64,000 nt of DNA from the IMG/VR virus record IMGVR_UViG_3300036853_000446, positions 343,635 to 407,634 of that record; one strand, written 5' to 3'. Shown piece after piece: positions 1 to 64,000 of this stretch (the first letter of the stretch is position 1; each line of letters starts with the position of its first letter). Made by a program: the position numbers and the translations under genes. The notes below the pieces were generated by a model that made no database searches, was not told the origin of the DNA, and worked only from the letters and a program-made list of their open reading frames with translations.

Positions 1-67
1 CTCCACATCCTATTGCTCGGGATAAGCGCGGATACTGAAGACGTCCTCAGCCCAGTGCGTCCGGTCG

Positions 68-475
68 GTGGCGACGCCGATCTCAGAAGGGGTGTCCGCA
101 GGGCGCTTGCTTGTCTCGACGCACTGCGAGAGCGCCTGCAAAAGAGCTGACGGTTTGAACCGCCCTCCGACGTGGCTACGGCCACATCGCGAAAACGAGC
201 CTCTGCCGCCTCGAGGAGCGTTCGAGTACTGGAGACGAGCGAGCGAGCCCGTGCTCAGCTTCCTCCTCGACGAGCCCCGGAATTGGAAGACCCTGGATCA
301 ATGGGCCAAGGACACCCGCTTTGGCAAGAGCCGTCTTCGTCACGTGCTCGCCTGGCTCGAGCAGCGCGGAGAAGCTTACACGTTCACGCAATTGGAGGGA
401 CGAAAGGCGATCATCTATTGGGCTATTCCAGAGACGTTGAAGCCGTGTACCGCTTTGCGACCGCCGCAGAGGTGA
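68..475 (+). CDS. hypothetical protein, possibly small winged-helix-like; start uncertain
   Basis: ORF track; C-terminal half looks globular (LDQWAKDTRFGKSRLRHVLAWLEQRG); converges on the 2H gene. Confidence 0.35.
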   Translation: MATPISEGVSAGRLLVSTHCESACKRADGLNRPPTWLRPHRENEPLPPRGAFEYWRRASEPVLSFLLDEPRNWKTLDQWAKDTRFGKSRLRHVLAWLEQRGEAYTFTQLEGRKAIIYWAIPETLKPCTALRPPQR

Positions 476-1025
476 AACGGTCAACAACCCTCCGGGCCAT
501 GGCCGCCACCACCGCGTTGGTTGGGTTCAGTGCCAGGGGGAACGTCACCGTGAGCTTGCGGTCCCCCTCGTCACCGCCCCACATGCTGATCTCGTGCGCG
601 CCCCATTCGATGGTTGGGATTCGAAACTCTTCGACGGCGTCGGGCGCGTAGGCCAGGGTCACATGCGGCCTAAACGTACGGAATTTCTTGTTGAACTCGA
701 CGCCAGCCTCATCGAACGCCGCCACCAGATTGTTGCGCAGCGTGTGCAGGTCATCGGACTCGATGTGCGCGACGACAGGGTGTGACTCGTCGCCGCTAAT
801 GGGAAAGCTCGCGACCCGCGACGTCCCTACGGTGAATGGTCGCGTCCGGGCCGTGACCGCGTAGGTGGCCTTGATGGCTTCGGCGAGCATGTCTATAGGC
901 ACGTCGTCACCGATATAAATCAGCGTAATGTGCTGGTGGTCCCTTGGCGTCTTGTCCCCGGGGACTTCAATGTCGCTCAAGAGACGTGACGTGGGCGCGG
1001 GAATCGGCAGTCCGATCATCGCCAT
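423..1025 (-). CDS. 2H phosphoesterase (2'-5' RNA ligase / Acb1-like fold)
   Basis: Two HxT motifs (QHITLIY, PHVTLAY) about 90 aa apart; C-terminal tail ARRVVDRF/AAVAKRY. Confidence 0.85.
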   Translation of the reverse strand: MAMIGLPIPAPTSRLLSDIEVPGDKTPRDHQHITLIYIGDDVPIDMLAEAIKATYAVTARTRPFTVGTSRVASFPISGDESHPVVAHIESDDLHTLRNNLVAAFDEAGVEFNKKFRTFRPHVTLAYAPDAVEEFRIPTIEWGAHEISMWGGDEGDRKLTVTFPLALNPTNAVVAAMARRVVDRFTSAAVAKRYTASTSLE

Positions 1026-1027
1026 AT

Positions 1028-2437
1028 TTAAAGATCCTCTTTTCCTGTCATGACGGCTTCGAAGCGCTCGAGGATCTTGTCATCCCAATTACCTCTGGTG
1101 CCGAAATGCCCGAGAGCAAACAGCTCAGCGAAGGATTCACTCCCGCCGAAGCCCTCGGTACGGCTGTAGCTGGTCGTGCGCCACTGTTCCCGGTCGAAGT
1201 CTTCGGGCAGCCGGTTGAACCTCTCGAACCGGTGGCCCAGCTCATGCACCAGGATGTAGTCGGCACTCCCATAACTTCCTTCGCCGCGCTTCATGACCGC
1301 GGGCGTGGCCTTGACCCACATCTCGTCCTTGGCATGGATGTACCTGCCTTGTGACTTGATCTGCCCGGCGCCTTGAAAGACGACCGTGAGCGATCCTTTG
1401 AGTGCCTTGGCGCGCCATCCCTTTATCCGACCGAAGACGGCATCAATTTTCTCAGCATACTTCCGGAAGTTGACCTCGCTGATACTGGCTCGGCTCACGT
1501 AGACGGCATGCGCGAGCTTCAACTCGACAATCTGCTCCTTATTGCCGGCTGAACCATCTCCCTCGACCGTGAAGTATCGAACGAGGTCATCAAGGGCTGG
1601 CTCGAGGTGGCTCGACCAACCCCACCCCCACTGACCGTTAAAGTCAAAGAGTGAGGCACGGGCCGTTGAGTAATCACGGCTGTACTCCTCGAGCATTTTG
1701 AGGAAGCGGTTTGCTTCTTCCTTCAGCTTCTTCTGCCCTTTGGGCGTCTTCGCAGAGTCGACACGGAAGGTCTTCCGAAACCAGGCTGCAAACTCTTGAA
1801 CCTTGCCCTTGTCCTCTCGACTGAGCGGGGCGTCAGCGGGGTACGCCTTCACTCGCCCTTGGAGGTCGTCGACCTTTCGGACGAGTTCCTCCTTGAGGCC
1901 TGCCCGGAACACCCGCATCCCGGCCGCGGTGATATCCCAGAAATCACCCGCCTGGCTCTGGCCAGCGAGCTTCACGAGGCCTTGGGCCTTCAGGGCGTCG
2001 AGCTGCCCCTTGGGCGCTAGGACCACGCCCCCGTGGGCCATGATGCAAAGCTCATGCGTATGGGCGCCTGAAGCCTCCTTCTTGCCCCTCCAGCCGCCAC
2101 CGAAGCCGTTGTACTGCTTCACCGCCCACGCGATGCCGTACGGATTGGGCATGTGCTCGTAGCCCCTACCCTCGTTCGGCGCGTGGATGGTTCGTCCCGA
2201 CTGCGTGAATTCACGTCGGTCACCGTTCGCGACCTCGAGGCATTTGTCCCAGAGGTGCGGATTCGTTGCTTCGGAATCGTCCCTCAGGTTCGGCTCTGAG
2301 GGCGCCGTCTTCACGGCCCTCTTGACAGGGCGCTTGGCGGCCCTCTCGACCGGCTTGGGCGCGTCTTCCCGCCACGCGGGGGCTGAGGCACGAGCCTCCT
2401 CAGCCCAACGCAGCTGTCCCGTCCTCGACGTCTCCAC
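1028..2437 (-). CDS. multidomain protein with C-terminal zincin (gluzincin-type) metallopeptidase
   Basis: LVHELGHRF followed by TSYS...SESFAELFA; N-terminal NPHLW...PYGIAWAVKQYNGFGGGW segment; stop lies 2 nt before the 2H ATG. Confidence 0.75.
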   Translation of the reverse strand: METSRTGQLRWAEEARASAPAWREDAPKPVERAAKRPVKRAVKTAPSEPNLRDDSEATNPHLWDKCLEVANGDRREFTQSGRTIHAPNEGRGYEHMPNPYGIAWAVKQYNGFGGGWRGKKEASGAHTHELCIMAHGGVVLAPKGQLDALKAQGLVKLAGQSQAGDFWDITAAGMRVFRAGLKEELVRKVDDLQGRVKAYPADAPLSREDKGKVQEFAAWFRKTFRVDSAKTPKGQKKLKEEANRFLKMLEEYSRDYSTARASLFDFNGQWGWGWSSHLEPALDDLVRYFTVEGDGSAGNKEQIVELKLAHAVYVSRASISEVNFRKYAEKIDAVFGRIKGWRAKALKGSLTVVFQGAGQIKSQGRYIHAKDEMWVKATPAVMKRGEGSYGSADYILVHELGHRFERFNRLPEDFDREQWRTTSYSRTEGFGGSESFAELFALGHFGTRGNWDDKILERFEAVMTGKEDL

Positions 2438-2476
2438 GCATGGAGCCAGTCATTTAGTAGATTAGCGGGCCTCTGC

Positions 2477-3109
2477 TTATGCCGCGCCCATGCTATAAGC
2501 CGCCCGAACCTCTGGCAGCGGTTTGACTTTCAGGACGACGCCGCCCATTTCGAAGAAACCAGCGATCTTCCGGTGTTGCTTCGACCCGGGCGCAATGTGG
2601 GGGCAAACGTCTTCGAATGCTCCGAGGCTCGTAACGAGCGTCTCGCGCTGTACCCCGGGGTAGTTGATGTAGCCAATTCGCTTGGCTTCCCTCGGCGACA
2701 TCTCTGCCGGCGTCGCTCCTCCTCTGACCGACGGAGGCGGTAACAAGAAGGTGCCACTCTTACGGCGTAGCATGATCTGTTTGGCGTTCGTCTTGACAAG
2801 CCCCGTTTCGACTACCACGGAAGCGGTCGTCGAAACGGGCGACGGGGTTGAGAGTGCACGCTGCGTCGGCTGCATCGGCGGCGCGCCGGGTTCGCCCTTT
2901 TGCCATGTAGGGACGACCACGCGGCGTCTCGATGTCGGTTCCGCATCGAGCTTTTGGCCAAAATAGACCTTCTCGATCCAGGCCTTCTGTTTGTCGCTAC
3001 AGCGATTGAATCGGTGGATCCGATCCCACATGTCAGTGAAAGATTCGCGCTCGCGCTGATTGAGTTCAGCCCGTCGAAGCACAACGGCGAGCATGTCCTT
3101 GGCTGTCAT
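2477..3109 (-). CDS. hypothetical protein
   Basis: 210-aa ORF with AGGAG SD upstream of the ATG. Confidence 0.6.
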   Translation of the reverse strand: MTAKDMLAVVLRRAELNQRERESFTDMWDRIHRFNRCSDKQKAWIEKVYFGQKLDAEPTSRRRVVVPTWQKGEPGAPPMQPTQRALSTPSPVSTTASVVVETGLVKTNAKQIMLRRKSGTFLLPPPSVRGGATPAEMSPREAKRIGYINYPGVQRETLVTSLGAFEDVCPHIAPGSKQHRKIAGFFEMGGVVLKVKPLPEVRAAYSMGAA

Positions 3110-3551
3110 TCTTCTCTCCTGGGGACTCCCGATGAGTCAAGAGCGAGGCTTGCCTTTTTCTGGAAGGCCGCGACTCAACTCTGTTCGTCCCCCGCAGACG
3201 ATAAACGCTCTCCGCGTTCAGTTAACGCTCCCACGCGATCTTGTCAACGACTCAACTATAGCATCCCGATGTGGCAGGACCCAAATCTCGAAGCCACGAA
3301 ATAGTGTCACCCGGCGAGAGCACATCGCCCAATTGGGTCGAGCCTGTGTGGAGAAAGCACGAGCTTTCAATACCCCGCCCCTGTACCAAACCATCCGGGC
3401 GATCCCGCCGTTCTGGCGTCTCCGGCGCTTCCGGCTTTTCCGGTGTAACGGTTATCACGTTTATCCGAGAGGCTCATGTGATAGCAACAAAGTTCGCTGT
3501 CGGTGCACCATATCTCATCGTTGCATCTGACGAGATATGGGGGCGAGCTTG

Positions 3552-4124
3552 ATGACGTCGCGAGTTGCCTTCTGCGGCGCCAGTGGGACGGGCAAGACAA
3601 CGCTGACCGAGTGGGTCAAGACCACGTACTCTCTGCCCATCAATCCGGTGGGAAGCCGTAACGTCGCACGCGCGATGGGGTTCAGCAACGCCTACGAGAC
3701 GGATGCGGCCGGCAAAAGATCGGAATTTCAGATACGACTGATGCGGGAAAAGATCGAATGGGAAGCCGACCACAACGAGTTTGTGACGGATCGGACCACG
3801 TTCGACAATCTTACCTATTCGACGCTCCACGGCTGCTCGAGCATCGACGCCGCGCAGTTTGAAGCCGCGTGCACTGGCATGAACCGCTACGAATGCGTCA
3901 TCTATTGCCCAGTCTCCGTATTCATCGACTTGGGGGACGATCCCGAGCGTCTATCGAGCATGACTTATCAACAGCTCTATGACGCAGCGTTGTGGGGGCT
4001 TCTGCAGAAATTTCGCCCGCCCGGTACTCGACTCGTTACCATGCCATTCCCAAAGCTCGAGCACCGGAAAGACTTCCTACGTCAGCTGCTGCGAACCGGC
4101 CGCGAAGGCGAAGAGGACTCCTAG
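3552..4124 (+). CDS. P-loop nucleoside/nucleotide kinase-like protein (AAA_28/NadR-kinase-like)
   Basis: VAFCGASGTGKTT Walker A at the N-terminus; FVTDRTTFDNLTY motif. Confidence 0.75.
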   Translation: MTSRVAFCGASGTGKTTLTEWVKTTYSLPINPVGSRNVARAMGFSNAYETDAAGKRSEFQIRLMREKIEWEADHNEFVTDRTTFDNLTYSTLHGCSSIDAAQFEAACTGMNRYECVIYCPVSVFIDLGDDPERLSSMTYQQLYDAALWGLLQKFRPPGTRLVTMPFPKLEHRKDFLRQLLRTGREGEEDS

Positions 4125-4149
4125 AGGAGCCCTAGACCAGCTCCGGGAT

Positions 4150-4908
4150 TCAGCTGGCTGCGCGTAGGGCCGCGATGATGTCGGCCTTTGTCATGCCGTA
4201 CTTGGTCTCGACGCCCTTCTCGGTTGCGGCGGCGATCAGCTTCTTCTTGCTCCACGATTCGTAGTGCTCGGCATTATCGTCAGACACCTCAGCCTCCTCA
4301 GCGTCATGTGCGGGCGTCACAGCGATGGTGTCGGCAGCGTCAGAAATCGACTCTGCAGCTCCTGCGATCGAATCGGCGGCTTCCGCAATCGACTCTGCGG
4401 CCTCGGTGCGGCGCTCTGCACGATCCCCTCGCGGTGGCTCGCTCGCCCTGGGACCCACCAGAGTGGGCTCATCAACCGAGACGGGTTCAACCGAGGCGGG
4501 TTCAACCGAGACGGGCTCGTACTCATCAGCAACCGAGGCGGACTCATCCGAGACGGGCTCCTGGGTCGAGTTTACGGAAGTCTCCCGCGGGAGATCTTCT
4601 AACGGAGCTGCTTTCGGAGGGTCTTCCGACGGAGCTGCTTCTCGAGCTGGCTCAGACGATTGAGCTGGCTCGGATGGCCCAAATGATTCAGTGGGTTGAG
4701 CTGGCTCGGATGATTGAGCTGGCTCGGATGGCTCGGATGGTGGCTCCCCGATTGCCGCACGGCACAAGGCCGAAAGCCCTGCCGGCGAGGCGTCCGTGCC
4801 CCCCATTTCCTGGGCGTAATGGTCGCCGCGGGCGATCGTGTAGCCACGCAGCTCGGAGAGTCGAGCACGGCGGAGTAGGTCAGTGAGATCGGGGAGGTTG
4901 AGGCTCAT
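4150..4908 (-). CDS. acidic, repeat-rich protein with C-terminal HeH/Rho-N-like helical domain
   Basis: EPAQSS and EPVSV repeats; C-terminus YESWSKKKLIAAATEKGVETKYGMTKADIIAAL. Confidence 0.6.
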   Translation of the reverse strand: MSLNLPDLTDLLRRARLSELRGYTIARGDHYAQEMGGTDASPAGLSALCRAAIGEPPSEPSEPAQSSEPAQPTESFGPSEPAQSSEPAREAAPSEDPPKAAPLEDLPRETSVNSTQEPVSDESASVADEYEPVSVEPASVEPVSVDEPTLVGPRASEPPRGDRAERRTEAAESIAEAADSIAGAAESISDAADTIAVTPAHDAEEAEVSDDNAEHYESWSKKKLIAAATEKGVETKYGMTKADIIAALRAAS

Positions 4909-4941
4909 TTGGGGTTGGGTCCTTCCAACTTCCTCGGGGTC

Positions 4942-4950
4942 ATAAAAGGA
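4942..4950 (-). promoter_or_regulatory. TCCTTTTAT motif (candidate second promoter class)
   Basis: Identical 9-mer at 22365 and 29985; variants at 13714, 20332, 41812 and 60895, each upstream of a minus-strand start. Confidence 0.4.
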
Positions 4951-4988
4951 TTTTTGTTCCGCTCACGTCGGGACCGGGCGGATCGCCC

Positions 4989-4995
4989 CGGTGTA
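4989..4995 (+). promoter_or_regulatory. CGGTGTA motif, 10 nt before ATG 5006
   Basis: Exact heptamer; same positional relation at ten genes. Confidence 0.6.
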
Positions 4996-5005
4996 TGCCG
5001 AGCCC

Positions 5006-5479
5006 ATGATCGATCTCGCGGTCTTCCACCGAAATCTATTGGGCCTCGACCCAAAGAGAACCCCCGTCGAATTCCGTCTCACCAAAACACATGAACGCCT
5101 CTACGCGGCAAGCCGCGAGTCAGCCCGCCACGGATTTCTCCTCCCTTCAAACCGAAACCTCGAGAGTTGGGAGCACTTTCTGGGGACCTTCGTCTTGGCG
5201 TACGGCCAAACTCCGATTGGCTCCGTGACCTTTGCCGTGAGCGCGCCCGTCCGCCGGTGGGCGAATGAACAGCTCAAGAAGGTCGCGCACCACATCTTTT
5301 CGTCACGCGCCAAGGCGTCGAGAGCGAGCATTGACGACCTCTTCTCGAAGTTTCAACGACTCGAAATCGGGTCGAGCGTCCTGCAGATGGCAGAGCCCGA
5401 GCGATGGGTCGCGTATGGGTTCACCGACGAGGACATCCTAACCCCTTGGATGCGCAACCGACTCCTCATTGCAGCATGA
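5006..5479 (+). CDS. hypothetical protein
   Basis: ATG 10 nt after the CGGTGTA motif; ATGA overlap with the next gene. Confidence 0.6.
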   Translation: MIDLAVFHRNLLGLDPKRTPVEFRLTKTHERLYAASRESARHGFLLPSNRNLESWEHFLGTFVLAYGQTPIGSVTFAVSAPVRRWANEQLKKVAHHIFSSRAKASRASIDDLFSKFQRLEIGSSVLQMAEPERWVAYGFTDEDILTPWMRNRLLIAA

Positions 5480-6075
5480 ATGTGACCCTTCCTCTGAACC
5501 CTAAAGACCTCTGTGTCGCCCTCGACCGAGAGGCCCCCGCCCACCTGACACTTGCTCCTTTCGACCTCGACGACGTCAGAGCCACACTTCGCCGTCGCCG
5601 TCCTCTACTGCTCCTCGAGTCGAATTCGGGGGCAATGGTCGACGTCGTGGAAGCGCTGCGGCCACATATCGAGATCTTCATCGACAGCCTGGTCCGCGTC
5701 GCCGATCTCGTGATCGGCGATGATTTACAGCAGGTTCTCGATCTCGGTCTTTATAATCCGCGGCTCGGCGTCCTGTTCGAGACCCTGTGGGCTGCGCGAT
5801 TCGAGCACCTCGAGCATCGGGATTTCTCAGCCCCTTTCCTCGAGCTGACGAAGACGACATTCGACGATCCGTCTGCCCTGATTCGCAATGACGCGCTCCT
5901 CTTCTGGTTAACCCTCCTCCGGCAAAACGATGCCACGACCACGAGACAGGTCATTCTCGTCATCAGGAGCCCTGGCGGTCTGGACCCCGCGATGTGCGCC
6001 TTCGTTCGTGCGGCCGAGCATTGGATATCGCTCGGCTCTCCCGTCCGCATCGTCACGGAGGCGACCGTCAGTTGA
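5476..6075 (+). CDS. hypothetical protein
   Basis: Start overlaps the previous stop (ATGA); Leu-rich globular composition. Confidence 0.6.
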   Translation: MNVTLPLNPKDLCVALDREAPAHLTLAPFDLDDVRATLRRRRPLLLLESNSGAMVDVVEALRPHIEIFIDSLVRVADLVIGDDLQQVLDLGLYNPRLGVLFETLWAARFEHLEHRDFSAPFLELTKTTFDDPSALIRNDALLFWLTLLRQNDATTTRQVILVIRSPGGLDPAMCAFVRAAEHWISLGSPVRIVTEATVS

Positions 6076-6556
6076 GCACCTTCGAAGGGTCGGGAGGTAG
6101 CTCCGGCGTCTCGAACTCGTTCGGAATCCCGGCCTTCCGCAGGGCATGCGCGCGACCCAGCTCGATCAGCTTATACGCAGCATTATGAAGGGCCTTGTCC
6201 GCTTTGGAGGCTTCGAGCCGCGCTTGGACGGCCTGCGCCGTCCCGACCATCTCGTTCATCCTCTGCGCGGCGACTTGATTCGCCATGTCGGCGTAGCCCG
6301 CCTGGAGCAGGGCCTGCTCCCACTCGAGAAACAGCTCCCGCGCCTCATGAACCGGGTGCTCCGCCGTCCCTAAGACTTCCACCTGAGCCCGACGCCGCGC
6401 GAGTGCGTCCCAAAACACAGCGGCGGCCTCGTCGGGCGTATAGTCCGGCCCATAGATCAGCCTGCCGTCCGGTTTTATCGTCACGAGCACTCGAGACGCC
6501 GACGTGCCGATGACCAAATCCTTCTCCGAAGGTGAATCGTCTCGTGAATCGCCCAT
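6068..6556 (-). CDS. hypothetical protein
   Basis: 162-aa ORF, helical composition, fills the gap between plus-strand genes. Confidence 0.55.
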   Translation of the reverse strand: MGDSRDDSPSEKDLVIGTSASRVLVTIKPDGRLIYGPDYTPDEAAAVFWDALARRRAQVEVLGTAEHPVHEARELFLEWEQALLQAGYADMANQVAAQRMNEMVGTAQAVQARLEASKADKALHNAAYKLIELGRAHALRKAGIPNEFETPELPPDPSKVLN

Positions 6557-6708
6557 AAAATCCGCGCCAGTCCGATGGTCGCCCCATTCTAGCGCGCTAC
6601 CGAAGTTTACGGCAAGCTGCCTTCGGGTTGCGGCGGTCCGCGCGCATCACCAAGGTCACACCGAGTTGCTCCCGACTCTTTAGGGAGTCACTCTTTATAG
6701 TAACCCAA

Positions 6709-6915
6709 ATGAAGTGGATGTTGCTCGCGCTCTTGGCCCTCGGAACTCCCTCTCGAGAGTCACACTGTTTCCATAACTGCTCGCAATGCGCCTTCCGGTG
6801 TAAACGCGCGAGTGACCCTGAAACGTGTCGCCAAACTTGCTTCGAACTCAAACGCGAGTGTTGCCAAAGTTGCAAGTCAGGACCAGGACCTCAAAAGACC
6901 TGCGCCTGCACATAA
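6709..6915 (+). CDS. small putatively secreted cysteine-rich peptide
   Basis: MKWMLLALLALG hydrophobic leader followed by 11 Cys in about 50 aa. Confidence 0.55.
   Translation: MKWMLLALLALGTPSRESHCFHNCSQCAFRCKRASDPETCRQTCFELKRECCQSCKSGPGPQKTCACT
6796..6802 (+). promoter_or_regulatory. CGGTGTA motif, 9 nt before rnhB start
   Basis: Exact heptamer. Confidence 0.6.
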
Positions 6916-7573
6916 ACAGAAGGCCAACGCTCTCCTCGAGAAATCCACTGCGGAGTGGATCCTCGGCTCGGACGAGGCCGGTTATGGTACACTCGCGGGC
7001 AGTCTGGTCGTCGTCGCCATGGCGGTCCGTCGATCGTGGGGCGATCCTGAGGTTACCGATTCAAAGGTGCTTTCTGACACAAAACGTCGGAGCATCGTGC
7101 GACGCTACCGTGGGGCTGAGGACGTCTTCAGGGTCGTCCACACGACGTCTCCTCGAGGGATCGATGAGGTGGGTGTTTGGACCTCACTGATCAACGCTCA
7201 CAATCAGGTGCATGAAGCTTTAGAAGCCAAACTGCGAGCCGTAGACCCATGGGGCGAGCTGCTTCACATCGTGGATGGTCTGGAGAACGCGCGAAGACGC
7301 CTCGACGCCCGTTTCACCCCACTATCCTCGGCGGACCTCTATGTTCCGGCCGTCTCGCTGGCGAGTTGCTTCGCCAAAGTCGTTCAATGTGAGTTGATGG
7401 ATCTTGCTGCGAAAAGCTACCCAGGATATGGCTTCGAGAGGCACCGCGGCTACGATACGCCGCAGCATCGAGAGGCGCTCGCGCGACTCGGGGTCACTCC
7501 GATCCACCGCAAGAGTTACCGGACTATCCGGGACCTGCTGAGCGCCGATGGCTTCTCTGCTGATCGTGGATGA
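6812..7573 (+). CDS. rnhB: ribonuclease HII
   Basis: GSDEAGYG, DSK, IVDG, HRGYDT...H motifs of RNase HII. Confidence 0.88.
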   Translation: MTLKRVAKLASNSNASVAKVASQDQDLKRPAPAHKQKANALLEKSTAEWILGSDEAGYGTLAGSLVVVAMAVRRSWGDPEVTDSKVLSDTKRRSIVRRYRGAEDVFRVVHTTSPRGIDEVGVWTSLINAHNQVHEALEAKLRAVDPWGELLHIVDGLENARRRLDARFTPLSSADLYVPAVSLASCFAKVVQCELMDLAAKSYPGYGFERHRGYDTPQHREALARLGVTPIHRKSYRTIRDLLSADGFSADRG

Positions 7574-7949
7574 TGACCTCATGGTCCAACGCGCTCTGAT
7601 ACGTGCCCTTCGCGAACACATCTGCGTTGCAGCTTGCAACGGCTGCGAGGCCCTCCGATTGCTCGGCGTCCAGCCCTTTGACCTCGTCATCTCGGACGTC
7701 GACATGCCCGTGATGAATGGCCTCGACTTCTACAGGAAGGCCCGCGAGCTTTTCCCGAACCTTCGGATCATTTTCCGGACGGGATCCAAAGTACCGGGAC
7801 TTGCGTCGATCGGGGTCCCGGTCCTACCAAAGGACTGGCCTTTGACCGACACGCTCGAGGCGATCGATTCTTTCGTAACGCGCGGTGTAACGCACATGGA
7901 TGCCGGCACTCTTCAAGGCAAAGCCCTTTCTGAAATGGGCGGGCGGTAA
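7548..7949 (+). CDS. single-domain response regulator (CheY-like receiver)
   Basis: LIVDDD, LVISDVDMPVMNG (phosphoacceptor Asp), IFRTG, LPK. Confidence 0.88.
   Translation: MASLLIVDDDLMVQRALIRALREHICVAACNGCEALRLLGVQPFDLVISDVDMPVMNGLDFYRKARELFPNLRIIFRTGSKVPGLASIGVPVLPKDWPLTDTLEAIDSFVTRGVTHMDAGTLQGKALSEMGGR
7883..7889 (+). promoter_or_regulatory. CGGTGTA motif, 10 nt before dam start
   Basis: Exact heptamer. Confidence 0.6.
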
Positions 7950-8766
7950 GACTCGTCTCCTCGAGACGCTATCGAATCTTCTCCCCGAGACGATCGACAC
8001 CTACTACGAGCCCTTCATCGGCGGCGGGGCTTTGTTCTTTCACCTCGCACACGAGCAGCGCTTTCGGCACGCGATCCTCAACGATTTCAATCCCGAACTG
8101 GTCAACTGCTACCAAGTCGTCCGCGACGCAGTGGAGGCCCTCATCGCGCAGCTAAAGACATTCCAGGTGACCCGCGACGAGTTTTACGCCGTGCGCGCGC
8201 TCGACCCTCTCGCGCTGTCTACCGTCCACCGGGCTGCCCGCACGATCTATCTGAATCGCACGTGTTTCAACGGCCTGTATCGGCTGAACAAGCGCGGCGC
8301 ATTCAACGTGCCGCGGGGCGATTACAAGGATCCTCGCGTTGTCGATGAGGGCAACCTCCACGCTTGCTCTGCTCTGCTTCATTCGGTGACGCTGCGCGAG
8401 GGCGGTTTCGTTCAGGCCGTAAAAGGGGTCGTCAGCGGGGACGCCGTCTATTTCGATCCCCCCTACGTGCCGCTCAACGCAACCAGCAATTTCAAGAGCT
8501 ACACGAAGGAGGGCTTCACGTTGGACGACCAGCAGCGGCTCGCCGAATGCTTTCGAGAGCTGGCGGATCGCGGCGTCTTCGTTCTCGAATCGAACTCGGA
8601 CACGGCCACCGTCCATAACCTCTACAAGGGTTTCGAGAGACGGGTCGTTCGGATGCGCCGCAACATCAACAGCAAGGCCGACAGTCGAGGCGCCGTCAAC
8701 GAGTTGGTCGTCATGGTCCGACCCGGCGGTGGCGAAGAATGGGATCACCGTGGCTATCAATCCTAA
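7900..8766 (+). CDS. dam: DNA adenine methyltransferase (Dam/D12 class)
   Basis: KPFLKWAGGK, YYEPFIGGGA, YLNRTCFNG, YFDPPY. Confidence 0.92.
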   Translation: MPALFKAKPFLKWAGGKTRLLETLSNLLPETIDTYYEPFIGGGALFFHLAHEQRFRHAILNDFNPELVNCYQVVRDAVEALIAQLKTFQVTRDEFYAVRALDPLALSTVHRAARTIYLNRTCFNGLYRLNKRGAFNVPRGDYKDPRVVDEGNLHACSALLHSVTLREGGFVQAVKGVVSGDAVYFDPPYVPLNATSNFKSYTKEGFTLDDQQRLAECFRELADRGVFVLESNSDTATVHNLYKGFERRVVRMRRNINSKADSRGAVNELVVMVRPGGGEEWDHRGYQS

Positions 8767-9031
8767 GGACTGGCTCGGAAGGGATCGGCGACTGCACCGA
8801 ACCCTCGTAATTGCCCTCATCGTCGTGCTGGCCACCCTTCGTGATACGTTCTGGCGAGACGCTCTCACTTATGTGGGTCTGGTCCTGATCGGTATTCACG
8901 CGGAATTCCGCCATGCTGCCTTACGGCATCTGATCGCCAGTCGCCCTTTCGACGATTTCGTCAGAGCCTACCGTCCTCGAGGACGAGATGGGCGGGATGC
9001 CAACCCGCCCGAACCTCGCATCTACAGTTAG
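8750..9031 (+). CDS. small membrane protein
   Basis: Two hydrophobic stretches (TLVIALIVVLATL; ALTYVGLVLIGI); overlaps the Dam 3' end. Confidence 0.45.
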   Translation: MAINPKDWLGRDRRLHRTLVIALIVVLATLRDTFWRDALTYVGLVLIGIHAEFRHAALRHLIASRPFDDFVRAYRPRGRDGRDANPPEPRIYS

Positions 9032-9269
9032 CGCAGAGCAGCGTGCAACGGTCGAGAGCGGGTTGGATTTGCTCCCAACTCGAGGAGGACGAGATGTAGA
9101 AAGCGCGGTCGCGGGTGTCGGCGAAATGGAAATGCAGCGCCGCCGGACAGCGACAGTAGCCACAGATCTGGCAACGCCCGCCCTTGTACGCGAGGGCCCT
9201 TTCCTTGAGTCTGAGGTGCCGCCGGTGGGCTCGGAAGCGACGCTGCCACCGCTCATCGAGTTCGCCCAT
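8961..9269 (-). CDS. HNH-endonuclease-like Zn-finger protein with degenerate catalytic His positions
   Basis: YKGGRCQICGY...ALHFHF...LDRCTLLCANC; CGGTGTA motif 10 nt upstream. Confidence 0.75.
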   Translation of the reverse strand: MGELDERWQRRFRAHRRHLRLKERALAYKGGRCQICGYCRCPAALHFHFADTRDRAFYISSSSSWEQIQPALDRCTLLCANCRCEVRAGWHPAHLVLEDGRL

Positions 9270-9279
9270 AGCCCCGTCT

Positions 9280-9286
9280 TACACCG
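9280..9286 (-). promoter_or_regulatory. CGGTGTA motif, 10 nt before HNH-like start
   Basis: Exact heptamer in a 20-nt intergenic gap. Confidence 0.6.
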
Positions 9287-9289
9287 CCT

Positions 9290-10396
9290 TCAGAGGGTCA
9301 GCTCAAAGCGCTTCATCACCGACGAAGGTATCGGCATGTTGAACACGTACGTCGCGAACGTCTCAGCGAAATCCTCACGCACGTTCGTCGCCGCGTAGCT
9401 CGACACGGTTTCTACCTTCACGGATTTCAGCCGAACGTATCGGTGATTGGGGCGCACGACTTGCCGTTCGACCCAAGCTCCCGCCTCGCTGTAGGCTCGC
9501 CAGTAATCCTTCGGTGAGGCTCCGATCTCCTTCAGATACTCGGCGACGGGAAGCCCCTTCTCTCGGAGAAATTTCTTCGCAGCCGCCGGCCTGAACTCGC
9601 CCTTCACGAGTGCTTGAAACAGATCCTGCCGCTGGTCGACGGTAAGTCCGCCCGCCGAGTACAGGTCCTCGTACTGCTCTTGCTGTGCCGTCGAGAGATG
9701 CTTGTGCCATCGCCGGTGCCCTATCTCGTGTACCAGCGTGAAGACGTCCGAGTGTTGATTTTTCGCATCTACGGTCAGCGCGATCGAGTCGCTGGCCTTA
9801 AAATATTCCCCTGCAACGCCAGGGCGACTCACTTTCGTATCCAGCAGGACTTCCCCGTACAGCAGGTCTCCGAACCCCTTTGCACGGACACGATCGGAGG
9901 CTTTGTCCAGCACCTCGAGGGGCTCGGCGTACTCCGACACGGAAAAGCCGTACTTGTTGACGATCTGCCATGGCCCATGGCTGAAGGTCTTCTCAACCTT
10001 AGCGTAGCCTTCGATCCGGTCTGCGACACGGCTCAACGACTTGAGCGTGTCTGCAAGCGACTCGAGGTGGTTGTGAATATGAATGTCTTGGATCGTCTCG
10101 TCGAGTTCGAGAGATCGGGAGTCGAAAGCTCTCTGAAGGTGCCGCAACCACCCGATCACGTTTTTCAGCTTCCGCTGCTCGTCTGGCCGCGAGAACTTGA
10201 TGTTGTCGAGCGCCGACGCGAGTGGCGCCAGCTCCCGTCCAAGTTCGAGGAACCGCTCCTTGGCTGCGGGAATGTTCTTCGCCTGGAGGAGGGCTTCGAT
10301 TCGCGGCCGCGCCGCCCTGAACGCTTGAATGGCGTCGTTCACGAGCTGTTTCGAGGCGTAGCGGGTCGCGACCCGGTACACCATCGTACTGGTCAC
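9290..10396 (-). CDS. zincin metallopeptidase paralog C with N-terminal RVATRY tag
   Basis: LVHEIGHRR...SSYAATNVREDFAETFA; GTG start overlaps the upstream stop (GTGA). Confidence 0.8.
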   Translation of the reverse strand: MTSTMVYRVATRYASKQLVNDAIQAFRAARPRIEALLQAKNIPAAKERFLELGRELAPLASALDNIKFSRPDEQRKLKNVIGWLRHLQRAFDSRSLELDETIQDIHIHNHLESLADTLKSLSRVADRIEGYAKVEKTFSHGPWQIVNKYGFSVSEYAEPLEVLDKASDRVRAKGFGDLLYGEVLLDTKVSRPGVAGEYFKASDSIALTVDAKNQHSDVFTLVHEIGHRRWHKHLSTAQQEQYEDLYSAGGLTVDQRQDLFQALVKGEFRPAAAKKFLREKGLPVAEYLKEIGASPKDYWRAYSEAGAWVERQVVRPNHRYVRLKSVKVETVSSYAATNVREDFAETFATYVFNMPIPSSVMKRFELTL

Positions 10397-11526
10397 AGAA
10401 GCGACTCCATGATCGCGCCAATGCCCGGGGGCAGGTTCTTCCCCATGACATAGTGCGCGAATGCTTCCGCAAAGTTCTCCATCCAGCCGCCTGTCTTCCC
10501 GTAGCTCGTGACGTACTCGGGCTCGCGGACGACCTCCTTCGTCTTGATGGTAAAGTCCTTGCCGCTGACGACTGCCTTGCGCAGCTCCGCTTCGACGTCC
10601 TCCCCCTTCACGAACCGAACGCCAAGCTTTTGGGCAACGGAGCCAGCCGGCGTGCCGATGGTATGCCCCATCCACTCCAGGAACAGCTCCGATGGTTTCG
10701 GCTGGGGCTTGCCGTCACGCCGCGCCTTCGCGATGTCGATGTATTCGGCCGCGACGTTCTCCCGAGCCCCGGCGTCATATGTGATCTCGCGGTGCTCGGG
10801 CGTCGTGGAAAGACGCATGAACTCGTCCCGCTGGTCCTTGTTCTTCCAGAACTTGTAGAAGTACCGGTGCCCAAACTCGTGGCACAAGGCGTGGACGTCT
10901 CCGATGTTGCCCCGGGCCTTGAGGCTCAAGTAGACAACGTCGTTGGTCACATTGTAACGAGCGGCCGCCATATGATTCGACAGATTCTTGACGATGAAGA
11001 CCCGCCCGTAGAGGACCTTTGGAAACTTTGGCTGGAGGATCTTGTAGGCCTTGTCGAGCGCCTCGAGACATTCTCGAACTTTAGGCCCCGTGACTCCGTG
11101 AGGCACGATCTCGAAAACGCCGTGCTGGAAGGTCTTGTCGTCGGCCTTGTTGATGATACCCTGCAGCCATTTGATTTCGAACGCGAGTTGGCCAAAAAGC
11201 TCCTGAGGAGCTGCGTCTGGTTCGAGCACCAGTCGTCCAAGAGCGCGAATGATGGTCAATGCTCTCTTCTGATGGCGGGGGCCGAGGGCGGAGTACCAGT
11301 CCGCGTCCACAGACCATCGGTCACCGTTACGTATGACATCGAGTTCCGCGAGCGCCTGCTCTACCAGGGCCACGTTGAACTTACCCGTACTCAGGCCCTG
11401 AACGACGGGGCCCAGAGCGCCGCGCGACAGGATGTATCGCGCCGCTACCCGCCCGGTCATCACAGCGGCTGCGGCCACCCGCGCCTTTACAGCCCACCGC
11501 GTGGCCACCCGAGCCGTCAGGTTCAC
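10393..11526 (-). CDS. zincin metallopeptidase paralog B with repeated N-terminal RVAxR tags
   Basis: LCHEFGHRY...TSYGKTGGWMENFAEAFA; GTGA overlap with the upstream gene. Confidence 0.8.
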   Translation of the reverse strand: MNLTARVATRWAVKARVAAAAVMTGRVAARYILSRGALGPVVQGLSTGKFNVALVEQALAELDVIRNGDRWSVDADWYSALGPRHQKRALTIIRALGRLVLEPDAAPQELFGQLAFEIKWLQGIINKADDKTFQHGVFEIVPHGVTGPKVRECLEALDKAYKILQPKFPKVLYGRVFIVKNLSNHMAAARYNVTNDVVYLSLKARGNIGDVHALCHEFGHRYFYKFWKNKDQRDEFMRLSTTPEHREITYDAGARENVAAEYIDIAKARRDGKPQPKPSELFLEWMGHTIGTPAGSVAQKLGVRFVKGEDVEAELRKAVVSGKDFTIKTKEVVREPEYVTSYGKTGGWMENFAEAFAHYVMGKNLPPGIGAIMESLL

Positions 11527-12884
11527 GCGACACCTTGAAGCGACAGATAGCGCTCTGCCACTCGCGTCGCGGCCAGTTTGGCCCCACCCAACCCACAAAC
11601 CTGGCTGAAGAACTCCCGCGTCCATGGTTTGACGGCGCGAGGCCCCTTCGTAATCCACAGGCGAAAGACTTCGGCGAAGGCTTCCATCGGGTTCGTATTG
11701 CCGTAGTCGGTCGTCTCTTCGATCAGAACCGGCTCCCCTACCTTGGTCTCGAGAAATTTCGTGTAGGCTGCGGGGTCAAAGACTTTCACGTCCCAAGGCA
11801 TGAGAATCATCTTAGCTAGCTCTCGAAACTTGGCTTCATCCGCGGCACCCCCCGCGTGAGGCAGAACCGCCCGTAACCGATCGTCGTCCCCGTCCAGAGC
11901 CCTTAGTGTTTGAGAGTCAACCTTACGAATGATCAGGTCGGCGAACCTACGCACGTCGTCGCGCGTGATCTTCACCGACCGCGACATCATGACCTCCTCC
12001 CAGTGGTTTCGTGCCTGCACCGGCAATTCCCGAAAGTAGAAGCGGTGCCCACACTCGTGTACGAAAGTTCCGTGACCAGAATCGTCTCCCACGATTCCGA
12101 GCGAATACATGCTCAATGTGTCGGTCGCGGGCTGATACATCCCGGTTGTTGCCCACTCTTTCGCCTTCGTGTCGAAGTCGACCGTTACCGTCAGCCCTTT
12201 GACTGCCCCTCCGAATCCAGACCGTTTGATCTCGTCGACTCGTTGCCTGAGGCTTCGAAGGAAGGACTCGAGATCATTCTGATCATCATCGTCACGTCCA
12301 AAGTTCAGTAGCACGACGTGGACGCCGCCTACCTCCAAATGGTCGACCGGGATGTAACGCTCGACTTTGCCTTCTGGTGACATTTCAAGGTAGTCGTCGA
12401 TTTCCTTCAGCGCCTTCGTTGCCTTCAGTTGATAGCGCTTGATATTGCGGTCACGTTCGTGTCGAAGCTTCGACCAGTCGGGCTCCTTGCTCGGGTGGAA
12501 GACGGGGAAGAGCTGGTGGGCATCGAGTTCGTGCCTGAGGTCCCACGCGCTCGTTCGAATCGCCTTCTCCATGTGGGTTTCGGGCCGGTCCGACGCATGG
12601 GTCTTCGGGAGGAGTTCGCGATAAACCCACTCCTCAAAGTTTTCCCGAAAGTTACGAAACAGACTTCGGGCCTGCTCGAACACGGCGCGCGCATCACGAA
12701 CGCGAGTCACGTCCGCGTCGTAGGGTACATCGGCGTCGATGGAGCGGTAGATCTTCGTCATGATGCGGAGGTCTTTCCGCCACCGATCAACAGTACTCTT
12801 GTCGAGGGTCCTCGCGCTTCGACCGCCGGTTGACAGATAGCGATGGACTAGACTCGCCGTGAGAGGTTCTCCGTCCATGATCAC
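11523..12884 (-). CDS. zincin metallopeptidase paralog A
   Basis: FVHECGHRF...TDYGNTNPMEAFAEVFR; C-terminus TRVAERYL; GTGA overlap with the topoisomerase stop. Confidence 0.8.
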   Translation of the reverse strand: MIMDGEPLTASLVHRYLSTGGRSARTLDKSTVDRWRKDLRIMTKIYRSIDADVPYDADVTRVRDARAVFEQARSLFRNFRENFEEWVYRELLPKTHASDRPETHMEKAIRTSAWDLRHELDAHQLFPVFHPSKEPDWSKLRHERDRNIKRYQLKATKALKEIDDYLEMSPEGKVERYIPVDHLEVGGVHVVLLNFGRDDDDQNDLESFLRSLRQRVDEIKRSGFGGAVKGLTVTVDFDTKAKEWATTGMYQPATDTLSMYSLGIVGDDSGHGTFVHECGHRFYFRELPVQARNHWEEVMMSRSVKITRDDVRRFADLIIRKVDSQTLRALDGDDDRLRAVLPHAGGAADEAKFRELAKMILMPWDVKVFDPAAYTKFLETKVGEPVLIEETTDYGNTNPMEAFAEVFRLWITKGPRAVKPWTREFFSQVCGLGGAKLAATRVAERYLSLQGVA

Positions 12885-13699
12885 CGCTCCAGATAGATTT
12901 CTGCGACGCAGGCCGCGGTCTTGACCATCTTGTCCATCACGCTGCCATCTTTCAAATACGCATCGGATAACCCAGGCACGAGGTATTGATTCTCCAGCGT
13001 ACCGGCCTCGTGGCCAACAGCCTCTGCTGTGGTCTCGAGTGCCTTCTTGAACTCCTTCTTGAGCTGAGTCTTACGCTCTTTCGGATCGGTTGGAAGCTTT
13101 CCACCTTTGCTCCGGACCGCCTTGAGTTCCGTCTTCATGGTTTCGTTTGCATGAAGTCCGCGAATGTCCTTGGCACTGATGTCAAATTCGTCGAGAAAGG
13201 TATTCACCTTCTCCGCCGTGATCTTACCCCCTTCATGGCAGAAGAGATCGCCGTCTTTGCAGTTCTCATGAGCATGTTTGAGAGCCGAGACGAGGGCCTT
13301 GTCGGTCACGGTCTTCTTCTGCTTGACTCCGCTCTTGCCTGTGTAGCTGATCGTAGCCTTGGCCTTGCCAAAGCTCACGTGGCTCTTCTGCCACCCGGTC
13401 ACGCCCACGTGACCGAGTTCTTCCTTCGAAGTATCATTGCCGACCCGTTCCGCGGTGTGATCCATCAACCCGACGACGAGCGCCGTCAGGGCCGTCTCGG
13501 GGTCCTTTGACGCGAGGTCCTTCTTGACGCGGGCGCGGAGCTTGTGGACGCTCTTCCGCAGCTTCTCGAGCCGTTTGGCCTTGTCGCTGTTGCGCTTGGC
13601 AATTTGCCGCTCGGAATACTCGTAGACGACCGTGTCCGAGTCCGGGATTTTCTTCTTGGATTTGTAACGAGCGGCAACTCGGGCAGCAATGGACGTCAC
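12881..13699 (-). CDS. type IB DNA topoisomerase (catalytic core only)
   Basis: Catalytic pentad ERVGN (R), YTGKSG (K), KDIRG (R), AVGH (H), NQYL (Y). Confidence 0.88.
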   Translation of the reverse strand: MTSIAARVAARYKSKKKIPDSDTVVYEYSERQIAKRNSDKAKRLEKLRKSVHKLRARVKKDLASKDPETALTALVVGLMDHTAERVGNDTSKEELGHVGVTGWQKSHVSFGKAKATISYTGKSGVKQKKTVTDKALVSALKHAHENCKDGDLFCHEGGKITAEKVNTFLDEFDISAKDIRGLHANETMKTELKAVRSKGGKLPTDPKERKTQLKKEFKKALETTAEAVGHEAGTLENQYLVPGLSDAYLKDGSVMDKMVKTAACVAEIYLER

Positions 13700-13812
13700 C
13701 CCCCTGCCGCGGCAACAGAGGATTAGGGGCCGGCGATTCTGCGCGTCCGGCGAAACCCGTTCGGGTGACGGCGCGGCCGGGGGCTAACTTCCACTTGTGC
13801 AGCTCCCCTGGC

Positions 13813-15105
13813 ATGAGCCTCTCGGAGTCACCGTCGAACAATCTACCGGTCGCCATCTATCATGCCTTCGACCTGCCATTCACCGAGGTCGAAAGTCTCG
13901 TGGAAGTCATTGCAAAGCAGGGTTACTCTCACGTTCAGATCCCGCCCGCTCAGAAGTCGAACGACGCGGGCGGCGCGTGGTACGAGCGCTATCAGCCCGT
14001 TGACTACACCGTGATCGAGGGACGAGGGAGCGAAGCCGAACTCGAGAGTCTGACCAAGGCGGCCCATGCCTGCGGCCTGCGAGTGATCGCCGATGTCGTT
14101 TTCAACCAAATGGCCAACAGCCCGCCTTACTACGATAAGGAAACGGGCAAGCTCGATTTCCCCGGCTTGACTCCAGAGGACTTTCATCCCAAGAAGGACA
14201 TCGATTACGGGAACCCAGACCTGATCAGAGACGGTTGGCTCAACGGCGATTTGCCGGACCTGGACCATACCCGACCCGCCGTGCAGCGGCTTCAGAAGGG
14301 GCACCTCGCCAAGTTGCTCGCGCTCGGCATCGACGGCTTCCGGTTTGACGCCGCCAAGCACATGGCGATGAGCACCCTGCAAGACTATCTCGAATTCATC
14401 AACGTCGAGACCAACAACGAGGCCTGGAATTACCTCGAGGTCATCGAGGGCGATGGCATCTCGGGAGATAGCTACCAAAGCATCGCTGCCGTTACCGATT
14501 TTCGTCTCTACCATGCCGTCCGCGATGCCTTTTCCTTTGGAGGAGACCTAAAGAATTTGCGCATGCCACGCGGACTCGACGACTCGCGCAGCGTCCTTTT
14601 TGGCATGAATCACGACACCGATACGAACAATACCGAAGGCCTCAACGAGATGGCTTACGCCGAACGAAGTGATTCGCTGCTCGCAACGGCCTACGTGCTG
14701 GCCCGCGAGAACGGGGTCCCCCTCGTGCTCCATAGTGACAATCAGGTCGACTATATCCAGGCCGGCGCGAAGTTCCGGCAGATCATGCGAGCGAAATCGG
14801 GCGAAGGTCTATCCGTCACGGAGAATGTGCTCGGGATCGTCGAGGGAGACACGATACTCGTCATGGAACGGGGGACCGAAGGACTCTTCATCGTCAACAA
14901 GGCCGCAGAGACCTTCGATATTTCGAAGCTCGACGTGACGTTTACTCACCTCGGTGGGCGCTACCGCGAGCTGCGCCACGGCTTTACGATGGACATCGAA
15001 CGGAAAGACGATCGGAAGGCCATCGTCAACTGGGGCGATACGAATCGAGATGGCCTGTACATCAAGGGAAGGGATGCCCTCTATTTCGTCCGCGCCGCTT
15101 CATAG
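13813..15105 (+). CDS. GH13 alpha-amylase, no signal peptide
   Basis: Conserved regions DVVFNQ, GFRFDAAKH (nucleophile), YLEVI (acid/base), MNHDT; WYERYQPVDY. Confidence 0.9.
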   Translation: MSLSESPSNNLPVAIYHAFDLPFTEVESLVEVIAKQGYSHVQIPPAQKSNDAGGAWYERYQPVDYTVIEGRGSEAELESLTKAAHACGLRVIADVVFNQMANSPPYYDKETGKLDFPGLTPEDFHPKKDIDYGNPDLIRDGWLNGDLPDLDHTRPAVQRLQKGHLAKLLALGIDGFRFDAAKHMAMSTLQDYLEFINVETNNEAWNYLEVIEGDGISGDSYQSIAAVTDFRLYHAVRDAFSFGGDLKNLRMPRGLDDSRSVLFGMNHDTDTNNTEGLNEMAYAERSDSLLATAYVLARENGVPLVLHSDNQVDYIQAGAKFRQIMRAKSGEGLSVTENVLGIVEGDTILVMERGTEGLFIVNKAAETFDISKLDVTFTHLGGRYRELRHGFTMDIERKDDRKAIVNWGDTNRDGLYIKGRDALYFVRAAS

Positions 15106-16040
15106 GCAGAGATGACCAGCTGGAGCATCTTGTACGGGTTCGGAGAGTCGAGGGTCATCGGCACATTGAATCCCGCAGCTTTCGTGTGCCCCCCTCCCCC
15201 GTGAGCAAGGGCCAAACTGCCGCAGTCATACGAACCCCGCGAGCGCGAACTGCAGAGGAGCTTGAAGCCGCCCTCTTCATGGGCGATGTCGTACGCCACG
15301 ACCAGGTCGATCTTTGCCCCCATCGCCTCGGCCACGTCGCTCGACCATTTCACGCCCTGAAACAGGGCGACCCGAGTACCCACGGGGCTCGTCCAGTGGT
15401 AGGCTCTCTCGGTAATCTTGGCGACCGTCTTGAGCTTCTTGGCCCAGAGATGCCCGCCAAGGCTGAGTTCGCTTCGCCAAAAAGCGGGCCCGTCCTTCAG
15501 CAAGTGCTCGAGGGGCCAGAACCTCAAGGCCTCGGCCATCTCACAGGCTTTATTCCAATCCGGGTCCCCCGTTTGCCACGTGTCACGGATGCCGCTCAAT
15601 CGGGCGAACTCGCGGACAATGAGGGGCTCGGCGTCGAGCAGCTCCGCTGACCCCTTCAGCGGCCTCCAGACGTGCTCGTAGGCGAGCACGGCACCGCAGA
15701 CCCCAGGGTCCTTGTCCTCGTCCCCAAAGACCCCGAGGCCCGCCTGGACGAACGCCTGAACGCTACTCCCCTTCTTGTGATGGTCGAGAACGATGGTTCC
15801 CGCGTCGATGAAGGCCTGCGCCCTCTCTTCCGGGGGGCTGAAATCCACGAACATCATGCCCGGCACAGCCTCGAGGTTCGATTTCTCAGTGGTACCGTGG
15901 TCAATGACCCGGATTTCGGGGCGACCCGCGCCGTAGGCGTCGGCCACGATCATGGCGGATGCGACGCCGTCTGGGCAACTGTTGCCGTGGCTGATGACGA
16001 GTTTGATGTTCCGAAGTTGCTCGAGCGTGAAATATCCCAT
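15081..16040 (-). CDS. DHH/DHHA1 family phosphoesterase
   Basis: SHGNSCPDG, FVDFS, LDHH, GGGGHTKAAG. Confidence 0.88.
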   Translation of the reverse strand: MGYFTLEQLRNIKLVISHGNSCPDGVASAMIVADAYGAGRPEIRVIDHGTTEKSNLEAVPGMMFVDFSPPEERAQAFIDAGTIVLDHHKKGSSVQAFVQAGLGVFGDEDKDPGVCGAVLAYEHVWRPLKGSAELLDAEPLIVREFARLSGIRDTWQTGDPDWNKACEMAEALRFWPLEHLLKDGPAFWRSELSLGGHLWAKKLKTVAKITERAYHWTSPVGTRVALFQGVKWSSDVAEAMGAKIDLVVAYDIAHEEGGFKLLCSSRSRGSYDCGSLALAHGGGGHTKAAGFNVPMTLDSPNPYKMLQLVISAYEAARTK

Positions 16041-16050
16041 TCAGTGGCGT

Positions 16051-16057
16051 TACACCG
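16051..16057 (-). promoter_or_regulatory. CGGTGTA motif, 10 nt before DHH start
   Basis: Exact heptamer, intergenic. Confidence 0.6.
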
Positions 16058-16085
16058 CGCCAGGAAGCGATCAGGTTTCTAGCGC

Positions 16086-16841
16086 TCAGTTTTCGAGGCG
16101 GTGCTTCTTCTCACGAATGGCGTCGAACAGCTCATTGCGCAACCGTTGGCTGGCGATACTGGCCATTCTCCCCCGCGAGGCCCGGTACCACGTCTCGAGT
16201 TCGTCCATGCCTGCGATCCCGGAAAGCTCCGCCAAGAGGACCTGCTGTGTCAGCACCTCGGTCGTCTGCCTGGGCGGGTCGACGAAATCGCGATTGGTCG
16301 TCGCCTCGGGATGTTCCTCGATCTTCTGGTGGGTGGCCGCCAGCTGCGGAGCGAGGTCGAGGAGACGGTTTATTCCCTCACGGGCTTTTGCCGCCGAGTC
16401 TTGGTCGAAGCCGTACGCCGCGTTGATGTAGATTTGCAGAGCCTGCCAGGCGTGGAGAATGAGATCGAAGTGGGCCTGCGTCTTGCAGTTCGGTATTGCC
16501 TGCTTGATGGCATCCTCGATCATTTGGGCTGGTGTCTCCGCCGGTGTCTCCGCCGGTGTCTTCGCCGGTGTCTTCGCTGGCGTCTGCATTGGTGTCTCGG
16601 CTGACGACGGGGTTACGACCTGCTTCTCCTGCTTCTCCCGAGCCTCGACCTTCAGCGCTTCGAGATCGATACCCGCGGGCTGGCCCAGGGCCTCGAGGAG
16701 GCGCTCGATGTACGCGAGGCCCTCATCCTTCGAGAGAAGGTCTCGAAACAGACCCCGCAGTGCGTGCTGAAAGTCCTCATCGCCGTGTTCCTGTCGAATC
16801 CTTTGAAGAGTTTCGACCATTTGTTGGAGATTGATCTGCAT
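16086..16841 (-). CDS. hypothetical helical protein with TPA[KE] linker repeats
   Basis: 251-aa ORF with 12-bp tandem repeats in the linker. Confidence 0.65.
   Translation of the reverse strand: MQINLQQMVETLQRIRQEHGDEDFQHALRGLFRDLLSKDEGLAYIERLLEALGQPAGIDLEALKVEAREKQEKQVVTPSSAETPMQTPAKTPAKTPAETPAETPAQMIEDAIKQAIPNCKTQAHFDLILHAWQALQIYINAAYGFDQDSAAKAREGINRLLDLAPQLAATHQKIEEHPEATTNRDFVDPPRQTTEVLTQQVLLAELSGIAGMDELETWYRASRGRMASIASQRLRNELFDAIREKKHRLEN
16531..16590. repeat. 12-bp coding tandem repeat (TPA[KE])
   Basis: ggtgtctccgcc / ggtgtcttcgcc units. Confidence 0.8.
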
Positions 16842-16847
16842 GTCTTC

Positions 16848-17156
16848 TCAGGCTTGCGTCTTGTGGAGGCGATTACGTTGGGACTCGATTAACCGCGTGA
16901 ACAACTTGTCGGCGGCTCGTTTGGCACGATGCGGCGCCACGCCGAATCTCAGCATCAGTCGTTCGGCGGTCCCTCGCATCAGCTGGGGGGCGGCCTGTGG
17001 GTCCTTGAGAATCGACCAGCACGGTTTGCAGTAGACGAGCGAGGCGGGCGGTTTCACACCCGCCTTGACAAAGGTGATTTCCTCATCAGCCCTCAACTCG
17101 AGACACACACAGCTTGCATCGGGCGTCGACCGCTCGCAAACAATGCAGGTCTTCAT
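16848..17156 (-). CDS. small CxxC zinc-finger hypothetical protein
   Basis: CIVC...CKPC; start overlaps the upstream stop. Confidence 0.55.
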   Translation of the reverse strand: MKTCIVCERSTPDASCVCLELRADEEITFVKAGVKPPASLVYCKPCWSILKDPQAAPQLMRGTAERLMLRFGVAPHRAKRAADKLFTRLIESQRNRLHKTQA

Positions 17157-17788
17157 GTAGAACGACTCAACATTTTGAGCAGCGTCAGCGGGATCTCTTC
17201 CAGCTGAATTTCTTCCTCGACGATCTGACAGCCGAGCAGGATGGCCACCGAGAGAGGAACATGCTCATCCAGGCCCCGCACGTGGTCGCGACTCGCCTTC
17301 GAGGCACGACGCTCGGCTTCCGAGAATTCCGCCGTCTCCCGTTGAGTGTTCTCGAATGTCTCGGGGCCAAAATAGACCGAGCGGCACATGTCCGGATCCT
17401 TCGTGGACGAGGTGACGCGACATCGGAACGGTCGACTGTAGTAGACGCTGCAAAGGCCATCGACGAGGAGCGGACACGGGATGGCCGCCATCAACCAGAT
17501 CTCTGGCGCTGCACCGAAGGTCAAATGCGCGTGACGCTCGAGACTGGTCTTCAGCTGCGATCGCCATAGGCCATCCTGCTGGAGAACCCGATACAAGGAG
17601 ATGCCCTCCCAGATCGAGATCGTGACGGGGTAGTGGCAGCAATGATTGCAACCTTTGTGGCAGGTGATGTTCTCGAGGCCCACCTTCATGGCAAACGAAA
17701 CTGCGAGCCTGGATTTGGCGAGACGGCAGGAGGCAAGCCCCTGCTCCACCACGAGAGGGAGGTGGCGAACGCCTGAATCAGTCGACAA
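17153..17788 (-). CDS. YkgJ-family cysteine cluster protein
   Basis: CHKGCNHCC, CPLL..GLCSVYYSRPFRCR. Confidence 0.8.
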   Translation of the reverse strand: MSTDSGVRHLPLVVEQGLASCRLAKSRLAVSFAMKVGLENITCHKGCNHCCHYPVTISIWEGISLYRVLQQDGLWRSQLKTSLERHAHLTFGAAPEIWLMAAIPCPLLVDGLCSVYYSRPFRCRVTSSTKDPDMCRSVYFGPETFENTQRETAEFSEAERRASKASRDHVRGLDEHVPLSVAILLGCQIVEEEIQLEEIPLTLLKMLSRST

Positions 17789-18266
17789 AATCCTCCCCGT
17801 CGAGGTAGTCCATCAGGCCGCGCTTCTCGCTAACCCCCGACGCCCTCACCTTGCGCTCGGCCATCGACCCATACCGCTTGGTGATGACGATACGACTGGC
17901 GCTACCATTCTTGTATTGGGCGATGAGAACTTCGCCGACCTTGAGCTTCAGCGCCGGGGTCATGAAGATCGAGCCCCCAGCGCGCGCCATGTCGCTTGGC
18001 ACCCATTCAACGAGTGGCTCGAGGCACCTCGACCGAGCCCCCCGGGTCAGGGAGAGCTTGACGAGAGGGCCCGCGCTCGGCTTCACGCGGGCCGTAATGA
18101 CGGGCCAATCGCTGGGGTTCGCCATGACTTGAGCCCCGGGGTCATCGTCGGCGATCTCTTCGAGATCACCACCCCACCGGATGAGGGTCACCGTTCTGAC
18201 GTTTTTGTCTTGTTTATAGACACGCCAGCGGTGACCCCCATATTTGACGAGGGCCCCGAGATCCAT
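17778..18266 (-). CDS. hypothetical protein
   Basis: 162-aa ORF packed between neighbours. Confidence 0.6.
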   Translation of the reverse strand: MDLGALVKYGGHRWRVYKQDKNVRTVTLIRWGGDLEEIADDDPGAQVMANPSDWPVITARVKPSAGPLVKLSLTRGARSRCLEPLVEWVPSDMARAGGSIFMTPALKLKVGEVLIAQYKNGSASRIVITKRYGSMAERKVRASGVSEKRGLMDYLDGEDFVD

Positions 18267-18268
18267 CG

Positions 18269-19237
18269 TCAGGCCGCGTTTGCGCCAGCGAACGGGCCAT
18301 CGAGCACGTTCGATCCGAGGTCTTCGACACCATTGGAGCCGTGACTCTTCTTGCCGTTCGGCTTGCGCACCGTGACTTCTTTCTTGGCCGCGCCACCCTT
18401 GACCGGTACTGCAGCCTTGGCAGTAGCAGGCGAGGGGGTAACGGGGGCCGGTGGCGTGCCAGGCGTGCTGGGCGTGGGATCGGATCCGCCCCTCTTCACC
18501 CGGTAAACCCCGCGCTTGACGCGATCGAAATCGTCGGCAATGTGCGTCGACAGAATGAGGCTGATATAGCCGCTGAGATTCGTGCTCGTTGGAACCCAGG
18601 CCGCATTGTGCGCCCTCAAAAGCTCGATGGCCTCGGGGATCGTTACATCGCGCGAGCCCATCACGACCTTGAGCCTCTCAGTCAGTGGCGGGCCTCTCTC
18701 AGCAGAGACGCGGGCAACCTTGACCCCCCCGTTCTTCTTCGTCTTGACGGCCTTTGGCGGCTTCACCTTATCGGCTGACTTGTCTGCAGCCTTATCGGCT
18801 GCCTTGTCGGCTGCCTTGTCCGCAGCCTTGTCCGCTGCTTTTGACTTCGTCGCCGAGGCTGCAGCCGTCGAAATCACGGCCGCCGCTTGTGCGGCTGTAG
18901 CGATCTTTTTGCCCCCTGAGCCCTTCGGGCGCCCTCCGCGCTTCTTCGCGGGCGCCTCGACAGGCGCAACAACCTCAACCATTGGCCTGGCCGCCGGGGC
19001 TACCGCTTGCTCTGCCTCTGCCTCCTCTTCATTATCGTTCTTGACCAATGACTCGGCGGCCACGAGGTAGCTCGTCGCGATGACCCTCTTCTCATTGGCG
19101 CTCTTCAGCAGCCTTCCACTCTGTTTCTGCAGATCTACGATCCGCTCCGCGAGGACGGATCCGTCCGTCTCCTCTTTCTCGGCCTCCGTCAACAACTGCC
19201 GAGCCTCGATCATCTTCGCAAATAGTAATGCACTCAT
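18269..19237 (-). CDS. Lys/Ala/Pro-rich histone H1-like protein with AT-hook-like motif and probable HTH
   Basis: KKRGGRPKGS, AADK repeats, central domain LTERLKVVMG...DFDRVKRGVYRV; AAGGAG SD. Confidence 0.65.
   Translation of the reverse strand: MSALLFAKMIEARQLLTEAEKEETDGSVLAERIVDLQKQSGRLLKSANEKRVIATSYLVAAESLVKNDNEEEAEAEQAVAPAARPMVEVVAPVEAPAKKRGGRPKGSGGKKIATAAQAAAVISTAAASATKSKAADKAADKAADKAADKAADKSADKVKPPKAVKTKKNGGVKVARVSAERGPPLTERLKVVMGSRDVTIPEAIELLRAHNAAWVPTSTNLSGYISLILSTHIADDFDRVKRGVYRVKRGGSDPTPSTPGTPPAPVTPSPATAKAAVPVKGGAAKKEVTVRKPNGKKSHGSNGVEDLGSNVLDGPFAGANAA
18768..18842. repeat. 12-bp coding tandem repeat (AADK)
   Basis: gccttgtcggct-like units, about 6 copies. Confidence 0.8.
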
Positions 19238-19333
19238 CTCGCTAACTCCTTTTCGGTTCTCCTCCCTCGAAACGAGAGATTCATCAAGAACGACTCCGGA
19301 ACACTTGGGAATGTCAAGTACAAGTTGTAAGGT

Positions 19334-19651
19334 TCATGATTCACTCTGTGTGAGTCTTTCGATCACACTCTCTTGAGAGGGACTCATGTCGATGGATTTT
19401 TTGTTGGTGAAGAAGCACTGCTTGAGTTGAAAACAGGTCGCGACGACGTCCGGACCTGCCTTCAGCCCTTCACAGGATTCGCATAGCGATGAGCCGAAAT
19501 TCTTCGAGAACCGATCGCGCGCGGCGTCGTTCGAAAACGCTCGAATCTCTTTGATGAATTCATTCACGGCCGCCCAAGCCTTGGCGGGGTCTCCCTCGGA
19601 AAAGGTCTCGTAGATCGCTCGCTCGTAGCGATCGATCTCCGTCGAACTCAA
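19334..19651 (-). CDS. hypothetical protein with Cys motifs
   Basis: TTG start overlapping the upstream TGA; LCESCEG...CFQLKQC. Confidence 0.5.
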   Translation of the reverse strand: MSSTEIDRYERAIYETFSEGDPAKAWAAVNEFIKEIRAFSNDAARDRFSKNFGSSLCESCEGLKAGPDVVATCFQLKQCFFTNKKSIDMSPSQESVIERLTQSES

Positions 19652-19869
19652 AATTCTCGGTCTAGGTCCTGATCGCAAACGATCCCTAGAGATCGCAGGG
19701 TTTTCTCCTCCTGATTCAGCTCCAGGGCTCTCTCGAGGCCCAGCACTCGGCGGTCCGCCACCTTCCGTGCTCGCACCAAAGCCTTCTGACAAAGAGCCCT
19801 CCACTCTCGCGGCGTCGATGCGGCGCGCGGTATGACCGGTTCGCGATTACGCAGTACGGTTTTCGGCAT
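19648..19869 (-). CDS. small hypothetical protein
   Basis: 73-aa helical ORF coupled to neighbours. Confidence 0.35.
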   Translation of the reverse strand: MPKTVLRNREPVIPRAASTPREWRALCQKALVRARKVADRRVLGLERALELNQEEKTLRSLGIVCDQDLDREF

Positions 19870-20296
19870 GTGTCGAGTCTTCCTGATTCAGCTCGCTGCT
19901 GCGTCGGAGATGCATGCCCACTGCCGAACCGGATCCAGCGGCAGCATGAACGCCATCAACACGGCCTTCTTCTCTCTCGGACATGACCTGCATTCGAAGA
20001 GTGGACTCCAGTCGCCTCCAGGCGTCCAAAGGCGCGTCTAACGGTTTCTCGAACACCACGGCCTGAAGCCGTAAGCTGACCTCCCGCTGAATCTCGATCT
20101 CCGCCGAAAGGGTCTCGTAATCATCGGCGAGCGCGTTCGCCAACATTTCGAGTCGAGCCGTCTGCTCCTCCAGGTCCTTGATGACCTTGGGCAGCTCCGT
20201 CGTTCCGCTCAAAGCTTGAACGGCGCTCTGCACTTGGGTCACGGCCTCATGAAGTTTCGTGACCCCTTGCCGTCGAAGACGTCGTGCGGCGCTCAT
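19847..20296 (-). CDS. coiled-coil hypothetical protein
   Basis: ATG overlaps the upstream stop (ATGA); heptad-like composition. Confidence 0.55.
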   Translation of the reverse strand: MSAARRLRRQGVTKLHEAVTQVQSAVQALSGTTELPKVIKDLEEQTARLEMLANALADDYETLSAEIEIQREVSLRLQAVVFEKPLDAPLDAWRRLESTLRMQVMSEREEGRVDGVHAAAGSGSAVGMHLRRSSELNQEDSTHAENRTA

Positions 20297-20670
20297 CGGC
20301 GTGCCGTGGGGGGTCGACCCCGAAAGACCGAATAAAAGGGTATACCGGCGGGGTTGCGAGCCTCGCGAGCCTGTAGTTCGTCGGACCACTCGATGTTCGG
20401 GAGGAGCCGGGTAACATTAATGAGCTGACGCAATTGCGGGTTCGACGTCACCTTGGGCAGATCCTCCCGGGCGCGGGGATCGTGCTCGAGGATATCGACA
20501 ACTTGCCGTTCGGATAGCAAGTCGAGCATGCAGATGCCGCGCTTCCCGGTGGAAAGATCAACGACGCCCTCGACCCACACGTTGTTGACGACGTCGAGGT
20601 CACAGTACGTCTCGGGCTCTGAGCCCGCGCACGTTTCGTATCCGGTTTCTGAGGGGTCGACAGCGGACAT
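20293..20670 (-). CDS. hypothetical protein
   Basis: 125-aa ORF in a co-oriented run. Confidence 0.55.
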   Translation of the reverse strand: MSAVDPSETGYETCAGSEPETYCDLDVVNNVWVEGVVDLSTGKRGICMLDLLSERQVVDILEHDPRAREDLPKVTSNPQLRQLINVTRLLPNIEWSDELQAREARNPAGIPFYSVFRGRPPTARR

Positions 20671-20679
20671 GTTCTTCCT

Positions 20680-20985
20680 TCAAGGCGCGTCTTGGAGCCA
20701 ATCAACACGGTGCAGCAATACTTTTTGAGGCTCGCCCGGGCAAACGAGGTAGGACCTCAAATATAGGTGAGGTCTGCGTCTCCGAACCTCGTGGCCCCCG
20801 AGGGCATAGCGCGCGTCCCCCTTCCCTACGGATGCTTCTCCTGGAGATAAAGCCCTGACCAACAGTTGAGCCAGCTGGTTGAAATCGGTGGTTACAGTCG
20901 CGCTCGAGACTTCACTGTCCGTGAGATCCAAAGAGTCCTCGTCCGGCGGCATCGAGGGAACAAACGTGGCCTTTGCATCAGTCAT
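20680..20985 (-). CDS. hypothetical protein
   Basis: 101-aa ORF in a co-oriented run. Confidence 0.5.
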   Translation of the reverse strand: MTDAKATFVPSMPPDEDSLDLTDSEVSSATVTTDFNQLAQLLVRALSPGEASVGKGDARYALGGHEVRRRRPHLYLRSYLVCPGEPQKVLLHRVDWLQDAP

Positions 20986-21796
20986 TTGTTGATCCCTTCA
21001 ACATTCTGAGCCTGGTTGTGTTGCGCTTCTTGGGAGAAGTGGCCTGATTTGCGGAGTAACAGTACAGACAACCATAGGGGCAGGCCTCATTCTGCGAGAA
21101 AGGGTCTACCAACAGCGCGCAACCGCAACCTTCCCCTTTGATCTTGGGACCAAACCGCAACCCATCCTCACAGATCCCCCGCCGCACGCGCTCGTCGATG
21201 GGTGTGGATAAGTCATCGTTGCACAGGATCAACTCGAGGGTCGTGACCTTGGACAGTCTCGAAAGGAGGGCTTGCCTTTCATCCCGAGTTCGGGTTTCGG
21301 GAGCCCAATCGTTGTCTTGGACGAACGCGAGATAGACGTCTTTGATCCCTAAGGTCGTGGCTCGAGCCGCGATGCGTTGGAAACGCTCGACGGCGTCATT
21401 AACGATCGGCACGGGCGAAAACCGCCAACGGACGTTCTCGACCCCAAAGGCCTCGACGGCGCTTGCCAGTAAATCGAGGCCCTCCTCTATCCCCGGCGCT
21501 TTCGATTCGACCTCGTGCCAGCCGGTGAGGGTAAAGTGGATGACCTTTTGGTAGGCGCTCAATATTCGAGCGTCTTTGACCAGGTTCCGGCAGTTTCGGG
21601 TCCAGAAAACGAGCCCAAGAGTGTCGGCCGGGTCCAGGGACCACCGATCGGGGAGCCCGGTTCTGGGATCCATCGCAATCATGCTTCTTTCTGCAAGCTG
21701 GGTCCGAAACCACTCCCACTTTCCCGCGGGCAGATCGGTCCAGCGTGACAGACTATAGGGAAAGCCTTCGGCGAGACCTCGACGTATTTGGCTCAT
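20978..21796 (-). CDS. DUF1848-like (radical-SAM-related) protein
   Basis: SLSRWTDLP...WF, VFWTRN, VRWRFSP, terminal CPYGCLYCY. Confidence 0.75.
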   Translation of the reverse strand: MSQIRRGLAEGFPYSLSRWTDLPAGKWEWFRTQLAERSMIAMDPRTGLPDRWSLDPADTLGLVFWTRNCRNLVKDARILSAYQKVIHFTLTGWHEVESKAPGIEEGLDLLASAVEAFGVENVRWRFSPVPIVNDAVERFQRIAARATTLGIKDVYLAFVQDNDWAPETRTRDERQALLSRLSKVTTLELILCNDDLSTPIDERVRRGICEDGLRFGPKIKGEGCGCALLVDPFSQNEACPYGCLYCYSANQATSPKKRNTTRLRMLKGSTND

Positions 21797-21809
21797 GACC
21801 TTTGATCCC

Positions 21810-21816
21810 TACACCG
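21810..21816 (-). promoter_or_regulatory. CGGTGTA motif, 13 nt before DUF1848-like start
   Basis: Exact heptamer, intergenic. Confidence 0.6.
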
Positions 21817-21834
21817 GTGGAGCGGGGGCAAATC

Positions 21835-22350
21835 TCATAGGTTTGGGATCGCCTTCCGGAGTCCTTCGAGAGCAATATCGAGCCAAGCCGAGAAGTGTTT
21901 GTGCCAAATCTCGAGTCGGCGCACATCGTAGGCGATTTGGTTCCGTTTGAATCCCGGCCGCTCGAGGAACTCGGTTACCTCCGTCGCGAACTCGATTTGT
22001 GCTTTCGTCGGCGGGTCGAGATAGGATTCGATTCGAGAGGCCGTTTCTGGATTTGCATCCATGACGTCATCGTAAAGAGCGAGCAGCTCACGTTGGATGC
22101 TGGTGAAAGGCTCCCAAAAGTCGATGAAATCATCCTGCCAGACGAAGTCCCCATCCAAATCCTTCCGTGACGAGAGCCGCGCCCCCCTCAGCGTGGCGGG
22201 GAAAGTCGAAGACCACGCCTTGTATTTCTCGAGCTGGGCCAAAGCCTCCTCGAAAAGGGCCCGGCTCTCGTCGACAGCGAGGTGCTGCCGCGCCACGCGG
22301 TCCGACATGATTCGCTCGGTAACCCGGAGGGCGATGGTTTGGCGGGGCAT
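21835..22350 (-). CDS. hypothetical protein with N-terminal RVxxR tags
   Basis: MPRQTIALRVTERIMSDRVARQHL; TCCTTTTAT motif upstream. Confidence 0.6.
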   Translation of the reverse strand: MPRQTIALRVTERIMSDRVARQHLAVDESRALFEEALAQLEKYKAWSSTFPATLRGARLSSRKDLDGDFVWQDDFIDFWEPFTSIQRELLALYDDVMDANPETASRIESYLDPPTKAQIEFATEVTEFLERPGFKRNQIAYDVRRLEIWHKHFSAWLDIALEGLRKAIPNL

Positions 22351-22364
22351 GCCCTTTGGCGCCG

Positions 22365-22373
22365 ATAAAAGGA
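22365..22373 (-). promoter_or_regulatory. TCCTTTTAT motif, 14 nt before start 22350
   Basis: Intergenic AT-rich 9-mer in GC-rich DNA. Confidence 0.4.
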
Positions 22374-23624
22374 CTAGGCTCGCGCGGCTTGGACTTGGGT
22401 CCTCTCGACAATGACAGGGCCGGCGACACCGTTGACGAAATCGGCCGTGACCCGAAGGGCCAAAACCTCGGGACGGCTCGGGATATCGAGGTCGTAGGGC
22501 AATAGCAGCCTCTTCAGAGTGCCCCGCAGCGCGCGGGCCCCGGTCTCCCTGGCCTTGGCTTTCTTCGCGATCGCGAGCAAGGCGTTCGAGTCGAACTGCA
22601 GCTCGACATCGTCCATGGCGTAGAGTGCCTGCAGTTGCTTCACGATGGCGTCTTTTGGCTCGGTCAAGACGCGCACCAGCTCGGCCTCGGTCAGCGGCAA
22701 GACGCTCGTGAGCACGGGCAGCCGTCCTGCCAGTTCGGGGATGATGCCAAACTCGATGATGTCCTCGTCGATCAGGCTCGGGTAAAGGTCGGCGTCGGAC
22801 ACATTCTCTCGCAGCTTGTTCCCAAACCCGAGCTTGGCCGTCTTGTTGAGCCGGTTGCCGATCGTGTTTTGGATTCCGGCGAAACTTCCCATGGCGATGA
22901 ACAGGATGTTCGTCGTATCGACGACGATGGCCTCCTTGGTCACGTCGCCCACGCGGGCCCCCAGCCCCTTGGATACGGTCACCTCGCCGCCCTCCACCAT
23001 CTTTAGGAGGGCCTGCTGGACGCCTTCACCGCTGACGTCCCGATACCCCGCCACCTCGCGACCCGTCTTGCGCCCGATCTTGTCGATCTCGTCGATGACG
23101 ATAATCCCCCATTTCGCCTTCTCGACGTCCCAGGAGCATTTCTCGAGGAGCCCTTGAAGCAGGCTTTCGGGGTCGTCCCCCGCATACCCGGCCTGAGTGA
23201 TGCGCGTGGCGTCTCCGATGTGGATGGGCACTCGGAGCATCCGGGCGATCGTGCGAGCTATTTGCGTCTTGCCGGACCCCGTCGGCCCCACGATCAGGAT
23301 GTTGCTCTTCTCAATGTCGACGGTTTCTCCCTTGAAGGTGAAGCCGCGCCGCACGGCGTCCCGCCGCTTGTAGTGTTCGTAGACGGCCGCCGCGATCGTG
23401 CGCTTCGCTAGGTCCTGCCCAATCACGTAGTCGTCGAGGCGAGCGAGTATCTCCCGCGGTTTCGGCAGCGGGACGTCCGACGGGTCTTCTTTAGGTTTTG
23501 CTGATAATGCTCGGATGCCATCACGCAGACACCCATCGCAGATGAAGGCGTTTGGGTCGCGCGTGGAAGGGACGAGGATTTTGACTTCGTTTCGAGGGCG
23601 ACGACAGAATGAACAATTGACCAT
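22374..23624 (-). CDS. clpX: ClpX AAA+ unfoldase
   Basis: CSFC..CDGC Zn domain, GPTGSGKT, IDEIDKI, RDVSGEGVQQALLK, LGF loop, GARAL. Confidence 0.95.
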   Translation of the reverse strand: MVNCSFCRRPRNEVKILVPSTRDPNAFICDGCLRDGIRALSAKPKEDPSDVPLPKPREILARLDDYVIGQDLAKRTIAAAVYEHYKRRDAVRRGFTFKGETVDIEKSNILIVGPTGSGKTQIARTIARMLRVPIHIGDATRITQAGYAGDDPESLLQGLLEKCSWDVEKAKWGIIVIDEIDKIGRKTGREVAGYRDVSGEGVQQALLKMVEGGEVTVSKGLGARVGDVTKEAIVVDTTNILFIAMGSFAGIQNTIGNRLNKTAKLGFGNKLRENVSDADLYPSLIDEDIIEFGIIPELAGRLPVLTSVLPLTEAELVRVLTEPKDAIVKQLQALYAMDDVELQFDSNALLAIAKKAKARETGARALRGTLKRLLLPYDLDIPSRPEVLALRVTADFVNGVAGPVIVERTQVQAARA

Positions 23625-23637
23625 CAGAAAACGCCAA

Positions 23638-23644
23638 TACACCG
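23638..23644 (-). promoter_or_regulatory. CGGTGTA motif, 13 nt before clpX start
   Basis: Exact heptamer, intergenic. Confidence 0.6.
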
Positions 23645-23650
23645 ATGATT

Positions 23651-23884
23651 TCAGGTTCTCAGGGTCTCAGAATCGCCATCGGTGTCCGCGGCGAACGCTG
23701 CGAGAATGATTGCAGCCTTGACCTTGGCAGCCTCCCAAGACTCGGCGCTCAAGGTCTGAACGATCGGATACGGTTTGCGCCATCTGAAGTCGACACAGTC
23801 GTTGTGGGCGCTGTATCTCACCGGGCAGAGCAAGCAATCCCGCAAGTCCTCGGTGAAGAGCAGCGTGTATTCAGACGTCGTCAT
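23651..23884 (-). CDS. small hypothetical protein
   Basis: ATG overlapping the nitrilase 3' end; 77 aa. Confidence 0.45.
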   Translation of the reverse strand: MTTSEYTLLFTEDLRDCLLCPVRYSAHNDCVDFRWRKPYPIVQTLSAESWEAAKVKAAIILAAFAADTDGDSETLRT

Positions 23885-24593
23885 AGACGATGCAGGGCTT
23901 CGACCACTCGAGTCCCCGACAGTGCACACGGCCCTCCGGATTGATGATGCAGATGCCGCCTTCTCCGAAGTCGTTATTTTCCTCCAGCCCGAATCTGTTG
24001 CTAACGATCAGATGAACTCGATTTCGTTTGGCAAACCTCACCCATGAGCCGCTCGGGAACGCGCCATTGCCGAAATTCGCACTGTACGCGATGACATCCG
24101 CGTCTCCCGCTTCGTAGAGATCATTCAGGGAATCCGACTTGTCTCTCACGTCTCGGCAGATCAGGAGACCGATTCGCTTCCCTTCGACCGTCACGACCGG
24201 GGGACTCATCGTTCCGGGCGTGGCCCAGAGCCAGTCATTTCCCCATTGATTTAGCTTCCGGCACGAAGACTGAAGCCCACCGGGTCCAACGAGCGCCTGG
24301 CAGTTGTATAGATTCCCATCGTCACCAAGCTCCATGAATCCGTACGCCACGTGCACGTCGAAGCGCGAGCACAGGCTCATCATCGAACGACAAGTGCGCC
24401 CGTCTTCAACGGATTCGGCAAATGGGCGAGCCTCATCGTCATAGAGGAAGGAATACCCACACGTCGCGAGTTCGGGCAGGACGACGACACGGGCCCCCGC
24501 CTGCGCAGCCTGCGCGGTGAGTTTCAGCATTTGACTCAGGTTGGCCGCGTAGTTCTTAAACCTTGGGGCCATCTGGACGGCAGCGACGAGCAT
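23871..24593 (-). CDS. carbon-nitrogen hydrolase (nitrilase superfamily)
   Basis: AAVQM, VLPEL (E), CRK (K), LLICRD (C) catalytic triad. Confidence 0.9.
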   Translation of the reverse strand: MLVAAVQMAPRFKNYAANLSQMLKLTAQAAQAGARVVVLPELATCGYSFLYDDEARPFAESVEDGRTCRSMMSLCSRFDVHVAYGFMELGDDGNLYNCQALVGPGGLQSSCRKLNQWGNDWLWATPGTMSPPVVTVEGKRIGLLICRDVRDKSDSLNDLYEAGDADVIAYSANFGNGAFPSGSWVRFAKRNRVHLIVSNRFGLEENNDFGEGGICIINPEGRVHCRGLEWSKPCIVYDDV

Positions 24594-24648
24594 CGCCTAC
24601 GCGGGTCCACAAGTGGATCAAGTGCCTCGCGTCAGACCCTGAAATCCG

Positions 24649-25020
24649 TCAACTCGGAAACTGCCGCGTCCAGAACTTGTTGGCCGTCCCCCGCCAGCGG
24701 CGGTTGTAACCGGGCAATCTGGCTGCCTGGACGTTCACGATCGGAATTGCCCCCTCGGTCGTCTTCGAGACCAAGAGGTAACCGGCCTGGCTCGGCAGGA
24801 TGAGAGCGCGGGCTTCCTCTTGAAAGAACGGGAGGAGCGCCTCGAGTCGCGGACAGTCCGTCTTGAACCGAACAAATGTCGTCGCCCCAACGCTCAGCGG
24901 CCCATAGGGTTCGAGGAAGTCGAACTTTAGGCCGATGGCGTTGGCGTACTTAAAGAATGTCTGGATCCCGTGAACCTCTCGCTCGCCGGCTTTGATCTCG
25001 ACGGCGGCAAAATGGCTCAT
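24649..25020 (-). CDS. hypothetical protein
   Basis: TGATG overlap with the upstream gene; MSHFAAVEIK start. Confidence 0.5.
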   Translation of the reverse strand: MSHFAAVEIKAGEREVHGIQTFFKYANAIGLKFDFLEPYGPLSVGATTFVRFKTDCPRLEALLPFFQEEARALILPSQAGYLLVSKTTEGAIPIVNVQAARLPGYNRRWRGTANKFWTRQFPS

Positions 25021-25220
25021 CAGACGAGGCCCTCTTTTGCCGCGAGCCAATACGGCAGCGAGATGTCTCCGTCTTCTCCTACCTTGCCCAGCGAGCCGCA
25101 GTAGGCTCGGGGCACCCAAACCTCGTCGCCCGTATCGAACCTGCAAAGGAGAGCGCTCTCCGTTGCAGCGACGACTGTCTTGACGGTCATGTCTACGTCT
25201 TCTTCGTCATCATGTGCCAT
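25020..25220 (-). CDS. small phage-type hypothetical protein
   Basis: TESALL...EVWVPR...SLPYWLAAKEGL; GGAGGG SD. Confidence 0.6.
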   Translation of the reverse strand: MAHDDEEDVDMTVKTVVAATESALLCRFDTGDEVWVPRAYCGSLGKVGEDGDISLPYWLAAKEGLV

Positions 25221-25262
25221 TTGAATCCCTCCGATGTAGTGAGTGCCCGCCTTTTGGGTGGC

Positions 25263-25523
25263 TCAAACGGGCTCTACACCGGAGGGCCTGGCCCTCTCGT
25301 ATCGAACGAGCGAACCGATCTTCTCGACGATTTTTACGACGAGATTCTCCATAAAGAGGTCTTCGAGCAGCCGTTCGGCGTCCTCGAGACTCCACAATGC
25401 GCCGCACGCGAGGGCCACCTCACCCACCAACATCGGGCGGCACTGCTTCTCCATCAGCTCGAGCGCCAGCGCTTTGGCTTCGTCCCGAGTGGCTCGGCGC
25501 TCTTTACGTTCCCAATCGCTCAT
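25263..25523 (-). CDS. small HTH-like hypothetical protein
   Basis: 86-aa ORF coupled to neighbours. Confidence 0.45.
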   Translation of the reverse strand: MSDWERKERRATRDEAKALALELMEKQCRPMLVGEVALACGALWSLEDAERLLEDLFMENLVVKIVEKIGSLVRYERARPSGVEPV

Positions 25524-25764
25524 GGTCAGGCCCGCGATCCCCCACCAAAAGAAGGTCGTCCAAGGTCGTAGGCGGTTGCTCGATCGGATTGATAGACAGC
25601 ACCTTGACGCCCAAATCTTCCAAGCGGCGGCGCACTTCCTCGATGTCCCGGGTCATGACCGTGAAGACGTTACAGCCTGGCTCGAGGAAGGCCTCCGGGT
25701 TGACGATCGAAACTTCCAGCGTGGTGTGAGCAACGATACTGAACTGCTTCATAACTTGACTCAT
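25504..25764 (-). CDS. small hypothetical protein
   Basis: 86-aa ORF in a co-oriented run. Confidence 0.45.
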   Translation of the reverse strand: MSQVMKQFSIVAHTTLEVSIVNPEAFLEPGCNVFTVMTRDIEEVRRRLEDLGVKVLSINPIEQPPTTLDDLLLVGDRGPDHERLGT

Positions 25765-25773
25765 GATCTTCTT

Positions 25774-26967
25774 TCAGGATGGCTCGACCGAAGATGCCCG
25801 CGCGATCCCGACAATCGACAGGACCTGGACCTTACGGAGGTCGACGTAGATCGTGTAGGGGACGGTCGCGGTGACCTCCCAGCGATCGGACAGTTCTCTG
25901 GTTTGTACTCCAAAGTTACTCGAGACAGAGAGCGACCCGACACAGCCGCTCATCCCGATGGTATCGGCACTTTCCACCGGAAAGACCTTCGTCTTGGCAG
26001 AACCGAGCAGCGAGAAAATGTCGGGGTCGCTCACCCAGAGTTCCTGCGACGCAAACAGCTGGTCCCTCACGCAATCCACGTTGAGCGGCACGATAGACCC
26101 GGCTTGTTCCTTAGCGCGGAAGCTCAATTGCCGGGCGATATCCCTGACCCATGCCTGGGGCGCGACGCTACGCAACGCCCCGAGCCGATTGTATCCCAGG
26201 TTGATCGTCCTCATGTCCTGGATGCCGAGGACTGACCGGGAACGGGCGACGCCCTCGATACGGACGAGGCAGGTCGTGTCGGTCGATACCTCGCGGGTGA
26301 AGCGCCTCAGAAACATACCGGCGGTGCCACCGGCGCGCCACAGCAGCTCGGACGGGTCATCCTCGGACAGCTCCTTGGCAAGGCTCGTCCGCCCAGCCCT
26401 CGACGCCACCCGCAAGCGACCATCCCCCTCGTCCCGCAAGAGATCCGTCTGATGGGAGCGCGCGACCAGGCTCGAGACGGTGTCCCCTTCCCGCGCGCGC
26501 TCGTGCCGACCGGTGACCAGTGCGGTCTCCAAGGCGGGGCTCAGCCGCGGAAGCGCTTGCCCCATGATTCCCGACTCTCTCGGAAGGACGCCGGGATCGT
26601 GGAGGTCACCCTCGGCCACGACCAATTGAACCCGTCCCGTCTCCTTGTCGACGAGAAACACGCCCTCCTCGAGGGGCGCGCCCGGGAGGCACGCGAGCTG
26701 GTGGTATTCGTCGGCCAGGTATTGGCAAGCGTCGGCGACCTCGTCGAACGAGTGCCCGTCAGCCCGAACGAACACGCGGGTGACCAGCATGTCTCGAAGC
26801 CACTCCACGGATTTATGCTCGGCCTTGAACTGCACGAACAGCGCCCGAAGGTCAGTGTCCCGCTGGAGCACGCCTCGAACAAAGAGCAACAACGGTGCCA
26901 CCGGGTTGGCAGTGGACCGAACCAGGACCGTCGGCGCCTCGCGGCCCTGGACGACGAGAAGGCTCAC
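25774..26967 (-). CDS. hypothetical protein
   Basis: 397-aa ORF, GTGA-coupled to the AAA ATPase. Confidence 0.65.
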   Translation of the reverse strand: MSLLVVQGREAPTVLVRSTANPVAPLLLFVRGVLQRDTDLRALFVQFKAEHKSVEWLRDMLVTRVFVRADGHSFDEVADACQYLADEYHQLACLPGAPLEEGVFLVDKETGRVQLVVAEGDLHDPGVLPRESGIMGQALPRLSPALETALVTGRHERAREGDTVSSLVARSHQTDLLRDEGDGRLRVASRAGRTSLAKELSEDDPSELLWRAGGTAGMFLRRFTREVSTDTTCLVRIEGVARSRSVLGIQDMRTINLGYNRLGALRSVAPQAWVRDIARQLSFRAKEQAGSIVPLNVDCVRDQLFASQELWVSDPDIFSLLGSAKTKVFPVESADTIGMSGCVGSLSVSSNFGVQTRELSDRWEVTATVPYTIYVDLRKVQVLSIVGIARASSVEPS

Positions 26968-28583
26968 TCCAACCCGCCCTCGAGTAGCCGCGTCGTATTG
27001 CTGCTCTTCTTGGTGCTCGCGTAGCGTGCCCGCAACCCGTCACGAGAATCCTCATCGTAACCGACCCAGTTGATGACCTCGCGCACCTCGGTGTCCATCG
27101 TCTTGAGGATCCGGGGCTTCGTGCGCAGCTCCCTCTCGAAGATCTCATAGTCGAGCCGAGGCTTCTTGCGGACAAACGACTGGCGAAGCGCGGCCTCGAC
27201 CGCCTGTGCCATCTCCCTCGGGACCATGTTCTCCGAAGCCTCGGCCAGCCGTCGGAGGTTGAATTCGGAGATCTGCCCTTCGCTGAGATTGCCGAGCGTG
27301 CTCAGATGGATCTTGAGGATGTCAACCCGATCGTCCTCCGAGGGCAAGTCGAAGAAGAATCGCTCGCTGATTCGATTCGTAAACTCGACGGGCAGCGTCT
27401 TCAACGAGTTGGCGGTCAATGCCAAACAGACCTCGGCGCTCGTCTCCTGATGCCACGTGGACAGGATGCCGAGCGAACGCGCCGTCGTGCCCGCATCCGA
27501 GAATGAACTCGAGTGGGCCCCGCTGAACGACTTCTCCGCCTCGTCGACCATCGCGATGCAAGGCGACATGGCCTCGAGATAGCGGGTGACACGATACGTA
27601 TTGGCTTCGGTGTTGCCGACGCCAGAGTCACGAAGTTTGCCGAGTTCGAGCTGGATGAGCTGCACCCCCCAAGCTCGACTCAATGCCTTGACGGAGAGGG
27701 ATTTGCCGCAGCCCCAGACGCCGATACACAGCACACCCTTCGGCGGTCGAAGACCGAATGCCTTGCCCGCCGCCGTCCACGAGTGCCGAGTCTCCTCAGC
27801 CCAAGCCTTGAAGCGATCGACACCCCCGACGCGCTCGAAGCTCTCCTCAGAGGTATCGATCAGCTTGAGCAAGTCGGTCTTTCGGATCCGCTCGCGCTTG
27901 TACTGGAGGATGCACTCCTTCGTGACGATGCCCCGCTTCTCGGGGTCAGGATCGTTCTTGGTAATGCCGATCGACTGCCCCGCGGCGCTCGTGACCTGAT
28001 AGGCGGTGAGGCCGCTAAACCACGTGTGAGCGTCCGCTGGCAGGGTACTTCTGACATTTTCGGAGAGTCCGTCGAGGACCTCCTGGATCTCTTCCCCGGT
28101 CAAGAGGTCGTCTCGAATGACGTGGACGTAGCTCGCGAGCTTTGGCGGGATCACGAGCGACGCCCCGATGAAATAGATGCACTTGACGATCTTGAGGTTG
28201 CTGTTGACCTGGTGAATGATGTTGAGGATGCGCCGCACGACGTCATCGTTCTGCAGGAACCGCTCGGGGTCTGTGATCAGGTAATAGTGCACGCGATCCT
28301 GCGTGTCCTCCATGAAGATTGACTCCAGGACCTTGATGATATTCGCGTGGTGCTCATCACGAGCGAGCGAGCGTTGCTTCAGGTTGACCTGATACTGCTC
28401 GACCGGGATGAGACCGAACGCCGCGTTGAACACCTTGACGGAAACGCTGGGGGCCCCCTTCTTGGAGGCCTTTCTCTTGACGAACGAGTTGGCGATCGAG
28501 TTGATGACCCTGTCCTCTTCTTCGGTCACGACGTAGTTGACATACGTCATGCACTTCAAGTTTCGCTTCAAATCAGGATGCAT
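26964..28583 (-). CDS. Ycf46-like AAA+ ATPase
   Basis: Degenerate N-terminal AAA domain; C-terminal GVLCIGVWGCGKS, VDEAEK, TANS, FFFDLPS. Confidence 0.85.
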   Translation of the reverse strand: MHPDLKRNLKCMTYVNYVVTEEEDRVINSIANSFVKRKASKKGAPSVSVKVFNAAFGLIPVEQYQVNLKQRSLARDEHHANIIKVLESIFMEDTQDRVHYYLITDPERFLQNDDVVRRILNIIHQVNSNLKIVKCIYFIGASLVIPPKLASYVHVIRDDLLTGEEIQEVLDGLSENVRSTLPADAHTWFSGLTAYQVTSAAGQSIGITKNDPDPEKRGIVTKECILQYKRERIRKTDLLKLIDTSEESFERVGGVDRFKAWAEETRHSWTAAGKAFGLRPPKGVLCIGVWGCGKSLSVKALSRAWGVQLIQLELGKLRDSGVGNTEANTYRVTRYLEAMSPCIAMVDEAEKSFSGAHSSSFSDAGTTARSLGILSTWHQETSAEVCLALTANSLKTLPVEFTNRISERFFFDLPSEDDRVDILKIHLSTLGNLSEGQISEFNLRRLAEASENMVPREMAQAVEAALRQSFVRKKPRLDYEIFERELRTKPRILKTMDTEVREVINWVGYDEDSRDGLRARYASTKKSSNTTRLLEGGLE

Positions 28584-28592
28584 GGGGTCCGA

Positions 28593-28599
28593 TACACCG
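28593..28599 (-). promoter_or_regulatory. CGGTGTA motif, 9 nt before AAA ATPase start
   Basis: Exact heptamer, intergenic. Confidence 0.6.
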
Positions 28600-28606
28600 C
28601 ACGTTC

Positions 28607-28642
28607 GTTTGTTCCAGCGTTTGTTTCAGCGTTTGCTTCAGG
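28607..28642. repeat. three imperfect 12-bp intergenic direct repeats
   Basis: GTTTGTTCCAGC / GTTTGTTTCAGC / GTTTGCTTCAGG. Confidence 0.65.
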
Positions 28643-28964
28643 CGACCGCGACGTTTGCCGTGAGGCGAATCGTTCCATCCCCGAGAACGGTTCGCTCTTC
28701 GAGGTAGCCTCCATCTGCGATACGGTTCATCCAAAGGGCCTCGCTGTAAGCAACGCCGAAGGCGAGGACGGCATCCTTCGAATGAAGATCGGAATCCCCG
28801 ACGAAGGCACCCGTCGTCATGTTGAGCGAGGCTCCGAATAACGGACCGCCGTCAAAGGCCACACGGCTACCGCTGATCTTGTAGAGCCATTCCCTGTCGT
28901 TGCAGACCTTCTCGATGGCGGCCTGGTTGGTGATCTCGGTCTTGATCGTTATCTTGTGTGACAT
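28638..28964 (-). CDS. DUF1257 (Ycf35)-like protein
   Basis: MSHKITIKTEITNQAAIEK N-terminus typical of the family; adjacent to the Ycf46-like ATPase. Confidence 0.65.
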   Translation of the reverse strand: MSHKITIKTEITNQAAIEKVCNDREWLYKISGSRVAFDGGPLFGASLNMTTGAFVGDSDLHSKDAVLAFGVAYSEALWMNRIADGGYLEERTVLGDGTIRLTANVAVA

Positions 28965-28983
28965 CTCATTCTCCTCGGACCCG

Positions 28984-29169
28984 TCAGACGGATCCTTCAC
29001 TCATGTTCTCGTGAACCTCGTCGCAATCGGGGCCCGTGCGCTCGTCAGCCTCGATCGACATGCCCTGCACGAGGTGGTGCGAGACTTTGGTGCAGTGCTC
29101 GCCGTGCTCGCGGTCCAGGACCTCGTAAACCACTTTCCCGTCCGGCCTGATGTCGACTTGAATTCTCAT
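28984..29169 (-). CDS. DUF2997-like protein
   Basis: IQVDIRPDGKVVYEV...GEHC pattern; gene context. Confidence 0.7.
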   Translation of the reverse strand: MRIQVDIRPDGKVVYEVLDREHGEHCTKVSHHLVQGMSIEADERTGPDCDEVHENMSEGSV

Positions 29170-29213
29170 TTTATATCGCTTCCCTTCAGGTGACCTGCCA
29201 AGCCCTTACACCG

Positions 29214-29882
29214 TCACGCCGTAAACTTGATTCTCGCGCCAACCTTCACGATGGGTGGGCCCACTTCCAAGGGCGTCGAGCTTGGCACTGGCGGAGCAAT
29301 CCAGCGGTCGACGGGCTTTGGCGGGGCAGCACTGCCAGAGTCGAGAACGAGGCCCTGTGAAAAGGGCGTGTTCAGCGGCGCCCGGGACACTGGAGGGGAC
29401 CCTGACGGCGCTGGCACTGGCGATCTGGCTTCTGGCGTCCGGGCCACTTGGGCTTCTGGCGAGGCGCCCACCGATTCGGCCATTGACTCGGCCACGGATT
29501 CTGCCGTGGGTTCATTCGACGGCGGCGTTGGCGCCCTTGGACCCCGAACCGTCCGGGGCTTCACGGGCGCTTCCGATTCATCTTGGAACGCCCGCGGATC
29601 CATCCACTCGGACTTTCCGTCGACCTCCGGGATTCGGCCCGTGTTGATCTCGATGAACCGCTTCGCCGAGATGAGCGAATACAGAGGGTCATCTTTAGAC
29701 ATGCGCGCGGGGTTTTCAAAAAGGCGCTCCTCCCATGTCGCCACGCGCGTCTCGAACAAGCCACCGGCACGACTCCGCGAGCACTCGGGCTGGACGCACC
29801 GCACACAGAACGTGGCCTGAAACTCGGTCAATGGCACGCCATGGTCGTTGCAGACCGCGAGGTAATCGCGTCGCTCAGCCAT
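29214..29882 (-). CDS. hypothetical protein, Cys-containing N-domain and Pro-rich tail
   Basis: FCVRCVQPECSRS; P/A/E-rich C-terminus. Confidence 0.6.
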   Translation of the reverse strand: MAERRDYLAVCNDHGVPLTEFQATFCVRCVQPECSRSRAGGLFETRVATWEERLFENPARMSKDDPLYSLISAKRFIEINTGRIPEVDGKSEWMDPRAFQDESEAPVKPRTVRGPRAPTPPSNEPTAESVAESMAESVGASPEAQVARTPEARSPVPAPSGSPPVSRAPLNTPFSQGLVLDSGSAAPPKPVDRWIAPPVPSSTPLEVGPPIVKVGARIKFTA

Positions 29883-32800
29883 TCAATACCTCTTCTCTCT
29901 CGACCCACGAATCCAGTAGGTCGAGCCGCCGCAAGTTGATCTCGAGTTCCTGTACGTGCACGCGGTACCCCTCTTGAGCCGAATATAAAAGGACTCGATC
30001 GGGGCCCCCCGCGAGGAATTCGATGACCATCTCCTTTTCCGGCTGATCGAGTCGAATGCCTTCGATCTTGGCCGCCGCGAGTGCCCCGGCCACCGCAATG
30101 GCGTTTTTCTTGGTGACGTGAAATGGCCTGAGTTTGAAGGAAGCGATCTTCGTAGTGGTCCGATGCCTTGGAGATCCGTTGCCGTTCGCCGGTGATAAAG
30201 CCGTCGGCAACGCTGGAGGCTCCGTCTTTATCGCCACGGTCTCGAGTGCCACGGTCTCGAGTGCCACGGTCTCGAGTGCCACGGTCTCGAGTGCTACGGT
30301 CTCGAGTGCTACGGTCTCGAGTGCTACCGTGTCCGGCGCCGTATCTACCACCGCCCCTGCCACCAGCTCCGGCTTCGGAGCAAGGGTCGCCACCGGTGAA
30401 GCGGGGACGACGGAGAGATGCCTCGAGGGCGGCAGCGAAGCCGTCACACCTCCGAGCACCAGAACCTCTGGATGGGGATTGATCTCGACGCCCTCGAGAT
30501 ACGCCGGGCGCGGCGTGGTGCCTTTGAGGATGGCCGACCACGAGATCTTGGCAGCCCACGAGGGTCCGATCTCGGCTTCGGCGATGAGCGGGACTCTCCA
30601 CTCCTTCATTACCGACGGGTGTTCCATGATCTTGACGATGATGGGCACCGCCTCCCCGACGCGCTCCTCGCGGATCTCGAACACGATTTCATCGTGCACG
30701 GTCATGAGAATGCGCACACTGTCGTCACCGCCGTTCTTGAGCCATCCCCGCAGATCCAATTCACGCAGAAGCCGGACGAGGCTGATCTTCAGGATGTCCG
30801 CCCCAGATCCCTGGATCGGAAAATTGATCGCCTTTCGCTCGCAAGCAGCCCGAATCTTACTAGCCTCCTGCGCAGCCTCAGGCTCGGGCAAAGGCTCCTT
30901 ATTTGTTGCTCGGCGATTGCGCTGGATCTGGTCTCGGTCAATGCTTGCGTCAGGAATCGCAATGAAGCGTCCGAACGCCGTGTAGATGCCGAGCTTATTC
31001 TTGACAGACTCCTTCTGCCCCCTCACCCACTTTGCGAACTGAGGCACCGAAGAGTCAAACGCCGCCTTCAAGCGCGCCCCCTCGACCTTGTCACAACCAG
31101 TGGCCCGCTGGACGGCATCGACTCCCCCTCCATATATAAGCGCGAAATTTGCCGTTTTACCGGCGTTTCTTCGGATTTTGTAGTCCGGAGAGCCCTTCGT
31201 CAGTCCGGGGAAGAATGCCTGGGCCGTCAGAAAGTGCAGGTCAGCAGACTCTCCGGTCTGAGTCTCCTTCTCGTACTCGGCGATCCATTTCTGTTCGCCG
31301 GACATCGAAGCCGCGATGCGCAGCTCTTGCGAGGCGTAATCGACCTTGACCATCACGTACTTCGGTCGAGCGATGAACATCCTTCTCAGGCTGTGTGCGA
31401 CCTTCGGCTTCTTCGGGTCGTCGCGTGCCGGGATCCCTTGAATGGGAATGCCGGCGTAACCCTGATCTGGAGCGCCACTCGGCGCCGTGAACCTGCCCGT
31501 TGCAGCGCCCGTCGGTTTGAAGTTTAGGCGTAACTGATCCAATAGGTCCGTGTTGTTGGCCAGGTTCTGCAGGTACGTGCCGCGGACCTTGTTGATTCGC
31601 CGGTGTTTGAGGACCAGGGTGAAGACCTCCGGCGCTCCCACTTCCTTCGTGTATTCTTCGATTGTCTTCTCGTCGGTTTTGAACTGGCCTTCCTTTGTCT
31701 TCTCGGGCTTGTCGCCTTTCCAGACGCCCTTCGGGCCGAACAAGAAATCCGCGAGTTGAGCCGATGAAGACGGGTTGAATTCCTTGGGGAAGCCGAGACC
31801 CACGGCCTGATTTCGAATGACCTTTTCGGTTGCGACGAGTTCCTCGTCCGCCTCCTCGAGCAGGCTGGCAATCTCGCCCTTGTTAATGAGAACGCGCGTG
31901 CGCTCGATGATGCGGACGACCTGCACAACCTGCTTTTCAAGGGTGTAAAATTTCAGGAACGGATTCCTTTCCCTGACCTTAGGCCCCAGGAGCTTGCACA
32001 GCAGGTTGGTGCAAATGCCGTCCGAGCATCCGTAAAGAACGACATTGTGACCCTCGCCATCCTCTCGAGGGATCAGCTCCTCGAGCTTGCGATCGCGCTT
32101 CTTCATCCCTCGAGCAAAGAGTTTCGCGAACTCGATCATCTCGTAGGCGTGGGAGTTCCCAGTCTCCGGATCAACGATGGGCGGCAACCGGAGCCGTGCA
32201 TTTTCCTTCAGATTCTGTTCCGCGTCGGAATCGAGCGCGTAGACCATCAACATGCCGTCCTCGAACGAGAACGGATTCCAGATGTCGATGCCCGTGATCG
32301 GGTACAGCATTTCTTGGTCGAACTTGGCGTGCCAGAATTCGATGATGACGCGCGGCGGCGTCTCGAAATCCTCCTCCTTCGCTCCGAGGATGTCTCGGAA
32401 ACCCTCTTTCAAGACGGGTTGAGCCGCCAGGCAGAGGCGCGTGATCTCGGACTCCGCCTGCTCGACCGAGTCGATGTTGACGAGGCCCTCATGCACGTTG
32501 CCCTTGTGGCGCACGGGGATGTAATAACCCTCGCCTTCGAGGCCGATGCAGTAGCCGATGATGCTATGTTGCGTGTAAGGGCTCCCGTCGAGGCGGTACT
32601 CGATCCGCGTGTCGAGGCCCTGCGTCTCGGTGTCGAGTGCGACGTGGCCAACCTGGATGGCGCGGTCAACCAGTTCGCGAACCTTGTCCGCGGACCTGAC
32701 CAACTCCATCCGATGGAATTTCATCCACCCCTTGGTGAGGGGCACCTCCTCGCTCATGAGCTTCAGGTCGTCGAGGGCTGCGTCGTTGCCCTTCGACATT

Positions 32801-32928
32801 GGCCTGAGCGCAAGGGCCGTTGCGGGCCCCATTCTCTTCTCAATCACCGCGTCAACGGTGACGCTTCCGTCAAGTTGACCGACCACATCCTCCAGGCCGG
32901 GATCCGTGTCATTCGTCATGCGGTTCAA
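29875..32928 (-). CDS. polA: family A DNA polymerase with 3'-5' exonuclease, no recognisable 5'-3' nuclease domain
   Basis: ALDTET (ExoI), DYASQELR (motif A), RNAGKTANFALIYG (motif B), VHDEIV (motif C). Confidence 0.95.
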   Translation of the reverse strand: MNRMTNDTDPGLEDVVGQLDGSVTVDAVIEKRMGPATALALRPMSKGNDAALDDLKLMSEEVPLTKGWMKFHRMELVRSADKVRELVDRAIQVGHVALDTETQGLDTRIEYRLDGSPYTQHSIIGYCIGLEGEGYYIPVRHKGNVHEGLVNIDSVEQAESEITRLCLAAQPVLKEGFRDILGAKEEDFETPPRVIIEFWHAKFDQEMLYPITGIDIWNPFSFEDGMLMVYALDSDAEQNLKENARLRLPPIVDPETGNSHAYEMIEFAKLFARGMKKRDRKLEELIPREDGEGHNVVLYGCSDGICTNLLCKLLGPKVRERNPFLKFYTLEKQVVQVVRIIERTRVLINKGEIASLLEEADEELVATEKVIRNQAVGLGFPKEFNPSSSAQLADFLFGPKGVWKGDKPEKTKEGQFKTDEKTIEEYTKEVGAPEVFTLVLKHRRINKVRGTYLQNLANNTDLLDQLRLNFKPTGAATGRFTAPSGAPDQGYAGIPIQGIPARDDPKKPKVAHSLRRMFIARPKYVMVKVDYASQELRIAASMSGEQKWIAEYEKETQTGESADLHFLTAQAFFPGLTKGSPDYKIRRNAGKTANFALIYGGGVDAVQRATGCDKVEGARLKAAFDSSVPQFAKWVRGQKESVKNKLGIYTAFGRFIAIPDASIDRDQIQRNRRATNKEPLPEPEAAQEASKIRAACERKAINFPIQGSGADILKISLVRLLRELDLRGWLKNGGDDSVRILMTVHDEIVFEIREERVGEAVPIIVKIMEHPSVMKEWRVPLIAEAEIGPSWAAKISWSAILKGTTPRPAYLEGVEINPHPEVLVLGGVTASLPPSRHLSVVPASPVATLAPKPELVAGAVVDTAPDTVALETVALETVALETVALETVALETVALETVAIKTEPPALPTALSPANGNGSPRHRTTTKIASFKLRPFHVTKKNAIAVAGALAAAKIEGIRLDQPEKEMVIEFLAGGPDRVLLYSAQEGYRVHVQELEINLRRLDLLDSWVEREEVLNG
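30236..30325. repeat. 15-bp coding VNTR x6 (TVALE) in polA
   Basis: acggtctcgagtgc(c/t) x6. Confidence 0.95.
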
Positions 32929-33356
32929 TCATCGAAGACCGCGATGACATACACCTGTTCCTTCCAAAGAAAGACGAGGTCACCCGCCAATCTCTTGGCG
33001 GCTGCCGTCAAGCCATCGAAGCCTGCGGGCTCGTAACACCAGGGCAGCTTCAATGATCCAACCCGACAAACGCGCGGCTGATACAACGGGCATATGCGCT
33101 GCTTGTCGCATTTCTCGCTCGGCAGCTTTTGCAGGGCCCCCTCGGTAGAAATCCCGAGAGCGGCGACGAACGGCGACGAATATCCGTTCAACAGATGATC
33201 GTACGCGCTCCGGGGGACTCTGCTGATCAAGCCCCCCAACAGCGTCGTCCGCAGCTCTTCCCAACCCACCTCCCACGTACCGTCAGAAGTCTCGGTGATT
33301 GCATGGATCTCGAGACGCCCCTTCTCTCGGGTGGGGACACTTATCCGTCGAGACAC
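32925..33356 (-). CDS. hypothetical protein
   Basis: Cys-containing ORF (CDKQRICPLY...C...PWCY) coupled to polA. Confidence 0.55.
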   Translation of the reverse strand: MSRRISVPTREKGRLEIHAITETSDGTWEVGWEELRTTLLGGLISRVPRSAYDHLLNGYSSPFVAALGISTEGALQKLPSEKCDKQRICPLYQPRVCRVGSLKLPWCYEPAGFDGLTAAAKRLAGDLVFLWKEQVYVIAVFDD

Positions 33357-33949
33357 GCGGTTGTCTTCATATGAATGCGGTCGAGCAACGCCTGCAGCAC
33401 GTGAACGCCCCGCTCGGGGGTCCACAGGTCATTGCCGACTCTGAATTTGACTCGATCCAGAATGCTGCCGGCGTTCAAATATCCCCGCATATCGCCCTGC
33501 GTCCTGTAGGCCGACTTACTAGCGAGGAGCCGCCCCTCACACGCGAGGTATACCCTCTCGAACCGTTCTCCCTCCGTGTCGACCTTGGGAGCAGCGTCCC
33601 ACACTCCCTCGGGAATCTCGGGCGTCTCGAGATTGTACTCGCGCTCCAGCCGGGACACCGCCTGACCGAACGTGAGGTTGTTGAACTTCTTCCAGAGGCC
33701 TATCGCGTCCCAACCGGTCTCTTGGCACACGAAGCACCAGACATGGCTCGGGCTCGTGTCACGCGCTGGGTAGATGCGCGCCGATGGCTTCTTGTCCTCT
33801 CCGTGAAACGGGCAGGAGAACTGTTCCTCCCTGTCTTCGCCCGCCTGCGTGAGACTGAGCCCGTTCCGGCGCACGACGTCGTATGCCGTCACCTGCTCGT
33901 GAATGGCGGCAACGCGCTGCCGGTACCACTCCTTCTGGACGTCATTCAT
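33341..33949 (-). CDS. stand-alone DnaG-type CHC2 zinc-binding domain protein
   Basis: CPFHGEDKKPS...WCFVC...GWDAIGLW...FGQAVSRL; no TOPRIM domain follows. Confidence 0.82.
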   Translation of the reverse strand: MNDVQKEWYRQRVAAIHEQVTAYDVVRRNGLSLTQAGEDREEQFSCPFHGEDKKPSARIYPARDTSPSHVWCFVCQETGWDAIGLWKKFNNLTFGQAVSRLEREYNLETPEIPEGVWDAAPKVDTEGERFERVYLACEGRLLASKSAYRTQGDMRGYLNAGSILDRVKFRVGNDLWTPERGVHVLQALLDRIHMKTTACLDG

Positions 33950-35403
33950 ACTATGCGGTCCAGAATGTTTGACGTGAGGTCGTCCGGTCCGGACGTCATG
34001 TCTTCACCCATCTGGACGACGCGCGTGAGGCGTCGGGTGGCGAAATCGATGCCGATGATCATTGGCAAAAATAGAGGGTTGTCACGGTTCTTGAGGTTGC
34101 AGTAGCGCGCGCGCCCCTCCCTTCTGAGCTGGTCGTCCAAGTATGACGTCGTCACGACGTCCGCCGACCGCTCCGCTTCGTTCGCTGAGGCCAAAGCCCT
34201 GAGCTTGTATCGCCCGTCGTTCTTGTCAGCGTCGTCCTTTCCCTGTCGGTTAATCTGAAAGAGAAGGAGCAGCGCGATCCCAACCCCTTGGTTGAACTGA
34301 AGCGCGAGCTTCTTCGCGTCTCGAATGACCGAGTTGAGCCCGATATTGAAGTCTTTGAACTTGTCCGCTGGCGTGACGATTCCGCCGTGATCGATGACGA
34401 TGAACCCCAGGTCGACCTCCCGCCCATGGGCCTCGGCAGCCGCCTTGATGTCGTTGACGGTGACGTCGTGGTCGGGGGTCCAGACCTCAAAATGAGCGTA
34501 GTCTTCGTTCGTGTAGAAATCATCGAGGACGACTTTGTAAAACGTCGCCTCCTGATCCGTCAGCGCTCCATCGCGCACGTTGCGATATTCGAGCGTGAGG
34601 TTGTATCCGCGTTCCGCCCATTTATGGTGGGTCGAATGCATGACGCAAACGATGTTACGAATCTGGATGAGAGGCATCTCGAGCGACACGAAGAAGACGC
34701 TCGTCTTGTAACGTGTCACGAGCTGATAACACCAGTTCAGCCCCGTAACGGTTTTCAACTCCCCGCTGTACGCGGCGTGAACCCACAACTCACCGACTTT
34801 GGCTCCTTTGCAGACCGCGTCGATCTCGTCGATGCCGAAGAGTTTGCCCACCGCCTGCTCGGGAGCGGCATGCGCCTTCTGGTAGTCGAGCCACGCCTCT
34901 GGCGCTTCCTGTCGTAGGTTCGCGCGCGTCTTGACGCTCGACTGTTCGACGAGCAGCTCTGCGGCCTTTCGTTGAAAATAGAGGACAGCCTCTTTGACGC
35001 CTTCGAGGCGCTGCTTCTCCTTCCCTTCTCCGACGACGAGGCCTTTTTGCGCGATCTCTTGGGTATCCTTCAAGACGGCAGAGAGACTTGCGCGATGCTG
35101 GTCCTCGAGCACCGTCCGCAAGACATGCGAATAGTTGGCGCCTTCATAGGCCATCGCGGCGGCGATGTCCTTGAGACGTTCGACCGTCTCGATATCGTCA
35201 ATCTTGCTAAAGAACTCGACGAGGACCTTGGCTGAAGGCAGGTCCAGCTCTGCAGCGTGAAAATCCTTTACGTATTTGAAGATCTTTCGGTCGGTGGATT
35301 GGATCCAGCTGACCTTGGATGTCCTCAGCTTGTTGTAATTGGCGACGAGCCCCTCCCGCGAGAGACCACCCCAATCTATGACGCCACGGAGCAGTCGTTT
35401 CAT
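33946..35403 (-). CDS. dnaB: DnaB-like replicative helicase
   Basis: AAYSGELKT (variant Walker A), FVSLEM, IVIDH, QINR, EAERSADVV, KNRD. Confidence 0.85.
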   Translation of the reverse strand: MKRLLRGVIDWGGLSREGLVANYNKLRTSKVSWIQSTDRKIFKYVKDFHAAELDLPSAKVLVEFFSKIDDIETVERLKDIAAAMAYEGANYSHVLRTVLEDQHRASLSAVLKDTQEIAQKGLVVGEGKEKQRLEGVKEAVLYFQRKAAELLVEQSSVKTRANLRQEAPEAWLDYQKAHAAPEQAVGKLFGIDEIDAVCKGAKVGELWVHAAYSGELKTVTGLNWCYQLVTRYKTSVFFVSLEMPLIQIRNIVCVMHSTHHKWAERGYNLTLEYRNVRDGALTDQEATFYKVVLDDFYTNEDYAHFEVWTPDHDVTVNDIKAAAEAHGREVDLGFIVIDHGGIVTPADKFKDFNIGLNSVIRDAKKLALQFNQGVGIALLLLFQINRQGKDDADKNDGRYKLRALASANEAERSADVVTTSYLDDQLRREGRARYCNLKNRDNPLFLPMIIGIDFATRRLTRVVQMGEDMTSGPDDLTSNILDRIV

Positions 35404-35407
35404 GGGT

Positions 35408-36349
35408 TCATCGGCGATTCTTTGACTTTTGGTACCGGGACTTCGACTTTGGCGTGTCTATCGTGGGGACCCAGCCCCGCGCGGCAGTCTTCGGCTCACC
35501 ATCGTCAGATGCCTCTGACTCGTCAGATTCGGGGCCTTCCGCCGTGGCATCCTCCGCCGCGGTGTCTTCCGGAGCGGTGTCTTCCGGTCCGGGGACGGTC
35601 ACGCCATCCTCGTCTTCGTAGTACCCCGGCTCGACGGCTTCGAACGCAAAAAGGTGCATCTCCTCGAACGCAGACTCGACGAGCCGGACGACGTTGTCGT
35701 CACACGAGGCCATGTTGAGTGGCGCGAAAGTCTGATCGGGCGGCTCGACCAACCACGTCGCCTTGCCGAGGCCCAGGCGGAGCGATATGGCCTCCCGAAG
35801 GACATCGGCGGCGGCGCGGTTCGCATAGATGACGTGCCCGAGACGAATGACGACGAGGTCTGGACTCGAAAGCAGGTCCTCTAGCGAATTGCTGATCAAC
35901 AGCTCCCCGTCTTCCGACCGTTGTGAGGCCAAGCGGTTCTTGACGCTGGCCTTACCGAGGTAGACGTTCAGCAGCGTCATGTCCGTGACGATTCTCACGA
36001 AGAATCCGGGTTTCTTACTGCCGATGACCCACTTGAAATGGCCGAGGAACGTCCTCCAGTTCACCTGCCGGATGAACAGATCGTCCGTCGTCCGATCGAC
36101 ACCCCCGGTCGTTTGATAGAGTGGCGTCGACGCATAGTGCCGCACCTTCAAGAGTTGCGGGTCGATCCCCAACAGGCGTTGTCTCAACGAGATGACGCGC
36201 ATATTGGGGCAATCGACAGAAACCAGCTCTTCGCCGCGATGCATCAGAATTGCGCCGCCCGACGGGTATTTCAGCGTGTTTCTGCAGCCAGGCACCGGGG
36301 CCATCTTGCAGACCTTGCAAGTCTGCGGCGGATCGGAATCTGAGGGCAC
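35408..36349 (-). CDS. hypothetical protein, possible degenerate DnaC/IstB-like loader
   Basis: N-terminal CxxC; LEDLLSSPDLVVIRLG resembles a Walker-B region; lies directly upstream of dnaB. Confidence 0.45.
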   Translation of the reverse strand: MPSDSDPPQTCKVCKMAPVPGCRNTLKYPSGGAILMHRGEELVSVDCPNMRVISLRQRLLGIDPQLLKVRHYASTPLYQTTGGVDRTTDDLFIRQVNWRTFLGHFKWVIGSKKPGFFVRIVTDMTLLNVYLGKASVKNRLASQRSEDGELLISNSLEDLLSSPDLVVIRLGHVIYANRAAADVLREAISLRLGLGKATWLVEPPDQTFAPLNMASCDDNVVRLVESAFEEMHLFAFEAVEPGYYEDEDGVTVPGPEDTAPEDTAAEDATAEGPESDESEASDDGEPKTAARGWVPTIDTPKSKSRYQKSKNRR

Positions 36350-36358
36350 ACCACCCAA

Positions 36359-36365
36359 TACACCG
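36359..36365 (-). promoter_or_regulatory. CGGTGTA motif, 9 nt before GTG 36349
   Basis: Exact heptamer directly after the SNF2 stop. Confidence 0.55.
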
Positions 36366-38204
36366 CTACTCGGTGAGGGCATCTGCCTTGAGCGCACGCA
36401 GAACCTCGACGACGCTGACCGGACCACTCTTGAAATCGAGCGCGCCAACGGCGGCCTCGCCGATGACCTTGTCGATGAGGCTCTTCGCCTCCCGCAGCAG
36501 CGCGTACACGTGATGGTCGATCGTCTTGTTCTTCTTCAACGACGGGCGTTCTGCCATCAGGTGATACGTGACGACACCCTTGTGGGGGCTACCGATGCGG
36601 ATCATGCGCCCGAGGATCTGGACGTAATCCCCCCAAGTCCATGGCAGCTCGTAAAACACCATCGCCCGTGCCATTTGCAAGTTGATGCCGATTCCGCCAG
36701 CCGTCGTGATGAACACGACCCGGACGTCCGAGGTAATGTCCTGGAAGGTCTCTTGAGCCGAGGCACGCTGCTTGTCGTTCTGGGCTCCCGTGATCGCCAC
36801 GGTCTTGATTCGCTTTGACTCCAGAATCTTCTGGAGTCGCGGCACTAGACTCGCGAAGCGGGTGTAGACGATAACCTTTTCCCCTTCCAGCTCTCCGCCG
36901 TCAGAGACGAGATCGACTAAGGCCTGTTCTTTCGAGCCCAGGGCACCGACCTTGTGCGTCTTCATGTCGAGCGTGGCGAAATCCAAACCGCCCGTCACGT
37001 CCGATCCCGCCTCGAATTTGAGCATGCTGAGGGAATTGACGACCTGCTGGCAGTAGTTGAGGGCCACGAGCGTCTTGTGCTCCTCGTAGTCTTTGACGCT
37101 TCCGTCACCGAGTTCGATGATGCCCGTCAGCGCCTGAGCGTACTTGGCGTCCTCGGCAGCGTTCAGCTCGCAAACGAGGTCCTTCGAGATGAGCACGGGC
37201 AACTCGTCCGAGATATCCTGCTTGTTTCGACCGAGATAGAAGGGATCGATCTGACGTCGAAAACCGTCGAGGTTCTTGTATCCGACAATGATGGGTATCT
37301 TGCGTGCCGTGCCCGGGATCTTCTGCAACTCGGTGACGCAAAAATCCCTCATGAATGCCGTCTTCGTGGTGAAGACCCCCGGCTTGATGACCTTGTAAAT
37401 GCAGTAACCCTCGATGAGCTTGGATTTGAGAAGGGTTGCCGTCAGCCCATAGACGCGCTCTGCCCGGTCGCTGAGAAAGCGGGTGACCTCGGAGGTTTTG
37501 GTCTTATCGTTGGCAAACGCCTGGGCCTCGTCGAAGAAGACGACGAGCTTCGACCCGTTCCGGCTGGCGTCGAGCAGCACCTGGTCGAGAACGCCGGGAA
37601 CGACCGCCTTCGTTGGGTCTGGCTTGCCCTTGGCATCGACGGGTCGCACGCCCTCCGCATTCCAGTCGCGGAGCAGCAGGGCGTAGTTTAGCACCATGAC
37701 GACCCGTTCCCCGTCGGCCGCAGCCGGAGCCAGGAGCCAGTCCGCGTAGCTGGTCTTGCGCTGCGCGAGAGGCGACTCGCCGCCCTTCGTCGTCGCTGAC
37801 GTCTCCACGACGATCGGACGGATGCCCGTCGTGAACCGCAGGATCTCCCGCGCCCATTGCCGCACGGTCGATTTCGGGGTCACGATGACGACCTTGACCT
37901 CCGGGCTGCGCTCCATCATGTGGGAGAACGCCGCGATGGCTTCTAGGGTTTTCCCGGTGCCGGTCGCGTCCCCCAACACCATCCGCTGCAGCGCGAGCAG
38001 GTGGTAAGCCCCCTGCACCTGGTAGTATCGCAGGCTGAAGGGCTGCTCGATGCCGTCGAGGCCCTTGCAACGGTTGCGCATGAAGCGCGACGGCTTAAGC
38101 TCGACGGTCTTTGATTCGCGAACCTTCTTCAGAAGTTCGAGCGTCTTTTCGAGCTTCGCTTGCCGCACGGGGTCGATCGGCGGCGTCTTTTTTCGAGTGG
38201 CCAT
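36366..38204 (-). CDS. SNF2-family helicase
   Basis: LRYYQ, LGDATGTGKT, FDEAQ, LTAT, AGGIGINLQ, QILGRMIRIG. Confidence 0.92.
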   Translation of the reverse strand: MATRKKTPPIDPVRQAKLEKTLELLKKVRESKTVELKPSRFMRNRCKGLDGIEQPFSLRYYQVQGAYHLLALQRMVLGDATGTGKTLEAIAAFSHMMERSPEVKVVIVTPKSTVRQWAREILRFTTGIRPIVVETSATTKGGESPLAQRKTSYADWLLAPAAADGERVVMVLNYALLLRDWNAEGVRPVDAKGKPDPTKAVVPGVLDQVLLDASRNGSKLVVFFDEAQAFANDKTKTSEVTRFLSDRAERVYGLTATLLKSKLIEGYCIYKVIKPGVFTTKTAFMRDFCVTELQKIPGTARKIPIIVGYKNLDGFRRQIDPFYLGRNKQDISDELPVLISKDLVCELNAAEDAKYAQALTGIIELGDGSVKDYEEHKTLVALNYCQQVVNSLSMLKFEAGSDVTGGLDFATLDMKTHKVGALGSKEQALVDLVSDGGELEGEKVIVYTRFASLVPRLQKILESKRIKTVAITGAQNDKQRASAQETFQDITSDVRVVFITTAGGIGINLQMARAMVFYELPWTWGDYVQILGRMIRIGSPHKGVVTYHLMAERPSLKKNKTIDHHVYALLREAKSLIDKVIGEAAVGALDFKSGPVSVVEVLRALKADALTE

Positions 38205-38217
38205 TCAGGCCACGAGT

Positions 38218-38224
38218 TACACCG
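38218..38224 (-). promoter_or_regulatory. CGGTGTA motif, 13 nt before SNF2 start
   Basis: Exact heptamer, intergenic. Confidence 0.6.
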
Positions 38225-38294
38225 GCGGGCGAAAGACAAACTCCGACGGCCCGAAACTTCAAGGGTGCACATGGCCGCTCACGCGACGTTCAAC

Positions 38295-38633
38295 CTATGA
38301 CGAGCTGTACAGCGGCACACGCTGCGTAAACCCTAGACAGGTGGTGCCGAACCCCGAGGACCACCCCCACACGCCGAGGATGCGGACGGTCTGCGCGGAT
38401 TCATCAATCGTGTAGTAGACGTGGTGCTTCGTACGAGCGAGCAACCACCGGTGAACGGTTCTTCCCCGGCCGTCTGTGAACGGGGCCATGACGCGGGGCA
38501 TGGCCAGGATAGCGGCAATGACGACCGCGAAATCTTCGGAGAAAGCGCCCGGCGAACCCCTGCGGTTCTCACGCCACCATGAATCGATGTGCTCGGCTTG
38601 GTTAATGGCGAGAGCGGTGAAAACGAGCTTCAT
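38295..38633 (-). CDS. RelE/ParE-family toxin
   Basis: MKLVFTALA...HRWLLARTKHHVYYTID...VRILGVW; ATGA overlap with the antitoxin. Confidence 0.8.
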   Translation of the reverse strand: MKLVFTALAINQAEHIDSWWRENRRGSPGAFSEDFAVVIAAILAMPRVMAPFTDGRGRTVHRWLLARTKHHVYYTIDESAQTVRILGVWGWSSGFGTTCLGFTQRVPLYSSS

Positions 38634-38875
38634 GCAGAGTTGCGAGCGAGTAGGCGGCGCACGATTTCGTCGCCCTCGACGACTCGACCTTCTCGGATCG
38701 CCCGGAACCCAGCGTCGAGCACACGCTCTAGCTCAGCCCGATCTTCAGGGGTCATATCGTCCAGACTGTCTTCCTCCTCAACGACGACAACGCCGAGCGC
38801 CGTCCCCTCGGGGAGGTCCGTAGGCTCGTCAACGACGATGCGACCGTTTTGGACGTGGGCTTTGAGCGAGACCAT
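38630..38875 (-). CDS. antitoxin, upstream partner
   Basis: LKAHVQNGRIVVDEPTDLPEG beta-rich N-domain plus acidic C-terminus; precedes the toxin. Confidence 0.75.
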   Translation of the reverse strand: MVSLKAHVQNGRIVVDEPTDLPEGTALGVVVVEEEDSLDDMTPEDRAELERVLDAGFRAIREGRVVEGDEIVRRLLARNSA

Positions 38876-38974
38876 TCAGGAAAGGATAACGTAAATCCCT
38901 CGGAATGACAACGCCTTGGCCACCGAGCCGGCATTTGCGCGGCAAGGTCGAGTTTACGCCCTGTCGTGCCCTTA

Positions 38975-39610
38975 TCAAAAGGCGAAGTAGACGCCCGCGT
39001 TGACGTTGTGGAGGGGCTCCGTCCAACCGATTCCGTATCCCGCGTAGATACCGAAGTTGGTGGTGAGATCGAACCCGAGCCCTGCCCCGACGCTGCGAAA
39101 GCCGGCGGCGACGTTGAAATTGACCCACTCGAAAAAAGCCAGGTCAATCAAGATGCCCGCATCGACGCCGCTCTCGAAACTGCCGTGCGAGAGCTTGAAC
39201 GGGAGATAGCTGAGATATGCCTTGGGTCGAAAGCGGAAGCCGTAGGTCTCCGGAGTCTTCATACCGGCGGTGATTTGAACCTCACCGGTTGCGTCGACGT
39301 CGAGATGGCACCACTTCATCCGAATCGTGAACGGCCTTTTTGGGTCGGCCCCCGTATAGAAGACGCGACCGTCTTCGTCGGTCACGATCACCACTCGGTC
39401 GACATCGAAGACGGGTTTTTCGTGTTCGAGGCATTGGCGATCCCTCGCAATCGTCAAGAAGGTGTCTAGGTCTTTCTGAGGGAGACAGACGTAGCCCTGG
39501 GGAGCTTTGCAAGGGTCCTGCGCGTCCGCGAAGGAGGGAGCCATCGCGGACGCCATGGTCAGCACGGTTGCCGTGAGGACGCGCTTTTGCAGACGCTGCG
39601 ACACCGTCAT
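38975..39610 (-). CDS. signal-peptide protein with C-terminal amphipathic beta-strands (outer-membrane barrel-like)
   Basis: Leader ending AxA (ADA); terminal ...FGIYAGYGIG...VNAGVYFAF ending in Phe. Confidence 0.6.
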   Translation of the reverse strand: MTVSQRLQKRVLTATVLTMASAMAPSFADAQDPCKAPQGYVCLPQKDLDTFLTIARDRQCLEHEKPVFDVDRVVIVTDEDGRVFYTGADPKRPFTIRMKWCHLDVDATGEVQITAGMKTPETYGFRFRPKAYLSYLPFKLSHGSFESGVDAGILIDLAFFEWVNFNVAAGFRSVGAGLGFDLTTNFGIYAGYGIGWTEPLHNVNAGVYFAF

Positions 39611-40698
39611 GCGGCATCCTCGACAGCGGCAGACTCCAGAATCTCTTTGAGTTCGGGAGGCGAGGTTACCACCTGGGCAAGCGCCTTCAGAATCGGTTTG
39701 CCCCCGCCGCGCATCTTCGTGATGACCTTGTGACTGCCCGGAGAGTAGTACGTCCCGAAGATGGCCTTCAGGATACCCTTCTTGTCGAGCGCCTTGGACA
39801 GCTCCGGGCCGAGCTGAAATTCACGGCCATTGACCGTAATCACAACGGGGTTCCCTTCCCCGAGCTTCCCATAGACGATGTTGATCCGAATGTCCCTCTT
39901 GCGGTTCTGCCAGGGGTCGTCCTCGCCAACCAATCCGAGCAGGCTGACCGCGTCCTTGAAGGAAACCGCCTTGGTCAGATGGTCATCCATGCGCTCGGTA
40001 AACTTGGCCCCTTCGGGTATCATGTTGACTTTGGCCCCGTAGCCCTTCTTCAACTCGTGCGGAAATTCCCCGTAGAGGTCTCGAATCACTTTCGGGGCGA
40101 GCGTTCGGAATTCCCCGCGGACCTTCCTTTGAAGCATCCACCACTCGTCGATGTCTTCTCCAGTGTATGCATTCCTCGCCGTGTAATGCTGGGCGGCGAC
40201 GAACACGTGGGTCTCTCCATCCACGCCATAAAGGACGTAAGCCGATGATCGGGTGTCACCGTACCCGCCATAGCTCGTCTGGGTCTTGAATTTCCAATCG
40301 ACCTGATGGACGCCCGCCTCGGCGAACGCCTCCTCGAAGGTGATCCGCACGGGATCTGGCTTAGGACGCCCCTTTGGATTGGCGATTGGGCCATCCCAGG
40401 GTTCCGTCTCGGGTGCCGGCGGATCGCGAGGGGCGCCTAGATCGCGGTCGGGTCGCAAGTGCCCCGTCAGAACGTCTTTCGCAATGTTGTAGGGCTTGAG
40501 GGCGGTCTGGTCCGCCGCCTCCGCCGGATTCTCCCGTAGGATCTCGGTGACCTTGGCCCTGTACGCCGTCTGCACCTGAGCATCCGTCGGTCTGTCCGTT
40601 GAAGGAAAACCTAGCGTCTCGAGCGCTTCGGCGTAGGTGAAAGCCTTGAAAACCCGGTAGCGGGTGGCGACGCGAGAAGCGATGCTGGGCATATCCAT
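39607..40698 (-). CDS. protein with J-domain-like N-terminus lacking HPD; RVATRY tag
   Basis: ALETLGF...DAQVQTAYRAK...ENP...YNIAKDVL. Confidence 0.6.
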   Translation of the reverse strand: MDMPSIASRVATRYRVFKAFTYAEALETLGFPSTDRPTDAQVQTAYRAKVTEILRENPAEAADQTALKPYNIAKDVLTGHLRPDRDLGAPRDPPAPETEPWDGPIANPKGRPKPDPVRITFEEAFAEAGVHQVDWKFKTQTSYGGYGDTRSSAYVLYGVDGETHVFVAAQHYTARNAYTGEDIDEWWMLQRKVRGEFRTLAPKVIRDLYGEFPHELKKGYGAKVNMIPEGAKFTERMDDHLTKAVSFKDAVSLLGLVGEDDPWQNRKRDIRINIVYGKLGEGNPVVITVNGREFQLGPELSKALDKKGILKAIFGTYYSPGSHKVITKMRGGGKPILKALAQVVTSPPELKEILESAAVEDAA

Positions 40699-40719
40699 AA
40701 GGCTGATAGAACCTTTTTT

Positions 40720-41340
40720 CTATTTGCCGTACTTCGCGAGCAGGTCATCGACGTCCGTCGCCCGGATAGAGGACGTACTCTTCACTGTCACGTGCTTTAT
40801 CTCTTGATCGACGATGATGACGTGCTCGACGTCCTGAGCCCTTACACCGTCGGGCACGGCGACCTCGATTGGCTTCGTTGCGCCGGGCGGTGTCACTTTG
40901 ATCGTCTTCGGATCTGAAAAGAGGCCCGGCATCTCGATCGCCACGACATGCGCTTGTGTGATGCCCTTCGAATCGGCTTCGCCGATGTGGATGAGCGTTC
41001 CGTCCGCCCGAATGCGCTCGGGAGGTATCGAGTTGGCGACGGCGATCGCCTTCTGGGTGACCTTCTTGCCGAGCAGCATGCCGATCAGGCCACCGACCTG
41101 GATATTCTTCGCGCCGAATAGGATCAGAAGCGCGGCCCCCAAGACGAGCACGACCACGGGAATGGGCGCGATGACGTACTTGCGCAGAAGCGGCCAAAGC
41201 TTCAGCGCACTAGAGGGCCTCGGCGAGGACGGCGGAGGCTCCGAAATTCCCGTCGGTGGCTCGGGCGGAGCCGGCGGCGCGCTCGAGGGCTGAGTCACGT
41301 CGATGATCATCGGGGTCGGGTAGCGGTCGTCGTCGGTCAT
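40720..41340 (-). CDS. single-pass membrane protein, possible spanin-like or lysis accessory
   Basis: TM segment IPVVVLVLGAALLILFGA; ATGA-coupled to the holin-like gene. Confidence 0.55.
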   Translation of the reverse strand: MTDDDRYPTPMIIDVTQPSSAPPAPPEPPTGISEPPPSSPRPSSALKLWPLLRKYVIAPIPVVVLVLGAALLILFGAKNIQVGGLIGMLLGKKVTQKAIAVANSIPPERIRADGTLIHIGEADSKGITQAHVVAIEMPGLFSDPKTIKVTPPGATKPIEVAVPDGVRAQDVEHVIIVDQEIKHVTVKSTSSIRATDVDDLLAKYGK

Positions 41341-41768
41341 GTGCTCGCCTCTGGCGACTTCGGCGGTAACGACAGCGGACCAGGGCTTAGCGAGCCGGGC
41401 ATTTCGATCCCCTTACTCGCGAGCACCCTCTTGACGACCTTGTAGATGGCGCTCGAGAACCACCCCACGACGCCGCCATAGAAGATGCGCCCAACCGCTG
41501 TCTGTACGGATTCGGGAAAGAAGTAGGTGATCTTGAGCAGACCGAGCAGACCACCTACAAACACCGGAATTCCGTAAAGAATTACCTGCTGGTACCAGCG
41601 TGCGAGCCTCGTGCTATACGTAATGGAGGGGGCGTTTTCGTCCGCTTTCTTTCGGAGCGCTGGCCACTGTGTCTCGACGACGCGACGGATAAAGAACGTC
41701 GCGATCACGATCGAGACGGCAAAGACCATGGTTCCCAAGTTGAGGAGCTGATTGAGGGCGCTGTCCAT
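41337..41768 (-). CDS. holin-like membrane protein with 3 predicted TM segments
   Basis: Three hydrophobic helices, basic loops, 143 aa. Confidence 0.55.
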   Translation of the reverse strand: MDSALNQLLNLGTMVFAVSIVIATFFIRRVVETQWPALRKKADENAPSITYSTRLARWYQQVILYGIPVFVGGLLGLLKITYFFPESVQTAVGRIFYGGVVGWFSSAIYKVVKRVLASKGIEMPGSLSPGPLSLPPKSPEAST

Positions 41769-41880
41769 GTGGTGTTCCCGAGCCTTTCACCCATGGCGGG
41801 GGTATCAATAAATTAAAGGATCAAATCCGCGGACCCGTCCCTATTCACGGGGAGGAGGGCTGAAATAGCCCAAAAACCGA

Positions 41881-44025
41881 ATGAGCCGTTTTCGCGAGAT
41901 CCTGGTCCTGAGTCTGCTGGTCGCGGGTTGCGGCGGTGACGCCAATGACACTCTAAAGTCAGCCGGAGGCACCAGTGGCACACAGAACGTCACGCTCGGT
42001 GGCGCAGACTCGACGCCGGGCGTCGGAGGCTCGAACGCCGTCGATCAGGGCGGCGCTGGTGGTAGCACGAGCGGCAGCGCGGGAGCCTCGAGCCAAGCTG
42101 GTTCTGACCAGGGCGGCACGGGTGGCTCGGACGTCATCCCCCAAGGCGGCTCGGATCAAGGCGGCGCTGGTGGCTCGGATCCCATCGATCAGGGCGGCGC
42201 TGGTGGCTCGGTCGGGGGCCAAGGTGGTTCTGACCAAGCCGGTACTGGTGGTTCTGATCAGGGCGGCACGGGCGGCACGGATCAAGGGGGCACGGGTGGC
42301 TCAGGTGGCTCAGACGTCGACCCCGTGCCGGAGTGCGACTACCAGGGCGGAACCTGTACCGGCCTGCTTTACCAGGGATGCGACTACGGTGAGTACGACG
42401 AGTACCAGTGCCAGCTGAACTGCGTCGACAACATCGGCTGCTACGGCTCGTGCGCCAACGGAGACACTCGATGCACGGGCGAGACGGTCGAAACCTGCGT
42501 AGACTACGAGTGGGCGGTCAGTAACCAGTGCCCCTTCCAGTGCGTGAACGGGGCCTGTGAGGGCGCCTGCACGCCAGGAACGGTCGTTTGCGAGGGCACC
42601 TCGACGGCGACCTGCGGATCGGACTTCCATTATGGGAGCCCGGTCGCCTGTCCCACTCACCCTTTCGGCGTGACGTCCTGCTCGGCGGGGATCTGCGGCC
42701 TCACGCCGGTCGCCTGTGACTCGGGCACGGCCGACTGCGACGGCAACTGGTCGTGCGAGTCGAGCCTCTCGAGCACGACGACCTGCGGTGCGTGCAACGT
42801 GGCCTGCCCCTCGGTGACCAACGCGACGGCGACCTGTGACGGAGTGTCTTGCGGCTTCAGCTGTAATGACGGCTTCGCGGATTGCGACGGCAACGCGGCC
42901 AACGGCTGCGAGCAGAACATCTCCACCAACGCCCTCAATTGCGGCGCGTGCGGGTCGAGTTGCTACGGGACGACCTGTGACGCCGGTCAGTGCGAGTTCG
43001 ATTTCGAGGTCGTAAGCGACTACAGCGGGGACGGCACGGTGGTCAACAACCTGACCGTGAGTGCCACGCATGTCTATTGGCTCACGCAGCGCGAGCTGCG
43101 CCGGGCGCCGAAGGCTGGCGGCGAGTACGAGACGCTGGCCACGCTTGCAGGAACGACCGGCCTTACGAGGCCCGTTGTCGTCGTCGAGGCAGGCAAGGTT
43201 TGTTGGGCCGCATCTGACGGCGTTTACACCATGCTCGAGACGGGCGGCACGCCGACGCGGATCTTCGCCACGACCAATCTCACGTCGGTGACCGGCCTGG
43301 TAGGCGCCAACGGCAAGCTCTACTGGAATGACTCTCAGGTCGAGTCGGGCAACAACTGCATCACGCCGTCGACCTTCAACGACCAGAACGCCTTCCTGAC
43401 CTGCAGTCAGTCTCACCGAACAACCTTCCGCACCTACGACCTCGGGACGCACAGCTTCTCGAGCTGGCAACTCTCCGGAAGCGAGTATTCGCCGCCACTC
43501 GCCGTGGTCGGCAACGAGATGTTCGTGGGTGACTATCAGGCGAACTTTGCGGGCAACGCCGGATACGAGATCCGGCTTTCTGCCTTCAATGCAACGACCG
43601 GCGCCTCCCTACGGCAGATCGGCGGCACGCTGCGCCACAATGGCACCTTCAACTCGGCACAGATCCAACTGCTCGGCACGGCCGTCTCGGCTGGCACGAT
43701 GGTATACTCGGGTCTGTTTCACGGTGGCGACGTTAGAGACGCGATTGTCACGGCACCCCTCACGGGTGGTGACCAACTCCTCACGAACAAACTGATCTCG
43801 ACCGTTCTGAGTGGTGAACTCGCCGCTGACGCGACGACGGTCTACTACCTTGAGGGCGGCAACTTTACTAGTGTGCAAGCCGTGTCGCTCACGGGCGTAC
43901 CTCTCGAGCCGATCTTCCACGGCGAGACCGCCGAAGGCATGCAGATCGCGCTCGACGACACCTACGTCTACTTCACCGCGTACGCGAATGGGGGCGAGCG
44001 GGCTATTCTGCGCGCTCCCAAATGA
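41881..44025 (+). CDS. lipoprotein: Gly-rich linker, Cys-rich repeats, C-terminal beta-propeller-like domain
   Basis: Lipobox LVAG-C; GGSDQGG repeats; DCDGN...CE...NCGACG..C repeats; VYWL/LYWN/VYYL/VYFT blades. Confidence 0.8.
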   Translation: MSRFREILVLSLLVAGCGGDANDTLKSAGGTSGTQNVTLGGADSTPGVGGSNAVDQGGAGGSTSGSAGASSQAGSDQGGTGGSDVIPQGGSDQGGAGGSDPIDQGGAGGSVGGQGGSDQAGTGGSDQGGTGGTDQGGTGGSGGSDVDPVPECDYQGGTCTGLLYQGCDYGEYDEYQCQLNCVDNIGCYGSCANGDTRCTGETVETCVDYEWAVSNQCPFQCVNGACEGACTPGTVVCEGTSTATCGSDFHYGSPVACPTHPFGVTSCSAGICGLTPVACDSGTADCDGNWSCESSLSSTTTCGACNVACPSVTNATATCDGVSCGFSCNDGFADCDGNAANGCEQNISTNALNCGACGSSCYGTTCDAGQCEFDFEVVSDYSGDGTVVNNLTVSATHVYWLTQRELRRAPKAGGEYETLATLAGTTGLTRPVVVVEAGKVCWAASDGVYTMLETGGTPTRIFATTNLTSVTGLVGANGKLYWNDSQVESGNNCITPSTFNDQNAFLTCSQSHRTTFRTYDLGTHSFSSWQLSGSEYSPPLAVVGNEMFVGDYQANFAGNAGYEIRLSAFNATTGASLRQIGGTLRHNGTFNSAQIQLLGTAVSAGTMVYSGLFHGGDVRDAIVTAPLTGGDQLLTNKLISTVLSGELAADATTVYYLEGGNFTSVQAVSLTGVPLEPIFHGETAEGMQIALDDTYVYFTAYANGGERAILRAPK

Positions 44026-44137
44026 ATCGTAACTCGAACCCTAAACTCCAACCCCATACCCATACTCAAATCCGGATCAAAGTCGGGCTCTCATTCGTAC
44101 TAGATTCGAACCTAGGGCAGAGCCCGGAAAACCAAAC

Positions 44138-44623
44138 ATGAAACTCCTAAGTGCACTCCTCCTCGTCGTCCCCTTCTTCGCCCTCGCCTGCGGCGCCTCG
44201 CCGACCTCAGTCTCTACGGACGACATCAATTCGGCCCGCCAGGCCCTCGAACAGAACGAGAGCGCAAGCGTCGTCGCTCCGTCGGTCGATGCAGTCGAGA
44301 CCGAAGAGGCCGCCCCACTCGCCCTCGTGGCGGCAGACGCGGGCGCCCCTGCCCTGGAGACGGTCCCCGAAGTCTTAGTGGGCGACGCTGGTGCCGCGGT
44401 GGCTCCTGAAGCCCCCGCTCCTGAAGTCTTAGTGGGCGACGCTGGTGCCGCGGTGGCTCCTGAAGCCCCCGCTCCCATGTGCACAGAGAACGAAACCCGT
44501 CGTAGTGCCCCTCCGAATGAGCAGTACCGCGAGACTTGCATGAGCGGTGAGTGGACGTTCTGCCTGGCAAGCAACTGCCCCTTCAGCATCTATATGGACG
44601 TCGCTCAGACGGACGGGCAGTAA
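44138..44623 (+). CDS. lipoprotein with an 18-aa tandem duplication
   Basis: Lipobox FALA-C; EVLVGDAGAAVAPEAPAP x2; small 4-Cys C-terminal domain. Confidence 0.7.
   Translation: MKLLSALLLVVPFFALACGASPTSVSTDDINSARQALEQNESASVVAPSVDAVETEEAAPLALVAADAGAPALETVPEVLVGDAGAAVAPEAPAPEVLVGDAGAAVAPEAPAPMCTENETRRSAPPNEQYRETCMSGEWTFCLASNCPFSIYMDVAQTDGQ
44369..44475. repeat. 54-bp-period exact tandem duplication in a lipoprotein gene
   Basis: gaagtcttagtgggcgacgctggtgccgcggtggctcctgaagcccccgctcc x2. Confidence 0.95.
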
Positions 44624-44626
44624 CTC

Positions 44627-44962
44627 CTAGTCACCGTAGACGACTTGATCGGACACTTCGATCGGCGAAACGGGTGACTCGGGAGCTGGTGGCTCCGGCA
44701 CTGATGGCGGCAAAGGCGTCGAGTCAATCAGATCATCGGTCGCCTCGGGTGCCTCAATGTCGGGCACGGCCTCGAGTTGGGACGGGAGGGTGCCCCCCGT
44801 CCAATGTCTCAAGACAGTCTGCTGTTGGCGCGCGAGGCCACGCTGCTCGGGCGTCGCCGTAGGGTCGGACAAGACGCCCTGCAGCCGTCGTTGAGCGTCC
44901 CCTGCGGCCCGGGCGCGCAACGGCGTTGGGATGTCTTTGTAGGTGAGCCTCTTGATTCCCAT
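44627..44962 (-). CDS. hypothetical late-region protein
   Basis: Follows the large structural gene after 3 nt. Confidence 0.55.
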   Translation of the reverse strand: MGIKRLTYKDIPTPLRARAAGDAQRRLQGVLSDPTATPEQRGLARQQQTVLRHWTGGTLPSQLEAVPDIEAPEATDDLIDSTPLPPSVPEPPAPESPVSPIEVSDQVVYGD

Positions 44963-44965
44963 GAT

Positions 44966-47900
44966 TTAGTCTCCGATTCTCGGTTTGAGCGAAACCTTAT
45001 GACCGAGCACAATCTTCGATAGATTCGATGCATCGAGGTTGAAGCGCGCGCCGTCGTGCGTGAGCGGCCGTCCCGAGATGCGATAGAGGTCTGCTGCGGA
45101 AAAGCCTTCCCCCGAGCCCTGCGTTCCGCAGAGGACGAAGGCGGGCACGGTGTTGGTCGTGTGCCTGCGAATGGCCGTGGTGACGATGAGAAGCATCAGC
45201 TCGCTGCCCGCGGAGACCTCGGATGCCCCGATCGCGGTGACCGTGTTGCGCACCAGGTAGGCGATGCCACACAGGGTGGCGTTGCTCGTGACCGACGGCT
45301 CGAGCCGCGCAAAGGCTCCCGCCAGCTCGCCGCCGGGGAACGGACCAGATGCCACGAACGCCGAGCCCCCGCGCGTGGTCCTGTAGTTCGTCAAGACGGA
45401 CATGTTGCCGGTCTCGCCATCGACGTGCACGAGGACCTGCCCGGGCCCACCGCTGCCCGGCGTAGCTGTCTGGACGGGCAGAGCGACCTGTTCGAGGGAG
45501 CTGCTCCGAGCCACGTTCACGAGCTGGCCAAGTGATGGATCTCTGAACAAGAGGCCGACCGCTCCCGCGCCAGAGTCGATGGACTCCCCACGGAAATCGC
45601 GCGAGCCAAACAGCGCTCCCATCGGCAACTGCTCCGTGCACCCGTGGTAGCTCGTGCCGAGCGCGAAATGGTCGTCAGCGCTCGACAGGGCGCCATAGGA
45701 GTACGTGGGACGGGGCGAGACGGGGTTCTCAGGTGGATATAGAGCGGCGTTTTCGTATCCGGCACTCCGGAAGTCGAGTTCGCCCCTCGTGCTCGAAAAA
45801 TCCCCCGCGATGCGGCCCGTTCCGAGCGTCGTCATGAAGCCCTTGGACGCCAAGACCTGGAGGACCTTCTGATTCGGCTTCGTGAGCGATTTCTCATCAA
45901 TTTCGGTGTAGCCAATACTGTTCGCGACGCCCGACGTCAGCGGGCCGACGCTCTGACCGATGTCCTGCTGACTGAGCTGACTGCCCCAAGCATCCCCCTG
46001 GTAAGGCGTGCGACTGTAGGTGACAGCGATCGAGTCCGAGTTTTGCGAAGGCGCGGGCACAACCAGCGACACACCACCCGTCGGGACGTTTGGGTTAACC
46101 GTGGCATTCTGCGCTGGCACACGGTCCTTCGTGAGGACGATGCGACAATCCTGCTCGAGGTCGAATGCGCCACGATCGAAGCCGAATATGTTTGACTCGA
46201 TGACATAGTGCGCGGCCTCAAACGAAGTCAGGGCGTGCGGGCTTTTCGTGATATCGATCGCATCCGCATTGAGGATGAACGTCGAGTCGCCGTCATCGTC
46301 GATCTCGATCCATAGGACGGGCCCATCGAAATACTGGCGTAAGAGGTTGACAGCGCCCGACCCCGTCCGGCTACGGGTCGAGGGGTCGTAGGCAGACCCG
46401 GCATGGGTCCCCGTCTTATAGTCGTCAGCGTCGTAAACCGCAAAGAGTCGTGCAATGCCGTAAAAAGGAGGGAGTTCGAGCCCTCGACGGCCCAGTCCTC
46501 GTTTGTCATTGAAGAAGCGGGCACCCGCGAATGACGTGCCCCCATCCACAAAGGCCACATTGAACGTTGCAGGCGTCCGTGTCGATGCAATGGTGCCCAA
46601 CTCAATCGTTGAGAACGAGGCAAATGTTCGAGCCGGTGGAAGGGGGACCAACGTCCGAATCTCCGAGGTACTGAGATTTCCTTCGGTGACCAGGAACCCG
46701 AAGTTTATACCCTCTGGGAATGTAGCGTCCGTCGTATGACGGACAGGGACATGAACAGCTCCCCATCCAGGTATGAGACTTCTAGGCAAAACGATATACG
46801 TGTTTTTTCGAGTGGCGGTCGTGTCGTACATCCCGCTGAACAGATCGAGTGGATCAGTTCGTGGACCCCACTTATCGCTCGGGTTCGGCATGAGTCCATC
46901 CGCCGCTCCGGACCCGTGAATCACGTCATTCTTGATGGCTTGAAAATGGTTGACGGCATCAGTGCCAAACGAACTTGAGGGGAGGGCAACTTTCCTAAAT
47001 GGTGTCAGAAGGAGTGTCTTGCTCCCCGGATCGACGTAGCTCTCCGCAGTCGTAGGCAGCTGTCCAGCAAACATGCCCTTCCGAAACTTTGACCATAGTG
47101 GCGCCCACGCGGCACTCATCGGAACGTGATTTGCCGGGATACCTTGCTGCCTCGTCAAAGTCCCCGAAGTCGGGTTGAGAAATGCCACGCTGTGCACGCT
47201 GTCCGGCTTGCGGGCAAGGCCTCGTCCAGCTCCGTACTGAACATGAAAGGTGATGAAGAGGGCCTTCTGCACGCCGCCCGTGAAGGCTGACCCGAGGGTA
47301 ATAACCAGATCTGAATTGATGCCGCTGGGCGTCGCAACAGTGAAGCCTGCGCTACCGACAGCGAGATCACTCGCGTCGCCCGCGATGCGGATCTTCACCA
47401 CGGGTTGCGACGCAGCGTCAATCGCCGGGAACTGCACCTGATCGCCGTCCGATCCAGGCACGGTGTTGTCTTTGAACTGTGAGATCGGGACCGTAATGAT
47501 GTCCCCCTCGGAGAACTTCCCGTCTGTGACCGCAGTGCTCGTCGCGATCAAGTTGAGGTCCCAAACCGCAGAGATCGCATGTCCGGAGCGATCTGGCGGG
47601 TTCGCGATGAATTCGATCGGCTGCAAACACGAAGCGTCCGACCAGATCTGCCGAATGTTGTCTGGGCTATCGAGCCTCGAAACCCCCAGTGCAGCGGCGG
47701 ACGCTGAGATCTTGTCCTGGTAGAGAACGAAGGGGCCTTGAGGCCCGGCCCCGGACCGCTTCCAATTCGCGCGCAGCTCGCCGCGCAAGAGTTGGTCCAG
47801 AGCCTGGTCGAGTAACGACGAATACTCGAAGCCGCTCGGGTTGACCATGTGTCGCAGGTCGAGGATGTCCGTCTTCGCAATCTGATCGGCGAAGAGCCCG

Positions 47901-49081
47901 TCGGGACGCCCCGGAAACAGGGTAACGGGCGTCCCCGGGGCATGTGACTCCGCCTTGCTCCCAAGCTGGCCACGGATGATCGTCGCCGTCACGCCCGTGA
48001 TTGACGGGTACGACATGACCTCGTCGCCGACCTTGATCAATACGGGCGTCGCCGGGGTCCCGAGAGGGAGCGCGATGTTGGTCACCGTCGAGAGAGTCAG
48101 CGTTGTTTGCGTTGCCGACATCGGCGCGGCGAGCACGGCTACGGCTGTGAAGTTCCTCCAACCCGTACGGTCGATCGAGGTCGGGTTCCGGTTGAACGCT
48201 CCGTTCAAATTCTGCCCTGGGTCTCCGTCCCAAGGAACCGAATTGCGCCGGAACACGGCGCACATGGGAATGGCGTACGTGTAGCCGTCGACGGTCCCGA
48301 GCGAATTGGCGGTGCCGTCCCCCGCGCGCCAGAGGCCCGGGTCCCCGAGCGCCTGCCGCATGTTCGTGAACTGGTGCGCTGTGTCCGAACCGGCCGCGCC
48401 GCGTCCCTTGACGTTGGCCGGGTCGAAGCCATCCGGGAAAGTCTGAAGACCTACGAGTCCCGTCACGACACGAATCCGGTACTGGATTTGAACCCGCTGC
48501 GTCGTCTCGAAACCTAAAGATGGATCGATCATGTCGTCCGAAAGGAACGAATAACCCCCTTCGACATTGCCGTAGCGATAAACCCCCGAACTCGACGGCT
48601 TATTGAGAGCGCTCGGGCTCGGAGGAAGCCGTGCCTGCCACACCTCCAGAAAAACAACATCGATGCGCCCCCCGCCCGAGTTGCTTGGCGGAGGCGCCAG
48701 CGTGATGCGGTTCCAGGTGTCTGCGTCGTTCGGTGCGCCCGGCGGCGTACCCGTCAGCGTGCCGGTCACGGGAATGAGCCAGCCGTTGACCGAGGCCCAC
48801 TGGATAGCCTTCATCTCGCCCGTGCGCTGCTGCCCGAACCGGAACCAGTTCGACCACGTGGGTCTCGTAACGTAAGAGTCGCTGTCTTGAATGCCGGTCC
48901 CGAGCCATCCCGACGGGGTTGTCTGGCTCACAACCGAACGCAGCGACTCTTGGGAGATGTCCGAGAGGAGGCTAAACTCGGCATCTAACGGGGGTCGGCC
49001 CTGCTGGAAGATGACGTTCGTAAACTGCGTCTGCGCCGCATCGACGACTCGTGAGACTCCAGGACCGTAATTCTTAACCAT
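44966..49081 (-). CDS. large virion structural protein (baseplate/tail; DUF6519-like N-terminus)
   Basis: VIFQQGRPPLDAE motif; paralogous to 53623..56316; Gly/Thr/Ser-rich. Confidence 0.65.
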   Translation of the reverse strand: MVKNYGPGVSRVVDAAQTQFTNVIFQQGRPPLDAEFSLLSDISQESLRSVVSQTTPSGWLGTGIQDSDSYVTRPTWSNWFRFGQQRTGEMKAIQWASVNGWLIPVTGTLTGTPPGAPNDADTWNRITLAPPPSNSGGGRIDVVFLEVWQARLPPSPSALNKPSSSGVYRYGNVEGGYSFLSDDMIDPSLGFETTQRVQIQYRIRVVTGLVGLQTFPDGFDPANVKGRGAAGSDTAHQFTNMRQALGDPGLWRAGDGTANSLGTVDGYTYAIPMCAVFRRNSVPWDGDPGQNLNGAFNRNPTSIDRTGWRNFTAVAVLAAPMSATQTTLTLSTVTNIALPLGTPATPVLIKVGDEVMSYPSITGVTATIIRGQLGSKAESHAPGTPVTLFPGRPDGLFADQIAKTDILDLRHMVNPSGFEYSSLLDQALDQLLRGELRANWKRSGAGPQGPFVLYQDKISASAAALGVSRLDSPDNIRQIWSDASCLQPIEFIANPPDRSGHAISAVWDLNLIATSTAVTDGKFSEGDIITVPISQFKDNTVPGSDGDQVQFPAIDAASQPVVKIRIAGDASDLAVGSAGFTVATPSGINSDLVITLGSAFTGGVQKALFITFHVQYGAGRGLARKPDSVHSVAFLNPTSGTLTRQQGIPANHVPMSAAWAPLWSKFRKGMFAGQLPTTAESYVDPGSKTLLLTPFRKVALPSSSFGTDAVNHFQAIKNDVIHGSGAADGLMPNPSDKWGPRTDPLDLFSGMYDTTATRKNTYIVLPRSLIPGWGAVHVPVRHTTDATFPEGINFGFLVTEGNLSTSEIRTLVPLPPARTFASFSTIELGTIASTRTPATFNVAFVDGGTSFAGARFFNDKRGLGRRGLELPPFYGIARLFAVYDADDYKTGTHAGSAYDPSTRSRTGSGAVNLLRQYFDGPVLWIEIDDDGDSTFILNADAIDITKSPHALTSFEAAHYVIESNIFGFDRGAFDLEQDCRIVLTKDRVPAQNATVNPNVPTGGVSLVVPAPSQNSDSIAVTYSRTPYQGDAWGSQLSQQDIGQSVGPLTSGVANSIGYTEIDEKSLTKPNQKVLQVLASKGFMTTLGTGRIAGDFSSTRGELDFRSAGYENAALYPPENPVSPRPTYSYGALSSADDHFALGTSYHGCTEQLPMGALFGSRDFRGESIDSGAGAVGLLFRDPSLGQLVNVARSSSLEQVALPVQTATPGSGGPGQVLVHVDGETGNMSVLTNYRTTRGGSAFVASGPFPGGELAGAFARLEPSVTSNATLCGIAYLVRNTVTAIGASEVSAGSELMLLIVTTAIRRHTTNTVPAFVLCGTQGSGEGFSAADLYRISGRPLTHDGARFNLDASNLSKIVLGHKVSLKPRIGD

Positions 49082-49277
49082 TTGGCATCTCCATCTGATC
49101 CGTCCCGCTTTACTTACCCATGCTCGTGTTCGGGGCGCCCCGCCTGTATCGAATGGTATCAATACAATCCCGATTTGAACGACCTACCACGACGTCTCGC
49201 GAGAACTTGATTCAGCACCATTTTGGCTTTGCGCCAAATATCTAGATCAACGAAAGGGCCCCACCCGTACTGAGATC

Positions 49278-49844
49278 ATGAACGCTTCGAAGACCCTTCT
49301 AGCCCTCCTCGCCCTCCTCGCGGTTGGTTGCGCACAGAGTACTTCAGACGTCAGAGTCAGCGGGTCGGCTAGTTCAGCTCCACCGGCAGCGGCGACAGAA
49401 ACCGCACCGGAAAAGGTCGATCCACAGCCCTGCGGTCTGGCACTCGACCCAGTCCCTCAGTTGCTCGCGGAGACCACGGTGTCCGCCGCACGTTGGTCTG
49501 CGGCAACCGGCTGCGATGTACGAGTCGAAGTTGGCGGCTTGCCGGTCCGTTTCGCGACTCCTGAAGAACTGACCATGGAGGACGGTGGGCATGCACGCGG
49601 TGTGGCGTCGTTCGGCGACGACGGCCAAGTCAAGTTCATTGGTTACCGCAGCGGCTCGATGAATGACTGGACGGTCGATATGACACTGACACACGAGCTG
49701 GGCCATGCACTCGGCTGCCACTCGCACACCAACGATGGCAGCGTGCTCGACTCGCCGTCTCAGCTCTACTCGAAGATCACTGCCAATGCGCTAGAGTGTG
49801 TCTGCGCCTCGCTCAACTGCGAAGTGTTCGTTCCGGAAGCGTAA
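49278..49844 (+). CDS. lipoprotein metzincin (matrixin-like) metalloprotease
   Basis: Lipobox LAVG-C; HELGHALGCHSH zinc motif. Confidence 0.8.
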   Translation: MNASKTLLALLALLAVGCAQSTSDVRVSGSASSAPPAAATETAPEKVDPQPCGLALDPVPQLLAETTVSAARWSAATGCDVRVEVGGLPVRFATPEELTMEDGGHARGVASFGDDGQVKFIGYRSGSMNDWTVDMTLTHELGHALGCHSHTNDGSVLDSPSQLYSKITANALECVCASLNCEVFVPEA

Positions 49845-49850
49845 CCCCTC

Positions 49851-51164
49851 TTACACGAACACACGCGACGGGATGCTCTGATAGAGCTTTTGTGTCGTGG
49901 TGTTCAAGCCAAAGAGCAAGCCGTTGACGGCGACCACGGAGTCGATGCTGCTGTTCAGGGCGTGGAAGGTGACGCCGAGATCGTCGCTTACTTGAAGTCG
50001 ACCGTCGCCGACGAGGTACACGAGGCCGGTCATTGGATCGACTGCAACCTCAAGACTGGAAACCACGCTAAAGTAGACGAACGTCCAGTTGACGGCACCC
50101 GTGTCCGGCGAGCGATAGAGCCGCACCCCGCCCGTGTTGCGCACGGCCGCCAACCAGAAATAGCCGCGCGGATCCCAGGTAAGTGAACCGAAGGAGGTCG
50201 CGCTGCCCGTCGTTGAGCCCGCCGGAAGAGCCGTCTGCGTCCACGCGATGCCGTCAGCACTTTGAGCCATAAAGGTCGTGCTCGTTCCCGTATTGACTCC
50301 AAGGCAGAGCGAGCGTCCGCTCGTCTTCGAGGAGCAGAGCCGTTTGGGCTGGTCGCCGGCAACGCCGTTGAGCGATCGGCTCGTCCAGCTTGCCGCGGCC
50401 GCCGTGGGGGAGCTGAAGATGGCATTCGTGGTTGTCTGGCAGATGGCGAGCCACTGCGTGTTATTGTGGCTGATATCGAGTCCCGGATTGCCGCCGAAGC
50501 TGTTGGCCGCGGTCACGGTCGTCCATGACGCGCCCGCATCATCCGAGTAGGAAAGCGGCGATGTCGAGTCCCGCACCCCCGCAATGCGGGCGGCGAGGTC
50601 GACGCCAGCCTGCGCCACGGCTTTGAAGAAAATGAGGGGACCAGCGGCTTCGAGCGTGCCTTCGGCCGTCAACGGATACATGGGGGCATCCGTGAAGACG
50701 CGAATGAAGCCGGGCGACGTGGACGCACCGAGCGCGAGCGCCCGCCCGTTGGTGACCGGACTAGCGATCTCACGCATCGAGATCGCCAGCGAAAGGTTCA
50801 AAGGCGCGACAATCGTTGCGAGCCCATCGAGTGCAGCGCCAACATCGGCTGGGGGATCCGTCCAGCTGCTGGGCACTCCCGGTGCGTAGAGGACTTTCGT
50901 CGCCGTGCGCGAGGCGAGATCGTCGAGCGCCCCAGCGACCTCCGTCGGATCGGGGTCCGCCCAGTTGGCAGGCACCCCGGGCGTATAAACGAGGTCCGTT
51001 GCAGTTCGGGCATCGAGCGCGGTATCAACGATCGGAAGGACAACCTCAGTTACACCGCGCGTGTACCAGATGCCATTTGCGCCCTTCTGGATGATGTCGT
51101 TCTCCTCCGCATCAGCCGACGTTCCCGTCGAACCCAGCGCGCGCGGTAGACGTCGTTCTGTCAT
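49851..51164 (-). CDS. tail fibre / receptor-binding protein with Asp-box (BNR) propeller
   Basis: Two Y.PG.P..W..P..V..ALD.LA repeats; SDDAGASW, SPDTGAVNW, SDDLGVTF Asp-boxes. Confidence 0.65.
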   Translation of the reverse strand: MTERRLPRALGSTGTSADAEENDIIQKGANGIWYTRGVTEVVLPIVDTALDARTATDLVYTPGVPANWADPDPTEVAGALDDLASRTATKVLYAPGVPSSWTDPPADVGAALDGLATIVAPLNLSLAISMREIASPVTNGRALALGASTSPGFIRVFTDAPMYPLTAEGTLEAAGPLIFFKAVAQAGVDLAARIAGVRDSTSPLSYSDDAGASWTTVTAANSFGGNPGLDISHNNTQWLAICQTTTNAIFSSPTAAAASWTSRSLNGVAGDQPKRLCSSKTSGRSLCLGVNTGTSTTFMAQSADGIAWTQTALPAGSTTGSATSFGSLTWDPRGYFWLAAVRNTGGVRLYRSPDTGAVNWTFVYFSVVSSLEVAVDPMTGLVYLVGDGRLQVSDDLGVTFHALNSSIDSVVAVNGLLFGLNTTTQKLYQSIPSRVFV

Positions 51165-52975
51165 GGGGTGAACCTCGAGCCCATATCGGCGGTGAAGATC
51201 GTAAATGAGTCGACGTCGACCACGACGTTCGGCGCCCCGGCGCCTTGATAGATTCGCATGCCGAAATTCAGGCTCGGGGCCACCGGAATGTTAGCCGAGC
51301 CTCCCGCCAGCCGACTTCCGTTGAATATGGGGTCCCAAGTTCCATCGCTAAAGTAATACTCGAGCACGTAACGCTTGTTGACTACAACAGTCCCCGCGCT
51401 CAGCGTCGTGGACATCACACCACTCGCCTGTCTCAGCCCAACCACGCTCCCAGCGGGCGCCCCACCAACTCTCAAGAAGAGCCCGTTTGCGCCCAAGTTG
51501 GCCGCATCGATGTTGTCGCCGAAGCCAACATCGATCAAGTAAGCCACGCCTGGACTTGCCGTGACCGGTCTCAAAATCGCTCGGAAGCCGAGCAGTTGAG
51601 TGGGAGAAAACAGGTTGGAGGTTGGAAGATCTCCCAGGTGAATATAGCCGCTGGTGCCATCGGCGACCGTGCAGCGCAACACACCAACCTCACCCGCGAC
51701 GCCCGCTGCCCGTGACAGAAGCATGCCGTCTCCTCCGGCAGTGAATCCGTCAACAGGAAGGATGTTCGTGATGAGGCCGGCGAACTCCGCGTGCAAGGCC
51801 ACCTTTCGAGCGCTCCAATTGAACATGGGCGTCGACTGAAGCCGACCGATGCGTGAGTCGACTCGACCATCCACCCGCGCCAAAGCGGTGAAATCTTCCA
51901 CGAGACCGTGGGTCTCCGAAAGAATCGACCATTCAGCGACCGATTTCGCGATCAAGGTGACCGACCCGTAATTTTGCGCGATCACATATTGGGCTGTCCC
52001 GGCAATGCTGCTCACCCCGAGCACGCCGGAGACCTTGACGTTGTTCGTTGCCGCGGTGCCGTCGACGTCCGATATCGTCAGCGTGGCGCCGACCCGAATC
52101 GCAGTCGGCAGGGTGATGGTTTTCGTTCCCGCGACCCAGGCGGCGTTACTCGTTTGAACGAGGACGTGAATCTCGTTTGCCGAATTCGCGCTCCCGGCTG
52201 CCAACGAAATCGTGTCTGTGACCGTGACGACCGAGGCGGACTCGCTAACGGTGGTCCAAGCAATTGCCGCCGTCGATGACGTTCGGGCCAGCGTCAGGGC
52301 CCCTTGATTCGAAAGGATGACGGTACTTGGGCGTCCATCGATCAGGTCACTGCCGCCGCGCGTGATGGTGACGCTGTTGGCCGAACTCACCGTCTTGATG
52401 AAGACAATGACGTCGCCGAGCTGGGAACGCGCCGGCAGCGTAAGCGTGATGTCGCCCGTCGTCGTGTCGACGAGGACGACCTGGCTCGAGCCCGCACGGG
52501 GCAAGGTGACACTCGAGTTGACGGTGAGGGTTGCGGGCCTTTCCGAGATTGCGGCCCAGCCCCTATTTTCGTCGATGCAGACGAAGGACCGCGCTGGGAA
52601 GGGCGGCGCCCCGAGGCGCTCGGTGTCATTGAAGCCATGAATCGTGCCGAAGAGAGCGCCAGAAGCGGCCTGGATTGTCACTTCCTTGAGGCCACTGCCG
52701 CTGGCGCCTGCGCCAATGAAGGTGACCACGTCCCCGACGTGCGGTTCAAGAGGCAGCTTGATCGTGTAGGTGCCCGTCAAAGACACGACCACGGTCAGGT
52801 ATTTGCTCAACCGCGGTAGCGTCGTTGCCGAGCTGACCGTCAGAACTGTGAAATCAGATTCCTGGATGTTCGCAGGGGTCCCCGAGGGAATGGTCAGTGC
52901 GGACGCCGAAACGACGTTTGCCGGCAGTTTGCCAGGACCAAATCGCAGAGAGGTGGGTAATTTGACGGACGGCAT
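51161..52975 (-). CDS. tail fibre protein
   Basis: Three repeats of (I/L)(T/K)LP....(V/L)G..(V/I/L) beta-modules; lectin-like C-terminus; ATGA coupling. Confidence 0.6.
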   Translation of the reverse strand: MPSVKLPTSLRFGPGKLPANVVSASALTIPSGTPANIQESDFTVLTVSSATTLPRLSKYLTVVVSLTGTYTIKLPLEPHVGDVVTFIGAGASGSGLKEVTIQAASGALFGTIHGFNDTERLGAPPFPARSFVCIDENRGWAAISERPATLTVNSSVTLPRAGSSQVVLVDTTTGDITLTLPARSQLGDVIVFIKTVSSANSVTITRGGSDLIDGRPSTVILSNQGALTLARTSSTAAIAWTTVSESASVVTVTDTISLAAGSANSANEIHVLVQTSNAAWVAGTKTITLPTAIRVGATLTISDVDGTAATNNVKVSGVLGVSSIAGTAQYVIAQNYGSVTLIAKSVAEWSILSETHGLVEDFTALARVDGRVDSRIGRLQSTPMFNWSARKVALHAEFAGLITNILPVDGFTAGGDGMLLSRAAGVAGEVGVLRCTVADGTSGYIHLGDLPTSNLFSPTQLLGFRAILRPVTASPGVAYLIDVGFGDNIDAANLGANGLFLRVGGAPAGSVVGLRQASGVMSTTLSAGTVVVNKRYVLEYYFSDGTWDPIFNGSRLAGGSANIPVAPSLNFGMRIYQGAGAPNVVVDVDSFTIFTADMGSRFTP

Positions 52976-52987
52976 GTTCTAAGACCC

Positions 52988-53620
52988 TCAGTAGATGACG
53001 GACCACGAGCCCGTGTGGACGAGGCGTGACCGCGGACCCACGTCCAAAGGTCCGTTCATCAGAAATTCGGCGCGCAAAGAGCTGCCCTCCTCCCCTGGGT
53101 TAACCACCACGAGGGCGCCACTCGTCGTCTCGGTGTAGTCACCGGCGCCGTCGTAGTTCAGCGTTGCTCTGGCTGGATAGAGCCCTTCGGGTTGCTCCAC
53201 ATAGTAGCGCTCAATCCTGCCGTTTGAATCCACGTAACGCCACGTGTTGTGTTCGTAGACTAGGATGAACTGCAGCACCGTTGAGAACAGGTCAACCGTT
53301 GTCGTAGAGATATGGCCACCAATTGTCGACCGCGACCCGAGCTTACCCATACCTATGGGAAAGACGTCATCTGGGTCGAGGAGGTCATCATAAACAATCC
53401 TCGCGAATCCAGGGTACTGCGCCAGGATCCCCTGGTATTTCTGCGCCAAAAGGTCGGACAAATTGCTCGGGTTATCGACTCGAATGCCCTCCGGAATCTT
53501 TACGGGGATCAGACCATCGACACGGAACTCCGTCTGGGCTCCGGACGTCATGACGACATCGACGATGCGCGCGTCGGCGATCGTTGGAACATGCATGTCA
53601 AAGAGATAGTAGGTGCTCAT
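52988..53620 (-). CDS. virion structural region hypothetical protein
   Basis: Co-oriented, 2 nt after the upstream stop. Confidence 0.55.
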   Translation of the reverse strand: MSTYYLFDMHVPTIADARIVDVVMTSGAQTEFRVDGLIPVKIPEGIRVDNPSNLSDLLAQKYQGILAQYPGFARIVYDDLLDPDDVFPIGMGKLGSRSTIGGHISTTTVDLFSTVLQFILVYEHNTWRYVDSNGRIERYYVEQPEGLYPARATLNYDGAGDYTETTSGALVVVNPGEEGSSLRAEFLMNGPLDVGPRSRLVHTGSWSVIY

Positions 53621-53622
53621 CT

Positions 53623-56316
53623 TTAGGTAATCTCACCCATCCCGACCTGCGGGCTCGATGAGAGCGGATTGCCCTTGAGCCGATAGACGCTAGCCGACGT
53701 AAAGTTCAGCGACAGATCCGGGTCAAACCCGACGAAGTTCTCAGCATCGAACTCAGACCACCTGGAAAGAAGCACGGCCACGAGTGTTCCCTTGGGCCCT
53801 ATCGGGCCGTCTTCTGCTAGCTCGGCGATCATGGGCAACACGTTCTTGTGTCGTTTGCCGTCCGAAAGAGGCTGGGCGAAGGCGCTCGGAATGTAGAACC
53901 TCAGTGCTTCGTCCCCTCGACTGCGCTCTACCTGATTGAAGAAGGTGCGCCCTTCGGCATCGATGTCTCCGCCGCCGCGAATAAAGGTCAGCAATTCCGG
54001 GCTCGGGACCCCAGGGATCAACGTCGCGAGCTGTAGGAACCCACTCTGAGCGTTGAAATCCGCGATACTGACGAGACCACTGCCATCGAGTTCGTGGTCA
54101 CCAGAGAAGGACCCTGCGGACGAAGGGTAAACTCCAGGACTCTGAACGTACTGCTGGGGAAACGGATACGCCTCGTCGAGGGAGCCAGAGCCCGTGACGA
54201 GCGTGTACATGAAGGGAGCGATGTAGCGCGGAATCACCCTCAAGAACGTTCCGAGCAGTTCGGTCCTCAGCGTCTGCGGAGCGCGCGTTTCGTACCAAAT
54301 GGTCATTTGGACGGCGTTGTTCGGGATGGGACGAATGGCCTGATAGTCGACGTTGATGATATCGCCAAAACTCGGGGCGCCGTTCGGGTTCCACGCCGAA
54401 GCCTCGCTGCTGACGAAAAGAAAGTGCCCGTCATTCGAAACAACCACGGATCCCTCGTACGTGCTGCTCGTGGTGACGTTCGTTACGACTCCTACTTGCA
54501 CCACGCGGTCTGGAACGTATAACGGGAACGTGTCCGGCAGAGCGTCGGGGAATGCGAAGCTGACCCGCTGACTAAAGGTCAGGGTCGATGTCGAATAGCC
54601 GAGGAAAACCTCCCTGTGTGGCGCGTCTGCGGCCGTAGCTATCGATCCGAACGAGTACGGCGCGGTCTCAGGCAACTGCGCGGGATTCTCGAGAACACAG
54701 GCGATCTGGTCACTGGTCGGCGTCTTGCTGAGGCCCCCCGCCGTTACCTCCGAACCACCCGGATATGAGACGAGCAACGTGACATAAACGTCGCTCGTCG
54801 ACGGAGCGGCGAACCCGAACCCGAACGAGATTGGACCCGTTGTTCCGAGGCCAGAAATGTGCGTGAACTCGGTGCTACTACCGTTATAGGCGCCAGTTGC
54901 AGCGTCGTCGATAAATCCGTGATAGCTCGTCGCCGCGGTCGTGTCGGCGCCAACCCAATACAAGACGTCCAAGATGACGACGTTGGTGGGAGCCGCGTTG
55001 ACGAAGTTGGCATTGCCATGCGGATGAATGCGAAACGGGTCCGTCGAACCAGTCGGGTCGATCGTGAGAACTGAGCCGTTGTCCCAAACCTCTGCGCCTC
55101 CATCCTGGTCGGTCGGCACAAACCGCACGACCACCGTCTCGAGGATGGGCCGATCGCTGAACCGCCGACAGACTCCATCAAAACCAGCGCGAATTTGCTG
55201 AGCACCGGGGTTGTCCGTGGGCCCGATTTCGTCGGCCCAAATGTTGGTGTGACCTTTGGAGCCGCCCCCGAGAGGCGTCGTTGCGATCTCGGTCCGGAGG
55301 GCATTGTCGAGAATCAGATTGACGTTCTTCTGCAACAACTCCTGGAGGTCCCAGCCCGTCGTGCTGATGCTCGTTCGGAGGTCAATGACGTCGCGTTCGA
55401 CGATGATGTTGGCTGGCAAGCCGTCAGGACGACCTGACCCGCCGTTATGGTTCGTGTCCCGGGCGAAGGGGGCCGTGTTACGCCGAAACACCGCAAGAAG
55501 TGGCAGAGCATAGATAAAGCCGTCGACCGAGCCAATCTCGTTCGCGGGGTTACCGTCGCCCGCGCGCCAGAGGCCACCGTCTCCGGCGCTCGATCGAGAT
55601 GTGTAATTGAAGACCGTCGCTGTACCATTGGCATCCTCCGGGCTCGCGGGCACCGAGAATGCCACCGCCAGGGGGTCGGCAATTCCAGAGGGGTATAGAT
55701 CGAGGTCGATCCCGTTGATGACTCTCAAGCGATACTGAATCTGGACGCGCTTCGTGGTTTCGGCGCCTACGTTGGCGTCGATGATATCGTCTGCGTAGTT
55801 GAGGTTGAGATCGTCAGAGCCGTCGATCTTGACGTTGCCATTACGCCAGATGCGGCCCGTCGGAGACTTGCCGTCCGTGGACGGTGAAGCCGAAAGCAGG
55901 CGTCGCCATACCTCCAGAATCACGAGATCGGTGCGCAAAGCACCAACTCCTTCGGGAGGGGCGCCCAAATCCAAGCGGTTGAGACTCAGGCCGCCCGTTG
56001 ACCCAATGCCGGTAACAACGGGAATGAGCCAACCGTTCACCAAGGCGTTCATGCCGGGCACGGTGATCTCGTTGCTGGTCGGACTGAAGATGAAGATTCC
56101 GCTCGAATGACTCGACGTATCGAACACGTCACTTCCGAGCCACCCCGAATGCGCGAGCTGCAGAAAGCTCCGGTTACGCGCCTGGATGACGTCCTGAGTT
56201 TGGTTCAGCTCGGAATCGAGGACGGGCTTGCTGGATTGGTAGACCGTCGATTCGAAGTTACGTCCTTCAACATCGAGATAGGCCGATACCCCAGCGCCAA
56301 AGCTCTTGGTCGTCAT
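53623..56316 (-). CDS. virion structural protein (baseplate/tail; DUF6519-like N-terminus)
   Basis: VYQSSKPVLDSELN; shares LEVW, TT.RVQIQYR.RV and GLWRAGDG blocks with 44966..49081. Confidence 0.65.
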   Translation of the reverse strand: MTTKSFGAGVSAYLDVEGRNFESTVYQSSKPVLDSELNQTQDVIQARNRSFLQLAHSGWLGSDVFDTSSHSSGIFIFSPTSNEITVPGMNALVNGWLIPVVTGIGSTGGLSLNRLDLGAPPEGVGALRTDLVILEVWRRLLSASPSTDGKSPTGRIWRNGNVKIDGSDDLNLNYADDIIDANVGAETTKRVQIQYRLRVINGIDLDLYPSGIADPLAVAFSVPASPEDANGTATVFNYTSRSSAGDGGLWRAGDGNPANEIGSVDGFIYALPLLAVFRRNTAPFARDTNHNGGSGRPDGLPANIIVERDVIDLRTSISTTGWDLQELLQKNVNLILDNALRTEIATTPLGGGSKGHTNIWADEIGPTDNPGAQQIRAGFDGVCRRFSDRPILETVVVRFVPTDQDGGAEVWDNGSVLTIDPTGSTDPFRIHPHGNANFVNAAPTNVVILDVLYWVGADTTAATSYHGFIDDAATGAYNGSSTEFTHISGLGTTGPISFGFGFAAPSTSDVYVTLLVSYPGGSEVTAGGLSKTPTSDQIACVLENPAQLPETAPYSFGSIATAADAPHREVFLGYSTSTLTFSQRVSFAFPDALPDTFPLYVPDRVVQVGVVTNVTTSSTYEGSVVVSNDGHFLFVSSEASAWNPNGAPSFGDIINVDYQAIRPIPNNAVQMTIWYETRAPQTLRTELLGTFLRVIPRYIAPFMYTLVTGSGSLDEAYPFPQQYVQSPGVYPSSAGSFSGDHELDGSGLVSIADFNAQSGFLQLATLIPGVPSPELLTFIRGGGDIDAEGRTFFNQVERSRGDEALRFYIPSAFAQPLSDGKRHKNVLPMIAELAEDGPIGPKGTLVAVLLSRWSEFDAENFVGFDPDLSLNFTSASVYRLKGNPLSSSPQVGMGEIT

Positions 56317-56353
56317 GCCAGGTCGCCCTCATTCCCCGTGAAGATCACGTACT

Positions 56354-56992
56354 TCACGTCGTGATCCGCCAAGTCACGGTAAAGGTCGACGTTGTGGGTT
56401 TCGAAATTACGTTGTAGGAGAGGTAATTCAAAAGCGTCTCTCGCGTCGTGAGGTCGACCGTGGGGTCATATGGCCCGTTGGGCGGCGTCACCGGGTTCTT
56501 GATCGACATGTTCGAGCTGATGTTCCCGCCGATGATCCCCATCTCGACGAGTGGCCCCACGGCTTCCGATTCCGAGAACGTCGTCGTGAAGTCGACTACG
56601 TTCGTTGGGTAGTCTACCGGTACCCCGGTCGAGTCGATGAATTGCTTGGACGCAAACGTTTTTCGCGAGATCTCGGCATAGAGCGCTCGCTGAGTGTTCG
56701 TTGCCGGGGGCGGGGACAGGGGGTTCCAGCCGCTATCGCCCGAACCAACAGCGAGCACGAATCCGCCGAACGGCACCTCCAGGCTGTCACGGAGGAGGCG
56801 GGCCACCAACACGCTGGCATCCATCGTGATGACGTTTTTCTTCTCCCATGAATGCTCGAGCGCACCCGTTCGTGCGTTTCGAAGCTCCATGAAGACGTCG
56901 CCTCGAGGACCTCGGACTTTCTCTTCGTATCGGCCCGACAAGGTCGCACTGAAAGCGCTGCTTGCATTCCGAACGGCATCAACAATCTTCAT
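56354..56992 (-). CDS. baseplate/tail-associated structural protein
   Basis: KNVIT...LAVGSG...ALYAEISRK...VDFTTTF...EMGI pattern typical of phage tail-region proteins. Confidence 0.6.
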   Translation of the reverse strand: MKIVDAVRNASSAFSATLSGRYEEKVRGPRGDVFMELRNARTGALEHSWEKKNVITMDASVLVARLLRDSLEVPFGGFVLAVGSGDSGWNPLSPPPATNTQRALYAEISRKTFASKQFIDSTGVPVDYPTNVVDFTTTFSESEAVGPLVEMGIIGGNISSNMSIKNPVTPPNGPYDPTVDLTTRETLLNYLSYNVISKPTTSTFTVTWRITT

Positions 56993-57057
56993 TTTTACAT
57001 CTCACTCGACGAGCACGAGGCTCCTCACGGAGATGCGGGGCTATAAGCAAAAAAGCG

Positions 57058-58623
57058 TCAGGCGATGGCAAAGGGACCGACGGTCGGTCCGGCGCCGATC
57101 GGCGCCTGATTATCCGCTGTCCTGAACGCTCCTAGCGCGGCATCAATGCCGGGAAAGGTTCCCCAACGGCCGTCGTTCAGGAACGCGGCCCGCGTGATGT
57201 CGATCGGCTCGACCAGGAGTCCTTCCGGGGTGCCATCTTCCGGCGCCAGGACGCCGTCTTCACGCTGGTCGGCAAGACTAGAGATGGCTTGGCCACGGCG
57301 ATGCGCAGTCGCCCACAGAATGCTTCTCATGCGCTGAGCGACGCCGGGCGTCGCAGAAGCCGGGTTGATTATGTCCGTCCACTCATCGATTTGATCGACA
57401 ATGGTCGTGAGCGTGCCCGCTTCGGCGCGAGCTGCTGGACCGAATAGCTCGGACTCAAACTCGGCCGACACCACGTACTGATGGTGGTTGGTTCTGACGA
57501 GAGAGCGATTGCGCCACCGATTTAAGGGCTCTCCGATCACGTGTGCGACGAGTGTGCCCGGCGCAAAGGACTGGGCGTCGAGGAGGCCAAGTGTGACCGT
57601 GACGAGCCCGCGTGTCGGCGGGCCTGGGGAGGCGCCAATCAGATCGCTCGCTCCAGCCGCAGCCGGGAATGTAAACAGCGGAATCCCGGCCGCGCCAAGG
57701 TCGCTCGGAATCGAGTAAACGTCATAAGCCCTCGTGCAAACGCGGACACTGTCGATTTCGATAACGGAGTTTGCAGCGTTTGCGCCGAAAGCCGGCGAAA
57801 AGAAGATCTGACCGTCAGGAGCGCCAAGGAGTCCTCCTTTTGCCTCCCCTGAAAAGCTCCCGAATCTCAAGCGAAAGGGTCGCGGGATGGCCTCTTTCCA
57901 TTGAAGAAGGACACCTTCAGGCCGAATGGTGCGCCCCGCTTGACTACGAACGAGCACGCCGACCTGGAGGCTGTAGTACGCGAGAGGTATCAAATCCTCA
58001 GCGAGGATGAGCTGACCGCGGGTGTCGTCAGGCCCAGTCTGCTCGACTCTCTGGATGTTGGAAGCCAAACCATCGAGCCTGCTCAGCTGATAGTTTAAAG
58101 GATCGACGAAAGCGTCGTCGATCTGCATGGCCTCGCTGAACCGCAGCTGCACCTTGCGCCGGCTCTGAATTGCGGCAGCAAATGACGCCCGAGCCGGATC
58201 GCCATCGAACGTCGCCTCCGCATGCGCGGGATCAAGAAAGTCCGCACCTATCGCCTGGATGCGCCCCGATGTCGCGTTCACCACGACGACGTAGGGAATT
58301 TGGTCCTGCCTCGAGGTGCGCAGGATGACGGCGGTATTTCCAGAAGGATCGACGTCAGAGACGGTCAGACCAGCAATCGTGTAGTTGACCGGATTGAAAT
58401 TCGCAGCGTGAGTCAGGTCGAGAGTCGCCGTAAAGTCGACTCTTACAAGCACCTCCGACAGGGAAGTTGCAGTCGAAACCTCAAACAGCACGTCGCCCAG
58501 CTGTGGCCCCGTGCCAAATCTAAAGCTCCCGAAGCCTCCTGTCATGAGTTTGTCTTCTCTGAGCTGGTTATCCGCGGCCGCATCCGCCCAAAGAGTCTCA
58601 ATAGGAAGATCCTGACCCGCCAT
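57058..58623 (-). CDS. virion structural protein with Ig-like repeats
   Basis: Repeated VRVDF/VQLRFSE...NPVNY/DPLNY modules. Confidence 0.55.
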   Translation of the reverse strand: MAGQDLPIETLWADAAADNQLREDKLMTGGFGSFRFGTGPQLGDVLFEVSTATSLSEVLVRVDFTATLDLTHAANFNPVNYTIAGLTVSDVDPSGNTAVILRTSRQDQIPYVVVVNATSGRIQAIGADFLDPAHAEATFDGDPARASFAAAIQSRRKVQLRFSEAMQIDDAFVDPLNYQLSRLDGLASNIQRVEQTGPDDTRGQLILAEDLIPLAYYSLQVGVLVRSQAGRTIRPEGVLLQWKEAIPRPFRLRFGSFSGEAKGGLLGAPDGQIFFSPAFGANAANSVIEIDSVRVCTRAYDVYSIPSDLGAAGIPLFTFPAAAGASDLIGASPGPPTRGLVTVTLGLLDAQSFAPGTLVAHVIGEPLNRWRNRSLVRTNHHQYVVSAEFESELFGPAARAEAGTLTTIVDQIDEWTDIINPASATPGVAQRMRSILWATAHRRGQAISSLADQREDGVLAPEDGTPEGLLVEPIDITRAAFLNDGRWGTFPGIDAALGAFRTADNQAPIGAGPTVGPFAIA

Positions 58624-58715
58624 TCATGCGGGTACATTGAGGGATGGGGATGATGACCGCGACGACGTGACGGCCTGGTCGGTCCGGTAGGCCGCGGTAA
58701 GGTTACGCTTGGCGG

Positions 58716-59009
58716 CTAGAGTTGCTGGTAGGTGGGCACGAGGGCCGCCAACGCGACATTGAGAACATCGAGAGCTTCCTTCGTGGACAGAAAGGCGGCG
58801 TTCGCCGCTGCCCACCCGACGGTCTCGTGCGCGGTGGAGATTGCGTCGTCCAGCGCAATATTTGCCGCATCAACCGCCGTCTGCTCAGCCATGACCAACG
58901 CCGCAGTCTCGACGTTTTTGTTCACGAAGGCGTCGAGGGCGGCGTCAAACGCGACTTTTGCCGCGACGACTTCGGTTGCCATGACGCCGAGTTCTTGTGC
59001 TGTAGCCAT
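58716..59009 (-). CDS. Ala-rich coiled-coil small protein
   Basis: GGAG SD; helical composition. Confidence 0.55.
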   Translation of the reverse strand: MATAQELGVMATEVVAAKVAFDAALDAFVNKNVETAALVMAEQTAVDAANIALDDAISTAHETVGWAAANAAFLSTKEALDVLNVALAALVPTYQQL

Positions 59010-59049
59010 TTGGTCTCCCACTCCTTGATTGTGTTAGGGACTGAACGTC

Positions 59050-60879
59050 TCAGGGCATCATGGTCAGCATCACAGAAGCGTCTGCGCCGTTGCCGCCCGC
59101 GCCACTATTGCCTATCAAGCTGGGATGCGCGTAGGGCCCTCCGCCTCCGCCTCCGCCTCCGGGGAAACCGCCGTTGCCGCCGTTGCCGGCTGCCACACCC
59201 GCCACCAGAGACGACGCCCCACCACCACCGCCAGCCCCGGCGTGGTCTGCGTTACCGGCCATACCAGCGACACCCGAGCCTCCGCCACCGGTACCGCCGC
59301 CTGCGCCGCCCGCCGACCCGGCTACAGACCCACCTGCGCTCGCGGCATAGTTCACGCCGGCATCGGAATAGCCGCCAGCACCGCCGCCGCCACCGCCACG
59401 AGTTGCATCCCCGCCGGGTAAGCATCCAACGTGCTGGAGGCCTGCGGGAGTACTCGCGCCAGCACCGCCACCACTTTCTGCCTTCCCGGCCGCCGTTATC
59501 GCGATGCTGCTATTTGAAGTCCCGCTAGTGGCTCCACCGGTGCCTGTGCAATTGACCCCGGCGCCGAGAGTGCCGAACCCGCCCGGTGCGCCCCCCAACT
59601 GTCCGACGTTGGATGTCGTTCCGCCAGAACCAGCCCCGAGAGACCCGCCGCCTCCGCCGCCGGCAGCGGTAGGATTGCCGGCACACCCACCACCGCCGGA
59701 AAACGCTGTGTAGGCCCCGAAGGTTGCCGACCCGCCCGCGTTACCGGCCAGGGGCTGGCTGTTGGATGCAGTGATGGCCGCGTGCCCAGTTGGCCCGAGC
59801 GCACACGTGATGGCTATTGGCAACATCGCGACCAGGTCAGCTCGTGATAAGACCAGCTCCAGCCGACACCCGCCACCGCCGCCAGCGCCGCCAATACCGG
59901 CGTTAGCACCTACCAGCCGAGCACCACACGGACCCGAGCCACCGGTACCGACGAGCACGACCAGACCCCAATCTCCAGCACCCAGGTCCGCCGCCGTCGC
60001 AATGGTGGTCGCAGCCTCGACCGTTACCCCTGCAAACGTCGTCCCGATCTTCGCCGACGCCGCGTTGACGAATACCCTGCGTGAGAGATACCCCGGCGCC
60101 GATCCGGTCGCGCCCACGGGACCTGCTGATCCAGTTGCGCCTATAGGTCCCGTCGATCCAGCGATGCCGGTTGATCCCGTTGCGCCTATAAGTCCCGCTT
60201 CACCGATAGGTCCCGTTTCACCGGTAGGTCCCGTCGGTCCAGCAATGCCGGCAGATCCCGTTGCGCCCGTCGCACCTGTCGCTCCGACGGCGCCGTCCGC
60301 ACCTGTCGCGCCGTCGACACCATTTGCCCCGTCCGCACCTGTCGCCCCGTCCGCCCCTGTCGGCCCCGGTTCTCCGCCGACTCCGACCTCGACCGCAAGA
60401 TACAGCTCGTGCTGAGAGCGCCACCATCCCGCATAGGGGAGTGTATCGAGGGCGACGTCGTCGAAATCGACCGCGTTGTTTTGCGATAGCTCGATCTGGT
60501 CAGCACCTTCGTTAACCCACGACGCCTCTTTACTCCCCAACTCGTTGAGCGCGGGAATGAGAAGCCGCTTGTTCGGAGTCCGGATCCCAAAGATACGGCG
60601 CTCGATCGACAGACCGTCCGCTAGCAGTTCGACGAGGTAAGATCCGTAGCAGCCAGGCGACGGCGAAAAAGTCCAGACGTCGGGATCGCCCGTGGCGCTG
60701 AGCGATGCCCTCGCCGTCGTGTCGCCCGGTGGTCCCCACAGCAGACGGAACTCGGTGACGCCCTCGCTGCCGACATTTGTCAGCGTGACGACAGCGCCCG
60801 TGTCTAGCCCGTCGGTGCGCGAGACCCCAGGAGTCCCGTCAGAGAGCCCGACTTGATCGATCCGTATTTGCGCTGCCAT
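59050..60879 (-). CDS. collagen-like and glycine-rich tail fibre protein
   Basis: Long GxY run ([10 protein letters not shown]...) followed by a Gly-rich domain. Confidence 0.75.
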
Positions 60880-60894
60880 CCCCTAAGGGCTGGC

Positions 60895-60904
60895 AACAAA
60901 AGGA
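60895..60904 (-). promoter_or_regulatory. TCCTTTTGTT variant, 15 nt before the collagen-fibre start
   Basis: Intergenic; matches the motif above. Confidence 0.35.
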
Positions 60905-60905
60905 A

Positions 60906-63900
60906 TCACTCAGCGTCGTCGATGTAGACCTCGACGACGCCACCCCCGGGATCTCGCACGATGCGGTAGTCGTGATAATCGCCATCGAGGTAATCGACGG
61001 TCGCCCGGCCCATCACGGCACCGTTGTTGAGGTCAAAGACTTCGACGAAACGTTCACCCGACGGATGCGTCACGAAGCCAATGCCCAGAGTCATGCCGGG
61101 CGCCGAGAGACCGAACCGCACCTGAGAGTCCCCGATACCGAGGGTCGCGTCTTGGGCCAGACGGATTCGGAATGCCGCCGTTGTCACGTGGCTTGGGGCA
61201 TCAGGCAGCGGGGTGTTGTTGAGGTAGGCCGTTTTGGTCCCTGAATCGCCCGTTCCGTACGTCAGAACGCCGCTCGAGACGCCCATCGAGACCTGGCCAG
61301 GGTCGTCGCTGTTGAGGATCCACGGCGTAGGCGAATCCGCATTCTCCGGCAGCGCGTCCGCTTCGTAATTCAGACAGACCTCGTTCTGATAGTTGACTCC
61401 GCCATAGGAAGGATTCGGAGAATCGCCCATCGGCGCGAGAAGGCCTTCCTCGCCAGTCGCCGTCTCGACGAGCTGCAGACTCGTGTAAAGGACGTCTTCC
61501 GGCACGGTGAAGGCGTACCGGGTCTCGCCATCGTTGACGCTGAACGTCCCGGGATCGCTCAAAACCCCACCGGGATCGCTCATCGATCCGACGGGAGTCT
61601 GCGTGACGAAGGGCCTGCGGGTCTCAAATGTCTGGGTCGAGGGCACCGCTGGCGTCCCCTGATTCAACCGCGTAAAGGCCGGGACATCGCCTCGTGAAAG
61701 GAAATCGGGATCAGCCTGAGACGTCGTGCCCGTCGAGCTGCTTCGGAAATTCGTGAGGGGCACCGCCGCGGTGAGGCGTTCGGGACTCTCCATCACGTTC
61801 CACTGGTTCAAGACCTGATGTGGCGGCACCGCATTCAAATCCGTGGCGTTGCGCGTGAGCCCGTATCGAACGAAATCCCATTGAGACTGTTCGAGATGTT
61901 CAGGATTGAACGAGCCGAACGCAATCGCCGGTAGGCCGTGACTCAAGGTCTGAACAACGCCCGCCCCACTCACCGGCAACGAAATCGAATCGTAATCCAC
62001 TCGAATCAAGGGCAACACGCTCTCGTCGAGAAACACCGAGACAGAGCCCGTCGAATCTCTAGCGAGTCGATACTTGTGAGGCACGCTCCAATCCGTCTCC
62101 TGCACGATCCGGTAAGCGACGATGGACGGTTGCGCTGGCCACGAGCTGGTCAAAGTCAGCTTTTGAAGATTGACGCAGGTGGCGACCTCGCAAACGCCCT
62201 TGTTCAAGCCGTCGTCCACGACAATCGAATCTCCCGACTGAATGTTGGCCGCCACGAAGTCCGCGAGAGGGTCCTCGAGCGCGTTGCCCACGACCGTCGC
62301 CGTACCGGACGTCTTGAGGGGCAGATGATATCCGGTCAACGAGTCTCGGTCGGTCCCCTTCCAGAGGCCCATGTAGCGGCGCGGCGACGTCTCGACTCGC
62401 CAGGCGTTGCAGTACGACCAGTCGACGACAGACCGGGCCTCATCGCTCGCTGGGGTCGAGCTGCCAAAGCTGAGCATACCAGTGTCCGGTGCCGGTGCGC
62501 CAAAACCGTTATAGGCGAAGCTGATAAGGAAGGCGCCGTCGGCAAAAACCGTCACGAGATTACCCGCCGTGCTCTTTCGAACCCGATAGGTATGTGGGGC
62601 CCCGTCGTTCCAATTGAATGGGAAACGGGCGGAGACGCCAAGCTCGACGCCGTCAGAATGGAAGGCAACATACCGGACCCCTGCGATCTCGACCAGCATG
62701 ATGCCGATCGCGCGCACGCCGTCGAACACTTGAGCAAACGCGCCGGCAAACCCGGAGCTGTCGGCATCATAGGAGATGACCTCGAGGCGCGTTTCGAAGA
62801 AATAGTCGAAGGTCGAGTCGATAACTCGAAAGGCACTCTCTGAAGGAACGTCGTCCTCGATGAAATAAACGCGGCCGTCAGTCGTGCTCGTGTCCGTGAT
62901 GCGCAAGAGCCGCCCCCGCATCGCCACGGACTGATTGCCAAGGCTTGCTCCCCTCCGTGCCTCGTTGCCCGTCGACCAGACGAAGGGGGCAAACTCGTCC
63001 GGCAGGGACCGTCCGCCGTAAGACAGCCTCGGACAACTCTCAGACGGGAAGAAACACAGCTGCATGAGGCGTGTCCCGTCGTCCACGGCGACCATCAGAC
63101 CGTCGGGGTCGACGCCGTGAGTCTGGGTCAACATCTGGAGGCCCACGTCCACGACGACTTGCGATGACGCTGCGAGGAGGGGCTCGATCTTCACGTAACC
63201 GTGAAAATCACCCCCGATGAGGCCCGCGCTCGCGCTCGTCGCAACGTCCGTAGCGCTCGTCGAATCGAGGATCAAAACGCCCAAAGAGATCCGTGCTGTC
63301 CCGTGAAAGCCAATCGGCGTCCAAGGGGAAGCATCGGCTTCAGGCAATACGTCGCCCTCGTACGACACGAAGCTCGAGGGGCTCGTCTGGAAGGCATTGA
63401 TCGGCTGGCTCAAATAGCGATAGAAATCCCACGTTGACGTCGACATCGCTGGGCGCGAGAGACTGCCAAAGAACACGCCCTGGATTTCATCGAAGGGGGC
63501 ATTCAACTCCTCGAGGAACGGCGCCTCATCGGCCGTCATTCGCAATGTCCCGACGATGGAGCCATCGACGTAGAGTCGGACCACTCCTTCACGGTCGGTA
63601 AACAACCGATAGCTGCGTTGCACGGACCAGTCGAGAGGAACCGGGGCCCCTGTCGCCACCCCGTTCGAGTCGAGCCCGCCCGTCCACGCATCTGCAACGG
63701 CGACGCTGTCTCGAGCCCCCCGCTTCAAGAGACCGATCTTGCGGACCCCGCCGTCATCGAGATAGCCAATGACATAGGCGACGTGTTCGTTGGCGTACCC
63801 CGCGACAATTCCCGTCCACACCCCCTCGCTCGCGGTCACCGCATCGAGCGAGAAACGCCAGGCGGCCGAGAAAACATGATCGAAGCTCAGGTCAATCGCC

Positions 63901-64000
63901 CGTGTCCAAAAGAGCGGCGATCCTGTTGGAAACGTCTGAGCGGAATTGTCGACGACGACAAGTGAGCCCGCCGCGACGACAGGTGCCCCCAAGCCCTTGC
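60906..64000 (-). CDS. large virion protein with repeated lectin/jelly-roll-like modules; 5' end beyond the window
   Basis: Frame is open to the window edge; repeated DWS...YRL/HTYRV/HKYRL/HDYRI...V.V..DG motifs and YE.D.LP repeats. Confidence 0.65.
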   Translation of the reverse strand, partial: KGLGAPVVAAGSLVVVDNSAQTFPTGSPLFWTRAIDLSFDHVFSAAWRFSLDAVTASEGVWTGIVAGYANEHVAYVIGYLDDGGVRKIGLLKRGARDSVAVADAWTGGLDSNGVATGAPVPLDWSVQRSYRLFTDREGVVRLYVDGSIVGTLRMTADEAPFLEELNAPFDEIQGVFFGSLSRPAMSTSTWDFYRYLSQPINAFQTSPSSFVSYEGDVLPEADASPWTPIGFHGTARISLGVLILDSTSATDVATSASAGLIGGDFHGYVKIEPLLAASSQVVVDVGLQMLTQTHGVDPDGLMVAVDDGTRLMQLCFFPSESCPRLSYGGRSLPDEFAPFVWSTGNEARRGASLGNQSVAMRGRLLRITDTSTTDGRVYFIEDDVPSESAFRVIDSTFDYFFETRLEVISYDADSSGFAGAFAQVFDGVRAIGIMLVEIAGVRYVAFHSDGVELGVSARFPFNWNDGAPHTYRVRKSTAGNLVTVFADGAFLISFAYNGFGAPAPDTGMLSFGSSTPASDEARSVVDWSYCNAWRVETSPRRYMGLWKGTDRDSLTGYHLPLKTSGTATVVGNALEDPLADFVAANIQSGDSIVVDDGLNKGVCEVATCVNLQKLTLTSSWPAQPSIVAYRIVQETDWSVPHKYRLARDSTGSVSVFLDESVLPLIRVDYDSISLPVSGAGVVQTLSHGLPAIAFGSFNPEHLEQSQWDFVRYGLTRNATDLNAVPPHQVLNQWNVMESPERLTAAVPLTNFRSSSTGTTSQADPDFLSRGDVPAFTRLNQGTPAVPSTQTFETRRPFVTQTPVGSMSDPGGVLSDPGTFSVNDGETRYAFTVPEDVLYTSLQLVETATGEEGLLAPMGDSPNPSYGGVNYQNEVCLNYEADALPENADSPTPWILNSDDPGQVSMGVSSGVLTYGTGDSGTKTAYLNNTPLPDAPSHVTTAAFRIRLAQDATLGIGDSQVRFGLSAPGMTLGIGFVTHPSGERFVEVFDLNNGAVMGRATVDYLDGDYHDYRIVRDPGGGVVEVYIDDAE

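Follow-up and report, generated by a model that had tools for sequence, protein, structure and literature searches.

Lethal factor-type zincin genes coupled to a topoisomerase IB gene in a huge phage: a candidate polyvalent protein in pieces

Among the domains of phage polyvalent proteins, a class thought to be injected, the zincin with a variable insert between its catalytic helices is the commonest (PMC5512222). Iyer et al. (2017) reported an HHpred link between these zincins and lethal factor (LF), and proposed autoprocessing for them, with DdrB of phage P1 as the precedent (PMC5512222). In LF itself, His686, His690, and Glu735 are the zinc ligands and Glu687 is the base (PMC5668564). The zincins described here share with those of Iyer et al. 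that they are phage-borne, have variable inserts, occur in several copies per protein, and are fused to unrelated enzymes in relatives; they differ in being encoded here by stand-alone genes, coupled through GTGA overlaps. A text search of PMC5512222 finds topoisomerase in the reference list only, and neither DnaJ nor linkers, so the topoisomerase IB (topo IB) and J-domain partners and the junction/terminal tag considered below are apparently undescribed there. Other close counterparts are the 'M34 / peptidase' ORFs of jumbo phages (Achromobacter phage Motura gp016, Pseudomonas phage PaBG, and Erwinia phage pEa_SNUABM_5), which the predicted structures match at E values of 9e-8 to 1e-5, with identities of at most 24-28% and, so far as seen, a single copy per genome. 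Motura gp016 contains HEFGH ... S-D-Y-A-T-T-N-Y-R-E-L-F-A-E and a long insert, and the tag is absent from it.

Genes A, B, and C are three consecutive, co-directional minus-strand ORFs of a 407-kb huge phage from soil; the window, that is, the whole 64,000-nucleotide stretch analysed, also contains the topo IB gene that precedes them (Table 1). The sequence-only reading of the window had noted that the three genes are coupled by GTGA, and these overlaps of a GTG start with the preceding TGA are present at A-B, at B-C, and also at topo IB-A. A GGAG or AAGGTG-like motif lies 6-13 nt ahead of each of the three GTG starts, and the codon-position GC of the genes (GC1 ~0.63, GC2 ~0.40, GC3 0.69-0.78) agrees with that of the window's known genes; the long ORFs antisense to them are shadows in which this pattern is mirrored. 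The genes A, B, and C are genuine and translationally coupled, and with topo IB they make up a four-gene operon, topo IB-A-B-C, which a close relative (L059) retains with its 4-nt overlaps. Termination-reinitiation is a simpler reading of the junctions than a programmed frameshift joining the genes, for which no slippery heptamer was seen by eye. Promoter and terminator scans gave nothing exceeding chance. The region is present in sequencing runs from soil metagenomes, all of DNA; among the runs found there is no RNA run.

Table 1. Features of the zincin operon and of related genes in the window
Feature	Position	Strand	Remarks
Topo IB gene	12881..13699	-	Heads the operon; Pfam Topoisom_I, E 8.7e-26; GTGA overlap with A (12884/12881)
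Topo IB N-terminal tag, MTSIAARVAARYKSKK	core 13664-13681	-	
Gene A, 453 aa	11523..12884	-	Probable zincin; HECGH 12045-12059, Y394, EAFAE 11670-11684; overlap A-B 11526/11523
Gene A tags	~12831-12863; core 11547-11564	-	N-terminal (degenerate); C-terminal
Gene B, 377 aa	10393..11526	-	Probable zincin; HEFGH 10867-10881, ENFAE 10465-10479; overlap B-C 10396/10393
Gene B N-terminal tandem tags	cores 11494-11511, 11434-11451	-	Two full cores; degenerate copy between
Gene C, 368 aa	9290..10396	-	Probable zincin; HEIGH 9716-9730, Y334, EDFAE 9362-9376
Gene C tag	core 10358-10375	-	
Gene C four-helix N-domain	~10001-10348	-	
Gene C catalytic domain	9293-9994	-	Helical insert 9422-9712
Paralog D, 469 aa	1028..2437	-	HELGH and ESFAE 36 apart; jackhmmer E 4.6e-20
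2H phosphoesterase gene	423-1025		Adjoins paralog D; Pfam 2_5_RNA_ligase2, E 4e-13; Acb1 below cut-off
Tag bearer	39607..40698; core 40657-40674	-	Degenerate J-like domain after the tag

Each of A, B, and C contains HExGH, in all three extended to HExGHR, followed by Y...ExFAE, as had been read from the sequence, and the nine residues H, E, G, H, Y, E, F, A, and E are invariant in all eleven paralogs of the genome. The Tyr lies exactly 7 residues before the ligand Glu in eight of the eleven; B, D, and a further paralog, p245, have small indels. Upstream blocks ascribed earlier to the whole set (KTFSHGPWQIV/KTFQHGVFEIV, LEVLDKA/LEALDKA, LLYGEV/VLYGRV) are present in C and B and weakly kept in A. 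The likeness of the three proteins is not a matter of chance, since they and their paralogs detect one another as homologs: phmmer links B to C at 6e-15 and A to C at 6e-6, and jackhmmer converges on 10 ORFs of the genome, with the eleventh, at E 1.3e-3, bearing the same motifs. Compared with PDB sequences, the paralog profile picks up the LF catalytic fragment 2l0r (E 5.4e-4), aligning Y...E-x-F-A-E with Y728...E735-F-F-A-E739 of LF. (The sole PDB-sequence match of a profile built from C orthologs only, farnesyltransferase, is spurious, and the paralog profile is needed instead.) The HExxH helix and a Tyr 7 residues before the ligand Glu in E-x-F-A-E are features shared with LF and PPEP-1/2/3 (MEROPS M34, Pfam ATLF), and the LF segment S-Y-G-x-T-N-x-x-E-x-F-A-E-A-F is almost identical in the phage family.

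Family models place the proteins near the known families. ATLF matches five of the eleven paralogs at E <= 1 (best E 0.0011), below its gathering cut-off of 27.4 bits, which argues for a separate family within the clan and not for ATLF as defined; a relative, P0023, reaches 29.1 bits, above that cut-off. Peptidase_Mx matches five of the eleven paralogs and all 18 C orthologs below cut-off (best E 9.5e-6 among the C orthologs, in which the aligned part is the Glu helix only); the gathering cut-offs are 27 bits for Peptidase_Mx and 25.6 bits for Mx1. One C ortholog (P0009) carries a precomputed PF15887 label. Peptidase_M90 has no match among the window's proteins at E <= 1, and scores 22.7 against a cut-off of 26.2 in P0023. 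At E <= 1, no Pfam models beyond ATLF, Mx, Mx1, M3, and Reprolysin_3 match the zincins; none of the window's own zincin proteins reaches a Pfam or NCBIfam cut-off (the NCBIfam matches all lie below it), and a PHROGs comparison was uninformative for A-D and the tag bearers alike. For the smallest paralog, language-model features score 0.95 to the ATLF/Mx1/M90 clusters.

Structure prediction points in the same direction. The C model (pLDDT 82.4) superimposes on the LF catalytic domain with Z 11.0-11.5 and an rmsd of 3.4-3.6 A over 153-158 residues, and residues 183-436 of the A model (pLDDT 79.4) match that domain with Z 10.3-10.7 and PPEP-1/2 with Z ~10. When 48,161 chains are scanned independently with the C model, LF ranks first overall, and PPEP-3 (9.5), the Mx protein 4l7a (8.7), and MtfA 3dl1 (8.5) score lower. 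The fold check is thus positive with this second aligner (LF Z 10.3-11.5, PPEP 9-10), but Foldseek searches of the PDB and AFDB clusters with whole models give nothing at E < 0.1, their lists being mostly zincins; the predicted match to LF, at Z ~11, is solid for the alpha/beta domain, not overwhelming. MtfA (M90) and Peptidase_Mx/Mx1 (e.g. Bacteroides 4l7a) belong to the same clan and have the same motif geometry, but they match the models less well than LF (Z 8.5-8.7), lack the inserts, and are dissimilar in their N-terminal parts. The earlier assignment to HExxH...E zincins of the LF/MtfA kind therefore stands, with LF as the best fold match, and it is highly probable that A, B, and C belong to the LF clan. 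The differences from LF are nonetheless large: identity is 16-20% over aligned residues, in most of the phage paralogs 70-160 additional residues, folded as helices, separate the two catalytic helices, LF's other domains are replaced by a four-helix N-domain and terminal tags, and the phage proteins are cytoplasmic, without a secretion or toxin-delivery signal.

A zincin fold could also serve as a binding or titration module, or as a structural component of the virion. MtfA has a regulatory binding role, in which it titrates Mlc, and the N-terminal domain of LF, a degenerate copy of the zincin fold, also matches the C model (Z 8.7). In A, B, and C, however, such a non-catalytic role is very improbable, given that no catalytic residue varies, be it the Tyr, either Glu of E-x-F-A-E, or any other, whether among the eleven paralogs or in 18 C-type and 13 A-type sequences. 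A, B, and C are probably active peptidases.

All three proteins share a layout of a short amphipathic terminal tag, a four-helix-bundle N-domain, and the zincin domain. The gene A product consists, in order, of a degenerate N-terminal tag, a four-helix N-domain, an LF-like catalytic domain, and a C-terminal tag; in the C model the insert builds helices 236-314. The ligand Glu follows the first His at a distance of 125, 134, and 118 residues in A, B, and C and of 36 in paralog D, so that the earlier figure of 90-100 extra residues was about right, and across the paralogs this distance ranges from 36 to 210 residues, as befits a variable-insert zincin. The three inserts in A, B, and C had been called unrelated, and pairwise BLASTP finds no significant similarity among them (all E > 0.01). 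An EAD1 death-like domain in the C insert, matched by four of 18 orthologs below cut-off (best E 0.0012), is a lead only.

It had further been proposed that the three genes form a duplicated, diversifying family of substrate-specific proteases that cleave, for example, host defence or signalling proteins; taken at its fullest, this would be a tandem array of recent duplicates, diversifying under selection and engaged in an arms race with such host proteins. The many paralogs with unrelated inserts and N-domains would fit such an array, as would the 2H/Acb1-like phosphoesterase next to paralog D and the second position of the L059 operon, which holds a different HExxH protein and indicates that module content turns over. 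The tree, however, assigns A, B, and C to three separate clades (support 99-100), all of which contain orthologs from other phages, and makes B sister to the clade of p160 (genome 160384-161556), so that B is nearer to a gene ~190 kb distant than to its neighbours A and C. Orthologs in other huge phages are 43-81% identical to A, B, and C, far above the best in-genome paralogs (<= 30% for B and C, none detectable by BLASTP for A). The B ortholog in L017 (57% identity) is called as a gene of 592 aa with an extra HExxH-bearing N-terminal region. The C insert, finally, is about as conserved as the core (mean column identity 0.69 vs 0.72-0.75 across 17 orthologs of 41-81% identity). The tree already contradicts a recent tandem array for these three genes, which by their sequences are old paralogs with no recent tandem duplication, and the arms-race account as a whole is improbable. 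Of the earlier interpretation, then, the zincin identity is kept and the diversifying tandem array is not.

The wider family comprises 2961 clusters (E <= 1e-3; clusters defined at 50% identity) of 284-3182 aa, with up to 5 HExxH per chain, and in relatives its members occur within multidomain polypeptides (L028 protein, P0023, P0035, P0130, P0134, and P0149). P0035 has topo IB, a zincin, and a C-like module; P0130 and P0131 have an A-like module followed by topo IB, and P0036 an A-like module followed by a p205-like one; the L028 protein, of 3098 aa, combines PolyA_pol, two zincins, and topo IB. Because modules of the A/B/C type are fused to one another and to topo IB in these relatives, the operon topo IB-A-B-C is best understood as a polyvalent protein split into pieces. 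Every module in the window has an ORF and a stop codon to itself, and no polyvalent chain is present, so that the operon is the split equivalent of such a protein and not a polyvalent protein itself.

The fused and the separate modules are further connected by an amphipathic peptide, S-L-A-x-R-V-A-x-R-Y-L, found at module termini and fusion junctions. Besides the zincins it is borne by topo IB, J-domain proteins, and further uncharacterised proteins, about 25 others in the phage; one of these, at 39607..40698, has BLASTP matches to the genome's true DnaJ-domain protein (E 1e-8) and to a second paralog (E 2e-21). There are 24 matches to the tag as against 4 in a reversed control, 20 of the 21 in long ORFs lie at a terminus, and an N-terminal tag is found in 27 of 149 family representatives and in none of the shuffles. 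Among the relatives there are 68 instances. In fused relatives the tag lies at module junctions, as at residues 184, 1578, 1888, 2352, and 2425 of the L028 protein and in P0092, P0075, P0028, P0121, L020, and L041. An RNA or DNA element is ruled out, since the third positions of the tag codons are free to vary, and the C-terminal tags are not leftovers of gene fission, because two of them (genome 171064 and 325352) are at extreme C-termini with no coupled gene downstream. The tag is thus a short conserved terminal peptide on unrelated proteins, selected at the peptide level.

Short terminal peptides on unrelated enzymes are familiar from the T4 capsid-targeting sequence, encapsulin cargo-loading peptides, and microcompartment encapsulation peptides; like the phage tag, these known cargo peptides form an amphipathic helix and are sometimes duplicated. 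The phage tag differs from them in having no sequence similarity to them and in occurring also internally, at fusion junctions. That it is a new phage sorting or docking signal, bringing ~25 unrelated enzymes to a common site or binding partner, is a tentative idea on the doubtful side. The sorted set would include the eleven peptidases, topo IB, the J-domain proteins, and a possible ADP-ribosyltransferase, and it might be brought inside the capsid so as to be injected along with the DNA. In another version the tag would bind the peptidases' own FAT/PBD-like four-helix bundle and so be a substrate-recruitment motif.

The location of the tag at module junctions of fused relatives also raises the alternative that the zincins are processing proteases, which cut the phage's own proteins at or beside the tag, either freeing modules from polyvalent precursors or trimming tagged proteins while packaging proceeds or afterwards. 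LF cleaves near N-termini, at basic-hydrophobic motifs. The autoprocessing proposal with its P1 DdrB precedent (PMC5512222) favours this role as well. Yet the modules here are already separate genes and still have both the tag and an intact active site, the tag is found at extreme C-termini with no gene after it, and eleven divergent copies per genome, or 2-5 per polypeptide, exceed what self-processing needs. Overall, we regard the processing role as unlikely.

Taken together, the explanation that we somewhat favour is that of a coupled operon of LF/MtfA-type zincins, representing a split polyvalent protein whose products form part of a joint effector set. Zinc would be held by the two His of HExGH together with the first Glu of E-x-F-A-E, with the Glu of HExGH as the base; the Tyr is 7 residues ahead of the ligand Glu, the family-specific helical insert sits between the catalytic helices, and the four-helix bundle constitutes the N-domain. 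A, B, and C would then be zinc endopeptidases acting in trans, in which the N-domain and the insert set different specificities, and they may be deployed jointly with the rest of the tagged enzymes, probably in the early phase of infection and perhaps after being packaged and delivered along with the DNA. That this jointly deployed set is directed at the host is conceivable, though we stop short of calling it likely. The neighbours of the modules in the genome are replication and nucleotide-metabolism genes, with no recognisable virion genes adjoining, and ten large ORFs at 36-64 kb have no Pfam match except to SNF2 helicase; since the modules stand alone, away from virion genes, their packaging is something we purely infer.

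These results provide a structural and family assignment for a protein family of huge phages that is large (about 3000 clusters) and has had no name. They suggest that polyvalent proteins and coupled operons of single modules are interchangeable forms of one system, to which topo IB and J-domain proteins are now tied. The tag would offer a handle for listing the co-deployed proteins of an uncultured phage from sequence, and for finding their receptor; if the docking function is true, huge phages would have two ways of building a set of injected effectors, as a single polyvalent polypeptide or as separate proteins that each carry the tag. Should host proteins be the substrates of the peptidases, the eleven specificities of a genome would richly supply new points of interaction between phage and host.

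The three zincin genes A, B and C belong to an operon of four consecutive genes, the first of which encodes a topoisomerase IB (topo IB; Pfam Topoisom_I, E 8.7e-26). The sequence-only reading, which described A, B and C as a tandem, diversifying protease array, made no mention of this gene. At every junction the GTG start overlaps the preceding TGA stop to give GTGA, 6-13 nt downstream of a GGAG or AAGGTG-like motif, and the codon-position G+C of all four genes is that of known genes in the window; the GTGA-coupled arrangement is thus borne out. (Long opposite-strand ORFs show mirrored codon-position G+C and were rejected as shadows, and promoter-like or terminator-like sites in the operon region do not exceed chance.) The window takes up bases 343635-407634 of its source record (IMG/VR, 407,634 bp, 86% complete by CheckV), and the G+C is ~60% throughout; the sequencing runs for the region are soil metagenomes only, with no RNA run among them.

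As read from the sequence, A, B and C each contain HExGHR followed by E-x-F-A-E, with a spacing from HExGH of 125, 134 and 118 residues, respectively, versus 36 in the paralog D, and pairwise comparison of the three inserts detects no significant similarity. The upstream blocks said to be shared are real in B and C but weak in A. Within this phage genome, jackhmmer searches converge on a set of ten ORFs; an eleventh, bearing the same motifs, falls just above the inclusion threshold. In C numbering, residues H223, E224, G226, H227, Y334, E341, F343, A344 and E345 do not vary across the paralog alignment. The best PDB match of the profile made from this alignment is the catalytic fragment of anthrax lethal factor (LF; 2l0r, E 5.4e-4). 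In particular, the family sequence S-d-Y-g-k-t-n-i-e-E-a-F-A-E-a-F aligns with LF T-S-Y-G-R-T-N-E-A-E-F-F-A-E-A-F, corresponding to Y728, E735 and E739; the zinc ligands of LF are H686, H690 and, third, E735, and its base is E687 (PMC5668564). Pfam similarities lie below cut-off, to ATLF in 5 of 11 paralogs, to Peptidase_Mx in 5 of 11, and to the latter in all 18 C-type sequences; a 3182-residue relative scores above the ATLF cut-off, and the language-model features of the smallest paralog are nearest the ATLF/Mx1/M90 clusters (0.95). Part of the C insert (residues 251-305, window ~9482-9646) has weak, below-cut-off similarity to EAD1 (Effector-associated domain 1; E 0.0012), which 4 of 18 orthologs show.

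The AlphaFold model of C (alignment of 18 sequences, pLDDT 82.4) proceeds from a disordered-to-helical terminal peptide through four long helices (17-132), a beta sheet and the HExxH helix (214-233) to an insert of six short helices (236-314) and the Glu helix (339-351). Foldseek found nothing significant with the whole model, but on re-alignment the LF catalytic domain occupies 14 of the best 16 rows (Z 11.0-11.5; rmsd ~3.5 A over 153-158 residues, model 131/135-368 on LF 556-767), and a Foldseek-independent search of 48,161 PDB representatives again ranks LF at the top (Z 11.1). Besides LF, the catalytic part matches at Z >= 8.5 in that search only PPEP-3 (9.5), PPEP-2 (8.7), the N-terminal domain of LF (8.7), 4l7a, which is a Peptidase_Mx protein (8.7), and MtfA 3dl1 (8.5). 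The A model (pLDDT 79.4) gives Z 10.3-10.7 with LF and ~10 with PPEP-1/2. Profile and models together bear out the LF/MtfA-like zincin identity. The N-domains (C residues 14-130, window ~10007-10357; A residues 26-171) model as four-helix bundles, with fold matches to FAT/PBD, talin and vinculin bundles at Z 10-11.

A scan of 1.84 billion cluster representatives found 2961 clusters at E <= 1e-3, of which 429 reach E <= 1e-30, with lengths of 284-3182 residues and as many as five HExxH motifs in one chain; none of the seven clusters looked up has an informative name. Relatives are located on phage contigs of 320-530 kb, and the five examined have 3-8 matched places each. Among deposited phage genomes, tblastn with C matches just two, those of an uncultured 485-kb phage and of Achromobacter phage Motura (gp016, 'peptidase'); predicted-structure matches include PaBG and pEa_SNUABM_5 ORFs annotated M34 or peptidase. 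For most paralogs the orthologs outside this genome are 43-81% identical, whereas paralogs inside it share no more than 39% identity (no more than 30% with B and C), and BLASTP detects none for A. A maximum-likelihood tree, built from 46 sequences with duplicate database entries of this genome omitted, places A, B and C in three separate clades (support 99-100); the clade containing the gene at genome 160384-161556 is the sister of B, and A lies in the other half. These results argue against recent tandem duplication. Nor is diversification supported for these genes, because the C insert equals the core in conservation among 17 orthologs (mean column identity 0.69, with 16 invariant positions, vs 0.72-0.75).

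What varies is module content. The close relative L059 (C 79%, topo IB 71% identical) keeps the operon from topo IB to C with its 4-nt overlaps (L059:3732-9113), but has in A's place a different HExxH protein (HEMGH), tagged at both ends, and its B ortholog carries an additional HELTH module at the N-terminus, a pattern that resembles cassette-type module exchange. In the related contig L017 the B ortholog, a called gene of 592 aa, likewise has a further N-terminal region with an HExxH motif. When large relatives are mapped onto this genome, fusions appear (see table) that tie topo IB and the zincins into one functional unit. These fused architectures fit what has been described for phage polyvalent proteins: their most frequent domain is a zincin that has variable inserts between its two catalytic helices and an HHpred link to LF, and injection of the proteins together with the DNA has been proposed (PMC5512222). 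On a text search, that paper has topoisomerase in its reference list only and yields no match for DnaJ or linkers; of zincins, the same group's jumbo-phage survey mentions only SprT-like, ArdC-like and one conserved group-1 zincin (PMC7824862).

The operon proteins also share a short amphipathic terminal peptide, the tag S-L-A-x-R-V-A-x-R-Y-L, carried by ~25 proteins. A version x-A-x-R-V-A-x-R-Y-(L) lies at the N-terminus of nearly all paralogs, of topo IB and of the gene at 39607-40698; A and two other paralogs have a C-terminal tag, and B begins with tandem tags, a degenerate copy flanked by two full cores. With a position matrix from 16 instances, seeded from this genome so that counts are partly circular, 24 sites score at least 20 in the six genome frames versus 4 in reversed translations, and 20 of 21 long-ORF sites are at a terminus. 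Independent checks agree: an N-terminal tag occurs in 27 of 149 external family representatives (shuffles, 0), relatives hold 68 distinct tags with the consensus S-[LI]-A-x-R-V-A-x-R-Y-L-x-A, and C orthologs keep the tag, sometimes duplicated. In a fourth such check, codon positions 1 and 2 of the tag are fixed while the third is free to vary, and therefore selection acts on the peptide. Plain fission scars were rejected as an account of C-terminal tags, two of which have no coupled downstream gene. In the A and C models the tags are helical, of low confidence and unpacked against the body. FAT, PBD and talin domains bind amphipathic LD-motif helices, a likeness which may hint that the N-domains bind the tag or may reflect no more than a common helical arrangement.

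Features of the zincin operon, its tags and its relatives (window coordinates unless prefixed)
Feature	Position	Strand	Remarks
Topo IB	12881-13699	minus	operon gene 1
A	11523-12884	minus	operon gene 2
B	10393-11526	minus	operon gene 3
C	9290-10396	minus	operon gene 4
Tag cores	13664-13681, 11547-11564, 11494-11511, 11434-11451, 10358-10375, 40657-40674
Tags elsewhere in genome	e.g. genome 99041, 162061, 171073, 229732, 246595		~18 further sites
Zincin pair p327 -> p325	genome 325352-328791	minus	second coupled pair; GTGA overlap; tags at both ends of both; 39% identical
Three related tag bearers (J-domain type)	39607-40698; genome 339360-340571; genome 171064-172098	minus; plus; minus	one with a true DnaJ domain (HPD); two, among them 39607-40698, with a degenerate J-like domain directly after N-terminal tag
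2H phosphoesterase, LigT type	423-1025	minus	2_5_RNA_ligase2/LigT; Acb1 anti-CBASS match weak, below cut-off; abuts D directly downstream
D	1028-2437		zincin paralog
Receiver domain, stand-alone	7548-7949	plus	response regulator; overlaps start of Dam-type methylase
Alpha-amylase-like gene	13765-15105	plus	divergent from operon
AAA_28 protein; RNase HII; DHH/DHHA1 protein			further operon neighbours
Polyvalent fused ORF, 3098 residues	L028:3484-12780	plus	381-kb IMG/VR phage; PolyA_pol nucleotidyltransferase, two zincins (LF-like; one with ATLF match), topo IB
P0035			topo IB (62%) - zincin - C-like (45%)
P0130, P0131			A-like (49%) -> topo IB (50-54%)
P0036			A-like -> p205-like (zincin paralog)
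P0022			p327-like -> C-like
P0023			one p205-like and three A-like modules
P0134, P0149			C-terminal end is topo IB

Among the other tag bearers, the true DnaJ-domain protein carries its tag at the C-terminus, and about ten have no family match. One of these (locus L044, 409 aa, genome 97850-99079, minus strand) has language-model features nearest ADP-ribosyltransferase toxins (Scabin, pertussis S1, Tse2 and NarE clusters; score 0.87), a lead only to an ADP-ribosyltransferase (ART)-like function. The pairing of 2H phosphoesterase and D is also present in L017, and an HxT-like 2H motif (H-T-T-F-L-Y) is seen by eye at the start of the L028 protein. Just downstream of C, a Cys-rich 102-aa ORF (8961-9269, minus strand) looks HNH-like by eye (CxxC ... 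H ... CxxC) and has no Pfam match. Pfam likewise matches none of ten large ORFs at 36-64 kb except one SNF2 helicase, and none of nine (363-1398 aa) at 41881-63992.

With all catalytic residues invariant in paralogs and orthologs, A, B and C are by far most likely active zinc endopeptidases, for which the N-domain and insert would be the obvious specificity elements. Where the modules are fused, in relatives, tags mark the junctions between them: the L028 protein has five copies at domain boundaries, one of them, S-G-R-V-A-A-R-Y-K-D-K-K, just before its topo IB domain (compare M-T-S-I-A-A-R-V-A-A-R-Y-K-S-K-K in topo IB here). The main rival, that the zincins cut at or near the tag, seems rather improbable to us; it is more likely that the enzymes act in trans, on several different substrates, than that they only process themselves, because the modules are free-standing here and because genomes and single polypeptides hold many divergent copies.

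Taken together, the real feature is a set of LF/MtfA-like zincins, correctly recognised in the sequence-only reading, and a split polyvalent-protein operon with a new terminal tag describes the locus better than a diversifying tandem array does. Coupling to topo IB, a tag in common, and association with J-domain, 2H phosphoesterase and perhaps ART proteins all point towards an effector set that is deployed jointly, as conceived by Iyer et al.; the set may be packaged and injected, and may have host proteins as its targets.
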